Source of the DNA: an uncultured Phycisphaeraceae bacterium
GTDB lineage: Bacteria > Planctomycetota > Phycisphaerae > Phycisphaerales > UBA1924
Length of the DNA: 55,114 nt
Direction: 5' to 3'
Assembly (NCBI GenBank): GCA_964522095.1
Contig: CAZFSO010000004.1
Coordinates: 18,285 to 73,398, forward strand
Below are positions 1 to 55,114 of this stretch, one piece after another. How positions within the stretch are numbered: position 1 is the first letter of the stretch; every line of letters begins with the position of its first letter. The notes below the pieces were generated by a model. The model ran no database searches. It was given only the letters and a program-made list of their open reading frames with translations, and had not been told where the DNA came from. The position numbers and the translations under genes were made by a program.

Positions 1-97
1 TGGCGGCCTTGCCGGACGCCTTGCGGGTGGTCTTCTTGCGAGAGCCGGCGGTGCCCCTTGCGGAAGCGGCCTTGCTGTTTGCTCGGGTGGCGGCCAT
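1..97 (-). CDS. Partial CDS (N-terminus only, continues past the left edge): small Lys/Arg/Ala-rich basic protein, function unknown
   Basis: ATG at 97-95 with GGAGA at 108-104 (6-nt spacer). Reads MAATRANSKAASARGTAGSRKKTTRKASGKAA... to the window edge. Absent from the ORF track because no stop codon lies in the window. Confidence 0.4.
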   Translation of the reverse strand, partial: MAATRANSKAASARGTAGSRKKTTRKASGKAA

Positions 98-118
98 GAT
101 GCGTCTCCGTCGGGTGTC

Positions 119-136
119 GGCCGGCGCGCGCCGGCC
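119..136. repeat. Perfect 18-bp GC palindrome GGCCGGCGCGCGCCGGCC between the putative promoter and the RBS of the basic-protein gene
   Basis: Read directly from the sequence; self-complementary over all 18 positions. Confidence 0.7.
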
Positions 137-146
137 CATGGCGCTC

Positions 147-174
147 AATGTACCGGCACCGGCCGCAGATGCAA
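147..174 (-). promoter_or_regulatory. Sigma70-like promoter candidate (TTGCAT, 16-nt spacer, TACATT) on the minus strand
   Basis: The reverse complement of 169-174 is TTGCAT and of 147-152 is TACATT. It lies in a locally AT-richer patch downstream of the sdaA stop and upstream of the ATG at 97. Confidence 0.35.
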
Positions 175-204
175 ATGAATGTCTCTAAACCTGGGGAGTC
201 CGCG

Positions 205-1635
205 TCAGCACTCGGACATGCCGAGGGTGACGGAGAGTTTGACCGCCAGCCCGCCGAGCGAGGTCTCCTTGTACCGCTCGTTCATCTGCTTGGCGGTCTC
301 CCACATCACCGCGATCACGTCGTCGAGGGACACCCGGGCGAAGGCGGGGTCGGACTGCTCGGCGATGGTCGCCGAGGTGATGGCCTTGAGCGCTCCCATG
401 GCGTTGCGCTCGATGCAGGGGATCTGGACGAGGCCCCCGACGGGGTCGCAGGTCATGCCCAGGTGGTGCTCCATGGCGATCTCGGCGGCCATGAGGACCT
501 GGGCCGGGCTGGCACCGAGGAGTTCGGCCAGGCCGGCGGCCGCCATCGAACTGGAGACGCCGATCTCGGCCTGGCAGCCCCCCATGGCGGCGCTGATCGT
601 GGCGTTGCGCTTGAACAGGGCGCCGATCTGGCCCGCGGTGAGCAGGAACCGGACGACCTCGTCGTCGGTCAGGGGCTCGGGCCCGAAGCAGGCCCGGTAC
701 ATCAAAACCGCGGGGATGACGCCGGCCGCCCCGTTGGTGGGGGCGGTGACGACCCGGCCCATCGCCGCGTTCTCCTCGTTGACCGCGATGGCGTAGCAAC
801 TGACGACGCGGATGATCTGGTCGAAGGGCAGCCCGGCCGCCCGGACGGTGCCGATGAGCTGGTCGATGTCGGCGCGCTTGATGTCCGGGACGATGTCCCG
901 GAGGAACGACGGGGCCCGCCGCTTGACGTTCAGCCCGCCCGGGAGGACGCCCTCGATCCGGCAGCCGCGCCGGGCCGACTCGCGCATCACCTCCCAGACC
1001 CGCAGCGCCCGGCGGCGGACCTCGGGCTCGGGGAACCAGGTCAGTTCGTTCGCCAAGACGACGCCCGAGATGGGCTTGCCGGTGGCCTGGCAGTGCCGCA
1101 GCAGGTCGCTGGCGTGGCGGACGGGGTAGGGCGGCATGGCGCGGGCGGCGGAGGCGTCGGCGTCCGACTCGCCTTCGGCCGCGATGAATCCGCCGCCGAG
1201 GGAGAAGTAGGTCCGCCCGACCTCGCCCTCGGGCAGGAGGGCGACGCAGCGCATGGCGTTGGCGTGCTCGGGGTGCCGCTCGTTGCGGTGGAACCGGATC
1301 GCCTCGGCCGGGTCGAAGTCGACTTCGCGGTCGCCCAATCGCACCGACTTGGCGCCGTTCAGCCAGGTGAGTTTCTGCTCGATCGAGTCGACGGCGACCG
1401 TCTCGGGGTCCTCGCCGAGCACGGCGAGGCAGATGGCCTTGTCGGTGGCGTGGCCCCGGCCGGTCAGCGCGAGGCTGCCGATCAACTCGAACCGCAGGCC
1501 GGTCAGGCGGTCGAGCGAGCCGTCGGCCTGCAGGTCGGAGAGGAAACGCTGCACGATCCGCCAGGGGCCGAGCGTGTGCGAACTCGACGGGCCGACGCCC
1601 ACCTTGAACATGTCGAACGTGCTGATCGTGGGCAA
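205..1635 (-). CDS. sdaA: L-serine ammonia-lyase (L-serine dehydratase), single-chain iron-sulfur type
   Basis: 476-aa ORF. The N-terminus [24 protein letters not shown] matches the conserved start of SdaA-type enzymes. TTG start at 1635 with AAGGAG 8 nt upstream (1649-1644). Confidence 0.93.
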
Positions 1636-1676
1636 CCCGGGGACTCCTTGGGCCGGAGGATCCTACGGCCGCGCCG

Positions 1677-2405
1677 TCAGCCGGGGAGGGTTTCGCCCAG
1701 CAGGTCGCCCACGGACGCCTGGTTCTCGGGAGAAGCCAGGAGGCCCTGGCGGACCTCGACCTCGAGCCCGGCGTAGGCGGCTTCGGGGAACACCGACCGC
1801 AGCCGGGTCGTCAGGCCATCGTCCGTGCCGAGGTAGGGCTCGTTGAAGCGGATGCGAAGATCGCACGCGGCTTCCAGCCCGGCCCGCCAAAGGGCGCACA
1901 GGTCGGCCTCCCGGGGTCGGGCCGGGTCGAACAGCAGGCCGACGTCCAGGTTGCGGGCATGGCCTTCGAGCACGTCGGTGAAGGAATGGACGGCGACGTG
2001 GAGCACGCGCTGGCCGTGGTCGGCCCAGTCGCGCACGAGGCGTTCGACGCTGCGGCGGTGGGGGTGGTAAAACCGGTCGAGGATCTTGGTGCGTTCGGCG
2101 TCCGGCAGGCCGCGGGTGGTGGCGCTGAACAGGCCGGGGTTGTCCGGGGACCGGTTCGCCTCGACCAGGAGGCGCGTGGTGGTGGTCGCGAGCAGCGGCG
2201 CCGACCGGCGCACCGCCAGGCGCAGGGCCACGCCCAGCGCGCCGGGGTCCCAGCCCCGGTGGGAGTCGAGTTCGGCCCGGGCGTGGGCGAACAGGGCGGC
2301 GTAGGCGGCGGGCACCTCGTTGCCGGCGTGCTCGCAGGTGACGAGCAGGCGGGAGAAGGGGGGTGGGGGGGCCAGGGGGGGTGAGGGGGGCGGCTCAGTC
2401 GGCAT
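1677..2405 (-). CDS. N-formylglutamate amidohydrolase (FGase) family amidohydrolase with a proline-rich N-terminus
   Basis: 242-aa ORF with FGase-family motifs LLVTCEHAGNEVP, HRGWDPGA and VAVHSFT. ATG at 2405 overlaps the upstream gene's stop by 11 nt. Confidence 0.85.
   Translation of the reverse strand: MPTEPPPSPPLAPPPPFSRLLVTCEHAGNEVPAAYAALFAHARAELDSHRGWDPGALGVALRLAVRRSAPLLATTTTRLLVEANRSPDNPGLFSATTRGLPDAERTKILDRFYHPHRRSVERLVRDWADHGQRVLHVAVHSFTDVLEGHARNLDVGLLFDPARPREADLCALWRAGLEAACDLRIRFNEPYLGTDDGLTTRLRSVFPEAAYAGLEVEVRQGLLASPENQASVGDLLGETLPG
2358..2390 (+). other. G-quadruplex-type motif G6-T-G7-CCA-G7-TGA-G6 on the plus strand (template strand of the FGase gene)
   Basis: Read directly. 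The complement encodes PPPSPPLAPPPP at FGase codons 5-16. Confidence 0.8.
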
Positions 2406-3630
2406 GGAACATCCTGCCCTGCGCCAGGCAGTCGCACAGTTCGGCGTACACCGCGTGGAGTCGGGCGCGGTCCGGGTCCGGGCCGACGGCGCGGCGGATT
2501 CGGGTCGAGAGGGTCCCGGCCCGGAGGAGGCTCGATACCGCGTCGTCGGTCGGAAGGGTCCGGTCCGCGAGTGTCCGCCAGACGTCGCCGGCGGGCGTAG
2601 CGCGGGGCGGCAGGCCGAGGGCGGTAAGGAGGGCTGCGTCGCGCACCACGGCGTGCTCGGCGTCGCGGATGGTGTCCAGAAGGACCGCGTGCAGGGACTC
2701 GGTGCTCGGCGCCCGCTGGGCGGCGTCCGTCGACCAGCGGCCTTCTGTCAGCGCTCGGACGGTTTCGCAGACCAGCCGGACGACGGCCATGTCGGCGGCG
2801 GGGCACTCCTGGATGTCGATGACCCGGATCTCGATGGCGCCGCGGTCGAAGCGGGCCATGCCGCCCCGGGCGTTGGCGAACTCGTGGCGCAGCACGCCCT
2901 CGGGGTCCAAGGGGGCGAGTTGGGCGTACAGGGGGCCGAGCACCTCGGACTCGAAGGCGGCGCGGGTGAAGATTGGCTCGGGCACGACCAGGCCGGCCAT
3001 CGCGGGCACGCGGGCCGAGTTCGTGCGGTAGACCTCCATCCGGTGGTCCGCGAAGTCGGAACGGCGGGCGTCGACGACCGGGGAACTGGCGGCCAGGGCG
3101 GGGATCAGCGGCACCACCAGCCGGACGGCTGCGTGCAGGCGGCTGAACTCCTCGTCGTCGGCGAAGGGCAGGTTGACGTGGGTGCTCTGGAGGTTGGCCC
3201 AGCCGTGCCCGCGGCAGCCGAAGATCCGGTCGTAGGCCCGGTAGATCTCGGTGTTCTCGTGCGGCCAGAGGCGCATCTCGCGGTGAGGGTCCATCCACGG
3301 GTGCATGCCGGTGGGCATGAGGCGGCAGCCCATGGTGTCCAGCAGTTGGTTGATGCGTGCGACCTGCTCCTGGAAGACCCGCTCCAGACTGTCGAGGTGG
3401 GGCGTGGGCCGGGCGGTCTTGATCTCGACCACGTGCAGGGCGAGTTCGTTGGACCAGGAGGCCGGGCCGTCGGGGCCGTCGGGCAGGTGGTCGCCCGAGG
3501 CGTCGGAGCCGGCGGCGGCGAACAGGCGGTCGGCGACCGGGCGCACGTCGAGCGTGTCGCGGTCGACGATCATGTACTCGAGTTCGACGCCGTACGCGTC
3601 GAAGAGGCCCAGGGGGAACCGGTAGTTCAC
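2395..3630 (-). CDS. Glutamate-cysteine ligase family 2 (GCS2 / YbdK-like) carboxylate-amine ligase
   Basis: C-terminal 411 aa of track ORF 2395..5043, starting VVNYRFPLGLFDAYGVELEYMIVD, with STHVNLPF and AIEIRVID motifs. GTG at 3630-3628 overlaps the upstream TGA (GTGA). The remaining upstream part of that ORF is Arg/Pro/Gly-rich and out of frame with the real ATP-grasp gene on the same strand. Confidence 0.85.
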   Translation of the reverse strand: MNYRFPLGLFDAYGVELEYMIVDRDTLDVRPVADRLFAAAGSDASGDHLPDGPDGPASWSNELALHVVEIKTARPTPHLDSLERVFQEQVARINQLLDTMGCRLMPTGMHPWMDPHREMRLWPHENTEIYRAYDRIFGCRGHGWANLQSTHVNLPFADDEEFSRLHAAVRLVVPLIPALAASSPVVDARRSDFADHRMEVYRTNSARVPAMAGLVVPEPIFTRAAFESEVLGPLYAQLAPLDPEGVLRHEFANARGGMARFDRGAIEIRVIDIQECPAADMAVVRLVCETVRALTEGRWSTDAAQRAPSTESLHAVLLDTIRDAEHAVVRDAALLTALGLPPRATPAGDVWRTLADRTLPTDDAVSSLLRAGTLSTRIRRAVGPDPDRARLHAVYAELCDCLAQGRMFHAD

Positions 3631-5078
3631 GACCGGGGCTCCTCGAATCGGCGCAGGAAGTAGTCCATGACGGCCAGGTAGAGCCGGTCGCCGAGCAGCG
3701 CGTCCTCGATGCCGGCGTCGATGTTGGGGTTGTCGTTGACCTCGATGACCACGGCCTTGCCGCCGACGACCTTCAGGTCCACGCCGTAGAGCCCCTCGCC
3801 CATCAGGGCGGCGGAGCGCACGGCGAGTTTGAGAACGTCGTCGGGCACCTTCTGGATGGGGACGGCGGTGAAGTCGCCGTACTCGACCCCTTCCTCGGCG
3901 TGCTGGACGATCTGCCAGTGCCCGGGGGCCATGCCGTAGCGGCAGGCGAACAGCGGCGAGCCCCCGAGCACGCCGACGCGCCAGTCGTACTCGGTGGGCA
4001 CGAACTCCTGGGCGATGAGCAGGTCGCTCTCTTCGAAGAGCTGCTCGAGGCGCTGCTCGAGGTCCTCGCCGGAGTCGATCCGGCGCACGCCGACGGAGAA
4101 GGCGCTGTCCGGCTTCTTGAGGACGCACGGGAAGCCCAGCGAGCGGATGCCCTCCGCGGCGTTCTCCTGCGAGAGGATCAGCGTGCGGGGGGTGGCCAGG
4201 CGGTGGCGGTTGAGGGTCTCGGCCAGGTAGACCTTGTTCGTGCAGCGCACGATCGAGCGCGGGTCGTCGACGACGACCAGCCCCTCGGCCGACGCCCGGC
4301 GCGAGAAGCGGTAGGTGTGGTGGTTGACCTGCGTGGTCTCGCGGATGAACAGGCCGTTGTACTCGGCGATGCGCCCGTAACTGTCCTTCTCGATCAGGTC
4401 GCAGCGGATGCCCATCGACTCGCCCGCCTGGACGAAGCGCTTGAGGGCGGCGGCGTTCGACGGGGGGATCTCCTCCGCCGGGTTGTGCAGAATCGCCAGG
4501 TCGAAGCGGGCGGGGGGCGCGGACTTGCTCTTGCGCGGCGAGCGGCGCAGGTAGCGCTCGGCCTGCTCGATCACGAAAGGGCGGTGCGACTCGGGCACGT
4601 CGCCGAGGCCGAGCACCTTCACCCCGGTCATGCGCCATCGCCCGTCCTTCTCGAACCTTGCCCGCAGCAGGGGCGCGGGGAAGGCGTTGAACACCGCCTG
4701 GGCGAGTTTGTCGTGCCCGCCGGCGAGGTTGTGGCCGAAGTAGATGCTCACGTCGAACTCGTCGGACTTGATGCGCTTGAGGTTCTCCTGGATCAACTCG
4801 TCCAGGTCCTGCGACGCCACCCGGATCACCGGCGCCAGTTTGAGGTCCTGGATCACCGAGACCGACGGCAGCGGCTTGTGCCCCCGCGCCTCGGCCAGCA
4901 GCGACACGTAGTACCCCGCCGCCTGGTAGCGGAACGACCGGCACAGGTTGAACACCTTGCGCCCCGGCCCCTGGGCGTACTCGGGGTCCGAGAGGTACTG
5001 GTACGACGAGACGAGTTCCATGCCCGGGAACTTCAGCGGCCACCGCTTGGGGGTGTCGACGACGAGCAGCGGCTTCAC
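3627..5078 (-). CDS. RimK-type ATP-grasp ligase with an N-terminal RLAN-like (RimK-like ATP-grasp N-terminal) extension
   Basis: C-terminal 483 aa of track ORF 3627..5798. The N-terminal part FNLCRSFRYQAAGYYVSLLAEARGHKP is RLAN-like. ATP-grasp core: FPCVLKKPDSAFSVGV, LIAQEFVPTEYDWRVGVL, GVDLKVVGGKAVVIEVNDNP. GTG at 5078-5076 overlaps the upstream TGA (GTGA). Confidence 0.85.
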   Translation of the reverse strand: MKPLLVVDTPKRWPLKFPGMELVSSYQYLSDPEYAQGPGRKVFNLCRSFRYQAAGYYVSLLAEARGHKPLPSVSVIQDLKLAPVIRVASQDLDELIQENLKRIKSDEFDVSIYFGHNLAGGHDKLAQAVFNAFPAPLLRARFEKDGRWRMTGVKVLGLGDVPESHRPFVIEQAERYLRRSPRKSKSAPPARFDLAILHNPAEEIPPSNAAALKRFVQAGESMGIRCDLIEKDSYGRIAEYNGLFIRETTQVNHHTYRFSRRASAEGLVVVDDPRSIVRCTNKVYLAETLNRHRLATPRTLILSQENAAEGIRSLGFPCVLKKPDSAFSVGVRRIDSGEDLEQRLEQLFEESDLLIAQEFVPTEYDWRVGVLGGSPLFACRYGMAPGHWQIVQHAEEGVEYGDFTAVPIQKVPDDVLKLAVRSAALMGEGLYGVDLKVVGGKAVVIEVNDNPNIDAGIEDALLGDRLYLAVMDYFLRRFEEPRS

Positions 5079-5890
5079 GGTTCTTGTTCCTCGGCGGGGC
5101 GTGCGTCCGGCCCGTCGGTGGACGGCTCGAGCACGAGCAGGTTGGCGTCGTACGTCAGCACGCCGAGCATGATCGAGGGGATGATCCGCGACATCGGCAC
5201 CATGTAGTTGCGCGTCGAGAAGGGCGGGTTGTCCGCGAGCGGGTCGGCGACGTGGACCGACCGCGTGGCCGGGTCGTAGCCGTGGAGGACGACGAAGTGG
5301 CCCTGCGGCACGCCGCGCACGTCGTCGGGGTCGTCGTTCGGGCCGTACTCGCGGCAGGCCCGGTAAAGGTAGGTCGCGCTCAGGCCGGTCAACACCGGCC
5401 GGCCGGAGCGCACGTGCCCGACGAGCAGTTCGGTGGTGGGGTCCTCGAGCCGGATTTGGCCGCCGAGTCGCGCGAAGTCCAGGTAGGAGCGGGTGGCCGC
5501 CTGGAACTTGGCGTTCGTCTTGCCCTTCTCGGCGGCCTGCGCGACAAGTTTGTGCTCGAGCAGTTCGCCCGGCGCGGAGCCGTCCGCGCCGAACCAGGTC
5601 GGGTCGAACAGCGTGAGGTTGAAGGTGTAGAGGGTCGCGCGCATGCCCCGGCGCAGGGCGTCGATTCCGAGGACCACCGCCAGCGTGCCGCGTCCGGTCT
5701 CGGGCCGGGAGAGATCCCAGACCGAGTCGATGACCTCCTCCAGCCGGCAGTCCAGGCCCCAGTACCGGTAGACGGCGTGGAGCGACGTCGGCCCGCACGT
5801 CTCGTCGGTCGGCTGAAGGCTCATCTCGACGGGCAGGACGCTGGACCGGTCCGTGGGTTGTTGCTCGGCCCCCAAGAGGCGATGGGTCAT
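5075..5890 (-). CDS. Papain-fold (peptidase C39-like) cysteine peptidase or transpeptidase
   Basis: Candidate catalytic elements are QPTDETCGPTSL (Gln/Cys), GHFVVLHGYD (His) and VHVADP (Asp). ATG at 5890 with GGAGGG 4 nt upstream. No signal peptide is seen. Confidence 0.65.
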   Translation of the reverse strand: MTHRLLGAEQQPTDRSSVLPVEMSLQPTDETCGPTSLHAVYRYWGLDCRLEEVIDSVWDLSRPETGRGTLAVVLGIDALRRGMRATLYTFNLTLFDPTWFGADGSAPGELLEHKLVAQAAEKGKTNAKFQAATRSYLDFARLGGQIRLEDPTTELLVGHVRSGRPVLTGLSATYLYRACREYGPNDDPDDVRGVPQGHFVVLHGYDPATRSVHVADPLADNPPFSTRNYMVPMSRIIPSIMLGVLTYDANLLVLEPSTDGPDARPAEEQEP

Positions 5891-6000
5891 CCGACCCTCC
5901 GTTCGGCGACTGACGCGGCTGGCGTCACGCACCCCGGATTCTAAGCACCGCAACCCGCCCCGCCCGCCGTCGAACCCGGCGGGGGACGGAGAGGATTTCC

Positions 6001-6040
6001 GCAAAAAAAAGAGCGGAAGCTCTTCGAAAAGAACTTCCGC
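6001..6040 (-). terminator. Rho-independent terminator on the minus strand, about 110 nt upstream of the cassette start codon
   Basis: Minus-strand RNA: GCGGAAGUUCUU-UUCG-AAGAGCUUCCGC (6040-6013; 12-bp stem including one G-U, UUCG tetraloop) followed by UCUUUUUUUU (6012-6003). The wobble position is a C-A mismatch on the plus strand. Confidence 0.6.
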
Positions 6041-6043
6041 CGG

Positions 6044-6090
6044 ACGCTCCAAGCCGTCTCATCCTCCCCGACGGGACAGGCTCGGAGCGT
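6044..6090 (-). promoter_or_regulatory. Stable leader hairpin immediately upstream of the terminator (minus-strand RNA)
   Basis: ACGCUCCGAGCC (6090-6079) pairs with GGCUUGGAGCGU (6055-6044): 12 bp with one G-U, which is an A-C mismatch on the plus strand. 23-nt loop. Confidence 0.45.
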
Positions 6091-6306
6091 GCTCTGGAGC
6101 ACGTTCGGCCGCCGGAGCGGCCCTCCCTTCAAGGCGACAACGGGACGCAGCGGTCACGCGCGTTTCGAAAATTTCGAGAATCTTCGGGGTTCGCCGGTGT
6201 GAAACCCGGGGGAAGAGCCCGTCTGGGCCGGCAAACGGCGGTCGGCCATCCCCCCGTTCGGGTTGAGGGGCATCCTGCCCCCGTGGCGAACACTACACTC
6301 GGTCGT

Positions 6307-6945
6307 ATGTCCTCCCCGTCCCTGCATGAAGGGCTGCTGGCCAAGGCAGAGTCCGGCGATGTCGATGCGCTGGTCCGGCTGCTCGAAGAGATCGGCCCGA
6401 CGGTGCGCGCCGTCATCGAACCGAAGATCGGGCGCAAGCATCGCTCCGTGCTGTCCTGCGACGACGTGATGCAGGTCACCTACATGGAGTGCCTTTCCAG
6501 GTTCGACGCCTTCGGGGGCGGGGGGACCCGTGGCTTCCTGGCGTGGCTGATCCGGATCGCAGAGAACAACCTCATCGACGCGGTCCGCGGGCTTGAGGCG
6601 GCCAAACGCCCGAACGCCTCTCGGCGGGTGGGGGCGGGGGGCCGGGACGACTCGACCATCGCCATGGTCGAAGCGCTCGGGGTGACGATCTCGACGCCCT
6701 CGCTGGCCGCCGCCCGGGGCGAGGTGGTGTCCAGCATCCAGGGCGCGGTCGAGCGGCTCCCGGAGAGTTACGCACGCGTCGTCTCGATGTACGACCTGGA
6801 AGGCCGGCCCATCGAGGAGGTCGTGCAGGAACTGGGCCGGAGCAAGGGCGCGGTGTACATGCTCCGGGCCCGCGCCCACGAGCATCTGCGGGACCTTCTG
6901 GGCTCGGAATCGAAGTTTTTCACAAAAGTTGACTCAACCCGGTAA
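6307..6945 (+). CDS. ECF-type RNA polymerase sigma-70 family factor
   Basis: Region 2-like DVMQVTYMECLSRF / WLIRIAENNLIDAVR and region 4-like LPESYARVVSMYDLEGRPIEEVVQELGRSKGAVYMLRARAHEHL. ATG at 6307 chosen because the upstream part of the ORF is non-sigma-like. No obvious SD. Confidence 0.8.
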   Translation: MSSPSLHEGLLAKAESGDVDALVRLLEEIGPTVRAVIEPKIGRKHRSVLSCDDVMQVTYMECLSRFDAFGGGGTRGFLAWLIRIAENNLIDAVRGLEAAKRPNASRRVGAGGRDDSTIAMVEALGVTISTPSLAAARGEVVSSIQGAVERLPESYARVVSMYDLEGRPIEEVVQELGRSKGAVYMLRARAHEHLRDLLGSESKFFTKVDSTR

Positions 6946-6989
6946 TATCGCGTGACCAACCTGAGTGGTTTTCCGCTGATCGGGGTGGT

Positions 6990-9650
6990 ATGCAGACAGG
7001 TCCGGAACGAACTCGCGGCGGCCTGACCCTGGAACTGGGGGAGGTCTCGGAAGCATCGCGGCTGCGTGAGCGGGCGCTGATCCTGGCGGCGCTCAACCAG
7101 GTGGACCCGTCGACCTGGACGTCACGCGCCGCCTCGTCGGTCGTCGCGCCCGCACGCGGGCTGGACGACTCGACGGTCTCCGGCCCGCTGCTCGATCGCC
7201 CCTTGCTGCCGGGCCCCGACACCTTTCCGGGCTACACCATCCTGCGCGAGGTCCACCGGGGCGGGCAGGGCGTGGTGTATCTCGCCACGCAGCAGACCAC
7301 CCGGCGGCGCGTCGCGGTGAAGGTGATCCACGGCGGCGCCACGCTCGGCCCGACCGGCAGGGCCCGGTTCGAGCGCGAGGTCCAGCTGCTCGGGCAACTG
7401 AACCACCCGAACATCGTCAAACTGCACGACTCCGGCGTCACCAGCGACGGGAGCCTCTTCTACGTCATGGACTACGTGTCGGGCCGGGCGCTCGACGACG
7501 TGCTCCGCGAGCAGCGCCGCCGGTTCCGCGTCGAGTCTTCGAGGGCCCGCAGCCGGGCCGAGGGGCTGGACAGCGTCGACGGCGCCCTGCGGTTCTTCGC
7601 CAAGATCTGCGACGGCGTCAACGCCGCCCACCTCCGCGGCGTGATCCACCGCGACATCAAGCCCGCCAACGTCCGGGTCGACGAGCACGGCGAGCCGGTG
7701 CTGGTCGACTTCGGCCTGGCCAAGGTCTCCACCGCGGTGGGCGCCGAGCCCGGCGCGTCCGCGCCGATGACCCTGACCGGCCAGTTCGTCGGCTCGCTCC
7801 CCTGGGCCAGCCCCGAGCAGGCGGCGGGCGCGGGCGAGTCGATCGACCTGCGTTCGGACGTGTATTCCCTGGGCGTGATGCTCTACCAGATGCTCACGGG
7901 CGGGCAGTTCCCGTACGCCGTCAGCGGGAACATGCGCGACGTCCTGGACAACATCCAGCGTGCCGACCCCGAGCCGCCCAGCAACGCGCGGCGCCAGATC
8001 AACAACGAGGTCGAGACCATCGTCCTCAAGGCGATCGCGAAGGAGAAGGACCGACGCTACCAGAGCGCTGGCGAACTCGCCCGCGACGTCCGGCGTTACC
8101 TGCGCGGCGAGCCGATCGAGGCCAAGCGCGACGCGGGGTGGTACGTCATCCGCAAGACGCTCAACCGCCACCGGGTCGCCGCGACCTGCGCCGCGGCCGT
8201 CTGCCTGCTGGTGACCGGCTCGGCGGTCGCGATGACCGCGATGTGGCGGCAGTCCGACGCCGCCCGGGCCGTCGCCGTGGCCCAGCGCGACCGGGCGGAA
8301 GACAACCTCGCGGCCGTGCGCGACCTGGCGAACACCTTCCTTTACGACTTCAACGACGCGATCGCCAACCTCCGCGGCGCGACGCGGGCGCGCGAGACGG
8401 TGCTCGCCAAGGCGCTGGAGTATCTTGAGATCCTCGCGGCCCAGCCGGACCACGGGCCGGCCGCGCTCGCGTCGCTTGCCGACGCGCACGAGCGCATCGG
8501 GGACCTCTACGGCGCGCTCAACTCGGCCAACCTCGGCTCGTCGGCCAAAGCGGCCGAGCACTACAGCGCCGCGCTGGAGATCCGCCAGCGCCTCGCCGTG
8601 GCCTTCCCCGACGACCCGCACCACAAGTCGGCCCTCGCCCGGACCTGGGAACGCATCGGGGAGAGCCGGATCAAGCACGAGGACTTCTCGTCGGCGCTGG
8701 AGGCGTACGAGTGGGGCCGGCGCTTCGCCGAGCAGGCCGACGACACGCCCGCCCGTCTGGCGCTCGCGACGCGCGTCGCCGACGCCCACCGCCGGCTGGC
8801 CGAGGGCATGCGCGATGACCCGCAGGCCTTCGCCGCCCGGATGGACCTGGCGGCGTCGATGTACGCCCAGGCCGACGCGGGCTGGGCCGCCCTCGACGCG
8901 CCCGAATCGCCGCGCCGCCGCGCGATCCTGGTCAGCAAGCAGGCCCAGACGCTCCTGCAGCGTGCGGCCGTGGCGACGCGCCACAACGATCTCGAAGCCG
9001 CGGGCGACCTGATCGGCACGGGCGCGGAGATGATCGGCCGGGTGCTGCCGCGGTTCGAGGCCATGCTGGCGGCGAGCCCGGCGGACTACCAGACCGCGCG
9101 TGACCTGTGGGTGGTCGTGCACTACCTCGGGCAGGCGCACTTCGAGGCCGCGGAGGTGCACGCCGGCCTCGGCGACGACGAGGCCGCCCGCCGGGCACGC
9201 GAGGAGGCGCTCGCGACCTTCACGCGCCTGCACGCCCTGGCCGAGTCGCTGGCGACCGACGAATCGAACATCGAGGCCCAGCGCGACCTGGGCGTCTCGA
9301 CCAACAAACTCGGCAACACGCTGAGCGCGTTGGGACGCCTGGACGAGGCCCGGGACGCCTTCGAGCGGAACGTGGTGCTCTGGAAGGGCCTGTACGCCTC
9401 GGACCCCGTCGAGCGGCACCTGCGCGACCTCGGCGTCGGGCAGCACAAGGTGGCCGAGACGGACGAGCGTCTGGCCGACCACGCCGAGACGGAGGCCGAG
9501 CGCGTCGCGCTGCTCCGCCTGGCGCAGGCGGGGTACCAGACCGCGGAGGCAACCTTCCGCCAGTTCGAGACGCGGGGCGGTGACGCGGCGCGTCTGCTCA
9601 GGTCAGTCCGGGAGAGCCTGGACCGCGTCGCGGAGAAACTCGGCGGCTGA
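6990..9650 (+). CDS. Membrane-anchored Ser/Thr protein kinase with a large TPR-like helical C-terminal domain
   Basis: Hanks kinase motifs GGQGVVYLA...VAVKVI, HRDIKPANV, DFGLAK and SPEQ. One TM segment (VAATCAAAVCLLVTGSAVAMTAMW), then about 450 aa of helical repeats. Confidence 0.9.
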   Translation: MQTGPERTRGGLTLELGEVSEASRLRERALILAALNQVDPSTWTSRAASSVVAPARGLDDSTVSGPLLDRPLLPGPDTFPGYTILREVHRGGQGVVYLATQQTTRRRVAVKVIHGGATLGPTGRARFEREVQLLGQLNHPNIVKLHDSGVTSDGSLFYVMDYVSGRALDDVLREQRRRFRVESSRARSRAEGLDSVDGALRFFAKICDGVNAAHLRGVIHRDIKPANVRVDEHGEPVLVDFGLAKVSTAVGAEPGASAPMTLTGQFVGSLPWASPEQAAGAGESIDLRSDVYSLGVMLYQMLTGGQFPYAVSGNMRDVLDNIQRADPEPPSNARRQINNEVETIVLKAIAKEKDRRYQSAGELARDVRRYLRGEPIEAKRDAGWYVIRKTLNRHRVAATCAAAVCLLVTGSAVAMTAMWRQSDAARAVAVAQRDRAEDNLAAVRDLANTFLYDFNDAIANLRGATRARETVLAKALEYLEILAAQPDHGPAALASLADAHERIGDLYGALNSANLGSSAKAAEHYSAALEIRQRLAVAFPDDPHHKSALARTWERIGESRIKHEDFSSALEAYEWGRRFAEQADDTPARLALATRVADAHRRLAEGMRDDPQAFAARMDLAASMYAQADAGWAALDAPESPRRRAILVSKQAQTLLQRAAVATRHNDLEAAGDLIGTGAEMIGRVLPRFEAMLAASPADYQTARDLWVVVHYLGQAHFEAAEVHAGLGDDEAARRAREEALATFTRLHALAESLATDESNIEAQRDLGVSTNKLGNTLSALGRLDEARDAFERNVVLWKGLYASDPVERHLRDLGVGQHKVAETDERLADHAETEAERVALLRLAQAGYQTAEATFRQFETRGGDAARLLRSVRESLDRVAEKLGG

Positions 9651-9737
9651 ACCGTTCCCGGGACGTCGGCAGGAGGAGGCCGGCGGCTCGGGGCAGCCGT
9701 GCAACCGGGGTGCAGACCCCACGAGAGAGGTGCAGAC

Positions 9738-11726
9738 ATGCGAGCCGTGAGCCGATCAATCATCGCCGCGGGGCCCTTGGTCCTCGCGGCCGGGCACGCC
9801 GTGGCCCAGCAGGACGCGTTCTGGTCCAACCCGGCCGGCGGCTGGTGGTCCGACAGCGGGAACTGGGCGTCCGGTGTGGTGCCCAACAACAGCGGCTCGA
9901 ACCTGTTCAATGCCGTGCTCGACCTCCAGGGGGGCGTGTATCAGGTGGACCTCGACGTCGACGTGTCGCTGCAGAACCTCTCGCTGCTCGGCGCCGACAC
10001 GCGCCTGAACCTGGGTTCGCGGAGCCTCACGGTGCACGAGAACCTCAGCGTCGTCAACGCGACGATCGTCCGGGGCGGGTTCGAGAACGACCTGACGGTC
10101 AACGGCCAACTCAGGCTCCAGGACTCCATGCTGATGTACGCGGGCGTGGTGACCTCGAACGGCAGCGTTGTGCTCGACGGCGACTACGAGATCGACATCT
10201 GCAACACCGGCGTCGACCACTACGGCTCCGGCGGCATCCTCTGGCAGGGCGCCGCCAACCTGCGCATCGACTCGAACGGCTGGCTGACCAACGGGCCCGG
10301 GTCGACCTTCACCATCGCCCCGGGCGCGAGCAAGTCGATCGTCGGCGACGGCACGGGCCGGCTGAACAACTACGGCACGCTCATCGTCGGCTCGGGCGGC
10401 CGCGGCGAGCAGGCAAACGTCACGGTCAACGACGTCATCTTCAACAACGCCGGCGCGGTCGTCGTGGAGGGCGGTTCGCTGACGCTCAACACGCCCAACA
10501 ACCTGGCCCCGGGCGGCGTGCTCGGCGAGGGATCGTGGTCGGTGCGCAACGGGGCCGTCCTGGACTTCGGCCAGTGGGGCTTCCACACGCTGGCCGCGGA
10601 GGTCAGCATCTCCGGCGCCGGGTCGTCGTTCACGCAGATCGCCGGCCTGACCGAGATCTCCGCCACCGGGCGCTTCGAGGTGCTCGACGGCTACGGCTTC
10701 GAGGCGGGGGCCGCGTTCTTCAACCACGGCGAGATCGCCGTCGGCGCGGGGTCGTCGTTCAGCACGTCGGTCTTCGGGCTCGGCAACCTGAACGGGACGA
10801 CGCTGGCGGGCGGCGCCTACCGCGTCGCCGGGTTTTTCGACTCGGGCGCCGAACGCATCACCCACCTGGCGGGGGCGCAAGTCGCGCTGATCGGCGCGGA
10901 CGCCCAGTTCGCCGGCATCGAGGCCATCGAGCACGTCGGGTCCGGCGCCCGCTTCGCCATCGACCAGGGGCGCAACTTCACCACTCAGGGCGACCTGACC
11001 GTGGTGGCCGGGGGGGCCATCGGCGTGGGCGAGGGGTCGGTCCTGACGGTGAACGGCACGCTGACGAACAACCGCCCGGACGGCTCGTTCGCGGACGGGC
11101 ACTTCGAGGTCACGGGCACGCTCGTCGCGAGCGGGCTGCAGGTCAACCGCATCGACGGGGAACTCGTCCTCAACGGGGCCAACTCGGCCGTGCTCGACCA
11201 GCACGGCAACGACGCCCTGGCCGGGCTCTCGGGGATCGGCGAGTCCGGCGTGCTCCGCCTGCGCGAGGGCCGGTCGCTCGAGACCATCGGCAACCTGACC
11301 GTCGAGGGCGTGCTCGCCATCGAGGGCCCCGGCGAGGGGCGCTCGGGCACGGACTGCGTGCTCGACATCGGGGGCCAACTGCACTTCGCGGACACCGCGG
11401 TGCTCTCGATGCTCATCGACGGGTCCACCGGACGCCAGCGCGGCGAGATTCTCTCGGCCGCGACCCGCATCGACGAGGGCGCCACGCTTGAACTCGTCCT
11501 CGCCGAGGGCGTGTCGCTGAACCTCGGCGACACCATCCGCCTGCTTGAAACCGGGGCCCTGTCCGGCACGTTCAGCACCGTGGTCGGCACCGACATCGGC
11601 GCAGGGCTGTGGTTCGAGGTCGTCCAGGACGCCGGCGCGGTCTACGCGGTCGTCGTGCCCGCCCCGGGGGCGGCCGGGCTGCTCGGGCTCGCGGGGCTGG
11701 CGGCGACCCGGCGGCGACGCCGCTGA
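9738..11726 (+). CDS. Secreted repeat protein (beta-helix-like G/N/T-rich repeats) with a C-terminal PEP-CTERM sorting signal
   Basis: Signal peptide MRAVSRSIIAAGPLVLAAGHAVAQ. The C-terminus VVPAPGAAGLLGLAGLAATRRRRR fits the PEP-CTERM pattern. ATG at 9738 with GAGAGAGG 7 nt upstream. Confidence 0.7.
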   Translation: MRAVSRSIIAAGPLVLAAGHAVAQQDAFWSNPAGGWWSDSGNWASGVVPNNSGSNLFNAVLDLQGGVYQVDLDVDVSLQNLSLLGADTRLNLGSRSLTVHENLSVVNATIVRGGFENDLTVNGQLRLQDSMLMYAGVVTSNGSVVLDGDYEIDICNTGVDHYGSGGILWQGAANLRIDSNGWLTNGPGSTFTIAPGASKSIVGDGTGRLNNYGTLIVGSGGRGEQANVTVNDVIFNNAGAVVVEGGSLTLNTPNNLAPGGVLGEGSWSVRNGAVLDFGQWGFHTLAAEVSISGAGSSFTQIAGLTEISATGRFEVLDGYGFEAGAAFFNHGEIAVGAGSSFSTSVFGLGNLNGTTLAGGAYRVAGFFDSGAERITHLAGAQVALIGADAQFAGIEAIEHVGSGARFAIDQGRNFTTQGDLTVVAGGAIGVGEGSVLTVNGTLTNNRPDGSFADGHFEVTGTLVASGLQVNRIDGELVLNGANSAVLDQHGNDALAGLSGIGESGVLRLREGRSLETIGNLTVEGVLAIEGPGEGRSGTDCVLDIGGQLHFADTAVLSMLIDGSTGRQRGEILSAATRIDEGATLELVLAEGVSLNLGDTIRLLETGALSGTFSTVVGTDIGAGLWFEVVQDAGAVYAVVVPAPGAAGLLGLAGLAATRRRRR

Positions 11727-11729
11727 CGC

Positions 11730-12626
11730 TCAGCGCTCAAACTCGCCGACCCGCCCGGTGGGCGTGCTGGCCCAGTGCATCTTGCCGAGCAGCGTGCGCC
11801 AGTAACTCACCGCCGGGTCCGAGACGAACCGGACGGTGCGCCGGCCGCTGCGGATCCGCACGAGGTCGCCCTCGCCGAGGCGGTGGTGGCCCTGGCCGTC
11901 GATGAGCAGCGTCGTGCCCGCCTCCTCGGTGGCGTTGACGCTCCGGACGCCGATGTCGATGGGGGTGTCCGCGCGGAGCACGATCGGGCGGAAACTCAGC
12001 GAGTGCGCGGCGATGGGCGTGATCACGCAGGCGTCGACCCCCGGCGCCACGATCGGCCCGCCCGCCGAGATGTTGTACGCGGTCGACCCCAGGGGCGTCG
12101 AGACGATCAGCCCGTCGCCCGACACGGTCGGGCCGGGCTGGGCGTCGATGGTCAGGTCCAGCGTGATCATCCGGTACGGCGGCCCGGCGGTGACGACGAG
12201 TTCGTTGAGCGCGGTGGCGCTGTACCGCAATGTGCCGTCCGGGCCGACCACGTCGCCGTCCAGCGTCCGGTGCTCGTGCGTCCGCAACGCCGCCGGGCCG
12301 AGCAGGGCCTCTGCCGACCGGCTGAACGCCCCGAGTTCGTACCCGGCCATGAAGCCGACCTTGCCCGTGTTGATCCCCAGCAGCGGCGTGTCGAAGTCCA
12401 GGCACGCCCGGGCGGCCGAGAGGATGGTCCCGTCGCCGCCCATCACGACGATCAGGTCGGGCGCCCCCTCGGACAACGCGCCCGACGCGACGGCCGCCGG
12501 CAGGTCGGCCGAGTCGACCTGCCCGACCAGGCGCCCGTGCCGCTCGATGAGTCGGCGCACGTCGCCGGCCGCCGCCACCGCCCGGGGCTTGCGCGGGTTG
12601 ATGACCAGCAGGGCGGATCGTGCCAT
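11730..12626 (-). CDS. nadK: NAD+ kinase
   Basis: 298-aa ORF with the GGDGTIL motif and INTGKVGFM; typical length. Confidence 0.9.
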   Translation of the reverse strand: MARSALLVINPRKPRAVAAAGDVRRLIERHGRLVGQVDSADLPAAVASGALSEGAPDLIVVMGGDGTILSAARACLDFDTPLLGINTGKVGFMAGYELGAFSRSAEALLGPAALRTHEHRTLDGDVVGPDGTLRYSATALNELVVTAGPPYRMITLDLTIDAQPGPTVSGDGLIVSTPLGSTAYNISAGGPIVAPGVDACVITPIAAHSLSFRPIVLRADTPIDIGVRSVNATEEAGTTLLIDGQGHHRLGEGDLVRIRSGRRTVRFVSDPAVSYWRTLLGKMHWASTPTGRVGEFER

Positions 12627-12671
12627 CGGGTCGGGTGCTCCGCGACGGGGTGAAGGAGGGGCGGTTGCGCG

Positions 12672-14669
12672 TCAGGCGTTCGGGGCCGGCTCGGCGCGGC
12701 GCGCCGGTGCGGCCGCGACGAACCGCTCGTGGTGGGCGGGGTCGGCGGCGTGTCGGATCATCCGGGCGATGCCTTCGGCGTCGAGCCCGACCTCGGCGAG
12801 TTGGTTGCGCCTGGGGTCCTGCATGACCCACTGGTCCGGGATCCCGTGCCGCACGATGCGCGACGCGTCCAGGCCCAGTTCCTGGGCGGTCTCCAGGACC
12901 GCCGAACCGAAGCCGCCGACCACGGTGTGGTCCTCGAGGGTGAGCACCGGGACGCCGCGTGAGAGCAGGGCGCGCACCAGGCCGGCGTCGACCGGCTTGG
13001 CGAACCGGGCGTCCCACACGCCCACGCGGTACTCCTCGCCGAGCAGGTCGCGGGCGTCCATCGCGGCGATGGCCGGCGTGCCGAAAGCGAGCACCGCCAC
13101 GTCGGGGCGGGCGGCGTCCAGGTCGGCGAACTCGGGCGTGAGCAGGCGGGCCTTGCCGGGCTCGAAGGCGGGGCAGGGCAGATCGGTGAACCGGGCCGAG
13201 CAGTCGTCGCGGGGGTAACGCACCGCGGTCAGGCCGCCCTCCCAGTCGTGCATGAACTCCAGCGACGCAACGAGGCTCGGCTCGTCGATGGCGGCCATGA
13301 TCACGGCGTCGGGCAGCGTCCGGAGCAGGGCCACGTCGCAGAAGCCGTGGTGCACCGCGCCGTCCCCGCCGACCAGCCCGGCGCGGTCCAGGCACAGGCG
13401 GACGGCCAGGCCCTGGAGCGCGACCTCCTGGAACGCCTGGTCGAAGGCGCGCTGCAGGAAGGTCGAGTAGACCGCGAAGAACGGGCGCAGGCCGACCTTG
13501 GCCATGCCCGCCATCATGTCCATCGCGTGGCTCTCGCAGATGCCCGTGTCGAAGCAGCGGTCGGGGAAGCGCGCCAGCGCCTTGGCGACGCCGGTGCCGT
13601 CGGGCATGGCGGCCGTCGTCGCGACGATCTTGGGGTCGCGCTCCATCAGGTCGGCCAGGGCGTCGGCGAAGGCCGCGGTGAAGGACCGCCCGCCTGACTT
13701 CATCTCCACGCGGCAGCCGAGCACCTCGTCGCGTTCGACCTTGAAGGCCTTTGGCGAGTGGAACCGCGTCGCGTCGCTCTCGGCCACGTCCAGGCCCTTG
13801 CCCTTGACGGTCTTGACGTGCAGGACCATGGGCCGGTCGAGGTCGCGGGCCTCGCTGAGGAACTCGATCAGGGTCGGCAGGTCGTGGCCGTCGATCGGCC
13901 CGACGGTCAGCAGGCCGAACTTCTCGAACCAGGAGTCCTCGGCGATGGCCGCCTTGGTCATCTCGCCCATGCGGTGGTAGGCCTCACGGAGCATGCCCCC
14001 GCCGGGCATGTGGCGCAGGAACTCTTTGGCGCCCTTCTTCAGGTCGGCGTAGGTGTGGCTGACCCGGACCCGGTCGAAGTACTGGGCCATCGCGCCCTGG
14101 GGCTTGCTGATGCTCATCCCGTTGTCGTTGAGGACGACCAGGAACTGTCGCTTGAGGACGCCCGCGCCGTTGAGGCCCTCCATCGCCACGCCGTTGACGA
14201 TCGACGCGTCGCCGATGATCGTCGCGACGCGTCGCCCGCCGGGGTTGGTTCTCGGGTCGAAGGCCTCGCCGTTGATCGTGTCGCCCCGGGCCATGCCGAC
14301 CGCGGTGGAGATGCCCGTGCCCGCGTGGCCCACGCGGAACAGGTCGTAGCGGGACTCGTCCGGCTCGGGGAACCCCGCCATGCCCTGGCGGGTCCGGAGT
14401 TTGCCAAGGAGGGGGTACCGCCCGGTGATCAGTTTGTGCGGGTAGCACTGGTGCCCGACATCGAAGAGCAGGCGGTCGTGCCCGAAGTCGAAGACGCGGT
14501 GCATCGCCAGCGTCAGTTCGACCACGCCGAGGTTCGGCGCCAGGTGCCCCCCGGTGGTGGACACCTGCTCGATGATCGCCTGGCGGATCTCGCCCGCCAG
14601 TTCGCCGAGTTGTTCCACGCTCAGGCGGCGCAGGTCCTGGGGGCCGGTCAAGGATTGGAGCAGCGTCAT
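12672..14669 (-). CDS. dxs: 1-deoxy-D-xylulose-5-phosphate synthase
   Basis: 665-aa ORF. The N-terminus LLQSLTGPQDLRRLSVEQLGELAGEIR...TGGHLAPNLGVVELT is characteristic of Dxs. Also GDGA and IVNG motifs. Confidence 0.95.
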   Translation of the reverse strand: MTLLQSLTGPQDLRRLSVEQLGELAGEIRQAIIEQVSTTGGHLAPNLGVVELTLAMHRVFDFGHDRLLFDVGHQCYPHKLITGRYPLLGKLRTRQGMAGFPEPDESRYDLFRVGHAGTGISTAVGMARGDTINGEAFDPRTNPGGRRVATIIGDASIVNGVAMEGLNGAGVLKRQFLVVLNDNGMSISKPQGAMAQYFDRVRVSHTYADLKKGAKEFLRHMPGGGMLREAYHRMGEMTKAAIAEDSWFEKFGLLTVGPIDGHDLPTLIEFLSEARDLDRPMVLHVKTVKGKGLDVAESDATRFHSPKAFKVERDEVLGCRVEMKSGGRSFTAAFADALADLMERDPKIVATTAAMPDGTGVAKALARFPDRCFDTGICESHAMDMMAGMAKVGLRPFFAVYSTFLQRAFDQAFQEVALQGLAVRLCLDRAGLVGGDGAVHHGFCDVALLRTLPDAVIMAAIDEPSLVASLEFMHDWEGGLTAVRYPRDDCSARFTDLPCPAFEPGKARLLTPEFADLDAARPDVAVLAFGTPAIAAMDARDLLGEEYRVGVWDARFAKPVDAGLVRALLSRGVPVLTLEDHTVVGGFGSAVLETAQELGLDASRIVRHGIPDQWVMQDPRRNQLAEVGLDAEGIARMIRHAADPAHHERFVAAAPARRAEPAPNA

Positions 14670-14773
14670 TGCACCCCCGGGGGAAACAGGCAGCGGTCAG
14701 CGTGCATTCTAAGCGCGCCGCCCGCGGCCCGCACCGCGTACGCCGGTTCGGGTGGGCTTGTTCGCCGGCCCGC

Positions 14774-15655
14774 TCAGCGGTCGCGCCGCGCCATGGCCCG
14801 GCTCAGTTCCAGCAGCGGACGGGCCGACGGGCCCAAGGGCGCCAGGGCGGCCTCCGCGTCCGCCTGGAGTCGCTCGACCTCCCGCCGGGAACCCTCCAGC
14901 CCGAGAACCAGCGGGTAGGTCAGTTTGCCCGCCTGGGCGTCCTTGCCCGTGGCCTTGCCCACCGTGTCCGGGGCGCCGGTCGCGTCGAGCAGGTCGTCGA
15001 CGATCTGGAAGATCAGGCCCAGGTCGTCGGCGAACCGGGTGATCGCGTCCAGTTCCGCCGAGCCCGTGCCGGCGCCCCCCAGGATCGCCCCCATGCGGCA
15101 CGCCGCCCGGATCAGCGCGCCGGTCTTGTTGCGGTGGATCAGTTCCAGTTGCTGGCGGGGACCGAGCCGGCCGGGCTCGGCGTCGACGCCCAGGGTGTCG
15201 TGGATCTGCCCGGCGATCATCGCCCGGGTCCCCCGGCCCAGTTCCCGGACGAGCGCCACCCGAACCGCGCCGTCGAGCCCGTTCTCCGTGCGCCAGATGG
15301 CCTCGTACGCCAGGTTGAGCATGGCGTCGCCCGCCAGGATGGCCATGGCCTCGCCCGCGTGCCGGTGCAGGGTCGGGCGGCCGCGGCGCAGGTCGTCGTC
15401 GTCGAGCGCCGGGAGGTCGTCGTGGACGAGGCTGAAGGCGTGCACGAGTTCCACCGCCATGCCGCCCGGCAACGAGTCCTTGCCCACGCCCCCGACCGCC
15501 TCGGCCGACCGCCACGCGAGCGTCGGGCGCAGGCGTTTGCCGCCGCCCAGCAGGGCGTACCGCACCGCGTCCCGGAGCGTTTCCGGCACGTCGCTGGTCG
15601 CGATGAACGCGGCGAGGGCGTCGTCAACCTGCTGGATCACCGCGTCGTGCGCCAT
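14774..15655 (-). CDS. ispA: Polyprenyl (farnesyl/geranylgeranyl) diphosphate synthase
   Basis: GGGKRLRP, first DDxxD-type motif LVHDDLPALDDDDLRRGRPT, second motif QIVDDLLD. Sits next to dxs as in many bacteria. Confidence 0.9.
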   Translation of the reverse strand: MAHDAVIQQVDDALAAFIATSDVPETLRDAVRYALLGGGKRLRPTLAWRSAEAVGGVGKDSLPGGMAVELVHAFSLVHDDLPALDDDDLRRGRPTLHRHAGEAMAILAGDAMLNLAYEAIWRTENGLDGAVRVALVRELGRGTRAMIAGQIHDTLGVDAEPGRLGPRQQLELIHRNKTGALIRAACRMGAILGGAGTGSAELDAITRFADDLGLIFQIVDDLLDATGAPDTVGKATGKDAQAGKLTYPLVLGLEGSRREVERLQADAEAALAPLGPSARPLLELSRAMARRDR

Positions 15656-15733
15656 GGCCAGCCATCGTACGGTGCCGTCCGGGCGGTGGGGGGAGGGGCG
15701 TCACTACCGGCGGGCTGGCGATACCATCGGGCC

Positions 15734-16360
15734 GTGTTCGAGCAGGCGCTGACCATATTCCGGGCGGGCGGTTGGGTGATGTACCCGCTGCTGCTGCTCT
15801 CGCTGCTGACCGTGACGCTCGTCGTCGAGCGGGCGGTCTACTGGGCGCGCAACCTCGGCACCGGACGCCGCTTTGCGCTCTACCTGGCCGATCTGGCGGG
15901 CGGCCCGAACGGGCGGGCCCGCGCGCTGGACCGGGCCCGCAAGGACCGCACGCCGCTCGGCGACCTGCTGCGTCTGCTCGACCGGCTCGACCAGCCGGTC
16001 AGCGAGGGGGCCGCGGTGGCCGCGATCGAGTCGCTGCGCCCGCCGATCGAGCGGTCGGCGGCGGTGCTGGGCGTGGTCATCGCCGCGGCCCCGCTGCTGG
16101 GGATTCTCGGGACGGTCACGGGGATCATCCAGAGTTTCGACCTGCTGGGCAACGCGAGCGGCGTGACCGACCCCGTGGGCGTGGCGGGGGGCATCGCCGA
16201 GGCGCTCTACACCACCGCGTTCGGCCTGACCGTCGCCCTGATCGCCGTCTTCCCGCACGCGTTCTTCCGGGCACGGTCCGAGCGCATGCTCGCTCGGCTG
16301 GAGTCGCTCGCGGGAGCGTTCGTCGACGCCGGACCGGGCGGCGCCCCACGGGCCGCTTAG
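15734..16360 (+). CDS. MotA/TolQ/ExbB-family proton-channel protein (no ExbD/TolR partner in the window)
   Basis: C-terminal 208 aa of track ORF 14669..16360: GGWVMYPLLLLSLLTVTLVVER and LLGILGTVTGIIQSF...IAEALYTTAFGL. GTG at 15734 is the first plausible start after the ispA divergent point. Confidence 0.75.
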   Translation: MFEQALTIFRAGGWVMYPLLLLSLLTVTLVVERAVYWARNLGTGRRFALYLADLAGGPNGRARALDRARKDRTPLGDLLRLLDRLDQPVSEGAAVAAIESLRPPIERSAAVLGVVIAAAPLLGILGTVTGIIQSFDLLGNASGVTDPVGVAGGIAEALYTTAFGLTVALIAVFPHAFFRARSERMLARLESLAGAFVDAGPGGAPRAA

Positions 16361-16818
16361 CGGGCCGCGTCCTGCTGGACGACGAGTTCGAAGATCTCTT
16401 CGGGCGACTTCGCGGCGTAGATCTTTTCGCGGAAGGCCTCGCTGGACATCAGGCGGCTGACCCGGGCCAGGGCCTGGATGTGGTCGCTCGTGCGGTCCGG
16501 CGGCGAGGCGAGCAGCACGACCAGGCGCACCGGCTGGTTGTCGATGGCCTCGAAGTCCAGCGGCTGGGCAGGCTTGCCGATCGCCATGGCCAGGCCCTGC
16601 ATGCCGGCGTTCTTGCCGTGCGGGATGGCCAGCCCGTGCCCGATGCCGGTGGTCCGGGTCTGCTCGCGCGTCCAGACGGCCTCTTCCAGGCCCGCGGGGT
16701 CGTCGACCTTGCCGGCGGCCGCCAGAACCCCGACCAGTTCCGCGATGACCGCCTGCTTGTCGTCGCCCGACAGCGGCGATCGCACGCACTCAACCGAGAG
16801 GATCTCGCTTAGTTGCAT
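16357..16818 (-). CDS. ptsN: PTS EIIA-Ntr-type nitrogen regulatory protein
   Basis: 153-aa ORF with REQTRTTGIGHGLAIPHGK (phosphorylatable His context) and VRLVVLLASP. Confidence 0.85.
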   Translation of the reverse strand: MQLSEILSVECVRSPLSGDDKQAVIAELVGVLAAAGKVDDPAGLEEAVWTREQTRTTGIGHGLAIPHGKNAGMQGLAMAIGKPAQPLDFEAIDNQPVRLVVLLASPPDRTSDHIQALARVSRLMSSEAFREKIYAAKSPEEIFELVVQQDAAR

Positions 16819-16927
16819 CGCACCGTCCTACGAACGACGCCGGGACCGGGTGGAGTCACGCGCACCGGACCCGGGGTGGCAATGGTACCCCACGCCGGGG
16901 TGCGGCGTGAGAGCACCCCTGGGCGGA

Positions 16928-18283
16928 TCAACCCGGCACGCGCATCTCGGCGGCGTACGACGCGTCGCGGTACGCGGTGTCGGGCCCGCCCGGCACGCCC
17001 GACGGCAGGACCGACCGCTCGCGTTCGATCGCCCAGCCCATGGTCGACGCGGCCCACGCCGCCTGCTCGGCGTTCTCCTCGGGCTCGAGGCTGCAGGTCG
17101 AGTACACGACGCGGCCGCCAGGGCGCACCATCGCCGTGGCCGCCTTGAGGATGTCGCGCTGCGTCTCGATCATCCGGCGCAGCGCGTCCGACCGCACCCG
17201 GTAGCGGGCCTCGGTGCGCCGGGGCAGCACGCCGGAGTTCGAGCAGGGCACGTCGGTCAGGACGAGGTCGGCCCACCGCTCGCCGCGCGACCGCAGTTCG
17301 TCCGCGTGCGCGACCTCGACACGCTCCTCGTTTCGGAAGACGGCGCGGAGCGCGTCGAGCCGGGCGTCGTCGACCTCGGCCGCGATCACCCTGGCGTCCG
17401 GGAAGGCGGCCAGGATCTGGCGCGTTTTCGTCCCGCGCCCGGCGCACAGGTCGACCACCACGGACTCGCCCTCGGCCGCCAGCCCGTCGACCACCTCGGA
17501 CGCCGCGGCGTCCTGTACCCACAGGCCCGGGTGGTCGCGCAGCGCCCGGCCCAGTTCGGACCGCTCGCCGATGTACACGGCGTGGCCCGGCGAATCGTGC
17601 GGGAAGAACCGCGTGTCGGCACCGAGGGCGCCCCTGTCCGGCACGCGGCAGACAGTCGGCGGGAGCACCAGCGTGTGCAGGGCCAGGTCGGTCACGCTCA
17701 CGCCGAGGGCCTCCCAGGAGCGCAGCAGCGAGCCGGGCAGGGACGCCGCGATGACCAGCCGGTAGGCCGGCTCGTCGGGCAGGCGCACGCCCCGGAGGGT
17801 CAGCGCGCCGCCCTCGGACAGCGGGATCGCGTCCTGGCGGTCGTCCCAGGCATCGACGAACTCGCCGCGGGCGTCGACCACGCGGCGGAGGACCGCGTTG
17901 ACCATGCCCGCGGCTTTCGGCCGGATGCGGCGTTTGGCCCACTCCACGGTCTCGTCGATCGCCGCGTGGTCGGGGATGCGGTCAAAGAGCAGCAACTGGG
18001 CCGCCCCGGCGAGCAGGGCTGCCTGCATCTTCGGCTCGGTCGCGCGGACGTCGCGCCCGCTGACCGTCTCGACCAGGTACGAGAGCGTGATCCAGCGGCG
18101 CACGGTCGTGTCGACGATCGCGTGCGCCAGCGCGGCGTCCCGCGGGTCCATGCCGTCGGTCGCCGGATCCAACGGGACCAGGTCGGGCATTCGTTCCGCG
18201 TGCCGGGCCAGCACGCGCAGGGCGGCGTCCCGGGCGTTGGCGGCCCGCGCCGGCGGCTGGTTGTGCGTCCGCTGGGTGCGCAT
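16928..18283 (-). CDS. rsmB: 16S rRNA (cytosine-C5) methyltransferase, RsmB/Sun type
   Basis: C-terminal 451 aa of track ORF 16928..20572. NusB-like N-terminus, SAM motif DLCAGRGTKT, catalytic DVPCSNSGVLPRR and YSTCSLEPEEN. ATG at 18283; an alternative ATG at 18316 is possible. Confidence 0.85.
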   Translation of the reverse strand: MRTQRTHNQPPARAANARDAALRVLARHAERMPDLVPLDPATDGMDPRDAALAHAIVDTTVRRWITLSYLVETVSGRDVRATEPKMQAALLAGAAQLLLFDRIPDHAAIDETVEWAKRRIRPKAAGMVNAVLRRVVDARGEFVDAWDDRQDAIPLSEGGALTLRGVRLPDEPAYRLVIAASLPGSLLRSWEALGVSVTDLALHTLVLPPTVCRVPDRGALGADTRFFPHDSPGHAVYIGERSELGRALRDHPGLWVQDAAASEVVDGLAAEGESVVVDLCAGRGTKTRQILAAFPDARVIAAEVDDARLDALRAVFRNEERVEVAHADELRSRGERWADLVLTDVPCSNSGVLPRRTEARYRVRSDALRRMIETQRDILKAATAMVRPGGRVVYSTCSLEPEENAEQAAWAASTMGWAIERERSVLPSGVPGGPDTAYRDASYAAEMRVPG

Positions 18284-18334
18284 CCTCCTACGGTACGCCG
18301 TCGGCGAGGCGACCATGCACGAGACGGCGGCACG

Positions 18335-19897
18335 ATGAGCAACCACACCCAACCGCCCGGGGACGCCCGGCGTCACGCCCGCGAGGCCGGGCGCGGGTTC
18401 CTCACGGACCTGCGGATCCGCAAGAAACTGATCGTGCTGCACACCTCGTTCTCGCTGGTGCTGGCCGCGCTGCTGCTGGTGGCCCTGCGTCCCGCGCTGG
18501 GCAAGGTGATCGTGCACGGCGAGCAGGCGCAGGCGGCGGCGGCGCTCGAGATGCTCCGGTCGATCGGGGACTCGCCCGGGTGGCCGTCCGAGGCCGCCGC
18601 GTCGGACCTGGCCCGTCTGGCGGTGCGCCGGGGCACGGCGGCGCAGGTCGGGCTGACCGAGGCGCAGGCGGCCCGGCTGTCCGGCCCGGACGCCGCGCCC
18701 GTGCCGTTGTCGGCCAGCGAGGACGGGGCCGGTGTCGCGGCGTGGTTCGGCCCGGGCGAACTGGTGGTCGTGCGGGCGCGCAACGACGAGGCCCGCCGGG
18801 CGGTCAGCCTGGTGTACACGCTGCTGATCATCTCGCTGCTGGCGGGGTACGCCTTCGTGGCGGGGGCGCTGGAGATGTTCGTGCTGCCGCGGCACGTGTA
18901 CACGCCCATCCGGGCGATGCTGGACGCCGACGACGCGGTGCGCCGAGGGGACCGGGAGGCCGAACTGATCGCCCCGGCGCTGATCCCGGCAGACGAACTC
19001 GGCGAGATCATGCGGTCGCGCAACGAGTCGGTCGCGTCGCTGCGTCGGCACGAGACGGAACTGGCGGCCGCCCTGGGCGAGTTGGAACGCACGGCGGTCG
19101 ACCTTCACAAGAAGAACCACCTGCTCGAGGCGGCGCGGCGCAACCTGGAAGGCACCGACCGGCTCGCGTCGCTCGGCATGATGTCCGCCGGCATCGCCCA
19201 CGAACTCAACACGCCCTTGGCGGTGGTCAAGGGCCTGGCCGACAAGCTCGCCGAGGGCCGGGACCTCAGCCCGGCCGAGCGGGCGCTGATGGCCCGGGTG
19301 GTGGGGCGTTTGGAGACCCTGTCCGAGGGCCTGCTCGACTTCGCCCGCGTCCGGCCCCCGCGCCTCGCCCCCGCGGACCTGCACGCGGTGGTCAGCGAGG
19401 CCGCCACGCTCGTGCGTCTGGACCGGACGGTGGTCCGGCCGGGCGCGGGCGTCGAGATCATCAACGCCGTCCCGGTCGGCACGGAACTTCTGTGCGACGC
19501 GGACCGGATGATCCAGGTGTTCGTCAACCTGGTGCGCAACTCGGCGGGCGTCATCGCCGACGCCGGCCCGGCGGCGGGGCGGGTGGTGGTGTCGGCGCAG
19601 GAGGCTCGCCGCGAGGGCGAGGATTGGCTGTCGGTCACGGTCGCGGACAACGGGCCGGGCATCCCGCCGGAGGTCGTCGGGCGCCTGTTCGAGCCGTTCG
19701 CGTCGACCCGGCTGGACGCCAACGGCACCGGGCTGGGTCTTGCGGTCTCCAAGGGGATCGTCCACGAGCACGGCGGCCTGCTGGTCGCGCGCAACGCGAC
19801 GCCGGGCGACCGCCGCGAGCATCCGGACCTGCGCGGGGCGGTGTTCGAGATCCTGCTGCCCCGCAACCCGTCCGGCGCCCCGGTCGTCGCCGTGTAA
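18335..19897 (+). CDS. Sensor histidine kinase (two TM segments, periplasmic loop, HAMP-like linker, HisKA, HATPase)
   Basis: H-box SAGIAHELNTPL, N-box NLVRNSAGV, G1 DNGPGIP, G2 GTGLGLAVSKGIV. ATG at 18335 is in frame with track ORF 16478..19897. Confidence 0.85.
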   Translation: MSNHTQPPGDARRHAREAGRGFLTDLRIRKKLIVLHTSFSLVLAALLLVALRPALGKVIVHGEQAQAAAALEMLRSIGDSPGWPSEAAASDLARLAVRRGTAAQVGLTEAQAARLSGPDAAPVPLSASEDGAGVAAWFGPGELVVVRARNDEARRAVSLVYTLLIISLLAGYAFVAGALEMFVLPRHVYTPIRAMLDADDAVRRGDREAELIAPALIPADELGEIMRSRNESVASLRRHETELAAALGELERTAVDLHKKNHLLEAARRNLEGTDRLASLGMMSAGIAHELNTPLAVVKGLADKLAEGRDLSPAERALMARVVGRLETLSEGLLDFARVRPPRLAPADLHAVVSEAATLVRLDRTVVRPGAGVEIINAVPVGTELLCDADRMIQVFVNLVRNSAGVIADAGPAAGRVVVSAQEARREGEDWLSVTVADNGPGIPPEVVGRLFEPFASTRLDANGTGLGLAVSKGIVHEHGGLLVARNATPGDRREHPDLRGAVFEILLPRNPSGAPVVAV

Positions 19898-19906
19898 GAT
19901 GGATCG

Positions 19907-20536
19907 ATGCCCGACCCGTCCGACGCCGCCGACGTCCCGCCGCTGAACCTGGTCGCCCTGGACGACGACCCGGATTTCCGCGAGTACCTGGCGGGCGTGC
20001 TCGAGGCCGAGGGCCACGAGGTCCGCGCGGTGGAGACGCCCGAGGCGCTGTTCATCGCCTGCCAGGCCGAGCAGCCCGACGTGATCCTGCTGGACATCAA
20101 GATGGGTCACCACTCGGGTGAGCGGGTGCTCGAGGAGATCCGGCGGCGCTGGCCGCGCCAGTGCGTGATCGTGGTCACGGGGTATCCCACCCTGGACTCG
20201 ATGCGGCACACGTTCAAGCACGACGTGTTCGACTACCTGACCAAGCCGTTCCGCACCGAGGACCTGCGCCGCGTGATCGCCCAGGCCGCCGAGACCTTCG
20301 GGCTCGGCCAGCGTCCGCAGGACCGGCTGCGCGCCGAGTTGGGCCGGCAGATCCGCCTTGCCCGCACGGAGCGGGGGTGGACGCTGCGGGAACTCTCCAA
20401 CGCCTCGGCGGTCTCGGTGTCGCAACTCTCGTCGATCGAGCGGGGGACCCACCTGCCGAGCATCGAGTCGCTCGTTGCGATCGCCGGCGCCCTGCGGAGC
20501 ACACCGAGCGCCTGGCTCGCCGCCGCGGGATTCTGA
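19907..20536 (+). CDS. Response regulator: receiver domain fused to an XRE/Cro-type HTH output domain
   Basis: REC motifs LDDDPD, VILLDIKM and LTKPF. C-terminal GRQIRLARTERGWTLRELSNASAVSVSQLSSIERGTHLPSIESLVAIAGAL is a typical HTH_3 helix-turn-helix. Confidence 0.85.
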   Translation: MPDPSDAADVPPLNLVALDDDPDFREYLAGVLEAEGHEVRAVETPEALFIACQAEQPDVILLDIKMGHHSGERVLEEIRRRWPRQCVIVVTGYPTLDSMRHTFKHDVFDYLTKPFRTEDLRRVIAQAAETFGLGQRPQDRLRAELGRQIRLARTERGWTLRELSNASAVSVSQLSSIERGTHLPSIESLVAIAGALRSTPSAWLAAAGF

Positions 20537-20586
20537 CCGGCGGTTCGGGCCGGAAGACGCCTGTCCGGCCACCTAGGCTTCGGCGA

Positions 20587-21801
20587 GTGGCCCCGGAGCG
20601 TCCCATCATCCTTTTCACCGCCTTCGAGCCGTCGGGGGACGACCACGCCTCGGCCGTGATCGAGGCGATCAGGCGCCGGCACCCCGACGCGGACATCCGC
20701 GCGTGGGGCGGGCCCAAGATGCTGGCCGCCGGGGCCGAACTGATCGCCCGCACCGGCGACGACGCGGTGATGGGCGTGCCCGGGCTGGCCAAAATCCGCG
20801 AGCACAAGCGGATCAACGCCGACATCGCACGCTGGGTGGCCGAACACCCCGTCGCGGTGCACGTGCCGGTCGACTCGCCGGCGGCCAACTTCCCGGTGTG
20901 CGCGATCACCAAGCGGGCCGGCGCCAAGGTGGTGCACCTGGTGGCGCCCCAACTCTGGGCGTGGGGGCCGTGGCGGATCAAGAAACTCCGGCGTCTGACG
21001 GACCACGTGCTGTGCCTGCTGCCATTCGAGGAATCCTGGTTCCGCGAGCGGGGCGTCCGGGCGACCTTCATCGGGCACCCCCTCTTCGACCACGCGCCGG
21101 ACACCGCGGCGCTCGACGACGCCATCGCGGGCTGGCCCACCGGCAACCCCCGGGTGGCGATCATGCCGGGGTCGCGCCCGTCGGAGATGCAGGGCAACTT
21201 CACGCTGCTGCTCGCGGCGTACAACCGGCTGGCCCGTGAGCATCCCGCGATGAGGGGGGTGGTCGCCGCAACCCGCCCGGAGGTCGAGCCCGTCCTGCGA
21301 CGCCTTGCGGCCGACGCCCGCCTGGAGTGGCCGGAGTCACTTTCGGTCCGGTTCGGCGCGACCGACGCGGTGGTCCGGTGGTGCGACCTGGCGCTGGTGG
21401 TCTCGGGCACCGTAACCCTGCAGATCGCCCGTCAGCACCGGCCGATGGTGATCGTGTACAAGTCCAGCCGGCTGCTGTGGGCCCTGGTCGCCCGCTGGGT
21501 CATCCGCACGCCGTTCTTCACGCTGCCGAACCTGGTGGCCGGGCGGGAGATCGTGCCGGAACTCGTGCCGCACTTCGGGGGGGCCGACCCGATCGCCGAC
21601 CGGGCGGTGGCGTTGCTCGAAAGCCCGGACGCCGCGGCGGCCCAGAAGCGGGAACTGGCGGCCATCGCCGATCGGTTCCGGGGCCGGCACGCCGCGACCG
21701 AGGCGGCGGCGATCATCGCCGAGCACGCCGGGCTTGGGCCCGCGACCGCGCCGGCCGACGGGTCGCGGGAGATGGCTCAGCCGCCCGCCCGGAGCGGATA
21801 G
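20587..21801 (+). CDS. lpxB: Lipid-A-disaccharide synthase
   Basis: C-terminal 404 aa of track ORF 20161..21801: ILFTAFEPSGDDHAS, VDSPAANFPV, APQLWAWGPWRIKKL, LLPFEESWF. GTG at 20587. Confidence 0.85.
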   Translation: MAPERPIILFTAFEPSGDDHASAVIEAIRRRHPDADIRAWGGPKMLAAGAELIARTGDDAVMGVPGLAKIREHKRINADIARWVAEHPVAVHVPVDSPAANFPVCAITKRAGAKVVHLVAPQLWAWGPWRIKKLRRLTDHVLCLLPFEESWFRERGVRATFIGHPLFDHAPDTAALDDAIAGWPTGNPRVAIMPGSRPSEMQGNFTLLLAAYNRLAREHPAMRGVVAATRPEVEPVLRRLAADARLEWPESLSVRFGATDAVVRWCDLALVVSGTVTLQIARQHRPMVIVYKSSRLLWALVARWVIRTPFFTLPNLVAGREIVPELVPHFGGADPIADRAVALLESPDAAAAQKRELAAIADRFRGRHAATEAAAIIAEHAGLGPATAPADGSREMAQPPARSG

Positions 21802-22475
21802 AGCCCGATCCCGCACCACGCGTTGCCCGCCCGGTCGGCGATCGGCGTGCCGGCGATCTCCGGTGCGCCGACGGGCAGGTCGGCGTCGAGCAGGCGGTGG
21901 GCAGCCTGGTGCAGGTCGTGCCGGGCGACCGCCTCAGATTCGCAGAACAGCACCACGACCGAGGCGGCCGTCCAGATGGACGGGTCGCGGGCGAGTTTGA
22001 CCAGGTCGGTCATCGGCCCGCGGACGATCTGGTCGGCGTATGCCCGGTTCGGCCCGGGCACGCCGTCCACGAAGGCGTGCTGGGCGACGGATTTGACCTC
22101 CAGCCAGCACGCCTCGCCGGGCGGAACGAGGCCTTCGGCGGGGGCGAGTCGCTCGGAGACGCCGGAGAACAGCGTCGCCTCCCCCGCCAGCAGCGCGGCC
22201 TGTTCCGCGGCCGGGTCCTCCAGCGCCATGCCGGGCTCGGGGAGCAACACGAGGTCGCAGCGGGCCCGCGCCGACTTGCGCACGGGGGCCGTGTGCTCGC
22301 CCGGGTAGAGGACCTCCCGGACGACGCCAAACCCCGCCGCGGACAGGGCTTCCGCGAGGACGGGGTGCAGGGCGACCTCGGGCAGCGCGTCGACGCCCCG
22401 GACGGCCTGTTCGGCGCAGAGGCGCCGGTCGAGCGAGGCGACCCCGTCGGTCAGGCCGGTCAGGATGTCGATCAT
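21777..22475 (-). CDS. Hypothetical protein, possibly PD-(D/E)xK nuclease fold
   Basis: C-terminal 232 aa of track ORF 21777..24290. RCDLVLLPE (Asp74) and CWLEVKSV (Glu126-x-Lys128) resemble the restriction-endonuclease-like core. ATG at 22475. The 3' end overlaps lpxB convergently by 25 bp. Confidence 0.5.
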   Translation of the reverse strand: MIDILTGLTDGVASLDRRLCAEQAVRGVDALPEVALHPVLAEALSAAGFGVVREVLYPGEHTAPVRKSARARCDLVLLPEPGMALEDPAAEQAALLAGEATLFSGVSERLAPAEGLVPPGEACWLEVKSVAQHAFVDGVPGPNRAYADQIVRGPMTDLVKLARDPSIWTAASVVVLFCESEAVARHDLHQAAHRLLDADLPVGAPEIAGTPIADRAGNAWCGIGLYPLRAGG

Positions 22476-22516
22476 CCTCCACACCGAGCGTCCCCAGGTT
22501 CCGGCCGCGGCTCGGG

Positions 22517-22545
22517 TTGCAATCCCCGGCCGTGCCTGCGATGAT
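22517..22545 (+). promoter_or_regulatory. Weak sigma70-like promoter candidate (TTGCAA, 17 nt, GATGAT) upstream of the symporter gene
   Basis: Hexamers read at 22517-22522 and 22540-22545; the -10 element is poor. Confidence 0.2.
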
Positions 22546-22607
22546 GCCCTCTCGACCAACGCGGGCGCTGCGTTCCGCCCTGCCGCCAGATCCGGAGTGA
22601 CAACCGT

Positions 22608-24380
22608 ATGCAGAATTTTTGGAACACCCTCAACGCGATCAACGGCGTCCTCTGGGCGGACTGGGTCCTTTACGTGCTGCTCGTCGTGGGCACGCTGTTC
22701 ACCTTCTGGTCCGGCTTCGGGCAGTACCGGGCGCTGACCCACGGCGTCGCGGTCGTCCGTGGCAAGTACGACGACAAGGACGACCCCGGCGCGATCAACC
22801 ACTTCCAGGCGCTCTCGACCGCCCTGTCGGCCACGGTCGGCCTCGGCAACATCGCGGGTGTCGCCCTGGCCATCGCGGTGGGGGGGCCGGGTGCGGTCTT
22901 CTGGATGTGGGTGACCGGGTTCATCGGCATGGCGCTGAAACTGACCGAGGTCACCCAGGCCATGCTCTACCGCAACACGGACGACCCGGACAACCCCCAC
23001 GGCGGGGCGATGTGGGTGTGCAAGAAGGGGTTCGCCCGCATCAGCCCGGCCCTCGCCCCGCTCGGGGTCGTGGTCGGGGCGGTGTTCTGCGTGACCCTGT
23101 TGATCTCCGCCGTCACCGGCGGCAACATGTTCCAGGCCTGGAACGTGGCCGACATCTCGTTCTCGTACTTCGGAATGCCGAAGTTTGCCGCCGGCGTCAT
23201 CCTCGCGTTGGGGGTGGGCGTCGTGATCATCGGCGGCATCAAGCGCATCGGCGACGTGGCCGGGCGCATCGTCCCGCTGATGTGCAGCCTCTACCTGCTG
23301 GCGGCGGCCTACATCATCATCGTCAACGCCGGACGCATCCCGGACATGTTCCGGCTGATCTTCTACGAGGCGTTCAACCCGTCCGAGGCCGCCGGGGCGT
23401 TCATCGGCGGGGTGGCGAGTTTCGGGTTCCTCAAGGGCATGCAGCGCGCCCTGTTCAGTTCCGAGGCTGGCCAGGGATCGGCGCCGATCGCGCACTCGGC
23501 GGCCAAGACGGACGAGCCCGTCAGGGAAGGCGTGGTCGCCGGGCTCGAGCCGTTCATCGACACCATCGTCGTGTGCACGTTCACGGCGCTGGTCATCCTC
23601 CTCTCCGGCGCGTGGAACCGCGCCCCCGCCCTGACGTTCCCCGAGGGCTATCAGCCGGGGATCAGCATCGTCAGTTCCACCCCGACGTCGAACACGTGGT
23701 CCTTCGACCCCGTGCCCGTCGGCATCGCGGATGAGAACGAGGCGTCCGGCCAGATGCGCGCCGGGCAGAACGTCTTCATGGTCATCCGCGGCGGCGTCAA
23801 CCCAACCACCGGCGGCGACCACCACAAGGTCAACGGCACGCTGATGCAGACCGAGGACGGCGGGTGGGCCGCGTCCCTGGCCGACCTGACCCTGCCGGTC
23901 GACGCCGAGAATCCCGAGCCGCCGACGCTCGAGATCGCCGAGCCCGGGGTGTACTTTGACTTCAACGGCGCCACGCTGACCGCCAAGGCGTTCGACCGGA
24001 CCCTGCCGGGCCTCGGCGCGTGGATCGTGCCCGCCGCTGTCTGGCTGTTCGCCTTCTCGACCATCATCTCGTGGTCCTATTACGGCGAGCAGGGCGTGGT
24101 GTACCTGCTGGGCATCAGGGCGGTGCTGCCGTACCGGCTGCTGTACTGCCTGCTGATCCTGGTGTCGACCTTCGAGTTCATCGACGCCGACGCCATCGAG
24201 AACATCTCCGTCCTCGGCACCGGCGTGATGCTCTGGGCCAACATCCCGATCATGCTGATCTTCGGTCGCCAGGCGATGCGCGAGTACCACGGCTACTTCC
24301 GGCGCATGAAGTCGGGCGGGGACGACGCCCAGCCGCCGCCGCCGCTCGCCGACGTGATCGAGGGCAAGAACGTCGAGTAA
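22608..24380 (+). CDS. Alanine/glycine:cation symporter (AGCS) family transporter with a large inserted loop
   Basis: 590-aa ORF with FQALSTALSATVGLGNIAGVALAIAVGGPGAVFWMW and SSEAGQGSAPIAHSAA, characteristic of sodium:alanine symporters. About 100 extra residues near aa 336-455. Confidence 0.88.
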   Translation: MQNFWNTLNAINGVLWADWVLYVLLVVGTLFTFWSGFGQYRALTHGVAVVRGKYDDKDDPGAINHFQALSTALSATVGLGNIAGVALAIAVGGPGAVFWMWVTGFIGMALKLTEVTQAMLYRNTDDPDNPHGGAMWVCKKGFARISPALAPLGVVVGAVFCVTLLISAVTGGNMFQAWNVADISFSYFGMPKFAAGVILALGVGVVIIGGIKRIGDVAGRIVPLMCSLYLLAAAYIIIVNAGRIPDMFRLIFYEAFNPSEAAGAFIGGVASFGFLKGMQRALFSSEAGQGSAPIAHSAAKTDEPVREGVVAGLEPFIDTIVVCTFTALVILLSGAWNRAPALTFPEGYQPGISIVSSTPTSNTWSFDPVPVGIADENEASGQMRAGQNVFMVIRGGVNPTTGGDHHKVNGTLMQTEDGGWAASLADLTLPVDAENPEPPTLEIAEPGVYFDFNGATLTAKAFDRTLPGLGAWIVPAAVWLFAFSTIISWSYYGEQGVVYLLGIRAVLPYRLLYCLLILVSTFEFIDADAIENISVLGTGVMLWANIPIMLIFGRQAMREYHGYFRRMKSGGDDAQPPPPLADVIEGKNVE

Positions 24381-24410
24381 GCCGGGCCCGGGCCGGTTGG
24401 ATCAAACCCC

Positions 24411-24449
24411 GCACGCCCTCTCCGCCGCCGGAGGGGGCGTGCTTTCGTT
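24411..24449 (+). terminator. Rho-independent terminator after the symporter gene
   Basis: GCACGCCCUCUCCG (24411-24424), CCGC loop, CGGAGGGGGCGUGC (24429-24442): 14-bp stem with one G-U, then UUUCGUU. Confidence 0.7.
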
Positions 24450-24471
24450 GCCCACCTACCATCCCCACCCC

Positions 24472-26478
24472 ATGCCCGTCCTCGCCGCGACCAACCTGAC
24501 GCTCGCCCATGGCCACAAGACCGTGCTCGACGCGGTGTCGCTGTCGATCGAGCCCCGCGACCGCATCGGGATCGTGGGGCGCAACGGGGCGGGCAAATCG
24601 ACGCTGATCAAGCTGCTTGCTGGCGTGTCCACGCCGGACTCGGGCGACGTGTCGCTCCAGCGGGGCGCCCGCATGGGCTACCTCGACCAGAACACGACGC
24701 TGGACCCGGGCGACACGGTCCGGTCGGCCGCGGCCCGGGCCTTCGAGGCGGCCCACGCCATGCAGGCCCAACTCCACGCCGTCTTCGACCGCATGGCCGA
24801 CGCCGACGCGGACGAGTTGGACCGCCTGCTCAGCGAGCAGGCCCGGCTGGAGGCGGCCATCGAGGCCGCGGGCGGCCTGAGCACCGAGCACGAGGTCGCC
24901 AAGGTGCTCCACGGCCTGGGATTCGTCGACGCTCAGATGGACCTGGCGGTCTCGGCGCTGTCCGGCGGGCAGAAGGCCCGGCTCTCCCTGGCGCGGCTGC
25001 TGCTCGAGGAGCCCGACGTCCTGCTGATGGACGAGCCGACCAACCACCTGGACATCGACGGGCGGATCTGGCTCGAGAACTTCCTGGCCGACGAGTTCAA
25101 GGGGGCGGTCGTCCTGATCTCCCACGACCGCTACCTGCTCGACCGCGTCGTCGACCGCATCGTCGAGGTCGAGCACGCGCGGCTCATCGACTACCCGGGC
25201 AACTACGCCGACTTCCGGCGCATCCGCGCCGACCGCCGCATGACCCAGCACCGCGCCTGGGAAAAGCAGCAGGCCGAGTTCAGGAAAGAAGCCGCCTACA
25301 TCCGCCAGTACAAGGCCGGGCAGCGCGCCAAGCAGGCCAAGGGGCGTGAGTCGCGCCTCGACCGAGCCAAGGAGTCCGCGCTCGAGCGCCCCGTGGAACT
25401 GGCCGAACTGCGGGTCACGCTGCCCAAGCCCGAGCGGTCGGGCGACGTCGTGATCTCCGCCCGCGACGTGACCAAGTCCTACCCCGGCGACGCCGACCGC
25501 CCGCCCACGGTGCTGTTCAAGAACCTCACGGTCAAGGTGCAGCGCGGCGAGCGGTGGGGCATCGTCGGCCCGAACGGGGCGGGCAAGACCACGCTGGTCC
25601 GCTGCATGCTCGGCCAGATCCCGCTCGATTCCGGCCAGGTCTCGCTGGGCGCCAAACTCGACATCGGCCACTTCGAGCAGCACCGGCGCGTCGACGACCC
25701 GGACCGCACGGTCATCCAGCACGTCCAGGCGCGGGTCAAGGCGAGCACCAACCCGCCGGTGCTCCTGTCCGAGCAGGACGCCCGGAACCTTGCCGGGGCG
25801 TTCCTGTTCTCGGGAGACGACCAGGACAAGCCGGTGCGGGTGCTCTCCGGGGGCGAACTGGCCCGCGCCGACCTCGCCGCCCTGCTCGCCTCGTCCAAGA
25901 ACCTCCTGATCCTCGACGAGCCGACCAACCACCTGGACATCCCCGCGGCCGAGCGGCTTGAGTCCCTGCTCGCCCGCGCCACCAGCGACCCCAAGACCGG
26001 CGAGACCACCGAGGCCCTGTTCCCCGGCACCGTCATCCTGATCTCCCACGACCGCGCGCTCCTCGACGCGGTGTGCGACCACCTGATCCTGCTCGACGGG
26101 CGCGGCGGGGCCCGCGTGTTCGCCGGGACCTACAGCGACGCCCAGCGCGCAGCGCCCGCGGCGCCCCCAGGCCTGAATCGCCCCGCCCCGGCGGGCAGGC
26201 CGTCCGGGCAGGCTCCGTCCCCCCGTGCCGTTGCCCCGCCCGCCCCGGCGCCGGCGAAGAAGGTCGAGAAGAAGAGCCGCTTCTCGTGGATGCCCCTTGA
26301 CGCGATCGAGCGGCGCATGGGCGAGTGCAACGCCGAGATGCGCACCCTCGACACCCGGCTGGCCGACGCGGACGTCTGGAAGGACGCCGACAACGCCAAT
26401 GCGCTGACCGAGCGCCTCGACGACCTCCGCGCGGAACTGGGGGAACTCGAGACGGAGTGGCTGCACAAGTCGTCGTGA
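24472..26478 (+). CDS. ABC-F family ATPase (Uup-like; two ABC domains plus a C-terminal coiled-coil tail)
   Basis: Two Walker A motifs (GRNGAGKSTL, GPNGAGKTTL), two signatures (LSGGQKARL, LSGGELARA), no TM domain. Pro/Ala-rich linker and a charged helical tail. ATG at 24472. Confidence 0.9.
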   Translation: MPVLAATNLTLAHGHKTVLDAVSLSIEPRDRIGIVGRNGAGKSTLIKLLAGVSTPDSGDVSLQRGARMGYLDQNTTLDPGDTVRSAAARAFEAAHAMQAQLHAVFDRMADADADELDRLLSEQARLEAAIEAAGGLSTEHEVAKVLHGLGFVDAQMDLAVSALSGGQKARLSLARLLLEEPDVLLMDEPTNHLDIDGRIWLENFLADEFKGAVVLISHDRYLLDRVVDRIVEVEHARLIDYPGNYADFRRIRADRRMTQHRAWEKQQAEFRKEAAYIRQYKAGQRAKQAKGRESRLDRAKESALERPVELAELRVTLPKPERSGDVVISARDVTKSYPGDADRPPTVLFKNLTVKVQRGERWGIVGPNGAGKTTLVRCMLGQIPLDSGQVSLGAKLDIGHFEQHRRVDDPDRTVIQHVQARVKASTNPPVLLSEQDARNLAGAFLFSGDDQDKPVRVLSGGELARADLAALLASSKNLLILDEPTNHLDIPAAERLESLLARATSDPKTGETTEALFPGTVILISHDRALLDAVCDHLILLDGRGGARVFAGTYSDAQRAAPAAPPGLNRPAPAGRPSGQAPSPRAVAPPAPAPAKKVEKKSRFSWMPLDAIERRMGECNAEMRTLDTRLADADVWKDADNANALTERLDDLRAELGELETEWLHKSS

Positions 26479-26490
26479 CCGCGGGCCCGG

Positions 26491-27006
26491 TCAGGCCTTG
26501 AGGGCCACCGCCACGCGTTCGACCGTTTCTCGCGCGTGCGCCAGCGAAGTGGCCCGCGACTTGCGCACGGCAGAGCGCCACGCGAAGGGCGCCGGGACCA
26601 CCGTCAGGGGCAGGTACCAGACCCAGGTGTCCATCCACGGGGCCGAAGCCATCAGCCGCTCGTACCACACGAAGGTGTGCATGAACCCGTCGGTGATCGG
26701 CAGGCCGGGCCAGACCGTCAGCACGAGGACCGCCGCGAAAATCCAGGGGGCTCTTCGCGGCATGTGCAACTCGAACGCCGCCCGCCCGTCGGCGGCGCGG
26801 ACCAGCACCCGACCCTCGAACGGCGCGCCGTGGGCCGCGAACGACGCGTCGGCGCCGTTGACGCCTCCTGGTTCGTAGCCGGCGAGGTTGCCGCGCTTGG
26901 ACATGGTGCCCAGGCGGGCGAGGAGCTCGTCGCGGGTCAGCGTGGTATCGACGGTGGCGATGTGGTTCTCGGTCGTGGTCACTGGGCCCTCCGGGGGCTG
27001 CATCAT
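26491..27006 (-). CDS. Hypothetical membrane protein (two predicted TM segments)
   Basis: C-terminal 171 aa of track ORF 26491..27192, starting MMQPPEG. Hydrophobic WIFAAVLVLTVWPGLPI and WVWYLPLTVVPAPFAW. GC-rich third codon positions. No family recognised. Confidence 0.45.
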   Translation of the reverse strand: MMQPPEGPVTTTENHIATVDTTLTRDELLARLGTMSKRGNLAGYEPGGVNGADASFAAHGAPFEGRVLVRAADGRAAFELHMPRRAPWIFAAVLVLTVWPGLPITDGFMHTFVWYERLMASAPWMDTWVWYLPLTVVPAPFAWRSAVRKSRATSLAHARETVERVAVALKA

Positions 27007-27071
27007 GGCCGCGAACCCGGCCCGCGTCCAATCGGCACGCGGCGTGCATCGAGTGGATCGGAGAATCTCTT

Positions 27072-27464
27072 GTGAGCCCGATCCCCTTCCATGCCGTGCA
27101 GGCCGCGCCGCCACCGGGTGCGCACGAGGCGTCCGTGTTGCTTCCGGGCGACGCGCGGTGGGTTCTGGCAGCACGGGCGACGTTGGCCGCACAGCACGGG
27201 CCGGTGGGCGACGAAGCGCGCGGGCGCCTGACGGAATGGGCGGCGCGAAGGGGTATTCTGCCCATTCATGCGGCGTCCATCATCGCCATCGCCGAAGGCG
27301 CGGCCCGTCACGGCGGGCTGTCGGGCGCGGACGCCGAGGCCATCGCGCGCCTGCCCGCGCCCGGCGACCCGCGTGCCCCCGACCGCCTGGGACGGACGCT
27401 CCGGCTGGTGATCGGCGTGCAGGTCGTCGTCGCCGCGGTCCTGCTGGCGGCCCGGATGTCGTAG
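27072..27464 (+). CDS. Hypothetical small protein with a C-terminal TM helix
   Basis: 130-aa ORF with a GTG start, GC-rich third codon positions and the C-terminal LRLVIGVQVVVAAVLLAA. No family recognised. Confidence 0.4.
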   Translation: MSPIPFHAVQAAPPPGAHEASVLLPGDARWVLAARATLAAQHGPVGDEARGRLTEWAARRGILPIHAASIIAIAEGAARHGGLSGADAEAIARLPAPGDPRAPDRLGRTLRLVIGVQVVVAAVLLAARMS

Positions 27465-27637
27465 CCCCGAAAGGGGCGCTGTCAGTCGCCGCGGGTGGAG
27501 CGGAGCGGAACCCGTGGTTCGGGCGTCGTCGTTTGATCGCGGCCCCGGAGGGGCGGAGGTGGACCTGTCATCCCCGAACTGACGCGCTTCATCCGCGACG
27601 GGTGGCTGTCGCCACGCCCGGCGTGATGCCCTCATCC

Positions 27638-29059
27638 TCACGGGATCAGGTCCACGGCGATCTCGCGCTGCGAGCCGTCCTCGGCGAGGACGGTCATCGG
27701 GACGCGGGCGCCGGTCAGGAGGCCCCCGTCTGCCGCCGCGACCATGAACTCGTCGAACCCCGCCACCGGCTCGCCGGCGACGGCGACGATGGTGTCACCC
27801 GCGCGCAGGCCGGACGCGGCCGCCGGCAGGCCGTCCCAGACCTGGACGACGAGCACGCCGCCGTCGGCTCCCGCGTCGGTCAGGATCGCCCCGAGACGGA
27901 TCTGGGTCGGCTGGGCGAGGCGCTGGGCGAGCACCTGGGGGCGGATGGGCGCGAGGGTCACGGACAGGTCGACGAGGTCGCCGTCGCGCCACAGCCGGAT
28001 CTCGACCTGCTCGCCGGGCCTGCCGGAACTGACGAGCGAACTGAGCGCCTCGGTGCTGAAGACCGGGCTGCCGCGCACGCTGACGATCACGTCGCCCGCG
28101 CGGACGCCGGCGCGGTCGCTCGGCCCGCCGGGCTCGACGTCGGCGACGCGGACCCCGGTGAGGGTCTGCCCCGTGTCGGTGACGACCCGGTCGAGCCCGT
28201 CGCCCGCCCGCCCGAACGAGATGCCCATGTAGCCGCGGGAGACGGCCCCGTGACGGATCAACTGGTCGACGATCGGCTCGATGGTGCCCAGCGGGATGGC
28301 GAAACTGATGCCGGCCGAGTCGCCGCCGGCGTCCTCGGGGCGGGCGCCGAGCGAGCGTGATGTGGCGATGGCGACGTTCATGCCGATCACGTGGCCGTCG
28401 CTGTTGGTCAGAGGGCCGCCCGAGTTGCCGGGGTTCACGGCGGCGTCGGTCTGGATGTAGTTGGTGTACCCCCCCGGGATCGACGACCCCGGCGCCTGGC
28501 GGCCAAGCCCCGACACCACGCCCTCGGACATCGAGAACTTGAAGCCGAACGGCGATCCGAACGCGAAGACCCGCTCACCGACGCGCGGCAGGCGGTCCTG
28601 GCTGCGCAACGCGGGGAACAGGTCGCGCCGGGGGCGTTCGACCTTCACGACGGCGATGTCGGTGTAGACGTCCGCGCCGACGAGCGAGCCGGTGGTGACC
28701 ACGCCGTCGCCGAACTCGACCGCCACGCGCCGGGCGCCCCGCACCACGTGGGCGTTCGTGACGACGTGGCCGAGGTCGTCGTAGACCCACCCCGCGCCGG
28801 AAGAGCCGAGCAGCCCGCGGCGCTCGCCGGTGGCCTCGATGTGCACCACGCTCGGGCCGACGGCCTCGGAGATGGCGGCCACCGCGTCGTCGATCTGGCG
28901 CAGGATGTTGTCCCCGGCCAGGTGCTGACGGGCGAGCAGGATGCGTGCGGACTGCTCGGCCAGGGCGTACCGGCGCAGCAGGCGCGGCGTGCCCACGATG
29001 AGCAGCAGCCCCGCCGCGACGAGCAGCAGCAGCGGGGTCACCGTCCGCAGACGCCTCAC
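27638..29059 (-). CDS. htrA: HtrA/DegP-family periplasmic serine protease with two PDZ domains
   Basis: Catalytic triad contexts VVTNAHVV, DIAVVKV and GNSGGPL. N-terminal anchor VTPLLLLVAAGLLLIVG. GTG at 29059-29057 overlaps the panB TGA (GTGA). Confidence 0.9.
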   Translation of the reverse strand: MRRLRTVTPLLLLVAAGLLLIVGTPRLLRRYALAEQSARILLARQHLAGDNILRQIDDAVAAISEAVGPSVVHIEATGERRGLLGSSGAGWVYDDLGHVVTNAHVVRGARRVAVEFGDGVVTTGSLVGADVYTDIAVVKVERPRRDLFPALRSQDRLPRVGERVFAFGSPFGFKFSMSEGVVSGLGRQAPGSSIPGGYTNYIQTDAAVNPGNSGGPLTNSDGHVIGMNVAIATSRSLGARPEDAGGDSAGISFAIPLGTIEPIVDQLIRHGAVSRGYMGISFGRAGDGLDRVVTDTGQTLTGVRVADVEPGGPSDRAGVRAGDVIVSVRGSPVFSTEALSSLVSSGRPGEQVEIRLWRDGDLVDLSVTLAPIRPQVLAQRLAQPTQIRLGAILTDAGADGGVLVVQVWDGLPAAASGLRAGDTIVAVAGEPVAGFDEFMVAAADGGLLTGARVPMTVLAEDGSQREIAVDLIP

Positions 29060-29979
29060 GGGCGTGTCTCCCGGCCGGAGGCGGGCTTGCCCGCGGCGCT
29101 CTGGGCGGGGTCGGCCTGCGCGCCAGACCGCATCGTGTAGCGCGACCCGCCGATCCGGTCGGTGCGCACGCGCTCGGCCCACTCGGCCCCGGCGGCTCGG
29201 ATGCGCTCGCCGAGCGACTCGACCGGCTCGGCGAACCGCGGCGGGTGGTCGGTCAGCCCAAGCAGGTCGTGGACGACCAGGATCTGCCCGTGGCAGGCGG
29301 TGCCGGCGCCGATGCCGATCACCGGGACGCTCGTCGCCTCGACCACCTTGCGGGTGACCTCCTCGGGCACCGCCTCGACCAGGACGAGCACGGCGCCGGC
29401 GCGTTCCATCGCGACGGCGTCACGCACGATCGCCGCCATCGCGTCCTCGGTCCGGCCTTGGGCGGTCGGGCCGCCCAGGACCGCGGTCGTCTGCGGGCGG
29501 AAGCCGACGTGGGCGCACACGGGCACGCCAGCGCGCGTCAGCCGGTCGACCAGCGGCGCGAAGGTCTCGTCGACCTCCAGTTTCACCACGTCCGCGAGGC
29601 CCTCGCGCATGAAACGGGCCGCGTTGTGCATCGCGGCCTCCACCGAGGCGTGGTAACTCATGAAGGGCATGTCGGCCATCACCAGCGTGCGCGGCGCACC
29701 GCGTTTCAGGGCAGCGGTGATCTGGACCAGGAAATCCAGCGGCGCGTCGATGGTGCGTTCGAAGCCCAGCACGACCTGGGACGCCGAGTCGCCGGCCAGC
29801 AGCACGTGGACCCCGCCGCGTTCGAGCCACCGGGCGGTGGTGGCGTCGTAGGCCGCCAGGCAGGCGAACTTCTCGCCGCGCGCGGCCATGCGGCGCAGGG
29901 TCTTGAGGGTGACCGGCTCCCGCAGGGCGGCCACGCCGGGGCGGTCCGAACTGTCGGGGTTTGGGGGCGACAGGCTCAC
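29056..29979 (-). CDS. panB: 3-methyl-2-oxobutanoate hydroxymethyltransferase (ketopantoate hydroxymethyltransferase)
   Basis: 307-aa ORF with KFACLAAYD, LLAGDSASQVVLG, VMADMPFMSY, VKLE and HVGFRPQ motifs. GTG start at 29979. Confidence 0.92.
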   Translation of the reverse strand: MSLSPPNPDSSDRPGVAALREPVTLKTLRRMAARGEKFACLAAYDATTARWLERGGVHVLLAGDSASQVVLGFERTIDAPLDFLVQITAALKRGAPRTLVMADMPFMSYHASVEAAMHNAARFMREGLADVVKLEVDETFAPLVDRLTRAGVPVCAHVGFRPQTTAVLGGPTAQGRTEDAMAAIVRDAVAMERAGAVLVLVEAVPEEVTRKVVEATSVPVIGIGAGTACHGQILVVHDLLGLTDHPPRFAEPVESLGERIRAAGAEWAERVRTDRIGGSRYTMRSGAQADPAQSAAGKPASGRETRP

Positions 29980-30037
29980 GCGGGAGCATAGGGGGCCGGG
30001 CCCTGCGCCTCGCGCCCGCCGGCCTGGGGCCGGGGCG

Positions 30038-31039
30038 TCACGCCTGGCCGAAGAACGCCCGGTGGTGGGCCAGGATCTCCCGGCACCGCGACTCGTCCGG
30101 CTGGTCCCGGTCGTCGCCCTCCAGGAAGCACCCCCCGAGCACGAGCGCGTCGCGCCGCGGGAAGAGGTACTTGTACCCGTCGTGGACGATGTACCCCAGG
30201 GGCTGCGGCCGGACCAGCACCAGCATGCCCCGGGCCGGGTACATGGCCGTGTCGCCGAACAGGTCGCGCGAGCCCATCGCCAGGCAGTTGACCACGACCG
30301 GTTCGGGCAACGCCGCGACCTCTTCGAGACGGGTGATCCGCCGGGTCTCGAAGATGCCGCCGAGCGAGCGGACCTCGTCCAGCAGCGCGGCCAGCAGGAC
30401 CGGGGTGTGCATGAACAGGGTGCGGAAGACCCGGCCGGGCTGGGGATGCGCCCCGACTGGCAGCACGTCCAACGGGACGGGGGCCGCGAGCGTGCCGTTG
30501 TTGAAGAACTCGGGCGAGTCGGGCGCGCCCTCGGGCTCGTAGACCGGCATCTCCTCGACGCCGAAACGCTCGGGAAGGGCCCGCAGGCCGTCGATCGACC
30601 GGCGCAGGATGGCGTGGAACCACGCCGTCCGCTCGGCCGTCCGGCCGAACTCGATCCCGGTGGGCAGCCAGACGGCCCCGGCGACCATGCTGACCGTCTC
30701 GGTCGCCGGACGCTCGGCGATCAGGCGGACCCGGCGTCCGGACTGGAGCAGGCGCAGGGCGGTCATCAGGCCGACCGCGCCGGCGCCGAGCACGGCGACG
30801 GGCTCGTCCGGCTCGGCGTGCGCGTCGACCAGGCGCACGACCTCGTCGGCCGTGCCAAGGCCGATGGTCACGCCGCAGCCGCCGTGGCCGTAGTTGTGGA
30901 TGACAGTCTTCCCGCCCGCGTCGGAGCCGAGCGTCTCGGCCTCGATCCGCAGGCCGCCGCGTCGGCACGGACGCAGCCCGGCGACGGTGCGGAGCACGCT
31001 CGCGTCGCTCAGATCGGGGACCGGCAGGGTCTTGACCAT
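30038..31039 (-). CDS. D-amino-acid oxidase (DAO) family FAD flavoenzyme with circularly permuted segment order
   Basis: 333-aa ORF. The normally C-terminal GLRPCRRGGLRIE...VIHNYGHGGCGVT lies at aa 20-58. The normally N-terminal Rossmann motif VAVLGAGAVGLMTAL lies at aa 81-95. The rest (VVVNCLAMGS, ARGMLVLV, ALVLGG) follows in canonical order. Confidence 0.8.
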   Translation of the reverse strand: MVKTLPVPDLSDASVLRTVAGLRPCRRGGLRIEAETLGSDAGGKTVIHNYGHGGCGVTIGLGTADEVVRLVDAHAEPDEPVAVLGAGAVGLMTALRLLQSGRRVRLIAERPATETVSMVAGAVWLPTGIEFGRTAERTAWFHAILRRSIDGLRALPERFGVEEMPVYEPEGAPDSPEFFNNGTLAAPVPLDVLPVGAHPQPGRVFRTLFMHTPVLLAALLDEVRSLGGIFETRRITRLEEVAALPEPVVVNCLAMGSRDLFGDTAMYPARGMLVLVRPQPLGYIVHDGYKYLFPRRDALVLGGCFLEGDDRDQPDESRCREILAHHRAFFGQA

Positions 31040-31049
31040 GCGGTCAACG

Positions 31050-31781
31050 CTAGGTCGGATCCGCGGCCTCTTCGCCGGTTTTCTCCGGCTTTTCCAGCGC
31101 CGTGACGCGCACGACCACCGGCGTGCCGACCTTCGGCACGCGCTCCTTGTCGGCGATCCACACCGGCTCGTCGACCGCGGCCTGCGGGCTCAGGTCCCAC
31201 GCGGCGGCAATGACCTCCGTGCCGAACCCGGTCAGGCCGATGATCGTGCCCGCCCGGTCGGCCGCGTAGCGGATGTCCCCGCCGTCGATCCGCGAGCCAG
31301 CGAAGACCAGCGCCCAGGCGTCGGCCTCAGGCAGGCGCTGGCCGGTCTCCTTGTGCACCGCCCAGGACGCCAGGTCCACGAACGCGCCGGGCTTGCCCTC
31401 CTCAACAACCGCCACCTCGACCCGCACCCGCGGCCCCGCCGGCGCCTGGGCGGCCTTCGCGCCCTCCCAGCGCACCGGCCGGCCGGGTTCGAGCCCGGCC
31501 GCCAGCAGACCGGCGTGGATGACCGAGGGCGTCACCGTGGTGACGACCAGGGATTCGTGCTCGCGCGAGTCCGGCCCGGTCACCAGCAGTTCCAGGTACA
31601 CCACCGGCGTCTGCGGGTGGCTCAGGTCGGCGCAGACCTCGCCGCGGAACTCCACGAAGCGCTCGCCGACGCGCACGCCGGGCAGCAGTTCCTTCGCGGG
31701 CGCGTCGGCGGCCGCGTCGGACGCCGGCGGCTCACCCGACGCCCACAGCAACGCGGCGGCGATCAGCGCGTGCGTCATCAT
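31050..31781 (-). CDS. Secreted hypothetical protein (possibly YdjY-domain-like, common in Planctomycetota)
   Basis: Signal-like N-terminus MMTHALIAAALLWASG. The VEFRGEVC...LELLVTGPDSREHESLVV...VIHAGLLAAGLEPGRP pattern was recognised from memory only. Its ATG overlaps the murD stop (ATGA). Confidence 0.5.
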   Translation of the reverse strand: MMTHALIAAALLWASGEPPASDAAADAPAKELLPGVRVGERFVEFRGEVCADLSHPQTPVVYLELLVTGPDSREHESLVVTTVTPSVIHAGLLAAGLEPGRPVRWEGAKAAQAPAGPRVRVEVAVVEEGKPGAFVDLASWAVHKETGQRLPEADAWALVFAGSRIDGGDIRYAADRAGTIIGLTGFGTEVIAAAWDLSPQAAVDEPVWIADKERVPKVGTPVVVRVTALEKPEKTGEEAADPT

Positions 31782-33157
31782 CGTTCCGCTCCTTCCGTAG
31801 CCTGCCGGGCGAAGGCCTCGAACGCCCGGCCCCGCGCCTCAAAGTGCTCGAACTGGTCCCACGACGCGCACCCCGGGCTGAGCAGCACGGCGTCCCCCGG
31901 GCGCGCGTTCGCGACCGCCGCCCGGACCGCGGCGTCCAGCGTTCCGCAACGCGACACGACCCCGGCCGCTTCCACCCGTTCCGCCCCGTCCGCGATGGCG
32001 TCGCCCGTCGCCCCGATCGTGTAGAGCCCGGCGGTGCGCGATGCGAGCGCCGAAATGCCCGACAGGTCGACCCGCTTGTCGTACCCCCCGCAGATCAGGT
32101 GGACGCGTCCCTCGCCGAGCGTGTGCCCCATCGCGTCGACCGCGAGGGCCGTCGCCCCGGGCACGGTGCTCTTGGAATCGTCGTAGAACCGGACCCCGTC
32201 GGCCTCGTGGACCAGGCGCAGGCGGTGGGGCAGCCCAGGGAAGGTGCGCACCGCGTCTTCGAGTCGGGACTCCTCCAGGCGGACGCCCGCGACCCGGTCG
32301 GCCCCCAGGCGGGCCGCGGTGACGGCCACCCGGGCGTTCCACGCGTTGTGCGCACCGGGAACCACGCAGCCCTCGACGCCCTCGCCCGGCCCGACGACGA
32401 TCCGCTCGACGCCCTCGGCGGTGGGCCAGCCCGCCACCCCGTGCCCGAGCACCACGGCGTCCCCCGGACGCTGGTGGCTCAGCAGGCGTTCCTTGCTCTG
32501 CCGGTAGTGGCTCTCCGAGCCGTGCCAGTCCAGGTGGTTCGGCTCCAGGTTCGTCACCACGCCCACGCGCGGCGACCACGCCTCGGCCCCCAGCCAGTGC
32601 AGCATCGCGCTGGACAGTTCGAGCACCACGACCGTCTTCTGCCCGATCTTCGCCGCCCGGTCGAGCAGAGACCCCCCGATGTTGCCGCCCAGGACGCAGT
32701 CCACCCCGCAGGCGCGGAGCGCGTGGTCGATCATCGCGCTGGTGGTGCTCTTGCCGGCCGACCCGGTCACGCCCACCACGCGATCTCTCCCCAGCAGGCG
32801 GACGGCCAAGCCGATCTCGGTGGTCAACTCGATCCCCGCGGCCTGCGCCGCCCGGACGAACCGGTCGTCCCACGGACGCGGCACCGCGGGGTTGACGACG
32901 ACGACGTCGGCCGTCGTGAAATCATTGACGCGGTGCTCGCCGAGGCGCAGTTCCACCCGCCCGCCCTCGACCAGGTCCTGGACCTGCGACACCGAGCCGG
33001 CCAGGCGATCGGCGGGGTCGCGGTCGGTCACCAGCACGTCCGCCCCCCGCTCGGCTAGCCAGCGCGTCACGCCAACGCCCCCGCCGAAGCGTCCCAGCCC
33101 CATCACGACCACCCGGCGTCCTTCGAGCGATTCCATGCCCGCCTCCTCGGCCGTCAT
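31778..33157 (-). CDS. murD: UDP-N-acetylmuramoylalanine--D-glutamate ligase
   Basis: 459-aa ORF with VVVMGLGRFGGG and the P-loop GVTGSAGKSTT. Mur ligase length and organisation. An alternative start at 33136 is possible. Confidence 0.92.
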   Translation of the reverse strand: MTAEEAGMESLEGRRVVVMGLGRFGGGVGVTRWLAERGADVLVTDRDPADRLAGSVSQVQDLVEGGRVELRLGEHRVNDFTTADVVVVNPAVPRPWDDRFVRAAQAAGIELTTEIGLAVRLLGRDRVVGVTGSAGKSTTSAMIDHALRACGVDCVLGGNIGGSLLDRAAKIGQKTVVVLELSSAMLHWLGAEAWSPRVGVVTNLEPNHLDWHGSESHYRQSKERLLSHQRPGDAVVLGHGVAGWPTAEGVERIVVGPGEGVEGCVVPGAHNAWNARVAVTAARLGADRVAGVRLEESRLEDAVRTFPGLPHRLRLVHEADGVRFYDDSKSTVPGATALAVDAMGHTLGEGRVHLICGGYDKRVDLSGISALASRTAGLYTIGATGDAIADGAERVEAAGVVSRCGTLDAAVRAAVANARPGDAVLLSPGCASWDQFEHFEARGRAFEAFARQATEGAER

Positions 33158-33164
33158 CGGCCCC

Positions 33165-35492
33165 CTACATCATCGCCAAAGGGTCGACGTCGACCGCAGT
33201 CGCCGCGTCGCTCTTCACAAGCCCCCTGGCCCGCAACGCGCCAAGCACCGCCTGGATCGAGCGCGGGTCGTCGGCCGTCAGTTCCACGCTGACACGCCAT
33301 TTGTCCGTGATCCGGGCGATGACGCAGTCCTGCGGCCCCTGCACCCGCACCCTTGTCCCGCCGGCCTCGGCCATCAGGCCGGCCAGTTCGGCGGCCCGGT
33401 TCCAGGCCTTCTCGTGGTCCTCGTCACGCACGACCACCCGCGCCATCCGCGTCGAGGGGGGCAGCCCCGCCCGGCGCCGGTTGGCGACCTCCCGCTCGGC
33501 GAACGCCGCGTAGTCGTGCCGCCCGGCGAGCACGATCGCCGGGTTGTCCGGGTTGTAGGTCTGCACGACGACCACGCCCGGGCGGTCACCTCGGCCCGCC
33601 CGGCCCGCGACCTGGGCGACCAGTTGGAAGGTGCGTTCCTCGGCCCGGAAGTCGGGCAGCGTCAGCGCGGTGTCGGCGCTGAGCACCCCGACCAGCGACA
33701 CGCCCGGGAAGTCCAGCCCCTTGGCGATCATCTGCGTGCCCAAGAGCACCCGCAGTTCGCCCCTCCCGAAGCGCCCGAGCACGTCGAAGTAGTCCGCCGC
33801 CCGCCGCATGGTGTCCGCGTCGACGCGCTCGAAGCCCGTGCCCCGCAGCAGCCCGTGGGAAGCGCCGAACCGGCGCTCGAGTTCCTCCTCGACGCGCTGC
33901 GTGCCCGAGCCGAGTTCCACCAGCGGCTTGCCGGAGATCGGGCAGCGGTGGGGGATGAGGCGCTCGTCGCCGCAGTGGTGGCAGCGGACGTAGCGCCGCC
34001 CGCCCTGCTCGCGCACGCTGCCGCGGTGGACGACCATGGTCGCGTCGCAGCGTTCGCACTCCAGTTTCCAGCCGCAGGTGCGGTCCGAGCAGACCACCAC
34101 CGAGGCGAACCCGCGCCGGTTGAGCAGCAGGATGGCCTGCCCGCCGGCGTCGAGGGCCTGCCCGAGCGCCTTGTGGAGCGTCGGGCCGATCGCGTCCTCC
34201 TCGGACGCTCGCCCGCGTTCCTGGCGCATGGCGGGGCGCTCGCGCGCCATGTCGACCACCGTCACCCGCGGCATGCGCCCCCCGCCGACCCGCTCGCCCA
34301 GGCGCCACAGCGCGAAGCGGCCCGACCGGGCGTTGTGCCAACTCTCAAGCGCCGGCGTGGCCGAGCCGAGCACGACCGTGCAGCCCTCGATGTGGGCGCG
34401 CTTGATCGCGACGTCGCGGGCGTGGTAGCGGGGCAGTTGGTCCTGCTTGTACGACGCGTCGTGCTCCTCGTCGACCACGATCACGCCCAGGTTGCGCACC
34501 GGGGCGAAGACGGCCGACCGGGCGCCGACGACCACCCGCGCCTCGCCGCAGGCCGCGGCCTGCCATTGCTTGTGCCGGGCCGACGCGCTCAGGCCCGAGT
34601 GCAGCACCGCGACGCCGTGCTCGCGGAAGCGGGCGACGAACCGCCCGGCGGTCTGCGGCGTCAGCGCGATCTCGGGCACCAGGACGATCGCGTTGCGCCC
34701 GGCCCCGAGCACGCGGTCCAGCACGCGCAGGTACACCTCGGTCTTGCCCGACCCCGTGACCCCGTGCACCAGGTGGACGCCGAAGCCGCCCAGCGTCGCG
34801 CCGATCCCCTCGACCACGCCCGCCTGGGCCTCGGTCAACCGTGCGACCGGGGGCGAGGACTCGGCCTGCTCGAAGAGTTCCGGCGCCCGCACCTCTCGCC
34901 GCTCGACCCACTCCAGCACGCCCATGGCGATCAGGCGGTTGACCGGGCCCGCATTGGAGACCCCCAGCAGCGTGCCGAGGTCGCGCGGCTCCATCGGGAA
35001 TGCGCCCGGGTCGACCCCCCGCAACGCCTCCCAGGCGCTGGCGACGGTCGGGGTCAGCCCGCCCGGGGGCTCGGCGCCCTCGACCCGGCGGATCAGGCGG
35101 ACGGTCCGGCTCCCCGTGCCCGCCTTCACCGCCGCGGGGAGCATCGAGGCGAGCACCATCCCGACCGGACAGCAGTAGTACCCCGCCAGCCAGCGGCCCA
35201 GTTCGACCAAGGGTTCGGGGAGTCGGGCGCCCGTGACCCGGTGCACGGGCTTGACGCGTCCGGGCTCGTAACCGCCGAGCATCTCGGCGCCGCCGACTTC
35301 CAGCACCACGCCGCCGACGCGCTGGTTGTTGCGTCCGACCGGCACCTCGACGCGGTCGCCGATGCGGATCGACTCCCCCTCAAACCGGTAGGTCAGGCCG
35401 TCGTCCCGGTCCACGCCGCGCTCGACCGCGACCCGGACGAACACGCTCCCCGCGGCCACGTTGTCCACGCCCCGGAAGGGCAGAAGCGTCAT
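33165..35492 (-). CDS. priA: Primosomal protein N' (replication restart helicase PriA)
   Basis: 775-aa ORF with Walker A GVTGSGKTEVY, DEEH box VVDEEHDASYKQ, and a Cys-rich zinc region CSDRTCGWKLECERCD...CHHCG. Confidence 0.92.
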   Translation of the reverse strand: MTLLPFRGVDNVAAGSVFVRVAVERGVDRDDGLTYRFEGESIRIGDRVEVPVGRNNQRVGGVVLEVGGAEMLGGYEPGRVKPVHRVTGARLPEPLVELGRWLAGYYCCPVGMVLASMLPAAVKAGTGSRTVRLIRRVEGAEPPGGLTPTVASAWEALRGVDPGAFPMEPRDLGTLLGVSNAGPVNRLIAMGVLEWVERREVRAPELFEQAESSPPVARLTEAQAGVVEGIGATLGGFGVHLVHGVTGSGKTEVYLRVLDRVLGAGRNAIVLVPEIALTPQTAGRFVARFREHGVAVLHSGLSASARHKQWQAAACGEARVVVGARSAVFAPVRNLGVIVVDEEHDASYKQDQLPRYHARDVAIKRAHIEGCTVVLGSATPALESWHNARSGRFALWRLGERVGGGRMPRVTVVDMARERPAMRQERGRASEEDAIGPTLHKALGQALDAGGQAILLLNRRGFASVVVCSDRTCGWKLECERCDATMVVHRGSVREQGGRRYVRCHHCGDERLIPHRCPISGKPLVELGSGTQRVEEELERRFGASHGLLRGTGFERVDADTMRRAADYFDVLGRFGRGELRVLLGTQMIAKGLDFPGVSLVGVLSADTALTLPDFRAEERTFQLVAQVAGRAGRGDRPGVVVVQTYNPDNPAIVLAGRHDYAAFAEREVANRRRAGLPPSTRMARVVVRDEDHEKAWNRAAELAGLMAEAGGTRVRVQGPQDCVIARITDKWRVSVELTADDPRSIQAVLGALRARGLVKSDAATAVDVDPLAMM

Positions 35493-35515
35493 GACGGACC
35501 ATACACTTCATCCCG

Positions 35516-36706
35516 ATGCCCAACACAGAATCAGCACCGGCCCGCCTCGCGCTCGCAGACGGCACGATCTTCCATGGCACCGCCTTCGGAGCCACCGGCC
35601 AGGGCGTCCGCTCGGTCGGGGAGGTGGTGTTCAACACCGCGCTGACGGGGTATCAGGAGTCGGTCACCGACCCTTCGTACGTCGGCCAGATCCTCGTGCA
35701 GACCACGCCGATGATCGGCAACACCGGCGTCAACAGCGAGGACCTCGAGTCGGCGAGCGTGCAGGTGGCGGGGTTCGTGATCCACGAGCGCACGCGCACG
35801 CACTCGAACTACCGGGCCACCGGCGGGCTCGACGACTGGTTGCGGGAGGCCGGCGTGCTCGGGCTGGCCGACGTCGACACGCGCACGCTGACGCGCCATC
35901 TCCGCTCGGCGGGCGTGACCATGGGCGTGCTGACGGACGACCCAGCCGCGACCGATGCGGAACTGGTGGCCATCGCCCGCGACGCGGCGCCGATGGACGG
36001 CCAGAACCTCGCGGCCATGGTCGGCTGCGCCACGCCCTTCGCGTGGGACGAGACGCTCGGCGATTGGGCACCGGAGATCACCCCGTCGGACGACAGCCCG
36101 GTGGTGCTCGCGCTGGACTGCGGGGCCAAGCGGAACATCCTGCGCAACCTCGCGTCACGCCACTGCCGCGTGCGGGTCGTGCCCCACACGATCTCGGCGG
36201 CCGACCTCAAGGAGCAGTTCGAGGCGGGCAAGGCGCACGGCCTGTTCCTCTCCAACGGGCCGGGCGACCCGGACGCGGTGCAGGAGACGGTCGCCACGCT
36301 GCGCGAAGTTATCCACGATCCGGATTTATCGGACGTGCCGGTCTTTGGGATCTGCTTGGGACACCAGTTGCTCGCCCTGGCCATGGGCGCCAGCACCTAC
36401 AAACTCCCCTTCGGGCACCGCGGCGCCAACCAGCCCGTGCGCGACGAGCGGACGGGGCGCGTGGAGATCACCAGCCAGAACCACGGCTTCGCGGTCGAGA
36501 CCGAGTCGCTGCGCCGGGCCGGGGGGCGTCCGACGCACGTCCACCTGAACGACGGGACGCTGGCGGGGTTCGAGTTGCCGGGGCGTCCGGTGTTCTCCGT
36601 CCAGTTCCACCCCGAGGCGTCTCCCGGGCCGCACGACGCGGGCCATTTGTTCGATCGGTTCGCGGAAGCCGCCCGAGAACGCCTGCGCCAGCGGTCGGCG
36701 CGCTGA
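35516..36706 (+). CDS. carA: Carbamoyl-phosphate synthase small (glutamine amidotransferase) subunit
   Basis: 396-aa ORF with LALADGTIFHGTAFGA...GEVVFNTALTGYQESVTDPSY and the GATase triad context GICLGHQLL. Confidence 0.95.
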   Translation: MPNTESAPARLALADGTIFHGTAFGATGQGVRSVGEVVFNTALTGYQESVTDPSYVGQILVQTTPMIGNTGVNSEDLESASVQVAGFVIHERTRTHSNYRATGGLDDWLREAGVLGLADVDTRTLTRHLRSAGVTMGVLTDDPAATDAELVAIARDAAPMDGQNLAAMVGCATPFAWDETLGDWAPEITPSDDSPVVLALDCGAKRNILRNLASRHCRVRVVPHTISAADLKEQFEAGKAHGLFLSNGPGDPDAVQETVATLREVIHDPDLSDVPVFGICLGHQLLALAMGASTYKLPFGHRGANQPVRDERTGRVEITSQNHGFAVETESLRRAGGRPTHVHLNDGTLAGFELPGRPVFSVQFHPEASPGPHDAGHLFDRFAEAARERLRQRSAR

Positions 36707-36777
36707 CCGTTTCAGGGGGGGTCACCCCGGTCAGCGGGATGTTTGGTTGATTTCTCGCCAAATCGCCGGGTTGGGTC

Positions 36778-36805
36778 TTGCAGGAAAATCGCGCCGGGGT
36801 ATATT
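36778..36805 (+). promoter_or_regulatory. Sigma70-like promoter candidate (TTGCAG, 16 nt, TATATT), about 240 nt upstream of the dockerin-protein gene
   Basis: Hexamers at 36778-36783 and 36800-36805, within the least GC-rich intergenic stretch of the window. Confidence 0.4.
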
Positions 36806-37050
36806 GCATCAGTTGGGGTCTCCGACCGGATCGTCGTCTGGATGGCGGTCCGAGCGCGAGCGCCCATCTGCGTGTCGGCCGGCGTGGAGTGCCGGCGTTC
36901 TGAGCGAAGTGAGCGGAGAGAGCTTGCGACGCGATCCTGTTGAGTCGTCCACCCGGGCCGAGCGGTCCGGGGAGGGTGTTCGTGTGTTTCCGTTTCCGCC
37001 TTCCCTCGTTCGGGCAGGCTTGAAGTGGTTCTGTAAAGAGGAGCATGTTC

Positions 37051-38316
37051 ATGGGTATCACCAGCACTCTCACCATCGTCCTGGCCGCCGGGCTCGTCGG
37101 CTCGGCCGCCGCGAGCGACCGGCAGCAGAAGACTCCGTTCGAAGCCGAGCGGATGCTCTCGCTGACCCCGGTCGACGCCGGCCACTTCTACATCAACGCC
37201 GCCACCGGCGAGCGCATCCTCAGCGTGAAGGAGACCGCCAAGATCGGTCAGCGCGGCACCGGTGAGGTCGAACTGTGGGCGCAGGACAACCAGACGCCCT
37301 GCACCGACCTGGGCGCCCCGTACACCGAGGGCGGCGCCGGCCTGGTCGTCTTCGAGGACCCCTTCGCCGAGATCGCCACCGTCCCCGTGACCGACGAGAC
37401 CTGGATGGACTGGGGCGACGTGCCCGCCAACACCAAGGTCGACGGCTTCTCGTTCGTCTTCTCCAGCCTGATCGACACCGCCGAGGGCGAGTCGATCCCC
37501 GGCATGAACGCCGTCTACACCTTCTACGACCAGGAGAACGGCTTCAACTGGTGCGACCGCGTCACCCTGCTGTCGCTGACCGTCGAGGACATGGCCGGCA
37601 ACAACGCCGACCCGGGCTTCCTGAGCGTCTGGACCTACACCATCGACCTCAACGGCCTCGCGACCATGGAGTTCGGTGACGACGACGGCGACAGCCAGGG
37701 CGCCGACCTGTTCAACGAGTTCTCCTACTTCGACGCCGACTTCGACGGCCTGCACGACATCGGCTGGCTCGTCGAGCACCAGCAGCCCGAGGACCCGGCC
37801 TGGCAGGGCGTCACCGCCCAGTTCCCCATGGCCCCCCGCGGCACGGTTGACCCCGTCACCGGCGAACTCATCATCGACACCTCCTTCCCCGGCGGCACCC
37901 CCGGCGCTGAGGACGGCTGGGACGTCTTCTTCGGCCCCGGCATGTTTGACGAGGGCACCGGCGAGTACGACCCCGGTGAGTACGACGGCACCTACGGCTT
38001 CATCCACCCGGACGGACAGGGCGGCTTCATCACCTTCGGCTTCACCTGCGACGGCGACGGTGACGGCATCTTCGAAGGCGACGACGAGTTCACCCCCTGG
38101 GGCGGCTTCTACATGATCCTCCTCGCCATCGAGGGTGGCGAGCCCGTGTGCCCCGGTGACTTCGACGGCAGCGGCGCGGTCGACGTGTTCGACCTGCTCG
38201 GCTTCATCGACGCCTACACCTCCAGCGACCTCGCGGCCGACTTCGACAACAGCGGCGTGGTCGACGTGTTCGACCTGCTCGGCTTCATCGACGCCTACAG
38301 CGCCGGCTGCCCGTAA
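37051..38316 (+). CDS. Secreted acidic protein with two C-terminal dockerin-like (GC-type dockerin) repeats ending in GCP
   Basis: Signal peptide MGITSTLTIVLAAGLVGSAAA. Tandem DFDGSGAVDVFDLLGFIDAY / DFDNSGVVDVFDLLGFIDAY, then SAGCP. ATG at 37051 has AGAGGAG 7 nt upstream; the track start at 37045 is only 1 nt from that RBS. Confidence 0.75.
   Translation: MGITSTLTIVLAAGLVGSAAASDRQQKTPFEAERMLSLTPVDAGHFYINAATGERILSVKETAKIGQRGTGEVELWAQDNQTPCTDLGAPYTEGGAGLVVFEDPFAEIATVPVTDETWMDWGDVPANTKVDGFSFVFSSLIDTAEGESIPGMNAVYTFYDQENGFNWCDRVTLLSLTVEDMAGNNADPGFLSVWTYTIDLNGLATMEFGDDDGDSQGADLFNEFSYFDADFDGLHDIGWLVEHQQPEDPAWQGVTAQFPMAPRGTVDPVTGELIIDTSFPGGTPGAEDGWDVFFGPGMFDEGTGEYDPGEYDGTYGFIHPDGQGGFITFGFTCDGDGDGIFEGDDEFTPWGGFYMILLAIEGGEPVCPGDFDGSGAVDVFDLLGFIDAYTSSDLAADFDNSGVVDVFDLLGFIDAYSAGCP
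38158..38299 (+). repeat. Two 61-bp direct repeat copies (38158-38218 and 38239-38299; 81-bp period) encoding the dockerin-like modules
   Basis: 58 of 61 positions identical by direct comparison. Confidence 0.9.
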
Positions 38317-38345
38317 CACGGCCCCGACGCGTCACGCGTAATCTC

Positions 38346-38382
38346 AACGCCCGGGGCCGCAACGCCCCGGGCGTTCTTCGTT
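38346..38382 (+). terminator. Rho-independent terminator after the dockerin-protein gene
   Basis: AACGCCCGGGGC (38346-38357), 6-nt loop, GCCCCGGGCGUU (38364-38375): perfect 12-bp stem, then CUUCGUU. Confidence 0.7.
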
Positions 38383-38441
38383 GATCGACCGCCCGCCCGC
38401 TCGCGCCCGCTAACGCGCACCCAGCGTCACCACCCGTGCTT

Positions 38442-38816
38442 TCAATACCGCGGGACGGAAGGGTCGACGCGCAGCGACCACCACTCGATCCCCCCCGCCA
38501 CGGACCGCGCCTGCTCCACGCCCATGCGCTGCAGCGCCAGCGCGGCCGCCAGCGACCGCCGGCCCGTGTGACAGATCAGGGCGAGAGTCTGGTCCTCGTC
38601 GAAGTCGAGTTCGTTGATGCGGGCCGCCAGTTCGCCCATTGGGACGTGCAGAGCGCCCTCGACCGACGCGATGGCGAGTTCCTCGGGCTCGCGGATGTCA
38701 ACCAGCACGACGGAGCCGTCGGACATGCCCTCGCGGGTGCGGACGACCGAGACCTCCAGGTCCGGGTTGAACGGGTAGCGGGGCGGGTTGTCGGGCGCGG
38801 GGTGGTCAGCGGTCAT
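38442..38816 (-). CDS. Rhodanese-domain sulfurtransferase (single domain)
   Basis: Active-site loop CHTGRRS. ATG at 38816 has GGAGA 6 nt upstream; the track's TTG start at 38822 abuts that RBS. Confidence 0.85.
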   Translation of the reverse strand: MTADHPAPDNPPRYPFNPDLEVSVVRTREGMSDGSVVLVDIREPEELAIASVEGALHVPMGELAARINELDFDEDQTLALICHTGRRSLAAALALQRMGVEQARSVAGGIEWWSLRVDPSVPRY

Positions 38817-39303
38817 CGTCAATCTCCGTTGGTCGCCCGCCCACGGTGCCGGTGCGGCGTCGCTCGGCGCGCTCGCGTTTCCAGACCTCGCGCGGGCTCC
38901 AGGTCCACCAGCCGCTGCGTCCGGCCCGCCAGGCCCGACGCGGCGCGAGGAGCGGGTCGAAGGCCGACCGGCCGATGTCCTGAGCGGTCTCGAACCAGTC
39001 GTGGTCGCCGCGTCGGGGTCGGTCGGGCGTGGGGAACACGCCGGCCCGCTCGGGCCCGGACCGGCGGCTGATCGGGCGCGGCAGCCTGAACGGCTCGGCG
39101 TGCACGACGCCGTCGATCGGGGCGACCACGATCATCGTCCGCCAGCGCGCCCGGTCCGGCGTCCCCGGGCCGGCCATCGTCATGGCGGGGCCTTCCCGGA
39201 AACTGGTCGTCGCGCGCGTGCCGATGGCCAGGCGCTCGTTGTGATGGCACACGCACCCCGGCAGGAGCGCGGCGGCCGCCAGCATGGCGAGCGCCTCTTT
39301 CAT
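38806..39303 (-). CDS. Hypothetical lipoprotein
   Basis: MKEALAMLAAAALLPGC has a signal peptide and lipobox-like LPGC. GC-rich third positions. Its ATG overlaps the recX stop (ATGA). Confidence 0.5.
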   Translation of the reverse strand: MKEALAMLAAAALLPGCVCHHNERLAIGTRATTSFREGPAMTMAGPGTPDRARWRTMIVVAPIDGVVHAEPFRLPRPISRRSGPERAGVFPTPDRPRRGDHDWFETAQDIGRSAFDPLLAPRRAWRAGRSGWWTWSPREVWKRERAERRRTGTVGGRPTEIDDDR

Positions 39304-40013
39304 GCGTCACGCGCCTCCCGGAGGGCCTCGTCGACGGCCTGGCGGACCACCGGCCCGCTGAACCCCCGGCGCAGCAAGCGGCCCGTGAGCCGGCGCCGGG
39401 CGGCGTCCGCGTCCGCGTTGCGGCTCAATGAACGGGCCGCGGACCGCGCGACGCGCCGGGCGTCGTCGAGTTCGTCACGCCCGTCCATCGCCTGGTCCAG
39501 CGCCTGCGAGGCGGCTTCGCCGCGCACGCCGTGGGCGCGGAGTTTGGCCTCGAGCAGGCGGCGCCCCGCGGGCTTGCGGGCCAGTTCGTTGCGGACGAGC
39601 ACCTCGGCGTAGCGGGCGTCGTCCAGCGCGCCCAGGCCCGCGTAGCGGTCGGCGCAGGCCTCGGCGGTGGCGCGGGCGTGCCCGCGTTGGGTCAGGGCTC
39701 GGACGAGGCCCTCCCGCGACCGCATGCGCGCGGCGAGCAGCCGGAGCGCGGCCCGGTCGCAGAGGCGCTCGCGGACCTCGGCGTCGAGCCGGTCGGCGAG
39801 CGCCTCGGTCCACGCGATGGGCGCGGCGTTCAGCCCGGCCTCGACGGCCGTCTCGCGGTCGCACACGCCGGCGCGCACGCCGTCGAGCAGGATCCACACG
39901 CGCCCGGGGTCGTCGCGGACGGCCCGGACGGCGCTGAGCGTGGCGGTCCCGTCGCGCGGGGTGCGTTCCCACGCCTGGATCGGGGTGCGTGCTCGGCCGG
40001 CCGGGCGGGTCAT
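39300..40013 (-). CDS. recX: RecX-family regulatory protein (RecA inhibitor) with an N-terminal extension
   Basis: C-terminal 237 aa of track ORF 39300..41087. Repeated three-helix RecX pattern (LRLLAARMRSREGLVRAL..., DDARYAEVLVRNEL..., RRLTGRLLRRGF). Its ATG at 40013 overlaps the TPR gene stop (ATGA). Confidence 0.75.
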   Translation of the reverse strand: MTRPAGRARTPIQAWERTPRDGTATLSAVRAVRDDPGRVWILLDGVRAGVCDRETAVEAGLNAAPIAWTEALADRLDAEVRERLCDRAALRLLAARMRSREGLVRALTQRGHARATAEACADRYAGLGALDDARYAEVLVRNELARKPAGRRLLEAKLRAHGVRGEAASQALDQAMDGRDELDDARRVARSAARSLSRNADADAARRRLTGRLLRRGFSGPVVRQAVDEALREARDA

Positions 40014-40318
40014 CCCAGTTCGTCCAGGTAGCCGGCCAGTTCGGACCAGGCCTTCTGATCGCCCGCTGCACGGGCGACGCTGACGCCCTCGCGGAGCGTC
40101 GCGACGGCCTCGGCGGTCCGTTCCGCGGCTTCCAAGGCCCGGGCCTTGTGGAAGAAGGCGTAAGCATGGGCCGGGTCGGCGGCGATGGTGCGGTCGAACC
40201 ACGCGACGGCCTGGTCGAAATCGCCCAGGCGCATGTGCTCCTGGGCGATGCCGTAGAGCAGGAACGGGTCGTTCGGCTCGGCTTCGAGCAGGCGCGTGAG
40301 TTGTTCGATGCTCGGCAT
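40010..40318 (-). CDS. Small tetratricopeptide-repeat protein
   Basis: 102-aa ORF with TPR-like helices (PFLLYGIAQEHMRLGDFDQAVAWFDRTIAADPAHAYAFFHKARALE). Confidence 0.7.
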   Translation of the reverse strand: MPSIEQLTRLLEAEPNDPFLLYGIAQEHMRLGDFDQAVAWFDRTIAADPAHAYAFFHKARALEAAERTAEAVATLREGVSVARAAGDQKAWSELAGYLDELG

Positions 40319-40366
40319 GCGGTGAGCGTACCCGGCCCGGCGGGGTCCGTCCCGGCAGGGGCTTGG

Positions 40367-41527
40367 TCAGGCGTCGTCGAGGAGGGCGTCGAGCAGTTCG
40401 GGCACGCCCTGGCCGCGGGTGGCGACGGTCTCGAAGATCGGGCGTCGTCCGGCGACGTCCTTGAGGTCTCGGACGAGTTCGTTCTCGCCGGGGTGGTCGG
40501 CCTTGTTGCAGACGAACAGGTCGGCGATCTCGAGGATGCCCGCCTTGTCCATCTGAACCGCGTCGCCCATGCCGGGCGTGAGGACGACGGCGGTGCGGTC
40601 GACGTGCTCGCGCACGAGCGTCTCGTTCTGTCCGGCGCCGACGGTCTCCACGAAGACGGTCTCGAACGGCTGGTCTCCGGGGCACCCGCCGATGAGGCCC
40701 AGGATCGTGTCGAGGCCGCGGTAGTCCTCGCCGCGGATGGCCAGGGAGCGGTAGAAGACCTTCTCGCCGAGGTTGTTGAAGTCGACGCGGAGGCGGTCGC
40801 CGAGGAGGGCGCCCGAGGTGATCGGGCTCTTGGGGTCGAAGGCGACGACGGCGCAGCGTCCGAGGCTCGGGTCTTTCTCGGCGCGGCGCGTGTACTCGCC
40901 GGCGAGTTGGGCGACCAGGGTGCTCTTGCCCGCGCCGGGCGATCCGGTCAGGCCGATGACCCGGCGCGGGCGTCGGCTCGGGGCGCCGGGGCGGGCGGGC
41001 CTTGAGTCGTGTACGAGCGAGATGTCGCGGGCGAGCTGGGCCGCGGGGTGGTCGGTGGGCACGGCGGTCGCCATCGGCTCGACGCATGCCTTGACGGCCG
41101 CGACGACGTCGAGCAGGCCCGTGCCGGTCGGGAAGCAGGCGCGGATGCCCTGTGCCTTGAGGGTGGGCACGTCCTCGGCGGGCAGGATCCCGCCCATCAG
41201 GACCGGGATGTCCGGGCGGCCGACGCGGCGGAGTTCGTCGAGCAGTTTGGGGCCCAGGACGAGGTGCGAGTTGCTCATCATGGAGGCGGCGATGCAGTCC
41301 ACGTCCTCGTCGCGGGCGGAGACGGCGAGGCTGGCGGGGGTCTGCCAGAGGCCCGAGTAGATGACGTGGACGCCCGAGTCGCGCAGGGCGCGGGCGATGA
41401 CCTTGACGCCGCGGTCGTGCCCGTCCAGGCCCATTTTGCCCAGCAGGACGCGCGGGCGGTGGTCAAGGCCCTCGCACCGGTCGATCTTCTCGAACTCGCT
41501 GGTCGCCGTGCCGAGTTGCTGGGCCAT
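40367..41527 (-). CDS. Fusion of a cobalamin (B12)-binding domain (methylmalonyl-CoA mutase small-subunit type) to a MeaB/ArgK-like G3E GTPase
   Basis: N-terminal half: VLLGKMGLDGHDRGVKVIARAL (DxHxxG B12 motif). C-terminal half: P-loop GLTGSPGAGKSTL, LGDRLRV, ETVGAGQNE, NKAD. ATG at 41527 with AGGAG 7 nt upstream. Confidence 0.85.
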   Translation of the reverse strand: MAQQLGTATSEFEKIDRCEGLDHRPRVLLGKMGLDGHDRGVKVIARALRDSGVHVIYSGLWQTPASLAVSARDEDVDCIAASMMSNSHLVLGPKLLDELRRVGRPDIPVLMGGILPAEDVPTLKAQGIRACFPTGTGLLDVVAAVKACVEPMATAVPTDHPAAQLARDISLVHDSRPARPGAPSRRPRRVIGLTGSPGAGKSTLVAQLAGEYTRRAEKDPSLGRCAVVAFDPKSPITSGALLGDRLRVDFNNLGEKVFYRSLAIRGEDYRGLDTILGLIGGCPGDQPFETVFVETVGAGQNETLVREHVDRTAVVLTPGMGDAVQMDKAGILEIADLFVCNKADHPGENELVRDLKDVAGRRPIFETVATRGQGVPELLDALLDDA

Positions 41528-41634
41528 TCGCGGTCTCCTTCCGCCCCGCCGTGGGGGCACGATGATAGGGGCGGGCGCACGGGGACGGGCATTCGGCGGC
41601 TAGGGTTGGCGCCGGCGGGCGTGCGCCCGTCGGC

Positions 41635-42894
41635 GTGAGTGCGAGCGCCGTGGCCCGACAACGCCCCCGGATCATCCAGCGAGCCGAGCCGCGCCGGGAC
41701 GACCCGCGGGCGCGGTTCCTGATCGAGATGGGGCGCGCCCTGGGCACGTTCGGGGTCGCGGCGCACCGCCTGGAGGAGGCGGTGACGATGGCGGCCGAGG
41801 CGATGGGGCTGCGGGCCCAGACCTTCTCGACGCCCACCTCCGTGTTCATCTCGGTGCAGATCGGCGACAAGCGTGAGACGATGCTGGCGCGCGTCGACCC
41901 GCGGGGCACCGACCTTTCGAAGATCGTCGCGCTCGACGAGATCCTGATGCACGTGGTCACCCGCCGGGTCAACCCGGCGAAGGGGACGCGTCTGATCAAG
42001 CGGGTGGTGCTCCGGCCGCACATCTACCCCGCGTGGATGCACGTGGGCGGTTTCATGCTGACGGCGACGGCGGTGTCGCGCTTCTTCGGGGGCGGCTGGT
42101 CGGAACTGCTCGCGTCGTGCCTGACCGGGCTGTGCGTGGGCCTGCTGGCGCTGGCCGCGTCGCGGCGTCGCCACGCGGCGCGCCTGCTGGAGTTCTTCGC
42201 CGGGTTCACCGCGGCGACGATGGCGTCGATGCTCACGGCGGTGATCGGGCCGGCCTCGATCCCCCTTGTGACCGTCGCGGGCCTGATCACGATGATGCCG
42301 GGGATGACGATCACCACCGCGATGGCCGAACTGGCGACCCGGAACCTGGTGTCGGGCACGGCCCGGTTCGTCGGCGCGATCACGGTGCTGCTGTCCGTCG
42401 GCTTCGGCGTGGCGGTCGGCCAGCGCCTCGGTTCGCACCTGCCGGGCGGGCACGACGCGCCGCCCGGACCGGTCGGCGGGTGGGTTGATCTGCTCGCGAT
42501 GCTGGTGGCCCCCTTGGGCTTCGTGGTGCTGCTCAACGCCCGGGCGAAGGACGTGCTGGCGATCGTGCCGGCCGGGGTCTTCTCGTTCGTCCTCTCCCGG
42601 ACGCTGACGGCCGAGGTCGGGGGCGACCTGGGCGCCTGCGCGACCGCGGCGGCGGTGGGGGTTGCGGGCAACCTGTACCAGTGGTGGACCAACCGGCCGG
42701 CGTCCACGGTGGTGGTGCCGGGCCTGCTGATCCTGGTGCCGGGGGTGCTCGGCTACCGCAGTTTCGAGCTTTTCATGGTCGAGGACACGGTCTCGGGCGC
42801 CCAGACGGCGTTCCGCGTGCTGGTCACGGCGCTGGCGCTGTCGGCCGGGCTGCTGCTGGCCAACGTGGCCGCGCCGCCGCGGCGTTCGCTCTGA
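41635..42894 (+). CDS. thrE: Threonine/serine exporter family protein (ThrE-like, fused YjjP/YjjB-type domains)
   Basis: 419-aa ORF (GTG start). N-terminal FLIEMGRALGTFGVAAHRLEEAV...TPTSVFIS, followed by about 10 hydrophobic segments. Confidence 0.8.
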   Translation: MSASAVARQRPRIIQRAEPRRDDPRARFLIEMGRALGTFGVAAHRLEEAVTMAAEAMGLRAQTFSTPTSVFISVQIGDKRETMLARVDPRGTDLSKIVALDEILMHVVTRRVNPAKGTRLIKRVVLRPHIYPAWMHVGGFMLTATAVSRFFGGGWSELLASCLTGLCVGLLALAASRRRHAARLLEFFAGFTAATMASMLTAVIGPASIPLVTVAGLITMMPGMTITTAMAELATRNLVSGTARFVGAITVLLSVGFGVAVGQRLGSHLPGGHDAPPGPVGGWVDLLAMLVAPLGFVVLLNARAKDVLAIVPAGVFSFVLSRTLTAEVGGDLGACATAAAVGVAGNLYQWWTNRPASTVVVPGLLILVPGVLGYRSFELFMVEDTVSGAQTAFRVLVTALALSAGLLLANVAAPPRRSL

Positions 42895-42896
42895 GG

Positions 42897-45875
42897 TCAC
42901 CCGCCGAAGGACGGGTCGATGGCCAGGCCTGAGCCGCCGGGCTGGAACACGACCCCGATGCTGGTCTCGCCCATGACGTTGTCGTACACGAGGCTGACGC
43001 CGAGCGTGCCGACCTGGAAGCGGCGCTGGAGCAGCGTGGTGAGCGTCTGGAAGTCGTCGACGTCGAAGTTGTACGTCGCGGCGGTGTTGATGGCGTACTT
43101 CTCAGTCAGGCGGTAGTTGACGCCGGCGGTGAGGTAGGTCGTGTCGAGGGCCTCGACGCGTCGCAGTTCGAGGGTTGAGCGGAAGCCGGGGCGGTGCTCG
43201 ATGAGGAAACCGCCCGAGGTGCGGGCGAAGTGGCTCTCCTCGAGGTCGTAGATCATCTCGCCGGCGACGGCGAGGACCTCGGTGGGCTGCCAGACGCCGC
43301 TGGCGCCGAGATACTCGCCGGGGTTGCTCAGTTCGGGGCGTGCCGCGTACCAGCGGGGGATGGGGCTGTCGCCGGCGCGGTCGGAGGACCAGACGTACTC
43401 GGTGCGGAGTTTGAAGACGTCGACGTCGCGCCAGCGCCCGGCGCCGCCGCGCTTGGTCTGCCAGGTCTGGTCGACGGCCGCACGCACCGAGGTGCCGGCG
43501 AGCAGGTTCTCGACGTCGTCGTCGAAGGTCGGCAGGTCGTCGCTGCGGACGTTGGTGTCGGCGGTCCAGAGGGTCAGGGAGGGCTCGATGACGTGTCGGA
43601 GGCGGTGCAGGTCGAGGGCGCGTGACTCGACGCCGTTGTACTGGCGCTGGACGGCGGTGGAGAAGGTCACGCCGCCGGCGCCCCAGAGGCGGACCTTGTC
43701 GTCCTCGTCCGGGCTGAAATCCTCAAAGGCGGTGTCGTAGGCGGTGACGCGGCCGACGAGGAAGGGCGTGACGCGGACCGGCCCGAGGCTGAGCGAGCCC
43801 ACGAGTTCGTGGCGCGTGTCGAAGCGGGTGATGGCGCTCTCGTCGAGCCCGGCGGCTCGGAAAACGTCGCCGAGCGACTCGCCGGGCAGCGTGCCGAAGG
43901 CGGCGTCGGCGAGCGAGGGCGTCGTCAGGCCGTAGTCCTCGGCGTTGACGTCGCTGAAGCGCAGGCGGAGCGAGCCGGCACGGGCCTCGAAGCCGTAGGA
44001 GAGCAGGCCGGGCATGGTCTCTTCAAACACGTCGCGCATGCCCCAGACAAAGCGGGCCTCTGGCAGGCGGTCGACGCGGTAGCCGGTGGACTGGAGCAGG
44101 TGCTCGGCGGCGATGAAGTCGCCCTGGTTGACGCTCAGGTCCAGCGCGAAGTGCGTCTGCTCGCCGGTGCGTTCGAGCAGCAGGCGGTTGCGGAAGTCCT
44201 CGGTGTGGCGGGCCAGCGACGGGAAGAACGCGGGGACGAAGGTCTCGTCGGAGATGTAACTCAGTTCCGTGACGAGGTTCCAGTCCTCGCGGAAGTTCCA
44301 CAGGTCGCGGAAGACGGCCATGCCGCGCGTCTCGCCGTCGCGGTCGATCTCGACGCCCCGGGTCAGCAGGTCGCGTCCGGTGTCGTTGGGCAGCAGGTAG
44401 GCGAACGCGTTGCCGCGGTGCTCGGGCGTGCTCCAGTCCGAGCGCAGGCCGAAGGCCGGGCCGCGGTCGAAGTAGGCGTCGAGCAGCACGCTCACGTCGA
44501 CGCCCGGCCAGTCGCGCCCGAGCATCGCCTTGAGGTTCCACGCCGTCTCGATGCCGAAGTCCGAGCGGCTGGAACTCGACAGACGGACCTGCTCGAGCGG
44601 GAAGGCGTCGGCCTGCCCGGAATAGCCCGGCAGCCAGAGGACCGGCACGCCGAGCGCGTTGAGCGTGACGCTCTTGGCGTCGACCCACACGCGGCGGTTC
44701 TCCAGCGCGCCGTCGGGTCGCTGATCGCCTTCCAGGCGCACTTCCAGGTCGCGCACGCCGATGAACACGTCGGGCTCGTGGAAGGCCGAGTTGGCCAGGC
44801 GCGCCTTCTCGGCGCTGAACACGCGGTCGGACTCCTGGCGCACCGCGTCGGCCCGCACGTAGACGGGCATGCCGGTGCGCTCGTCGGTGGTCCAGAAGAC
44901 CGCGTCGAGCATGAGGGCCCGGCCGCGTTCGACGTCGAGGTAGGCCCTGGGGGCGCGGACGGCCCAGCGCTCGTCGCCGCCCATGACGCCGCCCTCGAGG
45001 TAGATGCCGTCGATCTGGCCGGCGTCGAGGCGGGCGAGCGTGCGGTCCAGGGGGCCGGGCTTGAGGAACAGGACGGCCCGTTCGGCCTTCATCTCCAAGG
45101 CGCGTCCGGTGGCGGGCTCCTGGTACTGCAGCACGATGCCGCCGGTGGCGGTGATGGTCGAGGCCTCGTCCTCGCCGCCGTCGATGACGATCCGGTCGCC
45201 GACGGAGACCGAGAACACGCCGTCGGGTCGGAACACCGGCGCCTGGTCGGCCGGGCCGGTGTCCTGGACGGCGGCCGGCGTGTCACCGGGCAGCGCGGGC
45301 GCCGCGCCGTCGCGTGCGGGGGTTTGTGCGGGGCCGTCGCGGACGATCGCGGGCCCGCCCGGGGGCGTCTGGCCGAGCACGCGGGCGGCGAAGACCGCCT
45401 GGGCCTGCTGGTGGAAGTCCGGGGCGGGGCCGCGCCCTGTCGGCGGGCCGTCGAAACGGGCGTCGACGCGGATCCGGGGCGGCTCGGCGGCCCGGACGAC
45501 GCCGCGGACGGGCAGGGTCTCCGCACGGACGTCGATCGCGCCCGCGTCGGCCCGCACCGATCGGAACACGCCGAAGACCTGGTACGCGCCGTCGCCGATC
45601 GGCTGGAGCCACAGCGACGCGGACTGGGCGTGGAAGACGTCGCCGCCGAGGACGACGCGGACGTCGGTGTCGAGGACCACGCGGTGTGTCTCGCCCTCGC
45701 GCCACATCCAGGCGGCCCGGCCGGCCAGGTCGATGACGCCCTCGGCGGGCTGGATCGGGAAGCGCACGCCGCCGAAGGCGTCCTGCGGCTGGGCGACCGC
45801 CGGGCCCGCGGCCCCGGCCAGGGCGATGAGCGTCGCGGCGAGAAACATCCGGATGCTCGGCGCGGGTGTGGTCAA
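42897..45875 (-). CDS. Large outer-membrane beta-barrel protein, LptD (LPS-assembly)-like
   Basis: 992-aa ORF with signal peptide MTTPAPSIRMFLAATLIALAGAAGPAVAQ, an OstA-like N-terminal segment, and a long C-terminal region with alternating beta-strand patterns rich in aromatic residues. Family assignment is by resemblance only. Confidence 0.55.
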   Translation of the reverse strand: MTTPAPSIRMFLAATLIALAGAAGPAVAQPQDAFGGVRFPIQPAEGVIDLAGRAAWMWREGETHRVVLDTDVRVVLGGDVFHAQSASLWLQPIGDGAYQVFGVFRSVRADAGAIDVRAETLPVRGVVRAAEPPRIRVDARFDGPPTGRGPAPDFHQQAQAVFAARVLGQTPPGGPAIVRDGPAQTPARDGAAPALPGDTPAAVQDTGPADQAPVFRPDGVFSVSVGDRIVIDGGEDEASTITATGGIVLQYQEPATGRALEMKAERAVLFLKPGPLDRTLARLDAGQIDGIYLEGGVMGGDERWAVRAPRAYLDVERGRALMLDAVFWTTDERTGMPVYVRADAVRQESDRVFSAEKARLANSAFHEPDVFIGVRDLEVRLEGDQRPDGALENRRVWVDAKSVTLNALGVPVLWLPGYSGQADAFPLEQVRLSSSSRSDFGIETAWNLKAMLGRDWPGVDVSVLLDAYFDRGPAFGLRSDWSTPEHRGNAFAYLLPNDTGRDLLTRGVEIDRDGETRGMAVFRDLWNFREDWNLVTELSYISDETFVPAFFPSLARHTEDFRNRLLLERTGEQTHFALDLSVNQGDFIAAEHLLQSTGYRVDRLPEARFVWGMRDVFEETMPGLLSYGFEARAGSLRLRFSDVNAEDYGLTTPSLADAAFGTLPGESLGDVFRAAGLDESAITRFDTRHELVGSLSLGPVRVTPFLVGRVTAYDTAFEDFSPDEDDKVRLWGAGGVTFSTAVQRQYNGVESRALDLHRLRHVIEPSLTLWTADTNVRSDDLPTFDDDVENLLAGTSVRAAVDQTWQTKRGGAGRWRDVDVFKLRTEYVWSSDRAGDSPIPRWYAARPELSNPGEYLGASGVWQPTEVLAVAGEMIYDLEESHFARTSGGFLIEHRPGFRSTLELRRVEALDTTYLTAGVNYRLTEKYAINTAATYNFDVDDFQTLTTLLQRRFQVGTLGVSLVYDNVMGETSIGVVFQPGGSGLAIDPSFGG

Positions 45876-46034
45876 TGGCGCGTCCTGCGGCGTGAGGGAC
45901 CGGGCTCGGTCGGCGGGCCCGGGCCCGTCGGCGGCCCTACAAGGTACGCGCGTCGGCGGTCCGGCACAACCCGGCGCGGGCGCGAGATGGGCCGGTCCGG
46001 CTGCCGTTCGGGCCGACCCGTCCTATCGTCCGCG

Positions 46035-47030
46035 ATGCCCAGCACCCAATGCCGCAAGCCGATCTGCGACCTCGTACCCTCTGAGCGGTTCGAGGGCGCG
46101 TTCTCAATCACGAACGCCCAGTTGGGCACCACGGTGAAGGGAAAGCCCTACCTGCGTTGCCTGCTCGGGGACAAGACCGGGTCGGCCCCGGCCCGGATGT
46201 GGTCGATCGAGGAGGCGACCTTTGCGCGGCTCAGCGCCGAGGGGTTCGTGTTCGTCGAGGGGGAGACCCAGGCCTACCAGGGCGAACTGCAGCTGATCAT
46301 CCACCGGATCGACCCGATCGAGCCGTCGCCCGAGCAACTGCGCGAGTTGATCCCGGCGTCGAAGCGCGACCCCGCGGAGATGTTCGCCGAGGTCGTCGCG
46401 CTGCTGCAGACGCTCGAGCACCCGTCGATGCGGGCGCTGGCGCAGACCTACCTGGCCGACGAGTTCCTCATGGATGCGTTCCGGACCTGCCCGGCGGCCT
46501 CCCGCCTGCACCACGCGTACCTGGGCGGGCTGCTCGAGCACACGCTGACGCTGATGCAGATCGCCGACCGGGTGTGCCCGCTGTACCCCCGCGTGAACCG
46601 GGACATCGTGCTGATGGGCCTGTTCCTGCACGACCTGGGCAAGACGCGCGAACTGGTGTACGACCGGTGCTTCGGGTACACCGACCGGGGCGAGTTGATC
46701 GGCCACCTCGTCGAGGGGGCGATCATGCTGCACGACAAGGCCCAGCAGATGATGCGCGAGACCGGCCAGCGCCTGCCCGCCGGGGTGCTCACGGTGCTCC
46801 AGCACATCATCATCTCGCACCACGAGAAGCCCGAGTTCGGGGCGTGCAAGATCCCCTCGTCGCCCGAGGCGGTGATGGTCTCGCTGATCGACAACCTCGA
46901 CGCGAAGACCGTTCTGACGCTCGACGCGGCCCGGCCCGACCAGGCGGCGACGAACCTGGGCGGCAACTTCACCGAGCGGAACTGGGCGATCGGGACGAAG
47001 ATCTACCGCCCCGATCCCTTGGCCGAGTGA
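46035..47030 (+). CDS. OB-fold plus HD-domain phosphohydrolase (YhaM-like 3'-5' exoribonuclease family)
   Basis: C-terminal 331 aa of track ORF 43809..47030. The OB-like N-terminus GKPYLRCLLGDKTG...FVFVEGETQAYQGELQL. HD motifs HHAYLGGLLEHT, FLHDLGK and ISHH. Confidence 0.8.
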   Translation: MPSTQCRKPICDLVPSERFEGAFSITNAQLGTTVKGKPYLRCLLGDKTGSAPARMWSIEEATFARLSAEGFVFVEGETQAYQGELQLIIHRIDPIEPSPEQLRELIPASKRDPAEMFAEVVALLQTLEHPSMRALAQTYLADEFLMDAFRTCPAASRLHHAYLGGLLEHTLTLMQIADRVCPLYPRVNRDIVLMGLFLHDLGKTRELVYDRCFGYTDRGELIGHLVEGAIMLHDKAQQMMRETGQRLPAGVLTVLQHIIISHHEKPEFGACKIPSSPEAVMVSLIDNLDAKTVLTLDAARPDQAATNLGGNFTERNWAIGTKIYRPDPLAE

Positions 47031-47050
47031 ACAGGCGGGGGAGGCGGAGC

Positions 47051-47635
47051 ATGCACCTGACGCTCGCGTCGGTCTCGCCCCGCCGGCGGGAACTGCTCGC
47101 CAAGGCCGGTGTCGCCGTGTCGGTGCGCCCAAGCGGCATCGACGACGGGCGTCTGCGCCGGGGTGACGCGTGCGTCCCTGAGTCGTGGGTGATGGCGCTG
47201 GCCTACCTCAAGGCGGCCGCGACGGCACGGCAGGACGGGATCACCCCCGGCTCGGTGGTGGTGGGGGCCGACACGGTGTGCGTGCACGACGGGGCGATCC
47301 TGGGTCAGCCGGCGGACGCCGCCGACGCCGAGCGCATGGTCCGCGCGATGGCCGGTCGGGAGCACGAGGTGCTGACCGGCGTGGCGCTGGTGGCGCCGGG
47401 GTCGGGGCGCCGGCGCCTGTTCGTGGACCGGTCGCGGGTGCGGGTCGGATCGATCCCGGACGACCGGGTGCGGTCGTACGTGGCGGGGTCCGGGTGGCGC
47501 GGCAAGGCGGGGGCGTACAACATCGCCGAGCGCCTGGCGGCGGGGTGGCCAATCGAGTTCGACGGCTCGATGGACTCGATCATGGGCCTCCCGGTCCAGC
47601 GGACGCTGCACGCCGCGCGAGACCTGGCGGGCTGA
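47051..47635 (+). CDS. maf: Maf-family nucleoside triphosphate pyrophosphatase
   Basis: C-terminal 194 aa of track ORF 46157..47635. LASVSPRRRELL, GADTVC, KAGAYNI motifs. ATG at 47051 preceded by GGGGGAGG. Confidence 0.9.
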   Translation: MHLTLASVSPRRRELLAKAGVAVSVRPSGIDDGRLRRGDACVPESWVMALAYLKAAATARQDGITPGSVVVGADTVCVHDGAILGQPADAADAERMVRAMAGREHEVLTGVALVAPGSGRRRLFVDRSRVRVGSIPDDRVRSYVAGSGWRGKAGAYNIAERLAAGWPIEFDGSMDSIMGLPVQRTLHAARDLAG

Positions 47636-48817
47636 TCAGTCCAGTTCGAGGACGCGCAGGTCGCGCACCTGGATCTCGTTGCCCCGGTGGTGGCCCTGGA
47701 TGGCGAGGTGACCGGCGCTGTGGTCGGTCAGGAACGCGTCGACCATCGGCACGCCGTTGATCCAGGTGCGGACGCGGTCGCCCTCGGCGCGGATCCGGTA
47801 GTCGAACCACGCGTTGTCGCGGGTGACGGGGGCCTTGACGTGCGCGGGCCAGGCGGCGTTGTAAACGCAGCCGGTGAAGTTGCGGGGGTCGTGCTGGTCG
47901 ACCTGGGCCTCGTAGCCGATGGGCCAGGGGTTGTTGGCCTGCGGGTTGGGCTTGGCGCGGAAGTACAGGCCGGAGTTGCCGCGCTCGTTGACCTTGACCA
48001 GGGCGCGGAGTTCGAAGTCGCGGAAGGTCCGCCTGGAGAAGAGGTGCCCGGGCCCGTCGCGCCCGACCAGGGTTCCGGCGTCGACGGTCCATGTGGCCGC
48101 GTCCTCCTGGAACCAGCCCTCGGGCACGCCGTCCTCGGCGTTGCCGTGGATCAGGGCGGTCATGCCGGCGGGCTCGGGGTCGGCCGACAGGTCGCGGATG
48201 CGGATGTTGCGGAAGCGGAAGGGGTGGCCGTGGTCCTGCAGGGCGATGTATCCGGTCGGCGCACGGGTGTTGAGGGGGAGCGGGTTGTCCTCGCTGCGGA
48301 AGTAGCCCCGGTCGTCCAGGCGGGTGGCCTTCTGGACGTGGCGGCCGTTGAGCCAGACGTCGAGGACGTCGCCGACGAGGCGGATGCGGTAGGTGTTCCA
48401 GCGCCCGTGCGGGTGCACGGCCATCTCGGCGGGGGCGACGGCCTCGTAGACCGCGCCGCAGTTGTGGACGTCGGGCTCCTGGCCGGCGGTGTCGAGGATC
48501 TGGACCTCGAAGCCGGTGAAGGCGGGGTCGCCGACGGACGAGCCGCGCAGGCCGACGCCGGAGTTGCCGCCCTCGGGCATCCAGAAGTCCAGGGTCAGTT
48601 CGAAGTCGCGGAACATGCGGTCGGTGCGCAGCCACCAGCCCTTGCCGGGCTTGAGGGTGACGATCTCGCCGTCCTTGACGCCCCACGCGTCGCGCTCGCC
48701 GGCGGTGGTCCATCCGGTCAGGTCCTTGCCGTTGAACAGGTCCTGCCATCCGTCGTTGGCGAGCGCGCCGAGGGCGGCGACGGCGAGGGTCAGCGCGGCG
48801 ATGAGGGTGTGTCGCAT
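47636..48817 (-). CDS. Secreted protein with two tandem DUF1080 (3-keto-disaccharide hydrolase family) domains
   Basis: Signal peptide MRHTLIAALTLAVAALGALA. Both halves show the DUF1080 pattern (W..LFNGKDL.GW ... F.L..D/E.. ... NSG ... LQDHG/IQGHH ... FRNIRI/VRDLRV). Confidence 0.85.
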   Translation of the reverse strand: MRHTLIAALTLAVAALGALANDGWQDLFNGKDLTGWTTAGERDAWGVKDGEIVTLKPGKGWWLRTDRMFRDFELTLDFWMPEGGNSGVGLRGSSVGDPAFTGFEVQILDTAGQEPDVHNCGAVYEAVAPAEMAVHPHGRWNTYRIRLVGDVLDVWLNGRHVQKATRLDDRGYFRSEDNPLPLNTRAPTGYIALQDHGHPFRFRNIRIRDLSADPEPAGMTALIHGNAEDGVPEGWFQEDAATWTVDAGTLVGRDGPGHLFSRRTFRDFELRALVKVNERGNSGLYFRAKPNPQANNPWPIGYEAQVDQHDPRNFTGCVYNAAWPAHVKAPVTRDNAWFDYRIRAEGDRVRTWINGVPMVDAFLTDHSAGHLAIQGHHRGNEIQVRDLRVLELD

Positions 48818-48860
48818 GGAAACCTCCTGGATCGGGCCTGAGTCGAGGTGGGCCCCGAGT

Positions 48861-49778
48861 CTAGCGGGGGTCGCAGGCCCGGTACGCGTCGATCACGGCC
48901 CGCTCGCCCTCGGCGCCGGGCCGGGACTTGCCGTGCTCCATGCCGAGCACGCCGTTGAAGCCCTTGGCCTTGATGCGCTCGAAGATCCGCGCGTAGTTGA
49001 TCTCGCCCGTCGTCGGCTCGCAGCGCCCGGGGTTGTCGCCCATCTGGAAGTAGGCGATCTCGTCCCACGAACGCTCGATGTTGTCGACCAGGTTGCCCTC
49101 GGTCGCCTGCTGGTGGTAGACGTCGCAGAGGATCTTGCACGACGGGCTGTCGACGGCCCGGCAGATCTGGTAGGCGTGGCCCATCTCGGCGAGCAGCATG
49201 TTCGGATGGTCGCGGGGGTTCAGGGGCTCGAGGACCATCACGATCCCGTGCGGCTCGAGGACCTCGCAGGCGCGCCGGAGCGTCTCGACGGCGTAGGCGG
49301 TCTGGTACTCCAGCGGGAGGCGGGGCTCGCGCGTGCCGAGCACCACCGTCGCCCACCTGGCGTTGACGCGCTTGGCCACGTCGACGCCCTTCTTCACCTC
49401 GTCGAGCACCCGGTCGCGGTCGTCGTCGCGGTTGCGCGAGAAGTGGGGGCCCCAGGCGGTCGAGGGGTTGAGGACGAACACGCCCATCGTCATGCCGAGG
49501 CGCTCCATCGCGCCGGCGAGGCGTTCCTGTTCCTCGACCGAGCGGCCGGACATGCCGTTGTCCTCCCAGGCGGTGAAGCCCTGGGCGGACGCGAACTCCA
49601 GCTGGTCCACGGGGTCAGCGCCGGCGAGGTGGTGGAACATGCCGAAGTGCGGGGCGAAGTGCATGGAGAACGGCTTGGCCCGGTCGGCGGCGGCACCGGG
49701 ACGGAAGGCGGCACTGGCGGGCAACGCCGCGGCGGCGGTCAAACCGGCGGTTCCGGCGAGGAAGGTGCGTCGGTCCAT
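48861..49778 (-). CDS. TAT-exported xylose-isomerase-like TIM-barrel protein (hydroxypyruvate-isomerase-like)
   Basis: Twin-arginine signal MDRRTFLAGTAGLTAAAALPASA. VMVLEPLNP, CDVYHQQ, GMEHG motifs. ATG at 49778 with AGGAGA 6 nt upstream. Confidence 0.85.
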   Translation of the reverse strand: MDRRTFLAGTAGLTAAAALPASAAFRPGAAADRAKPFSMHFAPHFGMFHHLAGADPVDQLEFASAQGFTAWEDNGMSGRSVEEQERLAGAMERLGMTMGVFVLNPSTAWGPHFSRNRDDDRDRVLDEVKKGVDVAKRVNARWATVVLGTREPRLPLEYQTAYAVETLRRACEVLEPHGIVMVLEPLNPRDHPNMLLAEMGHAYQICRAVDSPSCKILCDVYHQQATEGNLVDNIERSWDEIAYFQMGDNPGRCEPTTGEINYARIFERIKAKGFNGVLGMEHGKSRPGAEGERAVIDAYRACDPR

Positions 49779-49833
49779 GAGAAGTCTCCTGAAAGAGCGA
49801 GAGGCCGAAGGGGCGGGAAAGTCGGGGAGAAGA

Positions 49834-49852
49834 GACGGGCTGGAAGCCCGTC
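49834..49852 (-). other. 7-bp hairpin GACGGGC-UUCCA-GCCCGUC downstream of the oxidoreductase gene (weak terminator or processing-site candidate)
   Basis: Perfect inverted repeat read directly. On the minus strand it is followed by a U/C-rich tract, not a pure U-tract. Confidence 0.35.
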
Positions 49853-49934
49853 CCACTGTCGGGGTTCCGTCCCACTGCCGGGTTCGGACCCATTGCTGGG
49901 TACTGACCCACACGCGGACCGTCCCGCTGTCAGA
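49848..49934. repeat. Degenerate tandem array of about 5 units of 16-19 bp (consensus near CCGTCCCACTGYCGGGTT)
   Basis: Units read directly: CCGTCCCACTGTCGGGGTT / CCGTCCCACTGCCGGGTT / CGGACCCATTGCTGGGTA / CTGACCCACACGCGGA / CCGTCCCGCTGTCAGA. Confidence 0.6.
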
Positions 49935-51216
49935 TCAGGGGCGTGCGTCCGGGCTGGGGGACGGGGCGCACAACCAGGTCGCCGAAGGCGTACGCGGGCG
50001 GGGACAGGTCGAGTTCCGATCGGATGGCCTGCTCCCAGGTGACGGCCTTGCCCGTGTAGGCGCTCATGCGCCCCATGACGGCGGTCAGCGTGGACTCGGC
50101 GACCTGGCGGGCCTCGTTGAGGTACGGCCCGTCGCCGCGGATCGAGGCGAGCAGGTGCACGTGCTCGTCGGCGTACGGGTTGCCGTTGGGCTGGTCGAAG
50201 CGCCACGGGCTGGCCCCGTCGATGACCGCGTAGCCCGGCCGGCTGGTGAGCGTGCCGCTCGTGCCGTAGATGGACTCCTCGACGCGGCCGTCGGTGCCGT
50301 CCTGCTGGCGGCAGAAACTCAGGCAGCGCCGCCCGCCCTCGTACTCGTACTCGACGGCGAAGTGGTCGTACACGTTGCCGTACTTCTCGTCCGTGCGCGT
50401 CTGGCGTCCGCCCATGCCGTAGGCCCGTACGGGCGGGCCGCCCATGGCCCAGTTGATGACGTCGAGGTTGTGGACGTGCTGCTCGGTGATGTGGTCGCCG
50501 CTGAGCCAGCAGAAGTAGAGCCAGTTGCGGCACTGCCACTCCATGTCGGACTGCTCGGGCGTGCGTTCGTGGACCCACAGGCCGCCCTGGTTCCAGGCGC
50601 AGCGTGCCGAGTGGATCTCGCCGATGGCGCCGTCGCCGAGGCGCCGCATGGCCTCGCGGTAGCAGCGTTCGTGGCGGCGCTGCGTGCCGGCGACGACCGA
50701 CAGGCGCCGGGCCTTGGCGCGCTCCGCGGCCTCGATCACGGTGCGCACACCGGCGGGGTCCACCGCGACGGGCTTCTCCATGAAGACGTGCTTGCCCGCG
50801 TCAACCGCCGCCTTGAAGTGGATCGGGCGGAACCCGGGGGGCGTCGCCAGGATGACCAGGTCGACCTCGTCGAGGGCGAGCAGTTTCTGGTATGCGTCGA
50901 ACCCGGTGAAGCGACGGTCGCCGACGTCGACGCGGCCCGCGAAGTCCTCGGAGTCGGCCAGCCAGCCGAGCGAGCCTGCCAGCCGGTCGGGGAACAGGTC
51001 CGCCATTGCGACGATGCGGGTGGAGGGGTGGGCCTCGAGCGCGTTGTAGGCGGCGCCGGTGCCCCGTCCGCCGCAACCGATCACGCCGACGCGGACGGTG
51101 TCCGCGCCGCCGTTGGTCCAGCGGGAGGCGAAGGCGGGCAGGACGGCCGCCCCGACGCTCGCGCCGGCGGAAGCCTTGATGAAGTCACGACGGGTCCAGG
51201 CCTGCTGGTTCTTCAT
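49930..51216 (-). CDS. TAT-exported Gfo/Idh/MocA-family NAD(P)-dependent oxidoreductase (copy 1)
   Basis: Twin-arginine signal MKNQQAWTRRDFIKASAG. Rossmann VGVIGCGGRGTG, EKPVAVD. C-terminal 428 aa of track ORF 49930..51378. Confidence 0.88.
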   Translation of the reverse strand: MKNQQAWTRRDFIKASAGASVGAAVLPAFASRWTNGGADTVRVGVIGCGGRGTGAAYNALEAHPSTRIVAMADLFPDRLAGSLGWLADSEDFAGRVDVGDRRFTGFDAYQKLLALDEVDLVILATPPGFRPIHFKAAVDAGKHVFMEKPVAVDPAGVRTVIEAAERAKARRLSVVAGTQRRHERCYREAMRRLGDGAIGEIHSARCAWNQGGLWVHERTPEQSDMEWQCRNWLYFCWLSGDHITEQHVHNLDVINWAMGGPPVRAYGMGGRQTRTDEKYGNVYDHFAVEYEYEGGRRCLSFCRQQDGTDGRVEESIYGTSGTLTSRPGYAVIDGASPWRFDQPNGNPYADEHVHLLASIRGDGPYLNEARQVAESTLTAVMGRMSAYTGKAVTWEQAIRSELDLSPPAYAFGDLVVRPVPQPGRTPLI

Positions 51217-51241
51217 GAGTCGCGTTCCGGAACGGGGGGCG

Positions 51242-52192
51242 TCAGCGTACGGAGAACACCTGTGCCATGCGTCGAGACAGGTCAGCGAGGCGCTCGGGCC
51301 CGCCGCCCGCGACCTCCGCGGTGGCCCAGCCAGCGTAACCGATTCCGGCCAGCGCGTCACGCACGCGGTTCCACCCAACGTCGCCGTCGCCGATCTCGAC
51401 CCCGAAGCCCGTCCAGAGGCCTTCCTCGTCGCGCCGGCGCCGGCTGAAGTCCTTGACGTCCAGTTTCAGGATCCGCGGGCCGAGGGTGTCGATCCACTGC
51501 TCGGGCCAGCCGACGTTGACCACGTTGCCCAGGTCCATGTACCAGCCGAACGTGCGCCGCGCCCGGCCCTCGTTGAGTTCGTCGCAGTAACCTGCGGCTT
51601 CGAGCGGGCTGAGCAAAAAGTTGTTCCACACGTTCTCGAAGGCGATCGACACGCCCAGCGCGTCGGCCCGGTCGGCGACGGCGTGCATCGCGTCCTGCGA
51701 CAGTCGGTAAGCGTCCGCGTAGGGCATCGATTCGTTCACCACCGCCGGCACGACCAGCACGGTCGAGCCGCCGAAGGCGGCGCAGTCGGTCAGGGCCGTG
51801 TCCAGCGCGGCGGCGGCCTCGCGCCGGACGCCTGCGTCGGGGTGGTTGAACGGCTTGGCCCAGTGTGTCGAGAGGACCACGCCGTGCACGCGCAGCCCGC
51901 TCGCCATGGACGCGGCCCGGACCTCGGTCGCGTCGTACGGGCCCGGGCTGTCGAGTTCCACGCCCTCGAACCCGGCCTTCGCGGCGATGTCGAACTTTTC
52001 GGGAAGGTCGGCTCCCGCGTGGATCATGCCGACCTTGAGCGCCAGGCGGACGCCGCCTGCCGGCTTTGGCCGGTCGCTCGGGTTGTTCGGTTCACCGCGC
52101 GGTGCGGGGCGGGCGTGGGTCCGGCCCGCGGCCAACCCCGCGGCGCCCGCGAGCGCCGCGCCGACGAACGCCCTGCGGTCCAGCGGCGTCAT
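51242..52192 (-). CDS. TAT-exported xylose-isomerase-like TIM-barrel protein (sugar phosphate isomerase/epimerase family)
   Basis: Twin-arginine signal MTPLDRRAFVGAALAGAAG. AGFEGVELD and IAFENVWN motifs. Its ATG at 52192 overlaps the upstream stop (ATGA). Confidence 0.85.
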   Translation of the reverse strand: MTPLDRRAFVGAALAGAAGLAAGRTHARPAPRGEPNNPSDRPKPAGGVRLALKVGMIHAGADLPEKFDIAAKAGFEGVELDSPGPYDATEVRAASMASGLRVHGVVLSTHWAKPFNHPDAGVRREAAAALDTALTDCAAFGGSTVLVVPAVVNESMPYADAYRLSQDAMHAVADRADALGVSIAFENVWNNFLLSPLEAAGYCDELNEGRARRTFGWYMDLGNVVNVGWPEQWIDTLGPRILKLDVKDFSRRRRDEEGLWTGFGVEIGDGDVGWNRVRDALAGIGYAGWATAEVAGGGPERLADLSRRMAQVFSVR

Positions 52193-53529
52193 GTCAGCGG
52201 GGTCCGGCCGGGGACGGCGACCGCCGGGATCGGGCGTTCGGCGAAGGCCCACGGCGTGGGGTTGAGGTCCTCGGTGCTGTTCATAGCCTGCTCCCAGGTG
52301 ACGGTCTGGCCGGTGTACGCGGCCATGCGTCCCATGATGGCCAGCAGCGTGGAGTGGGCCATGAACACGCCGTCGTTGTGCGCGCCGCCCTCGCGGATCG
52401 ACTTGAACAGCACGTCGTGCTCGCGCTGGTACATGTCGTTGGACGGGGCCTCGCCGCGCCAGGGCTTGGCGCCCTCGATGGTGTGGCGCTGCTGCCAGGG
52501 CTGCATGGTGCACACGCCCTCGGAGCCCATGAGCAGGGCGGAGTTGTCCGACGGTGTGTTCTCCCAATGTCGGCACGTGTGGTAGGCCCGCACGCCGCCG
52601 GGGTACTCGTAGGTGACGGCGAAGTGGTCGTACACGTTGCCGGTCTCGGGCGTGGCGGGGCGGGTCTGGCGGCCTCCGACGGCCCAGCACCGCTCGGGCG
52701 GTGCGTCCTGCATGGCCCAGGCCTGCCAGTCCAGGGCGTGCACCGCCTGCTCGACGACGTGGTCGCCCGAGATCGTGTGGAAGTAGTGCCAGTTGCGGGT
52801 CATGAACTCGGCGTCGGACCAGCCCGTCTGGCGGGGCTTGGGCTTGACCCAGCCGGTGGTGTTGTAGGTGGTCTGGATGGCGCGGATCTGCCCCACGCCG
52901 CCCTCGTGGATGCGGGCCATCGTCTCGCGCACCTGGTTCTGGTAGCGCCAGCAGAAGCCGGACATCAGCGAGAGGTTCTTCTCACGCGCGATCCGGGCGG
53001 ATTCGAGCACGGACCGCACGCCCGGCGCGTCGACGGCCACGGGTTTCTCGCAGAACACGTGCTTGCCCGCGTCGACCGCCGCGCGCAGGTGCTCGGGCCG
53101 GAACGCGGGCGGCGTTGCGAGCAGCACGACGTCCACGCCTGAGTCGATCACGCGCCGGGCGCTGTTGAACCCGTCGAACATCCGCTCCGGCTCGACGCGG
53201 ACCTGGTGCTTGACCGCCGCGTCCGGCTCGGCGGCGAACTCTCGCAGGCTGTCGGTCGCCCGGTTCAGGCAGGGGACCAGGCTCTCGGTGTAGAGGTCGC
53301 CCATCGCCCAGAGCACGGCGTTGGGGTCGGCGGCGAGCGCCTGCGCGACGGCCCCGGTGCCGCGCCCGCCGCAGCCGACGATGCCGACCTTCAGGATCGC
53401 CTTCTCGTCACGCTTCGGCTGGGCCGCACGGGCGCTGGCGCGCCCGGACACGCCGGCCAGGGCGGCCGCGCCGAGCAGCAGGCCGGCGGTGTTGAACTGT
53501 CGCCTCGTCCAGCCACGCTCACTGGCCAT
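52189..53529 (-). CDS. TAT-exported Gfo/Idh/MocA-family NAD(P)-dependent oxidoreductase (copy 2, paralog of 49930..51216)
   Basis: Twin-arginine signal MASERGWTRRQFNTAGLLLG. VGIVGCGGRGTG, EKPVAVD. It shares long blocks with copy 1 (GNVYDHFAV.YEY, MGRM.AYTG..VTWEQA). Confidence 0.88.
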   Translation of the reverse strand: MASERGWTRRQFNTAGLLLGAAALAGVSGRASARAAQPKRDEKAILKVGIVGCGGRGTGAVAQALAADPNAVLWAMGDLYTESLVPCLNRATDSLREFAAEPDAAVKHQVRVEPERMFDGFNSARRVIDSGVDVVLLATPPAFRPEHLRAAVDAGKHVFCEKPVAVDAPGVRSVLESARIAREKNLSLMSGFCWRYQNQVRETMARIHEGGVGQIRAIQTTYNTTGWVKPKPRQTGWSDAEFMTRNWHYFHTISGDHVVEQAVHALDWQAWAMQDAPPERCWAVGGRQTRPATPETGNVYDHFAVTYEYPGGVRAYHTCRHWENTPSDNSALLMGSEGVCTMQPWQQRHTIEGAKPWRGEAPSNDMYQREHDVLFKSIREGGAHNDGVFMAHSTLLAIMGRMAAYTGQTVTWEQAMNSTEDLNPTPWAFAERPIPAVAVPGRTPLT

Positions 53530-54301
53530 CGCCGGGCTCCTTGCCGGGGTCCTGCTCGGTCACGACGCGGAAGCCGACCCAAGAGCAGTCGGCCAGCCAC
53601 CAGCGGCTCTTGGGGATCTGCGGGTCGCTGGCGTTCCACGAGCGGTCCTCGTCGAGGGCCGCGGTCGGCAGGCACGCGTCCGGGCCATCGCGGTAACTGC
53701 CGCCCATGGCGCGACCGCGCCGCGACGTGCCGGCCACCCACTCGGCGACGTTGCCGAGCATGTCGAACAGCCCGAACGCGTTGGGAGCCGTCCTCGCGAC
53801 CGGACGCGTCGCGTGCTCGGCGTTCTCGGCGGTCCACGCGGTCGGCGCCGTGGCGCTTTCCGGGAACGGCGCGCCGGCCAGGTGCGTCCACTCGGCCTCG
53901 GTCGGCAGTCGGAATGCCACGCCGGTCGATTCGGTCAGCCAGGCGCAGAACTGCTCGGCCGCGTGGCGGGTCATGCCGATCGCGGGGTATCCCTGGTGCC
54001 CGAAGCCGCGGTCCGGCGGGACGTACGGCTTGCTCGGCCGGGCCACGGCGTCGGCGTCGCTCTCCTCGGGGCGATCCAGGGCGTAGACGAACACGTCGTA
54101 CAACTCCCAGGGCACCTCGGTCCGCAGCACCCACAAGGCCCCGACCGAGCCGTCGTCCGACGCGGGGCACAGGACGAACTCGGCCTGCACGGTGGTCCCT
54201 GGGACTCGGACGCTCCGGGTCTGGAGACCCTCCGTCGAGCCGGCCAGCGCCGGACCGGCGAGCGTTGCGAAGGATGTTGCGATGAGTTGGGCCAGGCGCA
54301 T
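53519..54301 (-). CDS. Secreted SUMF1/formylglycine-generating-enzyme family domain protein
   Basis: Signal peptide MRLAQLIATSFATLAGPALAG. FRLPTEAEW, NAFGLFDMLGNVAEW, GGSYR, GFRVV motifs. C-terminal 260 aa of track ORF 53519..54526. Confidence 0.8.
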   Translation of the reverse strand: MRLAQLIATSFATLAGPALAGSTEGLQTRSVRVPGTTVQAEFVLCPASDDGSVGALWVLRTEVPWELYDVFVYALDRPEESDADAVARPSKPYVPPDRGFGHQGYPAIGMTRHAAEQFCAWLTESTGVAFRLPTEAEWTHLAGAPFPESATAPTAWTAENAEHATRPVARTAPNAFGLFDMLGNVAEWVAGTSRRGRAMGGSYRDGPDACLPTAALDEDRSWNASDPQIPKSRWWLADCSWVGFRVVTEQDPGKEPGDGQ

Positions 54302-55114
54302 GCTGCTGGGCGTCCTTGCTGCGGGGCTTTCGGTCTCGGCGCTCTCGTGTGCGCCGGTGCAGGGCGGGGCGGGACGGGCCGGCGAGGCGGCGAGCCCGGT
54401 CGGCCAGCGTAGCACCGATCGCTGGGAGTTCGCAAGGGTCCTGATGGGCACGCGGTGCCGCATCGTCGTGTACGCGCCGTCGGAGGACGCGGCCGCGACG
54501 GCCTGCGCCGACGCGTTCGACCGCATCGCCGAGATCGAGGCCGTGCTGAGTGACTACCGCCCGGATTCTGAGGCGTCGCGCCTGGTGCGCCAAGAACCGG
54601 GGGTCTGGCACGCGGTGTCACCGGATCTGGCGTGCGTGCTGCGCCTCAGCGGGCGTGTGCACGCGGCGTCCGGCGGGGCGTTCGACCCTGCGATCGGCCC
54701 GCTGACCACACTCTGGCGACAGTCACGCCGGGATGGCCGCCTGCCGGACCCAGCCACGCTGGCCGATGCCCGGGCACGCTCGGGCTGGGCCTTGATCGAG
54801 GTCGATCCGGATCACGACCGCGTCCGCCTCGCCCGGGCCGGGATGGGCCTGGATTTCGGCGGCATCGGCAAGGGGTACGCGGCGGACGAGGCCCTGGCGG
54901 TCCTGCGCCGTGCTGGCCTGCCGCGCGCATTGGTCGATTTCGGTGGCGACCTCGTCGCGGGCGACCCGCCGCCGGGCAGCACGGGCTGGCTGGTCGAGAT
55001 CCCCGGTGCGGCGGGCCAAACCCGCGAGATCCGCCTGGCGAACGAGGCAGTCGCGTCGTCCGGTGACGCCGAACAGTTCATCGAGATCGACGGCGTGCGC
55101 TACAGCCACATCGT
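54282..55114 (+). CDS. apbE: Partial CDS (runs off the right edge): FAD:protein FMN transferase (ApbE family) lipoprotein
   Basis: Not in the ORF track because no stop lies in the window. Reads MSWARRMLLGVLAAGLSVSALSC (lipobox), then VLMGTRCRIVVYA, GGAFDPAIGPL, LDFGGIGKGYAADEA, ASSGDAEQF.EIDGVRYSHI. AAGGA lies 7 nt upstream of ATG 54282; an alternative ATG is at 54300. Confidence 0.85.
   Translation, partial: MSWARRMLLGVLAAGLSVSALSCAPVQGGAGRAGEAASPVGQRSTDRWEFARVLMGTRCRIVVYAPSEDAAATACADAFDRIAEIEAVLSDYRPDSEASRLVRQEPGVWHAVSPDLACVLRLSGRVHAASGGAFDPAIGPLTTLWRQSRRDGRLPDPATLADARARSGWALIEVDPDHDRVRLARAGMGLDFGGIGKGYAADEALAVLRRAGLPRALVDFGGDLVAGDPPPGSTGWLVEIPGAAGQTREIRLANEAVASSGDAEQFIEIDGVRYSHI

Follow-up and report, generated by a model that had tools for sequence, protein, structure and literature searches.

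What is made by four overlapping genes that bring together two ATP-dependent ligases and two hydrolases of amide bonds? The genes in question lie in a 55,114-nt stretch of DNA from an uncultured Phycisphaeraceae bacterium (contig CAZFSO010000004.1), which was analyzed as a whole and is hereafter called the window, and they run co-directionally on the minus strand from position 5890 to position 1677, successive genes overlapping. Read on that strand, gene 1 (5075..5890) begins with an ATG at 5890, preceded 7 nt upstream by GGAGGG, and ends with a TGA at 5077-5075; it encodes a 271-aa papain-fold cysteine peptidase or transferase that is Peptidase_C39_2-like. The ATP-grasp ligase encoded by gene 2 (3627..5078) has 483 aa and belongs to the RimK/LysX clade; it carries at its N terminus an RLAN domain (Pfam PF14401; residues 27-171, positions 4566..5000), followed by a catalytic ATP-grasp region (residues ~237-466, positions 3681..4370) that aligns with RimK and LysX structures. 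Gene 3 (2395..3630) specifies a 411-aa carboxylate-amine ligase of the GCS2 family, and gene 4 (1677..2405), with its stop codon at 1679-1677, a 242-aa hydrolase of the FGase (N-formylglutamate amidohydrolase-like) family. The joins can be read directly from the sequence and are those described in the original prediction: a GTGA at 5075..5078, within which the GTG start of gene 2 overlaps the end of gene 1, a second GTGA at 3627..3630 between genes 2 and 3, and an 11-nt overlap at 2395..2405 between genes 3 and 4 (ATG at 2405, TGA at 2397-2395). The four genes form one translationally coupled operon, as had been proposed, and the coupling is kept in relatives, where all three junctions have a median gap of -4 nt.

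The comparison set comprised 80 species-level genomes or loci from about ten phyla, and counts were restricted to loci with enough flanking sequence. Across these 80 genomes the neighborhood is conserved in the same order (C39-like gene, RLAN ligase, GCS2, FGase), and the cassette occurs in Planctomycetota, several classes of Pseudomonadota (including Legionella and Thiobacillus), Bacteroidota, Ignavibacteriota, Nitrospirota, Nitrospinota, Acidobacteriota, Verrucomicrobiota, Thermodesulfobacteriota, and Tectomicrobia. The complete four-gene set was found in 47 of 64 loci with enough flank, in agreement with the earlier proposal of a cassette. The C39-like gene adjoins in 70 of 77 loci, and GCS2 does so in 68 of 71; of the 66 loci with enough flank for FGase, 49 have it, about one quarter of the cassettes being without this gene. 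A gap of -4 nt is the commonest at the gene 1/gene 2 junction (72 loci) and occurs in 31 of 70 loci at the gene 2/gene 3 junction (median, -4 nt), and genes 3 and 4 overlap or abut in 33 of 51 loci. This gene arrangement is well beyond chance. Outside the class, the median identity to the window proteins is 46-51% for all four, and this similar divergence suggests that the four proteins evolve as one unit. No fifth gene is conserved beside the cassette in the 80 loci, nor is a small ORF that could encode a precursor, carrier, or tag; the cassette proteins themselves have no conserved acidic tail at the C terminus. Thus, the earlier statement that no gene for ribosomal protein S6, a precursor peptide, or an exporter accompanies the cassette holds beyond the window; in particular, rpsF was found near the cassette neither in the window nor in the 80 loci.

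The gene that follows the cassette in the window is sdaA (205..1635, minus strand; TTG start at 1635), co-directional and 41 bp downstream of gene 4, which encodes L-serine ammonia-lyase (TIGR00720, 539 bits vs. a cutoff of 345; Pfam SDH_alpha and SDH_beta). The 41-bp spacer between the FGase gene and sdaA contains no terminator-like site, and sdaA is probably co-transcribed with the cassette in the window. The two are adjacent in only 2 of the 80 loci, those of the two closest relatives (L004 and L005), and elsewhere the downstream gene differs, for instance, PEPCK in L002 and YHYH in L001. sdaA is therefore outside the conserved cassette, its linkage being lineage-specific, and the suggested connection to serine, cysteine, or glutamate metabolism is not sustained.

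The four family assignments of the original prediction were recovered by Pfam profile search, and the family-typical conserved residues are retained in all four proteins, with recognized catalytic signatures for the peptidase and the GCS2 ligase. The product of gene 1 scores 41.7 bits against PF13529 (Peptidase_C39_2; cutoff 24, E 2.3e-10) in a match that spans residues 150-217 only, and its translation contains all three motifs previously singled out (QPTDETCGPTSL, GHFVVLHGYD, and VHVADP). The catalytic set Gln26/Cys32/His198/Asp216 is conserved at ≥97% at each position among 68 orthologues (Q26, C32, H198, and D216). In Foldseek searches, the AF2 model (pLDDT 82.7) yielded papain-fold matches with a probability of 1.0, but weak ones (TM ≤0.46). 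The isopeptidase PeiR is among the best of them, and Alr0975 also appears (TM 0.34-0.41, 10-12% identity), although not above PCAT C39 domains or PeiR. The phytochelatin-synthase comparison offered speculatively in the original prediction draws weak support from this Alr0975 match. The gathering score, the Gln-Cys-His-Asp set, and the papain-like fold of the model together identify gene 1 as a predicted Peptidase_C39_2/papain-fold protein. Membership in the phytochelatin synthase family was rejected, as gene 1 has no Pfam match to Phytochelatin (PF05023) at E≤0.01, and a bacteriocin-processing C39 peptidase of the PCAT/ComA type was rejected because the protein stands alone at 271 aa, with no adjoining ABC transporter or conserved small ORF.

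The RLAN match of gene 2 is strong (155.2 bits vs. a cutoff of 25, E 1.3e-45, residues 27-171; 157.9 bits for the isolated region alone), and in its C-terminal part ATP-grasp_3, RimK, and Dala_Dala_lig_C all exceed the Pfam cutoff; K321, D434, E446, and N448, which correspond to ATP- and Mg-binding positions, are ≥97% conserved in 81 sequences. With PF14401 and an ATP-grasp region both matched, gene 2 can be classified as a putative RLAN-domain RimK-like ATP-grasp ligase. The catalytic domain is closest to RimK, LysX, and MptN: in a profile search of the PDB, RimK and LysX were the best matches (RimK structures at 1.6e-13 to 2e-09), and the region aligns with RimK structures 7qyr, 4iwx, and 3vpd and with LysX 1uc8. 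The same search gave no PDB sequence match over the RLAN region, which in Pfam matches RLAN alone even at E≤10 and no other domain, that of the cyanophycin synthetase N terminus included. RLAN carries a near-invariant motif, GYYVSLLAEARGH, and falls into 796 clusters when the representative library is grouped at 50% identity; gene 2 has more than 8000 homologues or protein clusters, and an RLAN ligase is present in at least 597 species-representative genomes. Gene 2 is not RimK proper, scoring 60.1 bits against TIGR00768 (cutoff 143.4) and leaving the S6-ligase equivalog NF007764 (PRK10446) unmatched. Nor is it a cyanophycin synthetase, given that its RLAN region matches only RLAN and that CphA structures match only the ATP-grasp core (E=0.008). 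Solo RLAN ligases occur in P. aeruginosa, Azospirillum, and loci L044, L070, L073, and L083. GNAT-RLAN-ATP-grasp fusions exist as well, with a dicarboxylate-type transporter adjoining and no GCS2, C39, or FGase gene seen nearby, but on short contigs; the GNAT of one of them scores 90.5 bits, above the RimI (S18 acetyltransferase) cutoff of 86.4. These fusions were rejected as Ngg orthologues (TIGR03103, 29 bits vs. a cutoff of 569).

Gene 3 scores 88.1 bits against PF04107 (GCS2; cutoff 21, E 8.5e-25) and contains, as G14-V-E16-L-E18, the GhExE Mg/ATP signature defined in PMC2588565; G14, E16, E18, E62, H66, and E69 are invariant in 69 orthologues. The Pfam score and this signature mark it as a likely GCS2 carboxylate-amine ligase. 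It was rejected as YbdK or GshA, its best NCBIfam score being 57.3 bits for TIGR02050 (cutoff 176.4), with other models lower, and a profile search of the PDB returned only plant GCL at E=0.065. Gene 4 matches PF05013 (FGase) at 85.3 bits (cutoff 28.9, E 8.6e-24) over profile positions 1-217 of 219, which predicts an FGase family member over the full domain; its E25, H26, D53, H136, and H140 are conserved, and its closest solved structure is Atu2144 (2odf, 1.2e-26). Except for this FGase homologue, none of the cassette proteins has a close solved structure. Gene 4 was rejected as HutG, with no NCBIfam family at E≤0.01 and no hut genes conserved nearby. Because every NCBIfam equivalog cutoff was missed by all four proteins, the cassette does not correspond to classical RimK or glutathione biochemistry, as originally argued. 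No PADLOC anti-phage defence model matched any of the four proteins.

Signal peptides are absent from all four, and the cassette has no linked exporter; hence, the product is expected to be intracellular. The explanation that we tentatively favor, as a possible one, is a cytoplasmic module, complete in itself, in which a small gamma-/alpha-glutamyl peptide would be both made and broken down; we infer the substrates, the sequence of steps, and the task of each hydrolase as follows. The first step would fall to the GCS2 ligase, which would activate a carboxylate (by the precedent of its characterized relatives, most likely the gamma-carboxylate of glutamate) and couple it to the amine of an amino acid to yield an N-(gamma-glutamyl) amino acid. 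The RLAN/RimK-clade ligase would then activate the free alpha-carboxylate of this N-blocked intermediate and add an alpha-linked amino acid, most likely glutamate, the usual nucleophile of the RimK/LysX clade. The FGase-family enzyme would hydrolyze an N-acyl-glutamate amide, the type of bond made by RimK-class ligases, and the papain-fold enzyme would cleave or transfer a gamma-glutamyl or isopeptide unit via a Cys32 acyl-enzyme. By analogy, this logic would resemble that of glutathione synthesis (GshA followed by GshB), N-acetyl-aspartyl-glutamate, and NAGGN, where the substrate of the ATP-grasp ligase is an N-blocked acidic amino acid and the finished compound is recycled by hydrolases of its own. 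Characterized GCS2 and FGase enzymes have free amino acids or N-acyl-glutamate as substrates. The absence of a conserved fifth gene, small ORF, or acidic C-terminal tail may likewise speak for a glutamyl peptide, the same argument having been used to favor peptide formation over tagging for other GS-fold ligases (PMC2588565). The GNAT fusions without GCS2, C39, or FGase nearby fit a view of GNAT and GCS2 as alternative N-acylating partners, and Ngg of NAGGN synthesis, a characterized GNAT plus ATP-grasp enzyme, offers a parallel to them (PMC8070244).

Several considerations weigh against a glutamyl peptide. Two ligases and two hydrolases at fixed stoichiometry resemble a futile cycle unless the hydrolases act in maturation, and roughly one cassette in four lacks the FGase gene. 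RLAN ligases also occur solo, and the ligase is therefore not strictly dependent on a GCS2 product; its conservation (~51% identity across phyla, like the rest) could equally mean a macromolecular substrate. Furthermore, operons that combine a writer with an eraser, such as rimK-rimB, are better precedented for protein modification (PMC10092738). The best surviving rival, which we nevertheless regard as rather unlikely, is a reversible system of protein or peptide glutamylation with its target encoded elsewhere, in which RLAN would dock a protein, the RimK-type domain would add alpha-glutamates to its C terminus as RimK does on S6, GCS2 would add a gamma-linked branch or prime a side chain in the fashion of Pup ligase, and the papain-fold and FGase-family enzymes would trim or remove the modification like deubiquitinases, RimB, or Dop. 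In addition to the rimK-rimB precedent, this rival draws on the origin of Pup ligase from GS-fold ligases (PMC2588565), on the protein-modifying RimK and LysX as the best solved relatives of the catalytic domain, on PeiR among the best structural matches of the papain-fold protein, on the GNAT fusion that passes the RimI cutoff, and on the solo RLAN ligases, whose substrate must be encoded elsewhere. Conversely, LysW-type carriers and Pup are normally encoded beside their ligases, whereas the surroundings of the cassette contain no conserved gene for a carrier, tag, or target; nor do the cassette proteins have a conserved acidic C terminus, and the RimK-family model was missed (60 bits vs. 143). 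Small-molecule precedents are the only ones known to us for FGase and for GCS2 proper (the PafA family set aside), which also counts against protein glutamylation.

Unlikely, too, is a bolder version in which the cassette is a compact bacterial writer and eraser of a reversible peptide tag, that is, a glutamylation code akin to tubulin polyglutamylation or pupylation, with targets encoded elsewhere in the genome, the system being spread over about ten phyla. The amine of a target would here receive a gamma-glutamyl branch from GCS2, which the RLAN-RimK ligase would lengthen with alpha-glutamates, RLAN serving as the target-recognition module, and the papain-fold and FGase-family enzymes would be a dedicated debranching and trimming pair.

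The synthesis and mobilization of a branched polyamide reserve, by analogy with cyanophycin, appears improbable. The RimK-type ligase would build a poly-alpha-glutamate backbone while RLAN holds the growing chain, and GCS2 would attach an amine or amino acid to the gamma-carboxyls of the side chains; for mobilization, units would be released from the polymer by the papain-fold enzyme and then split by the FGase-family enzyme. The parts list parallels that of the cyanophycin system, in which CphA1, with its N domain, ATP-grasp domain, and second ligase, acts ahead of cyanophycinase and a dipeptidase. The 483 aa of RLAN and ATP-grasp are laid out like the N and G domains of CphA1, and the four proteins are cytoplasmic with no linked exporter. 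RimK can synthesize poly-alpha-glutamate in vitro (PMC10375531). Nevertheless, RLAN shows no detectable similarity to other Pfam domains, the cyanophycin synthetase N domain among them, and cyanophycin synthase matches only the ATP-grasp core (E=0.008).

Finally, a route of the Puu or Ipu type, by which an amine or amino acid would be gamma-glutamylated temporarily on its way to utilization (detoxification), a GS-fold ligase masking the amine and a cysteine hydrolase later releasing it, is very improbable: the pairing of the GCS2 ligase with a thiol hydrolase mirrors PuuA and PuuD, but the required oxidoreductase, transporter, and regulator are not conserved with the cassette and the second ligase would be left without a role. 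GS-fold ligases beside thiol peptidases have been noted (PMC2588565), which is in its favor.

Neither a product nor a function of the cassette turned up in full-text searches of the literature, in line with the earlier statement that no product is known. Iyer, Abhiman, Burroughs, and Aravind (Mol Biosyst 5:1636) reportedly defined RLAN in 2009 and noted RimK-like ATP-grasp genes beside COOH-NH2 (GCS2) ligases and peptidases. We take that study, given the adjacent Pfam accession numbers, to be the likely source of the Pfam RLAN family, and the window cassette is presumably the kind of amidoligase neighborhood that it described; we know of no experimental follow-up, and none emerged from the literature searches. 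The window cassette is an ordinary member of a bioinformatically known, biochemically orphan system, a clean, fully overlapped example with otherwise nothing unusual. Few orphan pathways are equally compact, conserved, and widespread. Two ATP-dependent amide-bond formers and two amide hydrolases need no other linked gene, and heterologous expression should therefore suffice to reveal the product. That product could turn out to be a common but hitherto undescribed glutamyl peptide of the cell interior, serving as a stress protectant, thiol buffer, or reserve; otherwise, a novel modification of bacterial proteins or a novel biopolymer would come to light. Each of these three outcomes would give roles to four generically annotated sub-families and a first function to the RLAN domain.

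Among known systems, RimK/RimB glutamylation of S6 in E. coli and Pseudomonas shares with the cassette an ATP-grasp domain of the same clade and a ligase co-encoded with a peptidase. Unlike RimK (~300 aa), gene 2 has 483 aa with RLAN and misses the TIGR00768 cutoff, the peptidase is papain-fold rather than of the RimB type, GCS2 and FGase are extra, and no S6 link was found. Glutathione biosynthesis (GshA plus GshB), considered together with the phytochelatin-synthase-like Alr0975, offers the same pairing of a GCS2-superfamily ligase with an ATP-grasp ligase, along with a papain-fold protein for which a gamma-glutamyl acyl-enzyme is conceivable. However, all gshA and gshB NCBIfam models fall far below cutoff, the cassette ATP-grasp belongs to the RimK/LysX clade and not to the GshB clade, and gene 1 has no Pfam Phytochelatin match and resembles Alr0975 at TM 0.34-0.41 only. 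CphA1 with cyanophycinase and isoaspartyl dipeptidase likewise joins two different ATP-dependent amide-bond formers to two hydrolases and has an accessory domain N-terminal to its ATP-grasp domain, but the sequence relationship is confined to the generic ATP-grasp core, and the second ligase of the cassette is of the GS fold, not Mur-ligase-like. The NAGGN pathway (the GNAT plus ATP-grasp enzyme Ngg, AsnO, and the peptidase PA3461) uses GNAT where the cassette uses GCS2, and its AsnO is absent from the cassette, whereas in both an N-blocked amino acid is, or would be, extended by an ATP-grasp ligase, a peptidase is encoded in the same operon (PMC8070244), and RLAN ligases, too, are found fused to GNAT.

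The four genes of the cassette occupy the minus strand of the window and overlap at every junction. Direct reading of 1600-6300, together with the ORF list, places gene 1, which encodes a C39-like papain-fold peptidase, between an ATG at 5890, preceded 7 nt 5' by GGAGGG, and a TGA at 5077-5075. Gene 2, for an RLAN-containing ATP-grasp ligase of the RimK/LysX clade, runs from GTG at 5078 to TGA at 3629-3627; gene 3, for a GCS2 ligase, from GTG at 3630 to TGA at 2397-2395; and gene 4, for an FGase-family amidohydrolase, from ATG at 2405 to TGA at 1679-1677. The GTGA at 5078-5075 serves as both the start of gene 2 and the stop of gene 1, a second GTGA overlap sets the start of gene 3 at 3630 on the stop of gene 2, and genes 3 and 4 overlap by 11 nt. 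The L-serine ammonia-lyase gene, sdaA, begins on the same strand with TTG at 1635, after a 41-bp spacer. The coordinates given for genes and overlaps in the original prediction were each correct on the minus strand, and every peptide motif it cited was found in the translations.

The predicted families were likewise upheld by profile-HMM searches against Pfam, which matched the gene 1 product to Peptidase_C39_2 (2.3e-10, with only the C-terminal His/Asp half aligned), the gene 2 product to RLAN (1.3e-45) and also to ATP-grasp_3, RimK, and Dala_Dala_lig_C, and the products of genes 3 and 4 to GCS2 (8.5e-25) and FGase (8.6e-24), respectively. None of the four proteins reached a curated NCBIfam cutoff. 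The gene 2 product scored 68 bits with LysX, 60 with rimK_fam, and 54 with MptN, each far under threshold, the gene 3 product scored 57 bits against the 176 required for the YbdK family, and the peptidase and FGase protein had no meaningful NCBIfam match; sdaA, an NCBIfam equivalog, scored 539 bits against a cutoff of 345. Because the superfamilies are matched, yet the curated cutoffs are missed, all four are true superfamily members that belong to subfamilies without a characterized representative. In searches against solved structures, the gene 2 profile aligned with RimK and LysX (1e-13 to 1e-9) over residues ~237-466 only, with no match to the RLAN region; the GCS2 profile found plant glutamate-cysteine ligase at a marginal E=0.065, and the peptidase profile one structural-genomics "C39-like peptidase" (0.0025). 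The sole reasonable solved homolog among the four proteins was that of the FGase, Atu2144 (entry 2odf, 1.2e-26).

Residue conservation, assessed in alignments of 49-81 orthologs, suggests that all four proteins are functional enzymes. The peptidase retains the full papain-type set (Gln26, Cys32, His198, and Asp216), the ATP-grasp domain Lys321, Asp434, Glu446, and Asn448, the GCS2 protein Gly14, Glu16, Glu18, Glu62, His66, and Glu69, and the FGase protein Glu25, His26, Asp53, His136, and His140, all at least 97% conserved. Gly14, Glu16, and Glu18 of the GCS2 protein constitute the GhExE Mg/ATP signature (PMC2588565), and the position of the ATP-grasp and FGase residues in family-typical motifs points to catalytic or metal-binding roles. 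Modeled with AlphaFold (pLDDT 82.7), the peptidase adopts a papain-like fold into which a helical segment is inserted. The top PDB matches are uniformly weak (TM 0.33-0.46) and comprise a pseudomurein endoisopeptidase, C39 domains of PCAT/ComA, and Alr0975, a primitive phytochelatin synthase; thus, the model confirms the predicted papain-like fold, with no specificity readable from these matches.

The cassette is widespread. The ligase has more than 8000 homologs, the closest of which come from Phycisphaerales MAGs and so assign the window to this planctomycetotal order, and a scan of one genome per species recovered a relative in at least 597 genomes, of which the best 80 loci were used for comparison. 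These include Planctomycetota of both Phycisphaerae and Planctomycetia, Pseudomonadota (Thiobacillus thioparus DSM 505, Burkholderiales, Gallionellaceae, Chromatiales, and Hyphomicrobiaceae), and Thermodesulfobacteriota, Tectomicrobia, Ignavibacteriota, Acidobacteriota, Nitrospirota, Nitrospinota, Verrucomicrobiota, and Bacteroidota (Imperialibacter). Cultured carriers include T. thioparus DSM 505 (L062), Blastopirellula marina DSM 3645 (L019), in which FGase is missing, Imperialibacter (L061 and L066), and Planctomicrobium SH527 (L027). Searches with the four window proteins (tblastn and blastp) found the same gene order and strand across the best 80 loci. Among those with enough flanking sequence, the C39-like gene lies directly upstream of the ligase in 70 of 77, GCS2 directly downstream in 68 of 71, and FGase next in order in 49 of 66; the complete set, present in 47 of 64 loci, bears out the cassette claim of the original prediction. 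Outside Phycisphaerae, the median identities to the window proteins are similar for the four (49%, 51%, 50%, and 46%), which suggests evolution of the set as a unit. At all three junctions, the median distance is -4 nt, and therefore the translational coupling in the window is an ancestral property of the cassette.

Pfam annotation independently bears out the pattern in a MAG labeled Burkholderiaceae (L001), and shows the first three genes, without FGase, on a 3.9-Mb Phycisphaerales chromosome (L002). The last three are present in a record of Legionella adelaidensis, under the PGAP names "RimK family protein," "glutamate-cysteine ligase family protein," and "N-formylglutamate amidohydrolase." The cassette proteins of L001 (GCA_049793275.1) are 55-67% identical to those of the window, much above the ~50% of other Pseudomonadota and even Planctomycetia, which is suggestive of either a recent horizontal acquisition or a contig binned in error. 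Separately, the FGase ORF of an Ignavibacteriales MAG (L040:10705-11967) extends to 420 aa, with weak, sub-threshold HD-domain matches (HD_4, 3.3e-4) in the extra C-terminal 200 residues, and may represent a fusion or a read-through.

To define what accompanies the cassette, we clustered all flanking ORFs of at least 70 aa in the 80 loci. Antisense shadows of the four genes aside, the next-largest real family occurs in 10 of the 80 loci, so that there is no fifth conserved neighbor, and no exporter is conserved beside the cassette in this set. Among ORFs of 20-110 aa lying up to 1.2 kb from the cassette, the only conserved ones were low-complexity artifacts and the antisense of the peptidase active-site motif, with no LysW-like carrier, Pup-like tag, or RiPP precursor among them. 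The lack of a nearby precursor-peptide gene and exporter, noted for the window, thus extends across loci. Signal peptides were found in none of the four proteins, and none matches a PADLOC defense-system model. A self-substrate with an acidic C-terminal tail was also rejected: the tail of the window peptidase, PAEEQEP, is not conserved, and orthologs are mostly basic there. The proposed connection of the cassette to serine metabolism did not hold. Of the 80 loci, only L004 and L005, the two closest relatives, resemble the window in having sdaA after the cassette, and the serine link therefore reflects an accident of local gene order.

The remainder of the window is ordinary chromosome, with dxs, an ECF sigma factor with a Ser/Thr kinase, a histidine kinase, a Na/alanine symporter, and RecX. 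The ECF-type sigma factor (Sigma70_r4_2; 6199-6945, plus strand) and the 886-aa Ser/Thr protein kinase with TPR repeats (6990-9650, plus strand) are divergent from the cassette and not conserved beside it in other genomes. They are followed at 9699-11726 (plus strand) by a 675-aa protein without a Pfam match, whose C terminus, a hydrophobic stretch and then RRRRR (…GLLGLAGLAATRRRRR), is suggestive of a secreted repeat protein with a PEP-CTERM-type sorting signal. A strong hairpin resembling an intrinsic terminator, at 6041-6004 on the minus strand (13-bp stem, GGCGGAAGTTCTTTTCGAAGAGCTTCCGCT, then T8), lies ~115 nt upstream of the gene 1 start on the same strand, between the divergently transcribed cassette and ECF sigma gene, where no gene ends. 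It may act as an attenuator or mark where a small RNA ends; Rfam had no match in this region, and a role as regulatory leader of the cassette was rejected, the hairpin being absent 5' of the cassette in relatives.

RLAN ligases also occur outside the cassette. The isolated RLAN domain (PF14401) matches 796 clusters at 50% identity, most full-length members being 480-540 aa long. An AF2 model of the RLAN ligase, built from a 10-sequence alignment, was poor (pLDDT 58, pTM 0.40). RLAN as a duplicated pre-ATP-grasp module was rejected on comparison of its region with the catalytic half by hhalign (probability 0.3%), and no Pfam or PDB signal related RLAN to the N domain of cyanophycin synthetase. 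In a minority of RLAN proteins (metagenomic P0367, P0370, and P0312; loci L088-L092), an N-terminal GNAT domain yields a GNAT-RLAN-ATP-grasp architecture. No C39, GCS2, or FGase gene was found near these fusions, on short contigs, and one of them adjoins a CitMHS/DcuC-type transporter and a second GNAT. The GNAT of P0370 exceeds the RimI (S18 N-acetyltransferase) equivalog cutoff (90.5 bits versus 86.4).

Solo RLAN ligases are present in four of the best 80 loci and, at ~45% identity, in Pseudomonas aeruginosa (L084, NZ_CP133752.1) and on Azospirillum brasilense Sp7 p1 (L085), the latter two with no C39, GCS2, or FGase gene within 7 kb. We take the L084 region to be PA1338-PA1346, with PA1345 as the ligase. 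The gene is flanked by an SDR oxidoreductase, immediately followed by pagP, and by a class I/II aminotransferase in convergent orientation; ggt and a Glu/Asp ABC transporter are encoded a few kb upstream, and the record, labeled a "plasmid," resembles a chromosomal fragment. The literature lists PA1345 only as hypothetical. In Francisella tularensis, deletion of FTT0178 ("rimK," 490 aa), a possible RLAN protein, left virulence unattenuated (PMC2675058), and its neighbors, an acetyltransferase and rec2 (PMC2682660), mark a locus type different from the cassette.

Past family membership and conservation, we can only infer what the cassette does, substrates included. GCS2 enzymes activate a carboxylate by phosphorylation, typically that in the gamma position of Glu, and join it to an amine. 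Ligases of the RimK/LysX/MptN clade link the alpha-amine of Glu, or of a close analog, to a carboxylate that usually belongs to a glutamyl moiety or an N-blocked acidic amino acid. FGase enzymes cleave N-acyl-glutamate, the type of bond that RimK-class ligases form, and papain-fold enzymes act through a thioester, often on gamma-glutamyl or isopeptide bonds, as hydrolases or transferases. By the chemistry of these relatives, the cassette would comprise two writers and two matching erasers. We tentatively favor, as the most likely reading, the production and recycling of a small intracellular gamma-/alpha-glutamyl peptide, because no carrier, tag, or exporter is linked, the enzymes are all cytoplasmic, an alternative partner exists in GNAT, and, to our knowledge, the precedents for GCS2 and FGase are exclusively small-molecule ones. 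The main rival, reversible glutamylation of a protein encoded elsewhere, draws on the RimK/LysX affinity of the ligase, the existence of solo RLAN ligases, and the precedent of the rimK-rimB writer-plus-eraser operon (PMC10092738); we regard it as rather unlikely. A cyanophycin-like branched polymer seems improbable as the product, and an amine-utilization route more improbable still.

Full-text literature searches on RLAN (PF14401), the four products under their PGAP names, and combinations of GCS2, FGase, and C39 yielded no experimental study of the cassette, in line with the original statement that no product had been identified experimentally, and the literature on FTT0178, PA1345, and NAGGN led to no characterized member. 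A 2009 survey of amidoligases (Iyer, Abhiman, Burroughs, and Aravind) reportedly described the RLAN domain and neighborhoods of ATP-grasp, COOH-NH2 ligase, and peptidase genes. The system is thus a known bioinformatic pattern that is biochemically orphan, and the window holds a typical, cleanly overlapped member of what amounts to an unusually compact, widespread orphan pathway.

Two features recall the NAGGN osmolyte pathway. On the Phycisphaerales chromosome with the three-gene cassette (L002/L009, OZ245825.1), and in this lineage only, a gene for an AsnO-like glutamine-dependent asparagine synthase (GATase_6/7 and Asn_synthase; 2196-4013) lies ~3 kb upstream on the opposite strand, reminiscent of the asnO-ngg pairing of NAGGN synthesis. 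The GNAT-RLAN-ATP-grasp fusions are not orthologs of the NAGGN synthetase Ngg (29 bits versus 569 for TIGR03103), and the relationship is one of analogy only: both follow a common logic, in which an N-acylating domain precedes an ATP-grasp peptide ligase (PMC8070244).
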